IMG/VR virus record: IMGVR_UViG_3300030433_000076
Span: 1-31,525 of that record
Source: a virus
Lineage: Duplodnaviria > Caudoviricetes
DNA length: 31,525 bases
Strand: one strand, 5' to 3'
Part shown: one piece after another, positions 1 through 31,525 of the stretch
Layout of the letters: each line of letters starts with the position of its first letter
How positions within the stretch are numbered: position 1 is the first letter of the stretch
Made by a program: the position numbers and the translations under genes
The notes under the pieces: generated by a model
Told to the model about the DNA's origin: nothing
Databases searched by the model: none
What the model saw: only the letters and a program-made list of their open reading frames with translations

Positions 1-13
1 GGTCATCCAACGG
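1..13. repeat. Left copy of 13-bp terminal direct repeat (candidate cos cohesive end)
   Basis: GGTCATCCAACGG at 1-13 is identical to 31513-31525 and lies 82 bp upstream of terS. Confidence 0.9.
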
Positions 14-46
14 CTTAGAAATAATCTAGCGTGGAGTTTAGGTAGG

Positions 47-198
47 GGTTTACAAGTTTACTATAATAAAAACAACTGGTTTACAAATTACGAGTATGCT
101 TATAACAATGTCAGAGTTGGCAAAGCTGAAAAACGTGTCTAGGATGGCTGTTTCAAAGAAAGTTAAGTCTGGTAAACTTGATGGTGCGATTGTAAACC
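47..198. promoter_or_regulatory. cosB-like repeats GGTTTACAA (two direct, one inverted) plus a TATAAT box
   Basis: GGTTTACAA at 47-55 and 78-86; reverse complement TTGTAAACC at 190-198; TATAAT at 62-67. Confidence 0.5.
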
Positions 199-593
199 AT
201 AATGGTAAAAAATTAGTAAACAAAGAAGAAGCGTTTAGATTATGGGAACTACAAGCACCACCTAGCAGGGATAAAAGTGTAAGAACACAATTAAAAAAAG
301 AAATAAATAGTTTACCTGCTAATTCCATACCAGATTTTGCAGAAAGTAAAGCTAAAAGAGAATTTTATTTAGCAGAACTAGCAAAGTTAGATGTAGAGGA
401 AAAGAAAAAACAATTAGTTAGTGTTGATGAGATAAAAAAAAGCAGTTTTGCCAAAGCAAGAGCTATGAGAGAAGCATTTACTAACTTAGCTGACAGATTA
501 AGTCATCAGTTAGCAGGTGAGGATGATGCAACTGTTATACATAATTTATTATCTGCTGAACATAGAGAAGCATTAGAGAATTTAGCACAATGA
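96..593 (+). CDS. terS: Terminase small subunit (Nu1-like)
   Basis: N-terminal HTH-like ITMSELAKLKNVSRMAVSKK, coiled-coil ESKAKREFYLAELAKLDVEEKKKQLV; ATGA overlap with terL. Confidence 0.88.
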   Translation: MLITMSELAKLKNVSRMAVSKKVKSGKLDGAIVNHNGKKLVNKEEAFRLWELQAPPSRDKSVRTQLKKEINSLPANSIPDFAESKAKREFYLAELAKLDVEEKKKQLVSVDEIKKSSFAKARAMREAFTNLADRLSHQLAGEDDATVIHNLLSAEHREALENLAQ

Positions 594-2455
594 ACGCATG
601 GGAAGAAGGGTTTATAGCAGGTCTAAAACCAGAAAAACCACTATCTGTTAGTGAATGGTCAGATACTTATAGAATCCTGTCTAGTAAGGCTAGTAGTGAA
701 CCTGGTAAATGGAGAACAAGTAGAACACCATATTTAAAAGAGCCTATGGATTGTTTAGGTACACAAAGTCCTATACAACGTGTGGTCTTAATGTTCGCAG
801 CACAAACAGGCAAGACAGAGGCACAAAACTGTTGGCTAGGTTATGTAATAGACCATGCACCAGCACCTATGTTACTTGTACAACCTACTGTGGAAATGGG
901 TAAGAGATTAAGTAAGCAGAGATTAGAAAGTATGATAAATGATACACCTTGTCTTAATGAAAAGATTGCACCAGCAAGAACAAGAGATAGCGGTAATACA
1001 TTATTTAGTAAAGAGTTCCCTGGTGGCATGATGCTTATTACAGGAGCAAATTCAGCAACAGGACTAAGATCAACACCATGCCGTTATATAAGTTGTGATG
1101 AAGTAGATGCGTTTCCGTCAGATGCGTCAGGTGAAGGTGATCCTGTAGCACTTGCGGAAAAGAGGGCAACAACATTCAGTACTAGAAAAAAAGTATTACT
1201 TACATCTACACCTACTATTAAGGACTTTTCAAGAATAGAGTCAGAATATTTAGCAAGTGACCAAAGACTATATTATGTACCTTGTCCTATTTGTGGAGAG
1301 TATCAAGATTTACGCTGGAAACAATTACAGAAAGAAGATGTGAATAATATTAAATATAAATGTATACATTGTGAAGGTTTATTTGATGAAAGTCATAAAA
1401 CAAAAATGCTTAGAAAGGGAGAATGGAGGGCTAACAAAAATGGTGATGGTATTACAGCAGGTTTTAGGTTAAATGGTTTGTATAGTCCATTAGGCTGGTT
1501 TAGTTGGAAAGAGGCAGTAATGGAATTCAATAAGGCAAAAGGTGATGCACCATTAATAAAAACATTTGTTAATACACGTTTAGCAGAAACATTTGAAACA
1601 GATTATGTAAGTGCTATGAGTGCAGAAGGATTATTAAAAAGATGTGAAAGTTATGAACAGGCTACTTGTCCAGAAGGTGTTTTATTTATTACGCAGGGTG
1701 TTGATTGTCAGATAGACAGATTAGAAGTTAGTACTTGGGGTTGGGGTCGGGATGAAGAATCATTTTTAATAGACCATGTACAGCTATGGGGTGATCCACA
1801 TCAGGCAGAAGTATGGAAACAATTAGAGATAGTAATAAATCAACAATATGAACATGAGAATGGTAAAGGGTTAGTACCTGTTATTACTGCTATTGACTCA
1901 GGTGGTTTACATACTTCAGAGGTATATCAGTTTGCTAGAGAAAAAGTAGCACAGGGTGTTATTGCAATCAAAGGTCAATCACAGGCAAATAAACCTGCTA
2001 TTGGTAGACCTACAAGAGTAGATATTAATTTTAGAAAAAGAAATAAAGCTGTAAAAAAAGGTGGTTTAGTATATCCGTTAGGAGTAGATACTATAAAAAA
2101 TACATTAATGGGCAGGTTGAAGAATAATAAAATAGGAAGTGCTGGTTATATACATTTTCATGCAAGTACAAGTGAAGAATATTTTAAACAGATAACAGCA
2201 GAAAGACAAATACTAAAAACAAATAAATCAGGTTTTCAAATTCCACAATGGGTTAAAAAAGGTAATACAAGAAATGAATGTTTAGATACTTGGGTATACA
2301 GTTATGCAGCAATGTGTTTTTATATAAGTAAATTTAATAGAAATACAGTGTGGAATCAATTAGAAAATAAATTAAATAACGCTGATAATGTAGTTAGACC
2401 TAAAAGAGCTACAATAAGAACAGCACCTAAAAAAGATTTTGTTAATTCTTGGTGA
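590..2455 (+). CDS. terL: Terminase large subunit, lambda GpA family
   Basis: 621 aa; Walker A AAQTGKTE, Walker B YISCDEVD, TSTPT motif, CPICG/CIHC pair, nuclease GVDCQ and RNECLD. Confidence 0.97.
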   Translation: MNAWEEGFIAGLKPEKPLSVSEWSDTYRILSSKASSEPGKWRTSRTPYLKEPMDCLGTQSPIQRVVLMFAAQTGKTEAQNCWLGYVIDHAPAPMLLVQPTVEMGKRLSKQRLESMINDTPCLNEKIAPARTRDSGNTLFSKEFPGGMMLITGANSATGLRSTPCRYISCDEVDAFPSDASGEGDPVALAEKRATTFSTRKKVLLTSTPTIKDFSRIESEYLASDQRLYYVPCPICGEYQDLRWKQLQKEDVNNIKYKCIHCEGLFDESHKTKMLRKGEWRANKNGDGITAGFRLNGLYSPLGWFSWKEAVMEFNKAKGDAPLIKTFVNTRLAETFETDYVSAMSAEGLLKRCESYEQATCPEGVLFITQGVDCQIDRLEVSTWGWGRDEESFLIDHVQLWGDPHQAEVWKQLEIVINQQYEHENGKGLVPVITAIDSGGLHTSEVYQFAREKVAQGVIAIKGQSQANKPAIGRPTRVDINFRKRNKAVKKGGLVYPLGVDTIKNTLMGRLKNNKIGSAGYIHFHASTSEEYFKQITAERQILKTNKSGFQIPQWVKKGNTRNECLDTWVYSYAAMCFYISKFNRNTVWNQLENKLNNADNVVRPKRATIRTAPKKDFVNSW

Positions 2456-2460
2456 ACTAA

Positions 2461-3042
2461 ATGTTTAAATCTGACTTGCCTAGTATTATTGTTGCTGGTA
2501 CTACTATTGAATGGGTAGATGAAGCTACTACTGCTGGAATAAATGAAACTATAAGTAGTCCTGATTGGACATTAGAATATTATTTAAGAACTAATACAGC
2601 AAGTGAAGGACATACTGTTACTGGTACTCAATATGCAAATAGTACTGGATGGCAATTTACTATTAGCTCTACTGATTCTGCTAATTTTGATGCTGGTAAC
2701 TGGTTCTGGGCTGCAAGAGCATTTAAAAGCGGTAAAGTTTTTGAAATAGGTACAGGAGAGCTAGAGGTAAAACAATCATTACAATATTCTGGTACACCTG
2801 CTGCAATAGACAATAGAACACAAACAGAAAAAGATTTAGATGCTGTTACTGCTTGTATTAGAGCAATAATAGAAGATAAGGCACAAGAATACAGCATTGG
2901 TAATAGAACTTTTAAAAGAGTAGATATTAAGGAACTAAGAGCTAGAGAAGCAGAATTAAAAAGTAGAGTTGCTAGTGAAAAGAGGTATAGTTACATTAGT
3001 CAGGGTTTAGGTGACCCTAAAAACCTTTATGTACGCTTTTAG
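2461..3042 (+). CDS. Head completion protein (gpW-like C-terminus) with N-terminal extension
   Basis: Lies between terL and portal; C-terminal QEYSIGNRTFKRVDIKELRAREAELK matches the gpW-like pattern. Confidence 0.65.
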   Translation: MFKSDLPSIIVAGTTIEWVDEATTAGINETISSPDWTLEYYLRTNTASEGHTVTGTQYANSTGWQFTISSTDSANFDAGNWFWAARAFKSGKVFEIGTGELEVKQSLQYSGTPAAIDNRTQTEKDLDAVTACIRAIIEDKAQEYSIGNRTFKRVDIKELRAREAELKSRVASEKRYSYISQGLGDPKNLYVRF

Positions 3043-3051
3043 GAGAGTTAA

Positions 3052-4635
3052 ATGGGCTTAAGAAACGCTTGGAAGGGCTTATTTACATCTAATAATGACT
3101 TAAATAGCCGTAGAAATAGGTTAAAAAGAATGTATGCAGGTGCAAAAGTAGATAGAACTAACCTTAGTTGGATTACACCACTATCATCACCAGATCAAAG
3201 TTATAAAAATTCTATAGAAACTCTAAGAAAACGTGTACATGATTTAGTACGTAATAATAATTATGCAGCACAGGCAGTTAGATATGCAACTAATCAAGTA
3301 GTTGGACAGGGTGTAACTTTACAGGCACAGATTAAAAGTCAAAGAGGCGGTACACCTAATACTAGATTAAATGAGTCTATAGAGAGTGAATGGAGTAAAT
3401 GGGGTAGAAAAGATAGCTGTGATATACGTGGCGTTTTATGTTTTTCTGAACTTGAAAGACTTGCAGTAAGATCAATGATAGAAAGCGGTGAATGTTTTAT
3501 TATCATACATAGAAAAGCATATGGTAGAAGTAAAATCCCTTTTTCATTAGAAATATTAGAGGCAGAACAATTAGATGCTGATTATAAAGGTGTTAAAAAA
3601 AATAATAAAAATGTATGGAGGTTAGGTATAGAGATAAGTCCAGAAGGTAGGGCTGTAAGTTATGCGTTTTTAAAGAAACATCCTGGTGATACTACATTTG
3701 AAACACCTGTTAGAGATAGAAGGCATATTATTGTACCTGCAAAAGATGTAATACATTTATTTATGCCACTAAGACCAGGACAACATAGAGGCGTACCTTT
3801 TTTAGCAAGTGCAATAAACCATTTACATCAGTTAGATGGATATATAGAAGCAACTGTTGTAGGTCAACGTGCAAGTTCTGCACTAATGGGATTTATTACA
3901 AGTCCAGAAGGTGAATTAGATGCTGGTGGTGAGGTATTTGATTATGAACGTGTAAGTGGATTTGAACCTGGTACTTTTAAATATTTAGCACCTGGTGAAT
4001 CAATATCTGTACCTGATTTAGATAAAGCTAATGGTGAATTTGAACCTTTTGTTAGGGCAATGCTTAGAAGTATGGCTAGTGGTCTTGGATGTAGTTTTGA
4101 GGCTATAAGTTCTGACTATTCACAATCTAATTACAGTAGTAGCAGATTAGCAATGATGCAAGACAGAGATCATTGGAGAACAATACAAAAAATGTTGAAG
4201 GAAACTTTTTACCAGCCTATATATGAATACTGGTTAGAAATGGCTGTATTAAGTAATACATTAACATTGCCTACATATTCAACAACACCAGAAGTATATG
4301 AAAAAGTTAGATGGGTATGTAGAGGATATAGCTATGTAGATCCACAAAAAGAAGTAGCAGCTATGAAAGATGCGGTAAGGTGTGGATTTAAAACATTAAC
4401 AGATGTTGTTAGTGAAAATGGTGGAGATATAGAAGAACTGCTGATTGCTAGACAGACAGAACTAGCAAAACTAGATGAAATGAATATCATTACTGATAGT
4501 GACCCATCAGCTACAAATAAATCTGGTGGTAGTCAATACAAACCTATAAATACTGTAGATCCATTTGGTGATACAGATGCACCTACAGGTGAGGATGCGG
4601 AAAACGTAGCGGATGGTTCAGATGGCAGTTATTAA
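3052..4635 (+). CDS. Portal protein, lambda family
   Basis: 527 aa; RVHDLVRNNNYA, RPGQHRGVP, ISSDYSQSNYSSSR, YVDPQKE motifs. Confidence 0.96.
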   Translation: MGLRNAWKGLFTSNNDLNSRRNRLKRMYAGAKVDRTNLSWITPLSSPDQSYKNSIETLRKRVHDLVRNNNYAAQAVRYATNQVVGQGVTLQAQIKSQRGGTPNTRLNESIESEWSKWGRKDSCDIRGVLCFSELERLAVRSMIESGECFIIIHRKAYGRSKIPFSLEILEAEQLDADYKGVKKNNKNVWRLGIEISPEGRAVSYAFLKKHPGDTTFETPVRDRRHIIVPAKDVIHLFMPLRPGQHRGVPFLASAINHLHQLDGYIEATVVGQRASSALMGFITSPEGELDAGGEVFDYERVSGFEPGTFKYLAPGESISVPDLDKANGEFEPFVRAMLRSMASGLGCSFEAISSDYSQSNYSSSRLAMMQDRDHWRTIQKMLKETFYQPIYEYWLEMAVLSNTLTLPTYSTTPEVYEKVRWVCRGYSYVDPQKEVAAMKDAVRCGFKTLTDVVSENGGDIEELLIARQTELAKLDEMNIITDSDPSATNKSGGSQYKPINTVDPFGDTDAPTGEDAENVADGSDGSY

Positions 4636-7198
4636 TGGCACAGAAATAGACCTTATGCCTACAGCAGGTATGAGGGAAGAAGCACAAAGGTATAGAGATT
4701 GGAAATCAGAGGGTGAAGGTGGTGGTACAGAAGTAGCACGTAGAAGGGCAACACAAATATTAAGTGGGAATGAATTAAGTCCAGATGTTGTAATACAAAT
4801 GTCAGCATGGTTTGCAAGACATTCTGTAGACAAAGAAGCAGAAGGATTTAGACCTGGTGAAGATGGATACCCTAGTAATGGCAGAGTGGCGTGGGCTGCT
4901 TGGGGTGGTGATGCAGGTAAAAGTTTTTCTGATGCAAAATCAGCTAGAATAAAAGAATTAAGAAACAATGACGCTATGCCTAAAACAAAACGTACAGCAA
5001 AACGTGCAGAACCAGATGAACTATCTGTAGGTGATTCAGTTAGATGGAACGCAAGTGGCGGTACTGCAAGAGGTGTTATAGATTCTATTGAACGTGATGG
5101 AACTATAAATGTACCTGATTCTAGTTTTGAAATTACGGGTACAGAAGATGACCCTGCTGCATTAATTACTGTCTATAGAGAAAATGATGGTGAATATGAA
5201 GCAACAGATGTAAAGGTAGGTCATAAGTTCAGTACATTAACTAAGATAAATTCATTAAGAAGTGTTACAAAAGTTTTAAAACGTAGTGGAGAAACATCTT
5301 TTTCTGAAAAAGAAGAAAACACATATGAATTTAGTTTTTCTAGTACATACCCTGTAGAAAGATCATTTGGTACTGAAATACTAAGCCATGACGAGGGTGC
5401 TATAGATTTTGGAAGGCTAAATGGTGGGGTAGCACCAGTATTATGGAATCATAATATGGATTCTGTTATAGGAATTGTTCGTAACGCATATCTTGATAAG
5501 GAAAAGAAAAAAGGGAGGGCAGTTGTTGAATTAAGCAGAAATGCAAAGGCACAGGAAGTAAAAAGAGATATAGATGACGGCATTTTAAGTGCAATTAGCG
5601 TAGGATACCGCATTTTAGAAATGGAAGAACGTGAAATAGATGGAAGTAACGCATTTTTAGCTACAAGATGGGAGCCACATGAAGTATCTGTAGTTGCATC
5701 ACCTGCCGCACCAGATGTAGGCATATCTAGAGGATTAATTGATGAAAACACTATGCCTAGTGTTGAAAAACAAGATATGATAGACAGTAAGCGTGTATAC
5801 GCAGCGTCTACTGACGCACAACAGCCCAATTCTAAAAAACAATCAACTATGGAAAAAGAGCAACTTGATCTAGAAGTTGTGCGTAGTGAAGCTACTAAAA
5901 AAGCTGCTTCCGCAGAACGCACAAGAATTAGAGAAATCAACACAATGTGTTCTAAGCGTGGTTTTGATGACCTAGCAGAACAGTTAATTAACAATGGTTC
6001 TTCTGTAGATTCATGCAGAGCAGCTATCTTAGAAAGATTAGATGCAAAGCCTGTAGAAACAGCAAAGCCTATTGAAGAGCAGCTTTCACCAAAAGAAAGA
6101 GAGCAGTATGCAAGAGACTACAAAATTACATCTGGTATCAGAGGTCTTTTAACAAATGATTGGTCAGATAAAGCATCTGGTTTTGCTAGAGAAATTTCAC
6201 AGCAGATAGCAAAAGATTCACAAAGATCTAATAGCTCATCTTCTTTGTTTATTCCTTATAGCTCATTAGCAAAAAGAGCTACATATGTAACTACTGGTGC
6301 AACAACTGGTGGAAATATCGTAGCAACAGATTTACTTGCTGATGACTTTATTGAGGCACTAAGAAACAGCACAGTAATGGTTGGTTTAGGTGTACAAACA
6401 TTATCAGGTTTAGTTGGTGATGTTGCTATTCCTAGAAGATCAGGTGTTGCATCTACTGGCTATCTTGCTAATGAAACTACTGCACTATCACAGGCAGAAA
6501 GTACATTTGATCAAATTTCAATGACACCTAAGACTTTAGGCACATTATCTAAGTTTTCTAGAAATATGCTTATTCAGTCAACACCAGGTATTGAGGATCT
6601 AGTAAGAACTGATATTCTTGATGGTATCAATGTTGGTCTTGATCTAGGTATCTTAAATGGTTCTGGTTCATCTGGTCAGCCTACAGGTATCATGCAAACA
6701 TCTGGTATTGGTTCTGTTGCAATCGGTACTAATGGTGGTGCTATCACAGTTGATAAGCTGATTGATCTAGAAACTGCAATCATGGAAGATAATGCAGGTG
6801 TTAACGCTGATTCTATTTCTTATGTAACCAACGCTAAGGTGATGGGTGCAATTAAGAAACTTAAAACATCTGGCGGTGAGTATCTAGTTAACAACAACTT
6901 ACAGGCATTAGGTAGAGGTGCTACACCTGTTGCTGTTAATGGTTATCCTTTAGCAATGACAAACCAAGTACCAAGCAACCTAACTAAAGGTTCAACATCT
7001 GGTACTTGTTCTGCTGTTGTTATGGGTGACTTTAGCCAAGCAATTTTAGGTCTATATGGATCTGGTATTGAAATTACAGCAGGTGAAGATTCTGATGATT
7101 TCGCTAAGAATCTTGTAAGTATCAAGGGTGTAGTTGCATTTGATGTTGCTGTTAGACACGCACAATCATTTGCTGCAATCTTAGACGTAACCACATAA
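4622..7198 (+). CDS. Fusion of two accessory domains, HK97-type prohead protease and HK97-fold major capsid protein
   Basis: Protease motifs PVLWNHN, ISVGYRI, WEPHEVSVVASPA; capsid motifs FIEALRN, MTPKTLG, LNGSGSSGQPTGI, MGDFSQ, FDVAVRHAQSF; start is 4613 or 4622. Confidence 0.93.
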   Translation: MAVINGTEIDLMPTAGMREEAQRYRDWKSEGEGGGTEVARRRATQILSGNELSPDVVIQMSAWFARHSVDKEAEGFRPGEDGYPSNGRVAWAAWGGDAGKSFSDAKSARIKELRNNDAMPKTKRTAKRAEPDELSVGDSVRWNASGGTARGVIDSIERDGTINVPDSSFEITGTEDDPAALITVYRENDGEYEATDVKVGHKFSTLTKINSLRSVTKVLKRSGETSFSEKEENTYEFSFSSTYPVERSFGTEILSHDEGAIDFGRLNGGVAPVLWNHNMDSVIGIVRNAYLDKEKKKGRAVVELSRNAKAQEVKRDIDDGILSAISVGYRILEMEEREIDGSNAFLATRWEPHEVSVVASPAAPDVGISRGLIDENTMPSVEKQDMIDSKRVYAASTDAQQPNSKKQSTMEKEQLDLEVVRSEATKKAASAERTRIREINTMCSKRGFDDLAEQLINNGSSVDSCRAAILERLDAKPVETAKPIEEQLSPKEREQYARDYKITSGIRGLLTNDWSDKASGFAREISQQIAKDSQRSNSSSSLFIPYSSLAKRATYVTTGATTGGNIVATDLLADDFIEALRNSTVMVGLGVQTLSGLVGDVAIPRRSGVASTGYLANETTALSQAESTFDQISMTPKTLGTLSKFSRNMLIQSTPGIEDLVRTDILDGINVGLDLGILNGSGSSGQPTGIMQTSGIGSVAIGTNGGAITVDKLIDLETAIMEDNAGVNADSISYVTNAKVMGAIKKLKTSGGEYLVNNNLQALGRGATPVAVNGYPLAMTNQVPSNLTKGSTSGTCSAVVMGDFSQAILGLYGSGIEITAGEDSDDFAKNLVSIKGVVAFDVAVRHAQSFAAILDVTT

Positions 7199-7212
7199 TT
7201 GGTTTACTATAT

Positions 7213-7238
7213 GGGGTAGTTATCTACCCCTTTTTTTT
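7213..7238 (+). terminator. Rho-independent terminator after the capsid gene
   Basis: Stem GGGGTAG/CTACCCC with TTAT loop, followed by T8. Confidence 0.85.
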
Positions 7239-7418
7239 ATGAAAATCAAGTGTTTAAAAAATGTATGTGCTAGTGGAGTTGGTTTAGAAACTGGCAAAAC
7301 TTATGATTTATCTAGTGCAGATGCTTCTTTTCTTATCAGTATTGGTAAAGCAGAAGAATATAAAGAAACAGCAAAACCAAAAAAAACAGTAGCATCTAAA
7401 TCTAATGCAAATAAGTGA
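7239..7418 (+). CDS. Small head-associated protein (59 aa, absent from ORF track)
   Basis: Hand translation MKIKCLKNVCASG...ADASFLISIGKAEEYK...; occupies the usual post-capsid slot and overlaps the next start. Confidence 0.7.
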   Translation: MKIKCLKNVCASGVGLETGKTYDLSSADASFLISIGKAEEYKETAKPKKTVASKSNANK

Positions 7419-7683
7419 AGATCAAACAGTATATTTAGATGATTTTGGTGTTAGTTGTACATCAGGTGGTACTACTGCAAAAGGAATATTAGAACAACCT
7501 GATTTAGTTTTAGCTGGTAACCAGATTATAAGTACTGATTATCAACTTACTGCAAGAGTTAGTGACTTTGGTAGCTTAGTTGCAGGTGCATCTATTACTG
7601 TTGATTCTGTTGCATATACAGTTAGAGAAGTTAGAAAGTTAGATGATGGTGCATTTTGTGAAATTGCAATACAGAAAACATGA
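7405..7683 (+). CDS. Head-tail joining protein (gpFII-like)
   Basis: 92 aa beta-rich protein with ITVDSVAYTVREVRKLDDG; position in head-tail module. Confidence 0.75.
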   Translation: MQISEDQTVYLDDFGVSCTSGGTTAKGILEQPDLVLAGNQIISTDYQLTARVSDFGSLVAGASITVDSVAYTVREVRKLDDGAFCEIAIQKT

Positions 7684-8105
7684 CTACTAAACGTGAACAG
7701 ATCATGGCAAGGTTACTTACAACACTTGCTAATACAACCGGAGTTAGTACAAGGATTTATAGAAGTAGAGTAGTACCACTAACTAGAGGTGAATCACCTG
7801 CATTAGTATTAGAACCTGTTAGTGATACTGTTGAACAAAACACATCTTTACCTACACTTGACCATACATTAACAGTTAGAATAAGTGTGATAGTAAGAGG
7901 TGACGTGCCTGATAATGTGGCAGATGCAACTGTAGAAAGTTTGCATAGTAAAGTAATGGCAGATTTGACAGTAAATAATTTAGCAATTGATGTTCAACCA
8001 TCTGATACATCATTCGAATTATTAGACGCAGATCAACCAGGCGGTGTTATTGGTGTGGAATATATAGTGCGATATAGGACAGAAATAGACGATTTAACGC
8101 AATAG
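7680..8105 (+). CDS. Tail terminator (gpU-like)
   Basis: 141 aa acidic protein, RIYRSRVVPL..ESPALV, directly before the tail tube gene. Confidence 0.7.
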   Translation: MTTKREQIMARLLTTLANTTGVSTRIYRSRVVPLTRGESPALVLEPVSDTVEQNTSLPTLDHTLTVRISVIVRGDVPDNVADATVESLHSKVMADLTVNNLAIDVQPSDTSFELLDADQPGGVIGVEYIVRYRTEIDDLTQ

Positions 8106-8160
8106 ATGGTGTTTATTGCTAAAAACATATATTATATAAACATACTGATTAAACGTAACA

Positions 8161-9096
8161 ATGCCAAAGCTACACAGAAAAAGAAGCATACTAGCTAAAG
8201 CAGAATCGAGTTATGGTACAAACCCTAACCCTACAGGTAGTGCTAACTATTTACAGGTAATTGATTTGAATATAGAACCTGTAGTAAGTGATGAAGTGTC
8301 TAGAGATTTAATAAGGCCATACATGGGAAACTATGAAGTATTACTAGCAAATACAAGAGTTAATGTAACTTTTGATGTAGAAATGTCGGGGTCAGGTTCA
8401 GCAGGTACAGCACCAAAGTACGGCAGTATTTTAAAAGCGTGTGGACTTAGTGAAACAATAAGTGGTGGTAATACAGTTACTTATGCACCAGTTACAACCC
8501 CATCTGACAGTGTTACATTATTTGTTAATTATGATGGTGTAAGACAAATTGTAAAAGGATGTAGAGGCACATTTAGTATAAATTGTGAAGTAAATAATAT
8601 ACCTCGTATTTCATTTTCTCTAACTGGTTTATATACAGCAGCTACAGATGATGCTTTACCAACTGTTACAGTTAGCAATCAAGCAACACCACTTATATTC
8701 AAAAATGGAAGCACATCTAATTTTTCAATATTTGGTTTTGCAGCAGCATTACAATCATGGAATTTAGATTTTAATAATGAGGTTATATATAGAGAGTTAG
8801 TAGGTGGTACAAAAGAAGTTTTAATAACTGATCGTAGACCATCAGGAACAGCAGTTATAGAAAATCCTGCATTATCAGCACATAACTTTTTTACTGATGC
8901 AACTGGCACATCAACTGGCACAAACACTTGGTTACATGGAACTACAGCAGGTAATAAAGTTACTGTATCTTGTCCACAAACAGATTTAGGACAGCCTACT
9001 TATGAAGAATCAGATGGTATTACAATGTTAAATTTACCTTTTTATGCAACACCTACAGCATCAGCTAATAATGAATTTAGCTTAGTCTATACCTAA
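8161..9096 (+). CDS. Major tail tube protein
   Basis: 311 aa, Thr/Ser/Gly-rich, AKAESSYG N-terminus; precedes chaperones and tape measure. Confidence 0.85.
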   Translation: MPKLHRKRSILAKAESSYGTNPNPTGSANYLQVIDLNIEPVVSDEVSRDLIRPYMGNYEVLLANTRVNVTFDVEMSGSGSAGTAPKYGSILKACGLSETISGGNTVTYAPVTTPSDSVTLFVNYDGVRQIVKGCRGTFSINCEVNNIPRISFSLTGLYTAATDDALPTVTVSNQATPLIFKNGSTSNFSIFGFAAALQSWNLDFNNEVIYRELVGGTKEVLITDRRPSGTAVIENPALSAHNFFTDATGTSTGTNTWLHGTTAGNKVTVSCPQTDLGQPTYEESDGITMLNLPFYATPTASANNEFSLVYT

Positions 9097-9150
9097 AGTT
9101 GCATAGATTATAAATAGGGTTTACCCTAGTATGTATATACTTATTTTGTT

Positions 9151-9492
9151 ATGCCTTTTGTTATTGACCAGAAACCTACATTTAAATGGAAAGTAGTAGT
9201 AAAAATAAATAAAGATGGTGAAGTATCACAAGAAATATTTACAGCCCATTTTAAAAATATTTCACAATCTAGATTTAAAGAAATGATAAAAATGGTAGAA
9301 GATAAACAGATAGATGATATTGATGTAGCAAAAGAAGTATTACTAGGATGGGAAGATTTAGTTGATGGAGAAGGTCAGGAGGTGCCATTTAATAAAAGTA
9401 CACTTAATCAATTATTAGAAGTACGTGGTTTTGCTACTGCTGTAGGCGTTGCTTTTATGGAATCTAATGAAGAGATCTACGCAAAAAACTAG
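9151..9492 (+). CDS. Tail assembly chaperone (gpG-like)
   Basis: LLGWEDLVDGEGQEVPF motif; ends in slippery A AAA AAC TAG. Confidence 0.85.
   Translation: MPFVIDQKPTFKWKVVVKINKDGEVSQEIFTAHFKNISQSRFKEMIKMVEDKQIDDIDVAKEVLLGWEDLVDGEGQEVPFNKSTLNQLLEVRGFATAVGVAFMESNEEIYAKN
9483..9489 (+). other. -1 programmed ribosomal frameshift site (G/GT)
   Basis: A AAA AAC heptamer; the -1 frame reads K-L-A-E-A-G-E-Y-W-V-N and is continuous with the 9513-9812 ORF. Confidence 0.85.
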
Positions 9493-9812
9493 CAGAGGCA
9501 GGTGAATATTGGGTGAATGGTTCACTTGTCATAGATAAGACATCAGAAGATAATGCCGTGTTAGGTATTAAGTCAGAAAAAAAAGAAGTAGATAATAATT
9601 TTTATGTATTAGAACAAAATTGGCAAACTGTAGAAATGTTTTTACGTTGTCAAACACAATGGCGTGTAGGAATGAGTGGAATTATTGGTTTAGACTATAC
9701 ATCTGTTTTAAAAATGATTAAACTGTATAATATAGAAGATCATACTGCTATGCTAGAAAACCTACAAATTATGGAAGCATCAGTATTGAAAGCAATGAGT
9801 AAGGATAAATAA
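9489..9812 (+). CDS. Tail assembly chaperone extension (gpT-like, DUF1799-like), made as a G-T fusion
   Basis: ENW..VEMFLRCQTQWRVGMSGIIGLDY-type motif; open in the -1 frame from the slippery site. Confidence 0.8.
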   Translation, partial: LAEAGEYWVNGSLVIDKTSEDNAVLGIKSEKKEVDNNFYVLEQNWQTVEMFLRCQTQWRVGMSGIIGLDYTSVLKMIKLYNIEDHTAMLENLQIMEASVLKAMSKDK

Positions 9813-11579
9813 ATGGCAAAATTTGATTTAGTAGTAGCAGCAAAAACTGTAGGGGCAGGTTCTATAAAACGTCTAGGTAACTCTATGCAAGGAGTTGCAG
9901 GGCGTGTTAAAAATTTAAGGTTAGCAATGGGTGGCCTTAATAAAACTTTTGCAACTTTTGGATTAATTATATCTGGTGGTGCTTTTGTAGGACTTGTAAA
10001 AGGTGCAATAGATAGTGCTGATGCATTTGGAAAAATGTCAGATCAAACTGGTATTGCTGCTAATACATTACAGGCATATGTTAACGCAGGTAAATTAGCT
10101 GGTGTTAGTCAGGAAACTATAGATAAGGGACTTAGAAGATTAGCACAATCTATGAGGGAGGCAGATCAGGGTGTTGCTACTTATAAAGATAGTTTTGATG
10201 CTTTAGGAATATCTGTAAGAACTGTTGACGGACAATTTAAAACTAATCAACAAGTTTTAGGAGAAATAGCAGATAAGTTTTCACAAATGGAAAATGGTGC
10301 AACAAAAGCTGCTATTGCTATGGAAATATTTGGAAGATCAGGTGCAAGTTTAATAAATTTATTAAATGGTGGTGCGGCATCACTAGAAGAATTTAACTAT
10401 GAGGTATCAGAAAACTTTGCACAAAATGCAGAATTTTTTAATGACCAGATAGCAGTTCTTGGTATTAGATTTGATGGCTTCAGAAAACAACTTACAGATG
10501 CATTATTACCTGCATTAAATACTATTGTTGGTGTATTTAGTGAATTATTCAGTGCAGAAAATGATTTTAGTGGGTTTTTTAAGGCTATTGAAATAGGAAT
10601 TAGAGGTATATCTATTGGAATATTTGCAACTGTAAAATTAGTAGATGAAATGATAAGAATAATAGGTCAATTAGGAAAACGTGTAGCTAATTTTGTAAAT
10701 GGCGTTGTAGAAAAAATACCAAAATGGATGATTGGATTGTTAGGTGGTGCTGGTGAGGGTTTAAAAAATATAGGTGTTGGTATAAAAGATAATCTTACAT
10801 CTAATATGGAAGGACTTTTAGGAGAGGATTTTACAGCAGGTTTTACAGAAAGATTTACAGAAAGTTTTAACCAAATACAGGAATTATTTAGTGGAGAAAC
10901 AAATGCACCTGCTACATATTTTCAAAACATAAATAAAGAAGCTGGAAAAGCTGGTGAAACAATAGAAAAAAGTTTCGGTGCAACAATGAGAGAAAAATTA
11001 AATACCTTTAAAGACAGTATTAAAACAGTGGGTGAATCAATGGCAGATGTGGTTATAAAAGGTGTAAAAGGCATGGAAGATGCACTAGTTACTTTTGTTA
11101 CTACAGGTAAATTAAGTTTTAGAAGTTTAGCAAATAGCATTATTGCAGATATGGCACGTATTGCTATACAGCAAAGTATTACTAAACCACTAATGGGTTT
11201 TTTAGGTAATATGTTTGGTGGTGGTAGTGCAAAAGGTAATGTATTTAATCAACAAGGTTTAGTAGAAGGATATGCAAAAGGTGGTGTAGTAAATAAACCT
11301 ACATATTTTGCAATGGGAGGATCAGGTAAATTTGGCATTATGGGAGAAAAAGGGAGTGAGGCGATTTTACCGCTACGTAGAGGTAGTAATGGTAAATTAG
11401 GTGTCGAAGCATCTGGTGGAGGTTCTACTAATGTTGTTGTTAATGTTGATGCATCAGGTTCAAATGTAGAGGGTGATGAAGCTAGTGGTAGGCAATTAGG
11501 TCAACTTATAGCAAGTGCGGTACAAGGTGAAATATTAAAACAACAAAGACCTGGTGGATTATTAGCAGGTACAGCATAA
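9813..11579 (+). CDS. Tail tape measure protein
   Basis: 588 aa helical, Ala/Gly-rich; C-terminal YAKGGVV...MGEKGSEAILPL...QQRPGGLL. Confidence 0.92.
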   Translation: MAKFDLVVAAKTVGAGSIKRLGNSMQGVAGRVKNLRLAMGGLNKTFATFGLIISGGAFVGLVKGAIDSADAFGKMSDQTGIAANTLQAYVNAGKLAGVSQETIDKGLRRLAQSMREADQGVATYKDSFDALGISVRTVDGQFKTNQQVLGEIADKFSQMENGATKAAIAMEIFGRSGASLINLLNGGAASLEEFNYEVSENFAQNAEFFNDQIAVLGIRFDGFRKQLTDALLPALNTIVGVFSELFSAENDFSGFFKAIEIGIRGISIGIFATVKLVDEMIRIIGQLGKRVANFVNGVVEKIPKWMIGLLGGAGEGLKNIGVGIKDNLTSNMEGLLGEDFTAGFTERFTESFNQIQELFSGETNAPATYFQNINKEAGKAGETIEKSFGATMREKLNTFKDSIKTVGESMADVVIKGVKGMEDALVTFVTTGKLSFRSLANSIIADMARIAIQQSITKPLMGFLGNMFGGGSAKGNVFNQQGLVEGYAKGGVVNKPTYFAMGGSGKFGIMGEKGSEAILPLRRGSNGKLGVEASGGGSTNVVVNVDASGSNVEGDEASGRQLGQLIASAVQGEILKQQRPGGLLAGTA

Positions 11580-11923
11580 TGGCAACTTTTCCAGCAACAC
11601 CAGAACCTTCATATCCAGCATCAAAAGCTAGTAACCCTAATGTTCGTCTTACACAGTTTGGTGATGGCTACCAACAGCGTACAACTTTTGGTCTAAATCA
11701 AAATGCAAAGACATGGACATTTAATTGGAAAAATATAACTGAAGCAGAATCAGATGTTTTTGAAACATTTTTAGATGCGAGGGCAGGGGTAGAAAGTTTC
11801 GATTACACACCACCAGGTGAATCAGTAGCATCTAAATATATTTGTAGAAGTTGGAATAAAACACTTAATGTTCCAAACAGAGCAAACCTTACTGCAACTT
11901 TTATTGAGGTATACGAACCATAA
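11579..11923 (+). CDS. Distal tail protein (lambda gpM-like)
   Basis: QFGDGYQQR..GLN, FLDARAGVESFDYTPP, LTATFIEV motifs. Confidence 0.9.
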   Translation: MATFPATPEPSYPASKASNPNVRLTQFGDGYQQRTTFGLNQNAKTWTFNWKNITEAESDVFETFLDARAGVESFDYTPPGESVASKYICRSWNKTLNVPNRANLTATFIEVYEP

Positions 11924-12498
11924 TGTCTATACCTGTATCTGAACTACAATCAATAAACCCTACTTCAATTATTGAACTTTTTACTATTGAACTAAATACA
12001 GCATTACATGGTTCTAATACTATATATCGTTTCCATAATGGTGCAAATATGAACGCTAATGGACAAGTCGTTTGGGCTGGTAATTCTTATCTTAGATTTC
12101 CTATTGAATGTAGTGGTTTTGAATTTGGATCATCTGGTACATTACCTAGACCAACAATAACAATAAGTAATATTCTTGGTACTATTACTGCAATACTACA
12201 AGACGTTAATACAACTACAGCAGGTAATGATTTAAATGGTGCAAAATTTACAAGGATAAGAACCCTTGCACAATTTTTAGATGCTGTTAATTTTACAGGT
12301 AACACAAACCCATATGGTACACCTGATCCTACAGCAGAATTTCCAAAAGAGATATATTTTTTAGATAGAAAAGTAACTGAAAATAGAGATATTGTTACAT
12401 GGGAAGCACAAAGTGCATTAGATCTAATAAATGTAAAATTACCAAAAAGAATTGCAACAAGAGCTATTTTTCCTGGTATTGGTGCTTTTACAGGATGA
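11923..12498 (+). CDS. Tail tip protein (lambda gpL-like), C-terminally shortened
   Basis: IELF, VWAGNSYLRFPIECSGFE, LPRPTITISN, RIRTLAQFLDAVNF, PDPTAEFP motifs. Confidence 0.9.
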   Translation: MSIPVSELQSINPTSIIELFTIELNTALHGSNTIYRFHNGANMNANGQVVWAGNSYLRFPIECSGFEFGSSGTLPRPTITISNILGTITAILQDVNTTTAGNDLNGAKFTRIRTLAQFLDAVNFTGNTNPYGTPDPTAEFPKEIYFLDRKVTENRDIVTWEAQSALDLINVKLPKRIATRAIFPGIGAFTG

Positions 12499-13199
12499 CT
12501 TGGAAATATAAAGCACTTGAACACGCAAAAAAAGATGCACCACATGAGGCGTGTGGTTTACTAGCTATATATAAAGGCAAAGAAAAATATTATGCTTGTA
12601 ATAACATTGCCAAAGATTTATCAGATCAATTTATTATTGACCCTGATGATTGGATAAACGTAGAAGATGAAGCAGAAATTGTTGCAGTTGTACATTCACA
12701 TCCGAATCATCCGCCTACTGCAAGTGATGCTGATTTAGCTAGTTGTGAATATTTAGATTTACCTTTTTATATAGTTACACCAGAAACAGGAAATTGGTCA
12801 TATTATGAGCCAACAGGATATAAAAAAGGATTAATTGGTAGAGAATGGGTATGGAAAGTGCAAGATTGTTGGAGTCTAATAGAAGATTGGTATAAAGAGA
12901 TAAAAGGTGTAGAACTTAGACATTGGGAGAGGCCAAAAACACCAGAAGATTTTAGTAAAAAACCATTATTTGAATATGGTTTACCATTAACAGGTTTTGT
13001 AGAATTAGAAAATACAGTAGATTTAGAAAAAGGTGATGTTTTATTAATGGATACAACTAATACAGGTATACTTGATCATGTTGCTTTATATATAGGTGAG
13101 CAAACTATACTTCATCATTGTGTGAAAAGACTTAGTTGTAGAGAAATTTTCGATCAAAAATATATACAATATACAAAGAAGGCTTATCGTTATGCTTAG
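12495..13199 (+). CDS. Tail assembly protein K (JAB/MPN plus NlpC/P60)
   Basis: PHEACG, HSHP...SDAD JAB motif; QDCWSL and DHVALY NlpC/P60 residues; ATGA overlap at 12495 preferred over 12399. Confidence 0.92.
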   Translation: MTWKYKALEHAKKDAPHEACGLLAIYKGKEKYYACNNIAKDLSDQFIIDPDDWINVEDEAEIVAVVHSHPNHPPTASDADLASCEYLDLPFYIVTPETGNWSYYEPTGYKKGLIGREWVWKVQDCWSLIEDWYKEIKGVELRHWERPKTPEDFSKKPLFEYGLPLTGFVELENTVDLEKGDVLLMDTTNTGILDHVALYIGEQTILHHCVKRLSCREIFDQKYIQYTKKAYRYA

Positions 13200-13770
13200 T
13201 AAAATTAAAGTATATGGAAGATTAGCTCGTTTTTTAGGACAACGTAGTTTTGATGCTGAAATAAAATCTCCATTAGATGCTTTTAAATTTTTATGTGCAA
13301 ATTACCCTAAATTAGAAGCACATATAGCAAAACAAAACTATTGCATAAAAGTAGGAAATTATACTATAGATGAAAATGAAATAGAAATACCTAGTGGTAG
13401 TCAACAGATAAAAATAGTACCTGTTGTTAGTGGTGCAAGTGGATTTAATAAACTAATTGCTGGTATAGCTATTGTTGGTTTAGTCGTAGCTACAGGTGGT
13501 GTTGGTGCTATTGGTTTAGCAGGTGGTACTGGTCTTTTAGGTTTTGCTGGTAATGTTGGTATATTTCTTGCATTAAGTGGTGTCTCTGAAATGATAAGTC
13601 CAACGCCAAAACCACCAGGTGTATCTGATGATCCACAACAACGCAATTTTTCATTTAGTGGAGTACAAAATACAAGCAGGGCAGGTATACCTATACCAGT
13701 TGTATATGGAGAAATATTTACTGGTTCAATAGTAGTATCTGCTGGTATAGATACAGAGGACATTTTATAG
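13192..13770 (+). CDS. Tail assembly protein I (ubiquitin-like N-terminus)
   Basis: IKVYGRLARFLG, IKIVPVVSGA, Gly-rich hydrophobic middle, FSFSGVQNTSRAGIPIPVVYGE. Confidence 0.92.
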   Translation: MLSKIKVYGRLARFLGQRSFDAEIKSPLDAFKFLCANYPKLEAHIAKQNYCIKVGNYTIDENEIEIPSGSQQIKIVPVVSGASGFNKLIAGIAIVGLVVATGGVGAIGLAGGTGLLGFAGNVGIFLALSGVSEMISPTPKPPGVSDDPQQRNFSFSGVQNTSRAGIPIPVVYGEIFTGSIVVSAGIDTEDIL

Positions 13771-13779
13771 GAGGTAATT

Positions 13780-16700
13780 ATGTTAGGTTTTGGTGGTGGT
13801 ACTTTCTTTGCTGATACCGATAGTATGGATCCTGATGCTCTCGGTGGGGGATTAAGTGGTTTATTAGGGGCATTAAGAAATAGGGATGCTGTAGAAAGTA
13901 AACAGGCAGTAAATATTATAGAGGTTATTTCAGAAGGTGAAATAGAAGGTTTCCCATCAGCAGCAGGTCTAACAAAAGGTACTGATGCTTATAATAAAGC
14001 TGCACTTAAAGATGTGTATTTAGGGAAAACACCGATAATAAAAGCAAGTGCAAATCCTAATAATATATTAGATTCTGATTTTAATTTTCAGAGAATAAGA
14101 TTCGAACCACGATTTGGTACAACAAATCAAACATTTATACAGGCTATTAGTGAAATTGAAACTGAAGAATCAGTAGGCGTAGCTATTACAAATGCACAAT
14201 CAGCAACAAGAACAATAACGCAATCTGATATAGATGCTATAAGAATAACAATACGCTTTGATTCACTAATAAATATAAATGAAGCTGATGGACAAAATTT
14301 AGGTAATACGGCTGCAATATTTATAGTTATTACAGAAAATGATGGTACAACAACTACATATAATGAAACTACAAATCCAGAATTACGTACTAGAGGTAAA
14401 TCAAGAAACGCATATAGCAGAGATTATAAAATTAATCTAAGAGAAAATACATCATTTCCTATACAACTTACAGTAGGTAGATCTTCTCCTGATAACAGCA
14501 CAACGAGCAGAACTAATACATTTTCATGGACTTCTTTTACAAAAATAATTGATGAACAAAGGCCATATCCTGACATAGCACATCTTTATTTACGTTTTGA
14601 TGCACAGCAATTTCCACGTATACCAAGAAGGATGTATAAAATTCGTGGTGTAAAAATTAAAATACCTCATAATGCAACTGTAGATCAAACAAATGGAAGA
14701 TTAATATATACAGGTACTTTTAATGGAACTCTTACTACAACAAAACACTGGACAAGTGACCCAGCATTTGTACTTTTTAATTTACTTACAGAAACACGTT
14801 TTGGATTAGGCGATCATATAACAGAATCACAATTAGATAAATTTGCTTTTTATAGTGCTTCTGTATATTGTTCTGAACTTGTTGATGATGGTAATGGTGG
14901 ACAAGAACCACGCTTTTCAGTAAATACAGTTTTACAAAAAAGGGAGGATGCATATCAAACCATAATGGCCTTAAGTTCTGTTATGAGAGGTATGTCTTTT
15001 TGGGGTGCTGGTTCACTTACTATTACACAAGATAGACCTACAGACCCTTCATACTTATTTAACTTATCTAATGTAACTAGTGATGGTTTTGTTTACTCTG
15101 GATCAAGTCTAAAAACTAGGGCAAATGTTGTATCTGTATCATATTTTGATATGGAGAATCAAGAATTAAATTTTGAAACTGTAGAAGATACAAATGCAAA
15201 AAATAAATATGGTGTTATACAAAAAAAAGTAACTGGTTTTGGTTGTAGTTCAAGAAATCAAGCGAGAAGATTAGGTAGATTTATATTATTCGAAGAACAA
15301 AATTCTACTGAAACTATAAATTTTGCTACTGGAATTGCAGAAGGTGTAATTGTAAGACCAGGACAAGTTATAGAAGTAAGTGATCCTGTTAGAGCAGGTT
15401 TAAGAAGAGGTGGCCGTATTAGTTCTGCAACAACCACAACTGTTACTGTTGATAATACTTCTAGCACAGATTTAGATGCTACAAATAACCCAACACTAAG
15501 TGTTGTAATGCCTAACGGAAGTGTGGAAACTAAAGATGTAAGTAGTATTAGTAATGCTGTTATAACAGTATCATCTGCATTTTCAACAACACCTAATGCA
15601 AATAGTATTTGGATTCTGCAAAATAATACCCTACAAACTACACAATGGCGTGTAGTTAGTGTATCTGAAGAAAAGGATATTTATAAAATAACAGCAACAT
15701 CTTACAACTCAGGAAAGTTTGCATTTATTGAAGATGGTTCAGCTTTGCCTGTACGTAAAATAACGGTATTAAATGAGTTAGTAGATGCACCTTCTAACCC
15801 AAATGTGCAAGAAGAATTTTTTGTTGATGGAACAACAGCTAGAACTAGGTTAAATATTTCATATAATGCAGTACCTAAAGCTATTGGTTATGAATTGCAA
15901 TATAGAAAAGATGATGGAAATTTTACTACAGTAAGAACTGTAAATACTGAAGTTAGTTTATCTGATTCACTTAAGGGTATATATGATTTTAGATTATTTA
16001 GTATTAATGCTGCATTAGAACCATCAGCAGAACCACAAACATTTACATTTACTGCTTTAGGAAAAACTGCATTACCTGCTGATGTTACTGGATTAACAGC
16101 AGAACCTATTAGTGATAAGTTAGTTAGATTACGTTGGAATTTATCTACAGATTTAGATGTTACGCATGGTGGTCGCGTTTATGTAAGACATACTACAAAA
16201 ACTGATGGAACTGGTACTTTTTCAAATGCTACTGATCTTATCGAGGCACTTGCAGGTAATACAACAACTGCTGAAGTTCCTTACTTAGAAGGTGAATATA
16301 TACTTAAATTTCAAGATGATGGCGGTAGATTTAGTGCTGGAGAAGCAAGTGTTGTAATAGATTTACCTGATAATCTTGCACCTTTGATAGCTTTAACAAG
16401 AAGAGAAGATTTAGATGTTCCTAAATTTCAAGGAACAAAAACTAATGTAGCATTTGATCCATCAACAAATTCTTTAAATTTAACTGGTACTGGTTTATTT
16501 GATGCTATTACAAATTTTGACCTTGAAAGTTCTATAGATGATTTAGGAAGTATAGCACCATTAGGTACATATGAATTTGGAGGTGCAGCTGGAACATCTT
16601 TCTTAGATTTAGGTGGTGTTTTTAGTCTTGATATAAAAAGACATTTTTTAACAGAAGCGTTTTACCCATCAGATCAATTTGATTCAATTTCAGATATAGA

Positions 16701-17208
16701 TGCAAGAGTAGATTTTGATGGACTTACAGCTACTAAAGTAAATGCTGAAATGTTAGTTGCAGTTACTCAGGACAACCCATCATCTGGTTCACCTACATAT
16801 ACAGCGTTTCAAACATTTGCAAATGGTACTTATAAAGGTAGAGGATTTAAATTTAAAGTGAATCTAACGAGTAATGACCCTGATCAAGATATAAAAGTAT
16901 CTCAGTTAGGTTATACAGCCTCATTCCAAAGAAGAACTGAACAAAGCACAACATCTATTGCATCTGGTGCTGGTGCAAAAGCTGTAACATTTACAAATCC
17001 ATTTTTTACAGGCACATCTGCGATAGGAGGCAGTATTTCGGCTTATCCACCAAGTATTGGTATAACTGCACAAAATATGGCAAGTGGCGATTATTTTGAA
17101 TTATCTAATATCAGTGGTACAGGGTTTACTGTACATTTCAAGGATTCATCAAATGCTTCGATTGATAGAAATTTCACTTATCAGGCTGTCGGATTTGGCA
17201 AGGGATGA
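13780..17208 (+). CDS. Central tail tip / host-specificity protein (gpJ-like)
   Basis: 1142 aa; IEVISEGEIEG, WTSDPAFVL, EPRFSVN, GCSSRNQARRLG, VRPGQVIEVSDP; FN3-like C-terminal repeats. Confidence 0.92.
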   Translation: MLGFGGGTFFADTDSMDPDALGGGLSGLLGALRNRDAVESKQAVNIIEVISEGEIEGFPSAAGLTKGTDAYNKAALKDVYLGKTPIIKASANPNNILDSDFNFQRIRFEPRFGTTNQTFIQAISEIETEESVGVAITNAQSATRTITQSDIDAIRITIRFDSLININEADGQNLGNTAAIFIVITENDGTTTTYNETTNPELRTRGKSRNAYSRDYKINLRENTSFPIQLTVGRSSPDNSTTSRTNTFSWTSFTKIIDEQRPYPDIAHLYLRFDAQQFPRIPRRMYKIRGVKIKIPHNATVDQTNGRLIYTGTFNGTLTTTKHWTSDPAFVLFNLLTETRFGLGDHITESQLDKFAFYSASVYCSELVDDGNGGQEPRFSVNTVLQKREDAYQTIMALSSVMRGMSFWGAGSLTITQDRPTDPSYLFNLSNVTSDGFVYSGSSLKTRANVVSVSYFDMENQELNFETVEDTNAKNKYGVIQKKVTGFGCSSRNQARRLGRFILFEEQNSTETINFATGIAEGVIVRPGQVIEVSDPVRAGLRRGGRISSATTTTVTVDNTSSTDLDATNNPTLSVVMPNGSVETKDVSSISNAVITVSSAFSTTPNANSIWILQNNTLQTTQWRVVSVSEEKDIYKITATSYNSGKFAFIEDGSALPVRKITVLNELVDAPSNPNVQEEFFVDGTTARTRLNISYNAVPKAIGYELQYRKDDGNFTTVRTVNTEVSLSDSLKGIYDFRLFSINAALEPSAEPQTFTFTALGKTALPADVTGLTAEPISDKLVRLRWNLSTDLDVTHGGRVYVRHTTKTDGTGTFSNATDLIEALAGNTTTAEVPYLEGEYILKFQDDGGRFSAGEASVVIDLPDNLAPLIALTRREDLDVPKFQGTKTNVAFDPSTNSLNLTGTGLFDAITNFDLESSIDDLGSIAPLGTYEFGGAAGTSFLDLGGVFSLDIKRHFLTEAFYPSDQFDSISDIDARVDFDGLTATKVNAEMLVAVTQDNPSSGSPTYTAFQTFANGTYKGRGFKFKVNLTSNDPDQDIKVSQLGYTASFQRRTEQSTTSIASGAGAKAVTFTNPFFTGTSAIGGSISAYPPSIGITAQNMASGDYFELSNISGTGFTVHFKDSSNASIDRNFTYQAVGFGKG

Positions 17209-17233
17209 TAAAATAAAATAAAATATTACATAA

Positions 17234-17863
17234 ATGGCAAGAGTTAATAGTACAACTAAAGAAACGGGTAATAATTTTAATGTAGCAAATGGAACTGGTG
17301 CTGCGGTACGTGCAGGTATAAATGATATTCTTACAGCATTAAGAACAATAAATAGTGCTAGTGGAGATCCTTCTGGTGATGCAAATGTGGTTCAGTTTCA
17401 GCCACATATAGATTCATCAACTAATTTATTAAAAATATGTACATCTGTATCATCTGGAACAGGTACGTTTACAACTATAGGAAATATTACACAAGCAAAT
17501 TTAGGTCTAGCACCAGTTGCAGGGGCAACATTTACTGGAAAAGTAACTCATAATTATACATCTAGCCTAACTATTCCATCTGGTACAACTGCACAACGTG
17601 ATGGTAGCCCTGCGGTTGGTATGTTTAGACATAACAGCACCTTAAACCAGTTTGAAGGATACAATAATGGTGCATGGGGTGCGATTGGCGGAGGTGCAGG
17701 TGCTACTGGTGGCGGTACTGATGAAGTGTTTTTTGAATCGGATCAAGCAGTTACAACTTCTTACACTTTGTCATCTGGAAAACACGCACACACAGTTAGC
17801 CCTACAATAAATTCAGGTGTAACTGTAACTGTGCCATCTGGTGCAATCCTTGTTATTCTTTAA
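17234..17863 (+). CDS. Tail fibre-like protein
   Basis: Follows gpJ; IPSGTTAQR...GMFRHNSTLNQFEGY and GGGAGATGGG motifs typical of marine phage fibres. Confidence 0.7.
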   Translation: MARVNSTTKETGNNFNVANGTGAAVRAGINDILTALRTINSASGDPSGDANVVQFQPHIDSSTNLLKICTSVSSGTGTFTTIGNITQANLGLAPVAGATFTGKVTHNYTSSLTIPSGTTAQRDGSPAVGMFRHNSTLNQFEGYNNGAWGAIGGGAGATGGGTDEVFFESDQAVTTSYTLSSGKHAHTVSPTINSGVTVTVPSGAILVIL

Positions 17864-17865
17864 TT

Positions 17866-18549
17866 ATGGCTTTAAACATTAACGGCACTACTGGTATTTC
17901 TGGGGTTGATGGAAGTGCAAGTAACCCTTCAATTCAAGGGACAGATGCAAATACTGGTGTTGCTTTTGGGGCAGATATACTTGATTTAGTCACTGGTGGA
18001 AATACTAGATTCAAAGTAGGTGCTGCTGGTCAATTTGGTGTAGCTGGTGCAAATTATGGCACTTCTGGTCAAGCTCTATTATCTCAAGGTGCGAGTGCAG
18101 CACCACAATGGGGTGATTTAGCTGCTGGTGGAAAAATTTTACAAGTAAAACAAACAACAAAATCGAATACTTTTGAAACAAATTCTTCAACCTATGTTGA
18201 TATTCCAGATTTAAGTGTAAGCATCACACCTGCAAGTACCAACAATAAAATATTATTTATTTCTTCAGTAAATTTTGGTGCTAACCAAACAGGACAGCAT
18301 AACTTTTATCAAGTAAAAAGAGACAGCACTACAATTTCTTCAACTGCTCAATCTATAAGAAGTTCTGATACATCAGTAGTTCACAGTTATACATCAATAA
18401 TATTAGATTCGCCAAGTAGTACATCTGCTTTAACTTATAAAATTCAAGTGAAACCAGAAAATACTAATAGTGCTGTTGGTGTAAATAGAAATATAGGTAA
18501 CACTCTTTATGGATTTTCTACAATTTTATGTCTGGAGGTTTCAGCATGA
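17866..18549 (+). CDS. Short fibre-like protein, paralog A1
   Basis: GTSGQALLSQG...GGKILQV...SITPASTNNKIL...LDSPSSTSALTYKIQ. Confidence 0.65.
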   Translation: MALNINGTTGISGVDGSASNPSIQGTDANTGVAFGADILDLVTGGNTRFKVGAAGQFGVAGANYGTSGQALLSQGASAAPQWGDLAAGGKILQVKQTTKSNTFETNSSTYVDIPDLSVSITPASTNNKILFISSVNFGANQTGQHNFYQVKRDSTTISSTAQSIRSSDTSVVHSYTSIILDSPSSTSALTYKIQVKPENTNSAVGVNRNIGNTLYGFSTILCLEVSA

Positions 18550-18869
18550 TGGATTTTGAAGCAATAAGAAAAGCATACCCATCTATTCGTACTTTAGATG
18601 ATTCATTTGTTAATTATGGTCTAGATGATAGTGGTAATAAAGTTTCTATAGTGCAATCAAAGGTGGATACTGCACGAACTACATTAGATTCTGAAGCACT
18701 TGCGGTAAAGTATAAAACCGATAGAACAACTGATGGTTCAACAACATACGCTTCTTTTGGAGATCAACTTGATATGTTGTACAAGGATATTCTCGCTGGT
18801 AAACTAGATACAACTGGAACGTGGGCAACTCACATCAAAGCTGTAAAAGACGCTAATCCTAAACCATGA
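18546..18869 (+). CDS. Fibre partner / chaperone-like protein, paralog B1
   Basis: AIRKAYP, YASFGDQLDMLY, IKAVKDANPKP; ATGA overlap start. Confidence 0.6.
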   Translation: MMDFEAIRKAYPSIRTLDDSFVNYGLDDSGNKVSIVQSKVDTARTTLDSEALAVKYKTDRTTDGSTTYASFGDQLDMLYKDILAGKLDTTGTWATHIKAVKDANPKP

Positions 18870-19519
18870 GCAAGATAAAACTAAATGCAGCATCAGGAGG
18901 TGGATCAGTAAGCCTCGAAGCACCAACATCTACAACAGGTAACGCAAACGTTGAATTTAAATTACCAGTAGCTGATGGTTCTAGTGGTCAAGCCTTAACC
19001 ACAAATGCTAGTGGTCAACTGGCTTTTGCTTCTGTTGCTGGAGGGAAAATAGGTCAGGTTTTATCAACAGCGAAAACTGACACCTTTAGTCGTAATGGCA
19101 GTTCCTATGGTGATGTTACTGGAATTAGTGTAGATATTACCCCTGCTGCAACTACGAGCAAAGTTCTTGTTTTGGTTGATTTGAAAGTAGGTTGTGAACA
19201 CGGAGACGGAGATTTTCATTTTAGACTTGTAAGAGGCAGTACTGTTATTTATGCAGGGGATACTGCTGGTAACAGAAAACATGGATTTGCTGGAAAATCT
19301 AAATTTGCTCTTGATGATGCAGATGGTAATCAAGCAATGGAAGTAGTAAATGCTATTTTTTTAGATTCACCAAGCACAACTTCTGCAACTACTTATAAAG
19401 TACAAGTAGCAAATGTAACTGGTCGTTTGATGTACATTAATAGAACAGGTCAAGATAGTGACGCAGTTAATATTCCGAGAACAGCATCTTCAATAACAGT
19501 TATGGAGGTATTAGCATAA
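18866..19519 (+). CDS. Short fibre-like protein, paralog A2
   Basis: LPVADGSSGQALTT...GGKIGQV...DITPAATTSKVL...LDSPSTTSATTYKVQ, same scaffold as 17866-18549. Confidence 0.65.
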   Translation: MSKIKLNAASGGGSVSLEAPTSTTGNANVEFKLPVADGSSGQALTTNASGQLAFASVAGGKIGQVLSTAKTDTFSRNGSSYGDVTGISVDITPAATTSKVLVLVDLKVGCEHGDGDFHFRLVRGSTVIYAGDTAGNRKHGFAGKSKFALDDADGNQAMEVVNAIFLDSPSTTSATTYKVQVANVTGRLMYINRTGQDSDAVNIPRTASSITVMEVLA

Positions 19520-19836
19520 TGGCAACTTTAGATCATGATGCAATAAGGAAAGCATATCCATTAATTGCAACTTTAGATGATTCATTTGTTGATTATGGAC
19601 TAGACAAAGATGATAATAAAATATCTATAGAACAATCTAAAGTAGATGCAGCACGGACTGAAATAGATACTGAGGCTGCAAAAATAGCCTATCAATCTGT
19701 TAGACAACCTTTATATCCCAGTTTAGGAGATTTTGCAGACGCTATGTACTGGAATAGTAAGGGAGATTCTAGTAAACTGACAGCATATTACGCGGCCTGT
19801 GAAAAGGTAAAAACTGACAACCCAAAACCTAGTTAA
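19519..19836 (+). CDS. Fibre partner / chaperone-like protein, paralog B2
   Basis: AIRKAYP..TLDDSFV.YGLD shared with B1; ends VKTDNPKP. Confidence 0.6.
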   Translation: MATLDHDAIRKAYPLIATLDDSFVDYGLDKDDNKISIEQSKVDAARTEIDTEAAKIAYQSVRQPLYPSLGDFADAMYWNSKGDSSKLTAYYAACEKVKTDNPKPS

Positions 19837-19838
19837 TT

Positions 19839-21020
19839 ATGTCAACGATTAAGGTTCAAAATATACAGCACACAGGAAGTAGTACAAACGCTATTTCTCT
19901 TGCATCTGATGGAACGGCTACTGCTAATCTTACAAACATAGGTGGAGGGCAGTTAGGTAATAGAAATTTAATAATTAACGGAGCTATGCAAGTAGCTCAA
20001 CGTGGTACATCATCTACAACATCTGGTTATGCAACTGTTGATAGATTTGCAGTGCAGTATGGTGGAACAGATGAAGCACCTACTCAGGCACAGGTTGATG
20101 TGGCTGCTGGAACTTCACCTTATACAAATGGATTTAGAAAAGCATATAAAATTACAAATGGAAATCAAACAAGTGGTGCTGGTGCTGCTGATTTTGTAAG
20201 ATACCGCATAAGAATAGAGAATCAAGACATTGCTAACAGTGGTTGGAATTATACATCTAGTTCAAGCAGCATAACATTATCTTTTTGGGTAAAATCAAGT
20301 GTCGCACAAAATTTTTATGGACATTTACTTACATTAGAGGGTACTCAACAAGGTTATCCTTTTGAGACAGGTTCTTTAACTGCTGATACTTGGACAAAAA
20401 TAACAAAAACAATTCCTGGTAATAGTAATTTAACTTTTGCTAATAATAATACTCTTGGTTTGGAGGTTTCTATTTATGGTTTTCTTGGCACAGATTTTAC
20501 AGCTTCAGGTGTTACTGAAAATGCTTGGAATGCTTGGAGTAGTAGCACTTATACAGAAGATCAAACCTCAACATGGTACACAACAAATAATGCGACTTTA
20601 GAAATTACAGGAGTTCAATTAGAAGTAGGCACCGTGGCAACAGATTTTGAGCATAGGTCATTTGCACAGGAGCTTCTATTATGCCAGAGGTATTACTACA
20701 GAACAACTCCACTTAATTTAGGTTTCTTTGGAGTTGGTAATGTTGACGGAAGTAATCAATCACAAATATTAATTACTTTTCCTACAGAAATGAGATCCAA
20801 ACCCACATCTGTAGAAACATCAGGAACGGCTGCTCAATATGCCTTAAGAGTTAGTACAAATGCTACATGTTCTTCTGTACCAGCAATAGGCAATACTACA
20901 ACTGTAAATGCAATATGTGAATTTAATTCAACTAGTCATGGATTTACAAGTGGACAAGCCGCGTTTGGTAGATCACTTTCAGACGCTGCTTTTTTAGGTT
21001 TTGCAGGAGCAGAATTATGA
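19839..21020 (+). CDS. Tail fibre / receptor-binding protein with carbohydrate-binding-like domain
   Basis: NRNLIINGAMQVAQRG, TLSFWVKS, ITGVQLEVGTVATDFEHRSFAQELLLCQRYY. Confidence 0.75.
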   Translation: MSTIKVQNIQHTGSSTNAISLASDGTATANLTNIGGGQLGNRNLIINGAMQVAQRGTSSTTSGYATVDRFAVQYGGTDEAPTQAQVDVAAGTSPYTNGFRKAYKITNGNQTSGAGAADFVRYRIRIENQDIANSGWNYTSSSSSITLSFWVKSSVAQNFYGHLLTLEGTQQGYPFETGSLTADTWTKITKTIPGNSNLTFANNNTLGLEVSIYGFLGTDFTASGVTENAWNAWSSSTYTEDQTSTWYTTNNATLEITGVQLEVGTVATDFEHRSFAQELLLCQRYYYRTTPLNLGFFGVGNVDGSNQSQILITFPTEMRSKPTSVETSGTAAQYALRVSTNATCSSVPAIGNTTTVNAICEFNSTSHGFTSGQAAFGRSLSDAAFLGFAGAEL

Positions 21021-21184
21021 AGTATTATCAAAAACTTGAAAAAACAAATACAGATTCTATTCAAATTTTTAAAAGAGTAGAAGATGATGGTTCATATAGA
21101 ATTACTTGTACTGAAGAATGTCCAGATTATTTAGCTTGGATAGCTGAAGGTAATACACCTAAAGAAGTTGGCTACACAGAGTAA
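21017..21184 (+). CDS. Small fibre-assembly-like protein (55 aa, absent from ORF track)
   Basis: Hand translation ending DYLAWIAEGNTPKEVGYTE; ATGA overlap with the fibre gene. Confidence 0.7.
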   Translation: MKYYQKLEKTNTDSIQIFKRVEDDGSYRITCTEECPDYLAWIAEGNTPKEVGYTE

Positions 21185-21316
21185 TTAATTAATCTTTTCA
21201 TGCATTTGCCTTGTCATTATCCCCATAGTGACGTAGAGAGGGGATAGGGCTACAATAAGCAGTAATACGACTACAGACATTAATGCTGTAGCTCTTGCTA
21301 TCTGTTCTTTAATCAT
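21185..21316 (-). CDS. Small single-TM protein (43 aa)
   Basis: MIKEQIARATALMSVVVLLLIVALSPLYVTMGIMTRQMHEKIN exactly fills the gap between flanking + genes. Confidence 0.55.
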   Translation of the reverse strand: MIKEQIARATALMSVVVLLLIVALSPLYVTMGIMTRQMHEKIN

Positions 21317-21548
21317 GCAAAAAATAATTAATGGAATTGCCTGTTTAACTTTCTTGTTAACATTAGGCTTTATAGGCACAGCATACTTTGGTTATAAATA
21401 CATTACAAGTCCGAAAGGACAGGAAAAAATAAAAAAACAAATATTAGATGAACTAAAAGGCGGTATGCCTAAACTAATCAATAAAGAACTTCCTAAATTT
21501 ACACAACCTGCATTACCTACAAAACCACAAAAAAAAATTAGTTTTTAA
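21315..21548 (+). CDS. Membrane-anchored protein with Pro-rich tail
   Basis: N-terminal TM IINGIACLTFLLTLGFIGTAYFGY; TAATG coupling to the next gene. Confidence 0.75.
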   Translation: MQKIINGIACLTFLLTLGFIGTAYFGYKYITSPKGQEKIKKQILDELKGGMPKLINKELPKFTQPALPTKPQKKISF

Positions 21549-22246
21549 TGCCAGAAATTAATTTAATACCTAGTTCAGCAATACCACGTATACCGATAAT
21601 AAAAATACCTGTAGAGCAATCTTTACCTAATACACAACATATAACAAGAACATTACCACCAACGCTTACAATGCCTTGTGTAACGCTTAGAAATGATGGT
21701 ACTAAGAATAATAAATTATTTATAGATGATCCTTCTGGTAACAAAACAATATGCCCTTTACCTTATTATGTACCTATTCAATATGACAAAAAGAAAATAC
21801 AACTTGTAGAAGAAGCTAAACCACCTACAAATGTTGAACCACCAGAACCAGAAGTAGAGGAACCAGAAGTACCAGAAATACCAGAAGATGAAAAGGTTGA
21901 ATGTCCTGATCCAAAAAAAAATAATCCTAGAATTGGTGATTTAAATGCAAAAGGTACTGAGAAAGTAACAGGATATAAATATATAGAAGAAACTAAAGAA
22001 TGTGTGATCCAGTGGGCTAATACATCAGCAGTAGAAAAATACCTACCTAGCTTAAATACAGTATCTACAACTTTCGCAATAACAGTAGTAGCTACAACAG
22101 CTGCAACATTAACCCCTTTATTAAATAGAGTGTTAAAGCCTTTATTTAAACAAATTATTGGTAGAGTCAAAAAATTAATAGGTAAAAAAGGTACAAAGTT
22201 TGAAGGTAAAAAGCCAATAAAGAGTAAATTAAATAAAAGTAGCTAA
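21548..22246 (+). CDS. Pro-rich, Cys-containing protein with C-terminal TM and basic tail
   Basis: PEPEVEEPEVPEIP linker, 4 Cys, TM TTFAITVVATTAATLTPLL, then Lys-rich end. Confidence 0.8.
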   Translation: MPEINLIPSSAIPRIPIIKIPVEQSLPNTQHITRTLPPTLTMPCVTLRNDGTKNNKLFIDDPSGNKTICPLPYYVPIQYDKKKIQLVEEAKPPTNVEPPEPEVEEPEVPEIPEDEKVECPDPKKNNPRIGDLNAKGTEKVTGYKYIEETKECVIQWANTSAVEKYLPSLNTVSTTFAITVVATTAATLTPLLNRVLKPLFKQIIGRVKKLIGKKGTKFEGKKPIKSKLNKSS

Positions 22247-22260
22247 TATTAAAATAAGTA

Positions 22261-22289
22261 TTGCATAATTTAGGGGTATACCCCATACT
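22261..22289 (+). promoter_or_regulatory. Sigma70-type promoter containing palindrome GGGGTATACCCC
   Basis: TTGCAT-17-CATACT; 12-bp perfect palindrome at 22273-22284. Confidence 0.7.
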
Positions 22290-22323
22290 GAATGTAATTA
22301 TTGTTCTACATTTATTATTTGCC

Positions 22324-22482
22324 ATGTCATTTGAAGAAGAACTAGAGCAAATAGAAAGAGAAGAATGGTTATCTAAGTTTGATGATCGTCAAGTTATGAT
22401 GGCTGCAAGAATGTTTTTAGAATGGCTATATCATTTGCCAGATGATTGGCAGCCAAAACAATATACAGAATTTACTTTATAA
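22324..22482 (+). CDS. Hypothetical acidic protein (52 aa)
   Basis: ATG at 22324, downstream of the promoter, preferred over TTG at 22261. Confidence 0.65.
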   Translation: MSFEEELEQIEREEWLSKFDDRQVMMAARMFLEWLYHLPDDWQPKQYTEFTL

Positions 22483-22484
22483 TT

Positions 22485-22799
22485 ATGAACACGCAACCAG
22501 AACAATTATTACGCCAACTTAAGGTATTGCAATTACAAAAAAAAGAAATTGATATGCAAATAACAGAGAAGAAAATGGTATTAGAAAAGTATTATTTAGA
22601 AGGTATCATTATGAGTACTTTTAGTATTGATGGTGTAAAAGTAACAAGAAAACGTAAACCAGAAAAATGGCAATATAGTAATACTACAGATCAATTTAGA
22701 AAAGATATGTTAAATGCTATAGAAGATAAAGAACAACAGGAAAGAGAAGAAGGAATAGCAATTAAATTAGAAACTGGTTATACATGGGCAATGAAATGA
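22485..22799 (+). CDS. Hypothetical coiled-coil protein
   Basis: ATG 2 nt after the previous stop; ATGA overlap with the next gene. Confidence 0.7.
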   Translation: MNTQPEQLLRQLKVLQLQKKEIDMQITEKKMVLEKYYLEGIIMSTFSIDGVKVTRKRKPEKWQYSNTTDQFRKDMLNAIEDKEQQEREEGIAIKLETGYTWAMK

Positions 22800-23065
22800 A
22801 AACAACAGAAAGAGTAGAAAACGCATTTAGGCGTATAAAAGAGTTACTTACGTTAGTAGCAGATTGGACAAAAAAACAAAAAGAACCAGATGCACTAAGT
22901 TTAGAATTTAATAAAAAAAAGCAACAAATGATAGATGATTTATATGTACAGTTAGGTGCATTAAGTGACAGGTATCATTTTAGTAATAAAAAAGAATTTA
23001 GTACAAAAGAATATATAGTGCAGTATGACCAGTTAAAGAAAAAAATAACAGATTTAGAAAAATGA
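22796..23065 (+). CDS. Hypothetical protein
   Basis: MKTTERVENAFRRIKELL; ATGA overlaps at both ends. Confidence 0.7.
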   Translation: MKTTERVENAFRRIKELLTLVADWTKKQKEPDALSLEFNKKKQQMIDDLYVQLGALSDRYHFSNKKEFSTKEYIVQYDQLKKKITDLEK

Positions 23066-23403
23066 ACGCACAAAAAAATAAAGGCGATAGGGCAGAAAGA
23101 GAAGCGTGTATTTATTTAACAGCAGCTACAGGACATATAGTAGAAAGACGTTTTGGTGCTGGTCAGGATAAAGATAAAGGTGATTTACTTGGCATACCTA
23201 ATACTGTTGTACAGGTATGTGATATGAAAGATAAGAGTGAAGCTGTATTAAGAAAGCCTAGAGAAGCAGAACAACAGCGACTAAATGCAAATGTAGACCA
23301 TGCTATTACAATGGTCAGGTTTAATAAAAGACCAGGCTGTGCAGAAGGTGATAACTGGCGTGTTGTAATGACTATTGAACAGTACGCAAGATTAATAAAA
23401 TGA
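23062..23403 (+). CDS. Holliday junction resolvase-like PD-(D/E)XK nuclease
   Basis: KNKGDRAERE, DKGDL, VVQVC (in place of the usual ExK), WRVVM. Confidence 0.65.
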   Translation: MNAQKNKGDRAEREACIYLTAATGHIVERRFGAGQDKDKGDLLGIPNTVVQVCDMKDKSEAVLRKPREAEQQRLNANVDHAITMVRFNKRPGCAEGDNWRVVMTIEQYARLIK

Positions 23404-23537
23404 ATTGTCTGTACTGTAAAAAAGAATTAATTATAAGTGATACGCAAGAATATGAATTAGATGATACTTATGATTTTATAACGTATCTACATTGTGCAGA
23501 ATGTAAAACAGATGTAGAGGTATATAAAAAAAAATAA
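23400..23537 (+). CDS. Small zinc-ribbon protein (45 aa, absent from ORF track)
   Basis: MNCLYCKKELII...YLHCAECKTDVEVY, two CxxC pairs; ATGA overlap. Confidence 0.7.
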   Translation: MNCLYCKKELIISDTQEYELDDTYDFITYLHCAECKTDVEVYKKK

Positions 23538-23545
23538 TTAATATG

Positions 23546-23574
23546 TTGACAGGGGTATACCCCTTGTATATACT
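23546..23574 (+). promoter_or_regulatory. Near-consensus sigma70 promoter containing palindrome AGGGGTATACCCCT
   Basis: TTGACA-17-TATACT; 14-bp perfect palindrome at 23551-23564. Confidence 0.85.
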
Positions 23575-23607
23575 AAGAATGTACTAAACAACCGAGAGGT
23601 TTTCCAA

Positions 23608-24132
23608 ATGACTAAAACAACTACAGACAAAAAAGAGTTTTTCAAAAAGCAAATAGCCTGTATTACTGAATATGTTAAGCAAGATCCAGAAGTAAGTTCT
23701 GAATTTTATTATGAATTTATTAAAGGCTGTAACCCTACACCTGCTGATTATGAAGCTGTATCTGAACCACTATATAGAACACTAAATGTAAGTCAGGGTT
23801 TTAATGATTGGCAAAATGATTTCAAAGTAAGAGTAGGTTCACCTAAATTACGCAAAGGTGTATATGCACCAACAGGTGAGAATCGTGTATACGATATGAA
23901 CTGCATCTGGAATGTAAGTTTACATTTATGTGATGGCAAGTATGTAGGAATTAATGCAGGTGCTTGTATATCAAGTAGCTACAGCAAAGAACAATTAATG
24001 GCAAATCGCAGAATGTACAACTTAAGACCTGTTGCAAATGGTGAGAAAGTAATTATTAATGGTGAGTTTTACATTGCTAAAGTTAATGGTCATTACTCAA
24101 ACTGCATTGAATTTACAAAGGAGGTAGCATAA
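23608..24132 (+). CDS. Hypothetical early protein (174 aa)
   Basis: First ORF after the strong promoter; GAGG SD upstream. Confidence 0.75.
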   Translation: MTKTTTDKKEFFKKQIACITEYVKQDPEVSSEFYYEFIKGCNPTPADYEAVSEPLYRTLNVSQGFNDWQNDFKVRVGSPKLRKGVYAPTGENRVYDMNCIWNVSLHLCDGKYVGINAGACISSSYSKEQLMANRRMYNLRPVANGEKVIINGEFYIAKVNGHYSNCIEFTKEVA

Positions 24133-24263
24133 TGCAAAACTTTCTAATGATGTTAGCAGCGTCAGGGTTGTTTTATACAGCCCTTTCATCAACTTTATAT
24201 GACATGACAGTAACAGATTGCAATGCAGGTATAGAACTAGCTTGTAAGGAGGTAAACAAGTAA
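24132..24263 (+). CDS. Small hydrophobic two-Cys peptide (43 aa, absent from ORF track)
   Basis: MQNFLMMLAASGLFYTALSSTLYDMTVTDCNAGIELACKEVNK; AAGGAGGT SD; TAATG coupling. Confidence 0.7.
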   Translation: MQNFLMMLAASGLFYTALSSTLYDMTVTDCNAGIELACKEVNK

Positions 24264-24436
24264 TGGGTACTTTATTAAACTTGACTCATGCAGAATTAAA
24301 AGAGGTTTATTTATCTCTTACTAAGGGTCAATGGAAAGATTTAGAAGCTAATAAGTCAGCAACAGAAAAAGTACAAAAGTATTTAGTAGATGTTGCTATG
24401 ACCTGTGAATTTGAAACTAAGGAGGTAAACAAATGA
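24263..24436 (+). CDS. Hypothetical protein (57 aa, absent from ORF track)
   Basis: MGTLLNLTHAELKEVY...; TAAGGAGGT SD; coupled at both ends. Confidence 0.7.
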   Translation: MGTLLNLTHAELKEVYLSLTKGQWKDLEANKSATEKVQKYLVDVAMTCEFETKEVNK

Positions 24437-24762
24437 AACTAAAATTAGATTTACCAAGAGAAAGATGGGATTTTATTAAAAGCAAATTAGAACCACATAA
24501 AAGAGATTCTGAAACTGTTACTTTGTTTTGTCATGCAATAGACTCTTTTGATCTTGAAGAATCACTACCACAAAAAATATTTCAAGTTTTATCGGCTAGT
24601 GGTAAAAATCCTTTTCAGTTTCCTAAAGCAAGAATGTTGCAAGATTGTAATGGAGGTGCAGGTATTCTAAAAGAAATTGCTATGCAAGATATATCATTAC
24701 CTACTTTAGCTGATTCTTATTATCAGTTTCTTTTAGACAATTTTAAAATGGAGAAGAAATAA
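24433..24762 (+). CDS. Hypothetical protein (109 aa)
   Basis: TAAGGAGGT SD, ATGA overlap. Confidence 0.75.
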   Translation: MKLKLDLPRERWDFIKSKLEPHKRDSETVTLFCHAIDSFDLEESLPQKIFQVLSASGKNPFQFPKARMLQDCNGGAGILKEIAMQDISLPTLADSYYQFLLDNFKMEKK

Positions 24763-25064
24763 TGACTACACAAAATTGGATTAAATCAAAAGATGGTAGC
24801 TTTGCAATTAGCTTAGAAGAAATAACATTCTCATTAGTAAAAAATAGTGATGTACCTAGATTTTCTATTATGTGGTGGGATAAAGGTGCTACTAATCCTA
24901 ATGCTACTCTCATGGATCTACTTAATATAGTTGCGCCTGATCCAGAAATACCTATGCCAATATCACAAAAAGTATATGACTTAGTTATGGAAAATTATGG
25001 TGAATATCTAAAAGTTAGATTTAATAATTATTGTGAGAATAAAGGTTGGAATAAAATAGAATAA
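24762..25064 (+). CDS. Hypothetical protein (100 aa)
   Basis: GGAG SD, TAATG coupling. Confidence 0.7.
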   Translation: MTTQNWIKSKDGSFAISLEEITFSLVKNSDVPRFSIMWWDKGATNPNATLMDLLNIVAPDPEIPMPISQKVYDLVMENYGEYLKVRFNNYCENKGWNKIE

Positions 25065-25068
25065 TGAT

Positions 25069-25186
25069 TTAGTCGGGAAGCCTGATAGTTAGTTTAGTAG
25101 TGTTTGCTAACTTGAAAGTTATACAAAACCTATTGCATGGTAGGAAAGACAGGGCAAGTGTTGGACTTGATCTATATCCTGACTAA
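25069..25186 (+). ncRNA. Putative multi-stem structured RNA
   Basis: 10-bp closing stem 25069-78/25177-86 enclosing four further helices; G-U pairs favour the + strand; fills the whole intergenic gap. Confidence 0.55.
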
Positions 25187-25351
25187 TTAATTTAATTTAG
25201 GGAACAATTGCTGTTCAAGCAGGTCTACTGCACGGTCATCCAATGTATTTGAGGTCTGCTTACAAATTGACCGTAGTAAATCTACAATTAACCTCTTGCA
25301 TCCTGTTGTAGAAAGAAAGCGTAGCAGTATAGGTTTTAAAATTTTGTACAT
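25187..25351 (-). CDS. Small amphipathic protein (54 aa), possible lysis accessory
   Basis: MYKILKPILLRFLS...LIVDLL...TSNTLDDRAVD; resembles a small family I recall from cyanophages. Confidence 0.7.
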   Translation of the reverse strand: MYKILKPILLRFLSTTGCKRLIVDLLRSICKQTSNTLDDRAVDLLEQQLFPKLN

Positions 25352-25408
25352 GACTTTGTTTAGGTTTACAAACATACTATAGACGTTATTGTAAAAATGG
25401 TCATCTAG

Positions 25409-25450
25409 GGCTGTTTAATCCCCATCGCAAAGCTAGACAGCCTTTTTTTT
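25409..25450 (+). terminator. Terminator-like hairpin with large loop, antisense to flanking genes
   Basis: GGCTGTTTA/TAGACAGCC stem, 16-nt loop, T8. Confidence 0.55.
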
Positions 25451-25679
25451 ACCTTCTAGGCTTAATTTCTGCAACGGCAAGTTCTACTTCTTTTAATCTG
25501 TGAAATACCTCTTTCATATCGTCATGCATATCATCTATTTTTGTTGTTAATAATTCTATTGCTGTTGTATTTCTTACTAAGTCATCCCTCGATTGTCTAC
25601 CTCTATATGATACAGAACCTACAGATACAAAACAGGCTGTTAACATTGCCCCACCTACTGCTGCTACTACTTCTATCAC
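25449..25679 (-). CDS. N-terminal TM plus coiled-coil protein (holin-like architecture)
   Basis: IEVVAAVGGAMLTACFVSVGSV followed by heptads LTTKIDDMHDDMKEVFHRLKEVE. Confidence 0.7.
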   Translation of the reverse strand: MIEVVAAVGGAMLTACFVSVGSVSYRGRQSRDDLVRNTTAIELLTTKIDDMHDDMKEVFHRLKEVELAVAEIKPRR

Positions 25680-25691
25680 TTTTCTTAACCC

Positions 25692-25714
25692 TAATCTATA
25701 GCTATTATAGATTA
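25692..25714. promoter_or_regulatory. Inverted repeat between divergent genes
   Basis: TAATCTATA-gctat-TATAGATTA in the 42-bp divergent gap. Confidence 0.5.
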
Positions 25715-25721
25715 AAAACCT

Positions 25722-26096
25722 ATGTCAGAGCAAAAATCTAAAAATCCTCTACAAAAGCTTAAAGAAAAATTTGATGATAAAGAAGAACAATTTGAATATA
25801 TATCAGTAGCAGTTAGACTTCTGGTAGTTTTTTGGAGTGGCCTTCTAGTTACAAGTAATTACTTGCCTAAGATACCTGGTCTAACTACAGGAGAAAAACA
25901 GGATATTACATTTCCGGCCAGTTTGTTAGCATCAAGTCTTTCTAGTTTTGGTTTAGAAGGTGCTAAAAAACGTAAGGAAAACCAAGAGAAACCTAAAGAA
26001 GTTGCACAAAGTGACAATTCATACCAAACTATAAGGGTAGAAACACCTATAAAAATAATTGGTGCTACTGTGGTTGACCCCAATACAAAAAAATGA
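25722..26096 (+). CDS. Inner-membrane protein (1-2 TM)
   Basis: YISVAVRLLVVFWSGLLVT and ITFPASLLASSLSSFGL segments with charged termini. Confidence 0.8.
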   Translation: MSEQKSKNPLQKLKEKFDDKEEQFEYISVAVRLLVVFWSGLLVTSNYLPKIPGLTTGEKQDITFPASLLASSLSSFGLEGAKKRKENQEKPKEVAQSDNSYQTIRVETPIKIIGATVVDPNTKK

Positions 26097-26596
26097 AACG
26101 ATTTCTACCTTTACTGCTGTTAGCAGTTACACCTGCTTGTTATGCAGATTTATCACACAGTATAACTAGCTCAACAAAACTTACAGTAGGAGGAGCTAGT
26201 ACAACTTCTTCAAGGCTTGGAAACAGCTATAGCATTAGCGGTTCTGGGGTAGATACAAGTTACACTACCGCAGCAGGGCAATCAGTTAGTGATGGGTTAG
26301 GATCTTTAAATGTCTCAAGTGGTGTAGCTACTGCTCCATCTATTACAGTTACACAAAAAACAGCTGGGAACAGTTTTACATTTAGTCAGTCATACAATCA
26401 AGCTGACGCAATACCAACATCAGCAGTTACAGTTGGAGCTAATCCTAATTTTTCTGATAATGTTACAAGTATTGCAGGTGGTACAGCAGGTGATTTAGCA
26501 GGTACGATTACTTCAGCAGGAGCAATAACACTAACAGCAGGTGGTCATAATACTGAGGCACTAGGGCAAGTAACATCTACATTAATAGTTGACTAG
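26093..26596 (+). CDS. Secreted Ser/Thr/Gly-rich beta protein
   Basis: Signal peptide MKRFLPLLLLAVTPACYA; ATGA overlap. Confidence 0.8.
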   Translation: MKRFLPLLLLAVTPACYADLSHSITSSTKLTVGGASTTSSRLGNSYSISGSGVDTSYTTAAGQSVSDGLGSLNVSSGVATAPSITVTQKTAGNSFTFSQSYNQADAIPTSAVTVGANPNFSDNVTSIAGGTAGDLAGTITSAGAITLTAGGHNTEALGQVTSTLIVD

Positions 26597-26604
26597 CTAT
26601 AGCT

Positions 26605-27033
26605 ATGTATAGGTTTATATTTCTGCTAAGTTTTTTTAGCTTACCTGTATATGCTCAAAGTGTAATTCCTAATTTCCAACAGGGAGTACTAAACCAAAGA
26701 TCAGAAACAAAATCTACAACAGTTGAGGACATAAAAAGTTTTGATATACGTAATGGTTACCAACTAACAATAGGAGGCGTAAATGTAAAAAGTTCTACAG
26801 GCAATGTAGCCCCTAATGGGTGGACAAAAGTAGATACAACAGTACAAGGTGTAGGAACTACATATGTATCACCAAACTTAGATAATAAACCTACTTTTAG
26901 TATTGTAAATCAAGGTGAGAGTTTCCAATATTATGAAACTTTAGAAACACCTGGTATTACTAATTACACGCATATAATTAGGACTACTCAGATACAAAAT
27001 ATAACTGATACAACATCTACCTTTAGTCAATGA
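26605..27033 (+). CDS. Secreted Thr-rich beta protein
   Basis: Signal peptide MYRFIFLLSFFSLPVYA; VIPNFQQG N-terminus, TDTTSTFSQ C-terminus. Confidence 0.8.
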   Translation: MYRFIFLLSFFSLPVYAQSVIPNFQQGVLNQRSETKSTTVEDIKSFDIRNGYQLTIGGVNVKSSTGNVAPNGWTKVDTTVQGVGTTYVSPNLDNKPTFSIVNQGESFQYYETLETPGITNYTHIIRTTQIQNITDTTSTFSQ

Positions 27034-27680
27034 AAAGATATTTATTATTACTGCTGTTGTTTAATAATCCTGTTTTAGCTAATTCTGTTAATACTACTAG
27101 TAATTCCAGTGGTTCAGTAGTGAACCAGGCAGTGCAGGTTGTACCATCAAGGCAGTTTCAGTATCAGATGAATACTATTACGTGTCAGGGTGCTACTTTA
27201 AATATTTCTCCATTTGTCTCTACAACTTATGGATTTGCCACCCCATATGAGTCGCATTACAATAGACCAATATACTCAAGGCGTGATATTGAAGGTGATT
27301 TTGATGATGATAATAATGCAATAGGTGATGGTGATGTAGATGTTGGTTATAGAGGTGAAATATTGTACTTTGAAAAAGTTAGAACTGGACAAAAACAATC
27401 TAATGTTTCTGTTAATGGTGGTATTACTGCTACTTTTTCAATACCACTAGATAGAACAGCTATAAAAGAATGTAGAAAGGCTATGAAAAAACAAAATGAA
27501 TTATATGAAGCATCATTAGCTGCAAAACGTCTGAATTTTGAAATGAGTAGAGCAAAGACTTGTATAGACAATCTAAAACAAGGTATAAGATTTAAAGAAG
27601 GTACTGAAATGGCAAGAATATGTGCTGATGTAGAACTTATAACACCGCCTAATGTAGAACATACACATAAAATTAAGTAG
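27030..27680 (+). CDS. Secreted protein with beta-hairpin and helical coiled coil, 4 Cys
   Basis: Signal peptide MKRYLLLLLLFNNPVLA; TLNISPFV and NGGITATFSIPLD strands; acidic loop; long C-terminal helix. Confidence 0.8.
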   Translation: MKRYLLLLLLFNNPVLANSVNTTSNSSGSVVNQAVQVVPSRQFQYQMNTITCQGATLNISPFVSTTYGFATPYESHYNRPIYSRRDIEGDFDDDNNAIGDGDVDVGYRGEILYFEKVRTGQKQSNVSVNGGITATFSIPLDRTAIKECRKAMKKQNELYEASLAAKRLNFEMSRAKTCIDNLKQGIRFKEGTEMARICADVELITPPNVEHTHKIK

Positions 27681-28296
27681 CATTTTTAAAATATAAACTT
27701 CTTGCCTGTTCATAATCAAACATACATTCAGCAGGGTTATATTCTTGGGTTTTTATTCCATCTGGTGTTATATAAATAACCCTACAGGTAAACAAAGTAA
27801 CAGAAGGATAATTTTGATTCAACAGTGATACATAACCGCCTATCTGTAACCTATGGTTTTTCTTTCTGTATTTAACTTGTGTTTTAAAATCTGCTAGGCA
27901 TAAAACACCTGTATCTTTATGTTGTAATACTGCATCTAAACTACCTGCTATATCTCTTTTTCTATCTACCATACGTAATTCATTAGCAACACATTCCCAT
28001 GTATCCCACATACGATAATTTATTAAATGTTCTACCCATTGTCTATATTCCTTTGCATACGCTAATGCTAGTGTCTTATCTCTTGTTTCACACCATATTT
28101 GTGCAGCTTCATGTATTGCTGTACCACGTATTGCAGCCTGTTCCATATTTTTACTAACAAAATCACTTGTTTTTACTATTTCACTAACAGATCTTGCTAC
28201 GTAGCATTTCCGTTTTAGATCGTAATACTTATGTGGTTCTGGATAAAACTCTACAAATGGATCTTGTACAAGAATATCTTTAATTTTGCTTTTCAT
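27673..28296 (-). CDS. PD-(D/E)XK exonuclease
   Basis: RGTAIH, AGSLDAV, LADFKT, QIGGY motifs; ATG at 28296 preferred. Confidence 0.85.
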   Translation of the reverse strand: MKSKIKDILVQDPFVEFYPEPHKYYDLKRKCYVARSVSEIVKTSDFVSKNMEQAAIRGTAIHEAAQIWCETRDKTLALAYAKEYRQWVEHLINYRMWDTWECVANELRMVDRKRDIAGSLDAVLQHKDTGVLCLADFKTQVKYRKKNHRLQIGGYVSLLNQNYPSVTLFTCRVIYITPDGIKTQEYNPAECMFDYEQARSLYFKNAT

Positions 28297-28552
28297 ATTC
28301 CACAGGATCAAAAGTTATTTTACCTGTAAGACTATTTCTATATTTTGGCAATTTATGTACAGGAAGTGACGGAGTTGCACCACATTTTGTACGTAGTAGT
28401 CTTTTCCATTTTCCTGTTTTATTTTCCCTGTCATAACCCATTGCAATAAACCAACCAGAAGGAGGTGTATCTAAATCTTCTACTGTAATAAGACCTTTTT
28501 TTACCATCATGCGTAGTGTTTTTTTTGCACCACCATTAAATAAACTATCCAT
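28280..28552 (-). CDS. Hypothetical protein coupled to the replication gene
   Basis: TLRMMVKKGLITVEDLDTPPSGW; TAATG coupling. Confidence 0.7.
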   Translation of the reverse strand: MDSLFNGGAKKTLRMMVKKGLITVEDLDTPPSGWFIAMGYDRENKTGKWKRLLRTKCGATPSLPVHKLPKYRNSLTGKITFDPVEYEKQN

Positions 28553-29109
28553 TAAATTAAGTTCCCCATATCATCAAACTGTACAACCTTTTGATTAGGA
28601 TGCACTACTTCTTCTTCTACATATAGATTATTTATTTTTCTTATAGACTCATAATTTTTTATAGTGCAGCCCTTCCATGTACCTGCAAGTATCCCTGCTT
28701 CTAACTGATCTCTTAATACCTTTTCACCATACTTTTCTATAAACTTTCTATATTCTGTTATCTGTTGTTTCCATGCCTGTATTGACTTACTACCTTTCTT
28801 TACCTTCCAGAAATCATCTATAGGAGTTTGTAAGTGTAATAAATCATCTGGTATTATCTTTTCTTGTTTTTCTTTTTTATTAATTTTTTCTTTTTGTTCT
28901 TTTCTTTCTAATTCTTTATTTTCTAATTCTTTATTGTTTATATGTATATAGTCTATATTATTTGTCAAATTTACCTTTTTGTTAACCCTATTGTTATAGG
29001 CATCTTCTAAAAGCATATGTATAAACCCATTAGTTGTAACGTATTTTGGTTTTATAGCTACAATCTTATCTATTAAAGATTGGTCAATTGTTGGTCTTGT
29101 TGTGGACAT
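28552..29109 (-). CDS. Putative replication initiator (RHH-like N-terminus, K/E-rich linker, helical C-domain)
   Basis: Linker NNKELENKELERKEQKEK encoded by a tandem repeat; C-domain IDDFWKVKKG...WKG like phage replication organisers. Confidence 0.55.
   Translation of the reverse strand: MSTTRPTIDQSLIDKIVAIKPKYVTTNGFIHMLLEDAYNNRVNKKVNLTNNIDYIHINNKELENKELERKEQKEKINKKEKQEKIIPDDLLHLQTPIDDFWKVKKGSKSIQAWKQQITEYRKFIEKYGEKVLRDQLEAGILAGTWKGCTIKNYESIRKINNLYVEEEVVHPNQKVVQFDDMGNLI
28906..28935. repeat. Tandem 15-bp repeat in AT-rich tract (candidate origin iterons)
   Basis: TTCTAATTCTTTATT twice, next to a T-rich run at 28855-28905. Confidence 0.6.
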
Positions 29110-29112
29110 TTA

Positions 29113-29180
29113 GTGTTCAGTAATTGGTCAAGGTTTGTACAGTAATTGAACACAGGCAGAACAGTAATACAACAGCACAC
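29113..29180. repeat. Helically phased repeats upstream of the replication gene
   Basis: CAGTAAT at 29118, 29140 and 29162 (22-bp period); inverted GTGTTCA/TGAACAC at 29113/29147. Confidence 0.65.
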
Positions 29181-29252
29181 TACATAGATTGTATTAAAAC
29201 TTTACATACACTATATATATGTTATCGTTAGCTCATAAGTCTACTAAATGCA

Positions 29253-29414
29253 ATGTCTTGTACATTAGCTGATAAGAATAGACGTAAAAAAATGCTAAGA
29301 ACAGAGTTAGCAGGGATAAATGACCCTTATGAATTATTAGCAGAAGTAATAGCAGATAATGAACGATTAAGACAATTTATAAACAACCATGATTGCCTTA
29401 AGGGTAAACCATAG
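29253..29414 (+). CDS. Hypothetical protein (53 aa, absent from ORF track)
   Basis: MSCTLADKNRRKKMLRTELAGINDPYELLAEVIADNERLRQF... Confidence 0.55.
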   Translation: MSCTLADKNRRKKMLRTELAGINDPYELLAEVIADNERLRQFINNHDCLKGKP

Positions 29415-29441
29415 CTATACTAAGGCAAATATATTTATTTA

Positions 29442-29573
29442 ATGAAAAAAACATTTATATGGAAATATCAAAAGATAGATCCAAATATAACTTGGGAAGA
29501 TTATAAAAGAATATATATGGCTAGAACTTGGACTTCACAATTTACAGAAATATCAGGAAATATTAAATTATGA
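29442..29573 (+). CDS. Hypothetical protein (43 aa, absent from ORF track)
   Basis: MKKTFIWKYQKIDPNITWEDY...; ATGA overlap with ERF. Confidence 0.5.
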   Translation: MKKTFIWKYQKIDPNITWEDYKRIYMARTWTSQFTEISGNIKL

Positions 29574-30205
29574 CTAAAGAAATAACAGCAGCCTTATGTA
29601 AGTTTATAAAGCAAGTAGGCACAATAGAAGAAAAAGATACAGCACAATATGGTAAGTTTGCTGATTTATCTACAGTTCTATCTACTGTAAACCCTGCATT
29701 AGCGTCTAATGGTTTAGCAGTTGTACATACAACAAAAGTTGTAGAAGGAAAGAATGTATTAATAACTAACCTACTGCATACATCTGGTGAATCAATAACA
29801 TCAGAAATGTTGTTACCTAATAATACTGGTGGTGGTGGCAATCCCATGCATAAAGAAGGCGGTGCTATAACTTACTGTCGTAGATATTCTTTATTAGCAA
29901 TATTAGGATTAAATGCAGGTATTCCTGATAATGATGGTGATTTTGCTGAACCTACAGCAGATAAAGTAACACTTATAAACAAAAACAAGGCAGTTGGTAT
30001 GCCTACAATATTAGATGATGAAACTAAACAATACTATTTACAGATAGTAGGTAAGTTACTTGTCAAAGATAAAAAACTATACAACACACTAGCAGATGCC
30101 TTATACATAGAGTTTGACTTTAGCCGTAACACTCCTTTATCTGACAACATAACAAAACCTAAACACGTTACTTTTATAGAAGAATGGTTATCTGTTAACA
30201 CATGA
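29570..30205 (+). CDS. erf: ERF-family single-strand annealing protein
   Basis: KFADLSTV, LLHTSGESI, GGAITYCRRYSLLAILGL..DNDG signature. Confidence 0.9.
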   Translation: MTKEITAALCKFIKQVGTIEEKDTAQYGKFADLSTVLSTVNPALASNGLAVVHTTKVVEGKNVLITNLLHTSGESITSEMLLPNNTGGGGNPMHKEGGAITYCRRYSLLAILGLNAGIPDNDGDFAEPTADKVTLINKNKAVGMPTILDDETKQYYLQIVGKLLVKDKKLYNTLADALYIEFDFSRNTPLSDNITKPKHVTFIEEWLSVNT

Positions 30206-30396
30206 TTGATGAACCTCTTGAAACTAGACCTATTGATGTTGCTGCTTCCAACTGGAAAAACCGCTTTCTTGTATCTTCTAAACTTACGCACGTTAACCAT
30301 AAAAAATTTAGAGATTGGTGCAAAGCTAACAACTATTCTTACTCATCAGGTATTAACTACCTGATCTCAAACTATCTTCCAGATAACAATGTTTAA
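30202..30396 (+). CDS. Ribbon-helix-helix DNA-binding protein (putative)
   Basis: Strand FLVSSKL, helix HKKFRDWCKANN, helix YSSGINYLISNYL. Confidence 0.55.
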   Translation: MIDEPLETRPIDVAASNWKNRFLVSSKLTHVNHKKFRDWCKANNYSYSSGINYLISNYLPDNNV

Positions 30397-30730
30397 TGTA
30401 TCAATCGCAGGGCGTTTAACAAAAGACGCTGAATATAAAAAAGCAGGTGCTTATGATCTAGCATCTTTCACCATTGCTGTATCACATGGTAGAGACAGAA
30501 CATCTTTTATAGATTGTCAGGTATGGGGCAAAAGATGGGAGCTAATTGTAGATGCCTACAAAAAAGGTAGCCTTGTAGCAGTATCAGGTGATGCTGAATA
30601 TACAACCTATGAAACAGAAGATGGACAGAAAAGAAAACAACTTAGGGTAAATGTAAATAACTTTGTATTACCTGAGAAGCGTGAGCAATCAGAAGAAGCT
30701 AAACTGGAAACAGCTACAATTCCTTTCTGA
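30389..30730 (+). CDS. ssb: Single-stranded DNA-binding protein
   Basis: IAGRLTKDAE, TSFIDCQVWGK, KGSLVAVSG, C-terminal IPF. Confidence 0.95.
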   Translation: MFNVSIAGRLTKDAEYKKAGAYDLASFTIAVSHGRDRTSFIDCQVWGKRWELIVDAYKKGSLVAVSGDAEYTTYETEDGQKRKQLRVNVNNFVLPEKREQSEEAKLETATIPF

Positions 30731-31470
30731 TGGGTATAAGGTTAGACATTAAATCAGAATTACCAACTGCTATTAAGTGGACTAACCAACATACAAAACA
30801 GTTACCATTTTCTATAGCACAGGCCATAAACGCTTCAGTATTAGGTAGTAAATTTGTTGCAGGTAGTAAACAAAAGTCAGCATTAAATAGATTAGCAGGG
30901 TCATCTAGACGTTATTTAGATAGACCCAAACCACAAACACAAAAAGGATTTAGAGCTACCATTGCAAAAAAATCTACATTAACGTCTGTTATAACTACTG
31001 CTGATGAAAGACCCTATAACATGGGTAGATACTTAGATCAAAATATATTCGGTGGTAACAGAAAACAAAAATATGATGCTCTGTTAGTTAGGCACACAAC
31101 AGCTACAAACATACCAGGCAATAGTGTATTAGTACCAACTAAGAACGCATTTCTTAAACAGGATAAGTATGGCAACGTCAGTAAGGCAACAATTACAAAA
31201 GTTATTACAGCTATAGGAACTGGAACTGCTAAAGGTAACAACATTTTTATTGGTAAACCATCAGGAGGTAACAGACCAGCAGGTGTATACATGAGGCACA
31301 ACAATAACAAAAGACTCAGTGCATTATTTATAGCTCAACCTAATGCAAGTTACCCTGCTATATTCCCTGCTAAGAAAGAAGCAGAAGATGCTATAACAAA
31401 AACTTTTGGTATGTACCTACGTAGACAGTTACAAGTTAATGTTGCTAATAATTTAAAGCGTAAGGCATAG
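30730..31470 (+). CDS. Tail completion / neck protein (gpZ-like), basic
   Basis: KQLPFSIAQAIN...LDRPKPQTQKGF...AGVYMR pattern of gpZ-like proteins. Confidence 0.55.
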   Translation: MGIRLDIKSELPTAIKWTNQHTKQLPFSIAQAINASVLGSKFVAGSKQKSALNRLAGSSRRYLDRPKPQTQKGFRATIAKKSTLTSVITTADERPYNMGRYLDQNIFGGNRKQKYDALLVRHTTATNIPGNSVLVPTKNAFLKQDKYGNVSKATITKVITAIGTGTAKGNNIFIGKPSGGNRPAGVYMRHNNNKRLSALFIAQPNASYPAIFPAKKEAEDAITKTFGMYLRRQLQVNVANNLKRKA

Positions 31471-31512
31471 ACTAAGCATTACTACTAGGTTCTTTTTAGC
31501 TATATTATCGTG

Positions 31513-31525
31513 GGTCATCCAACGG
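31513..31525. repeat. Right copy of 13-bp terminal direct repeat
   Basis: Identical to 1-13. Confidence 0.9.

Follow-up and report, generated by a model that had tools for sequence, protein, structure and literature searches.

Gene organization of the operon

Four genes occupy positions 25722–27680 on the plus strand of the window, the whole stretch of DNA analyzed here, a linear virus record of 31,525 bases that is 96% complete by estimate. Lambda-like head and tail genes are followed in it by tail fibres, and the low G+C content and the relatives of the genes suggest a marine picocyanobacterium as the host. Gene A (25722–26096, 124 aa) encodes a Syn9 gp161-like inner-membrane protein (DUF6450, phrog_2714/721, T4-GC218) with one or two transmembrane (TM) segments; the segment at 27–45 is clear and the second lies below the hydropathy threshold used. 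Genes B (26093–26596, 167 aa; gp167, 'OMP1') and C (26605–27033, 142 aa; gp166) encode exported beta proteins. Gene D (27030–27680, 216 aa; gp165) encodes an exported protein with an Asn/Gln/Ser-rich N-terminal strand, an uncharged amphipathic beta-hairpin, a heptad-length helix, and four invariant cysteines. In PHROGs and Pfam, A and C match DUF6450 and DUF6322, and all four proteins fall into PHROG families with no assigned function.

The original prediction of a coupled operon, with one membrane protein and three proteins carrying signal peptides, is borne out by ATGA overlaps at A/B and C/D, a gap of 8 nt between B and C, and hydropathy. The N-termini of B, C, and D, called as signal peptides by eye and hydropathy, each open with a basic residue and a hydrophobic segment (best 8-residue Kyte-Doolittle mean 2.8–3.0) and have a cleavage-like site ending in Ala. 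The mature ends, placed by eye, are Asp in B, Gln in C, and Asn in D, and the sole Cys of B is inside its signal peptide. In the P-SSP7 record, the C homologue carries a possible-SignalP annotation and the A homologue one of 2 TM regions.

On their sequences, B and C are paralogues (cross-matches; HHalign profile probability 90%, E = 1.5e-6). Both are rich in Ser and Thr (31% in B, 24% in C), as had been predicted, and the AlphaFold2 monomer of B is all beta, with the expected long N- and C-terminal strands around a small central sandwich (pLDDT 66.7, pTM 0.38). B is likely a polymer subunit, and C is likely a core subunit or adaptor. The strands, helix, and four cysteines foreseen for the third protein recur in D, whose AlphaFold2 monomer has a long hairpin and, after it, a helix of 42 residues (pLDDT 73.7, pTM 0.44). 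Across 107 sequences, the hairpin strands of D are uncharged and alternate between hydrophobic and polar residues, an alternation that is characteristic of outer-membrane barrel strands. Since a single hairpin cannot cross the membrane alone, D would have to oligomerize into a ring, and we predict from the model that it is an outer-membrane ring subunit. The Cys-Cys span of the helix is 23 in 81 and 30 in 272 of the 353 measurable viral D ORFs (from about 390, the remainder being cut or off-pattern). A span that changes in exact steps of seven points to a coiled coil.

Neighbouring genes in the window

Two plus-strand genes upstream belong to the same system. Gene E (21548–22246; gp164) encodes a Pro-rich protein with 4 Cys, a C-terminal TM segment (174–192), and a basic tail, without a coiled coil; it is likely a periplasm-spanning tether. 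Gene F (21315–21548; gp162) encodes a protein with one N-terminal TM segment; its 'plasmid stability' name was treated as a transferred label and rejected, the product being a 77-aa membrane peptide. A small TM ORF on the minus strand (21185–21379), divergent from F and overlapping it, is conserved beside F in relatives; its translation probably begins at an internal Met, for a product of ~43 aa.

E is convergent with D in most relatives, while in the window E and F are separated from D by 5.4 kb, after an inversion. The inverted segment spans about 5.4 kb (22247–27680, approximate breakpoints) relative to the common convergent order. Among 47 close relatives with room for both, 20 have the split order of the window and 27 the convergent one; the inversion is a polymorphism among close relatives, not an assembly artefact. 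No recombination repeat is evident at its ends.

Two minus-strand genes lie immediately before A. Gene G (25449–25679) encodes a protein with a TM segment and a coiled coil, homologous to S-CBS1 gp21 (E = 1.8e-20), which sits in a cluster of small genes ending in the S-CBS1 lysozyme. Gene H (25187–25375) encodes a small amphipathic protein homologous to Syn5 gp48 (E = 2.1e-13). Since S-CBS1 and Syn5 both have such homologues without A–F, G and H would mark the lysis slot, with A–F as a separable addition; judged by homology, each is likely a lysis-cassette gene. The earlier grouping of all these neighbours into one system therefore stands for E and F but not for G and H. Likewise, the estimate of about nine envelope genes filling over 10% of the genome was right in extent, but eight such genes were counted (F, E, H, G, and A–D), with 3,311 bp or 10.5% of the window.

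Between G and H, a G+C-rich inverted repeat of 6 bp with a 22-nt loop is followed by a T run on the plus strand (25405–25448). This loop exceeds the limit of the terminator scan used; the promoter/terminator scan of the window was at chance (12 vs 11.3 expected; 2 vs 1.2). Elsewhere, a prohead protease is fused to the major capsid protein (4613–7198), with an Hva1-type Tudor domain at residues 140–186. Among the 50 ORFs of the window, PHROGs and Pfam gave no endolysin, holin, or spanin family, as the prediction had held for endolysin and spanin; an NlpC/P60 domain match lies within the lambda-type tail protein.

Distribution and synteny among cyanophages

In tblastn searches of 50,697 phage records, B was found in 411, C in 412, and D in 438, and the matching records are named cyanophages, marine phages, or uncultured phages only. 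The relatives of D form 562 clusters at 50% identity. Annotated records with the same block comprise T4-like myoviruses, MED4-184, uvMED S37-C6, and the T7-like P-SSP10 and P-SSP7. By tblastn to P-SSM2 and S-CAM22 genes and by synteny, the window carries the Syn9 gp161–167 cassette, here in a lambda-like siphovirus; gp163 was not found in the window.

Co-occurrence was assessed in 400 viral loci, the best 80 for each of five queries, which are related and non-independent. In this sample, all 262 B loci with room downstream also have C and D, all 337 D loci have C, and 213 of 221 B loci have E, consistent with the predicted conserved multi-protein envelope system. A–D travel together with E and F in myoviruses, podoviruses, and siphoviruses. 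The T7-like phages have a reduced set (E, A, C, D, and H; B is missing), located between the tail fibre and small terminase genes in P-SSP10 and P-SSP7, which we take to be the slot of the T7 holin. In siphoviruses the cassette adjoins lysis-type small membrane genes. Syn5 and S-CBS1 lack A–F, and S-PM2 lacks all cassette clusters.

The genes had been expected to be conserved in cyanophages without annotation, and this agrees with the record counts and with Sullivan et al. 2010 (PMC3037559). In the sections of that paper covered here, T4-GC 218, 219, 234, 235, and 237 (with 236 and 414) correspond to Syn9 gp161–167 and form a 'mobile hypothetical genes cluster', present in 15 of 16 cyanomyoviruses and missing from S-PM2 and ten non-cyano T4-like phages. 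The same sections concern T4-like phages only, give no function, localization, or cellular homologues, and offer a single proposal, that the genes cluster for functional reasons. The predicted non-virion nature of the proteins is supported by blank proteomics entries for T4-GC 218, 219, and 234–237 in the supplement sections covered, where structural genes (gp15, gp18; tail sheath) are marked YES; these data concern homologues in other phages, not the window phage. The part of PMC7885011 covered, citing Lindell 2007, places P-SSP7 genes 29–51 in the late class, and the cassette copies are genes 42–46. We found no function for the cassette in the literature searched (subscription journals being outside its scope) and nothing on it in the sections of PMC12801897 covered; no report of fibres on infected picocyanobacteria was among the matches listed.

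Other features recur at these loci. The 3' ends of D and E overlap in antisense by >200 nt in myoviruses (L001:7839–8053, L002:7599–7828), and 29 loci have a gene for a separate small outer-membrane beta-barrel (PF24653) close to the cassette (e.g., L329:2058–2420, minus strand). Upstream of B, TATAAATA is found in 13 of 130 myovirus-type loci and TAAATA alone in 77 of 130; these are raw counts and were set aside as evidence.

Probable start of D within C in relatives

The window D has an ordinary start. Among 199 distinct C–D pairs, 158 have no ATG near the signal peptide of D (e.g., L001:6665–8050, L004:3671–4663, L344:3827–4723). In those 158 pairs the D frame, −1 relative to C, is open for at least 45 codons within C (median 104), compared to an average of 13.4 codons in recoded controls, with a chance of ~7% per locus of reaching 40. 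The median open stretch is 1 in pairs where D has its own ATG, which include the window. In the former pairs, the D product probably begins within the C gene and carries a long basic leader, or it arises through an unusual start or a frameshift.

Homologues in cyanobacterial chromosomes

The D profile matched 10 of 301 genomes of the host order, and a broader profile 8 of 401 genomes of the phylum. G001, G002, and G179 were set aside as phage DNA, and most of 24 genome-contig matches are MAG/SAG contigs that were read as phage DNA. Twelve cellular D loci were inspected in context, four of them on contigs of 2.7–6.5 Mb among host genes. The cellular D proteins retain all four Cys and the Gly, Asn, and Pro anchors, with a Cys-Cys span of 23, 30, or 37 in 10 of the 12. 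One to five exported Ser/Thr-rich neighbours lie beside D in eight loci, some resembling by eye one very long polar hairpin; of the other four loci, two lie where the contig ends, a transposase interrupts the third, and the fourth has a secreted neighbour of another kind. No A, F, G, or H gene was found beside D in any of the 12 loci (E<0.01). D accompanied by several hairpin partners, without the membrane genes, would be easier to reconcile with an appendage made of major and minor subunits than with a lysis device.

The relationship of these neighbours to B and C is suggestive only at the sequence level: at E<0.01 the C profile matches 3 of 17 exported neighbours from distant operons (4 of 340 shuffles), and the B profile matches 1 of 17 (2 of 340 shuffles). 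Two loci, L445 and L446, contain clear B, C, and D among host genes; both sit where their contigs begin, and a prophage may lie past that edge. L445 also has an E-like gene in the convergent order of the phages. In a tree of 43 D proteins, ten cellular rows fall on one side of a branch (98/97), with L445 and L446 nearest the phages; the tree is unrooted with long branches and gives no direction of transfer.

At L441 (6967–8956), a transposase gene interrupts the chromosomal D homologue. Beside it are ndk and two FecR plus CHASE2-cyclase pairs (Pfam), partner types reported for pelagiphage curli clusters. An exported Cys-rich family of ~150–170 aa follows several cellular D genes (L441:8959–9453, L442:10732–11184, L444:8804–9250, L478:749–1267, L479:8541–9041); it has no Pfam match and was not seen in the phage cassette.

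Fold searches and comparison with known systems

Foldseek searches against the PDB gave no clear match for B (best E = 0.42) or D (best E = 0.31), and VIA fold searches reached at best Z = 4.1 for B (wide search) and Z = 5.3 for D, the latter with generic helices only; the models are low-pTM monomers of B and D, and the absence of fold matches leaves family membership possible. In a viral structure library, gp165 homologues are among the named top rows for D. Profile searches against solved chains gave nothing below E = 0.04, the ESM Atlas returned nothing but DUF6322/OMP1 clusters for B and no usable named match for D, and NCBIfam had no match for A–H. The expectation that no characterized family would be matched held in the Foldseek, profile, Pfam, and NCBIfam searches.

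The cassette shares features with several systems. Curli (type VIII secretion; CsgA, B, F, G) is also phage-borne, its pelagiphage version occurring in myo- and podoviruses like the cassette, according to the sections of PMC9599517 covered. An outer-membrane pore with paralogous exported beta subunits is likewise the plan predicted here, but the cassette has inner-membrane partners A, E, and F. Curlin repeats are not matched in Pfam or NCBIfam by B, C, or the cellular neighbours, whose sequences contain no repeats; no CsgG/CsgF family match was obtained, and D has no N-terminal Cys. CsgG was not among the matches of the low-pTM D monomer, and its fold is unlike the one hairpin and long helix of D.

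In the cyanobacterial tubular (CT) pilus of Microcystis, exported long-beta-hairpin subunits polymerize into a tube; the subunits are cyanobacteria-specific, and their AlphaFold monomers are also poor (PMC12397347, sections covered). The cluster described there includes a glycosyltransferase and a methyltransferase, and those sections name no four-Cys partner. An MrpC-like pilin was not among the profile or fold matches (low-pTM B and D monomers), and neither O-GlcNAc transferase nor FkbM genes were found among the window ORFs or the scanned cellular neighbours. The cassette appears to belong to neither the curli nor the CT pilus family.

A strand-Pro-helix junction of TolC/OEP proteins (PF02321) aligns in register with D. 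HHalign against 19 OEP repeats gave probabilities of 2.6% and 11%, and homology is not supported. Window D has no Pfam match to OEP repeats, and one cellular D scores 14.1 bits against a cut-off of 22 (E = 0.042). Compared with TolC/OEP, D has a single hairpin, no N-terminal helices, four Cys, and 200 aa.

Like the lambda Rz/Rz1 spanins and the T7 gp17.5 slot, the cassette may provide a late envelope-spanning pair with a coiled coil in a lysis-cassette position, and the C and D reading frames overlap in most relatives, a spanin-like trait. It differs from spanins in the location of the coiled coil, predicted to be on the outer-membrane side, in the C-terminal anchor of E, and in having extra beta subunits and chromosomal homologues. 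The candidates for a type II inner-membrane protein with a periplasmic coiled coil are E, with its C-terminal anchor, and the short F, with its N-terminal one. By eye, no lipobox-type outer-membrane lipoprotein was seen among B, C, and D.

The gene cluster is already in print as hypothetical, and its parts match no named family or fold; the mechanism of the system is a prediction.

Possible functions

We favour, tentatively and with somewhat less than even confidence, the view that the operon is the core of a cassette building a cell-derived outer-membrane ring, which assembles a surface tube or fibre. An oligomeric barrel would be built from the transmembrane hairpins of D, one per subunit, and the helices, again one per subunit, would form a coiled-coil collar in the periplasm that two disulfides close. 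Pairing between subunits may involve the long strands at both termini of B and C, with the polar N-terminal strand of D as the seed, and C and B would be assembled on the D ring late in infection. E, with A and F, may tie the ring to the inner membrane. The putative role of the structure would be to protect or position the infected cell until lysis, with regard to grazing, sinking, aggregation, or superinfection.

The chromosomal homologues favour a surface structure over a lysis device, and the variable number of paralogous neighbours would fit major and minor subunits. Several observations count against a fibre. Both monomer models have low pTM and match no fibre, pilus, or channel of solved structure; T7-like phages are without B, which would be the major subunit; and 14 of the 17 cellular neighbours are not significant against the C profile. 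The cassette also lies beside lysis-type genes in siphoviruses and between the tail fibre and small terminase genes in T7-like phages. Its occurrence in nearly all of these lytic phages is easier to explain by an essential step of lysis than by an accessory fibre.

It is possible, though on balance doubtful, that the cassette instead aids lysis in the manner of a non-canonical spanin. The periplasm would be bridged by D, with its coiled coil, from the outer membrane and by the Pro-rich E, anchored in the inner membrane; together with C, B, and small membrane proteins, the pair would rupture or fuse the outer membrane after wall weakening. The slot in P-SSP10 and P-SSP7, the siphovirus arrangement in which G, H, and a candidate endolysin adjoin the block, and the quantized coiled-coil length of D agree with this role, as do late expression in P-SSP7 (PMC7885011, part covered) and, in the covered part of PMC3037559, presence in 15 of 16 myoviruses, for which the same table lists neither a T4 holin nor a soluble lysozyme. 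However, all that Syn5 has in this slot is an H homologue plus one small TM/coiled-coil gene, and S-CBS1 and S-PM2 have no block. All three phages lyse Synechococcus. In cells, moreover, D and as many as five hairpin neighbours lie among housekeeping genes while A, F, G, and H are missing, and the lack of a visible lipobox also speaks against a spanin. A co-opted version of the assembly system could serve lysis.

Two more specific roles are not supported. At 20 loci the block adjoins a C39-like peptidase related to the second domain of the S-CBS1 lysozyme. Neither this peptidase nor an S-CBS1-type lysin was found in four close relatives, of which two are 100% complete, and this counts against the fibre reading. 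Given the candidate endolysin domain and the three cyanophages without the block, the block does not seem to be an endolysin stand-in. The egress channel of the original prediction is disfavoured, as a barrel made of single hairpins would be far too narrow for a phage head.

A static trans-envelope pore, in which B and C lengthen D as a long beta-barrel for solute uptake or leakage during infection with no external fibre, is unlikely. The hairpin-plus-helix of D recalls half a TolC repeat, with the sub-threshold OEP match of one cellular D, and a single very long polar hairpin, as in some cellular neighbours, would suit such a barrel. Against it are the low OEP profile probabilities, the lack of any transporter or ATPase found in the cassette, and the varying count of paralogous neighbours, which would be more in keeping with major and minor subunits. 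Receptor masking or superinfection exclusion by proteins that bind or occlude host surface receptors is very improbable: the envelope location and conservation across phages with common hosts agree with it, but the chromosomal versions are multi-subunit operons, and late expression and a six- to seven-gene assembly are, to our knowledge, unusual for exclusion systems.

The cassette is among the most widespread uncharacterized genes of phages infecting the most abundant phototrophs. The natural negatives (Syn5, S-CBS1, and S-PM2) and the cellular copies make the choice between a fibre and lysis directly testable. If a lysis aid, the cassette would explain how phages without recognized spanins open the outer membrane. 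If a fibre machine, it would represent a new bacterial export pathway and would alter the grazing, sinking, and aggregation of infected cells. More tentatively than the surface structure itself, we suggest that a secretion-assembly pathway was taken once from picocyanobacteria and spread via myo-, podo-, and siphoviruses, and that most infected Prochlorococcus and Synechococcus cells may grow phage-encoded surface tubes before lysis.
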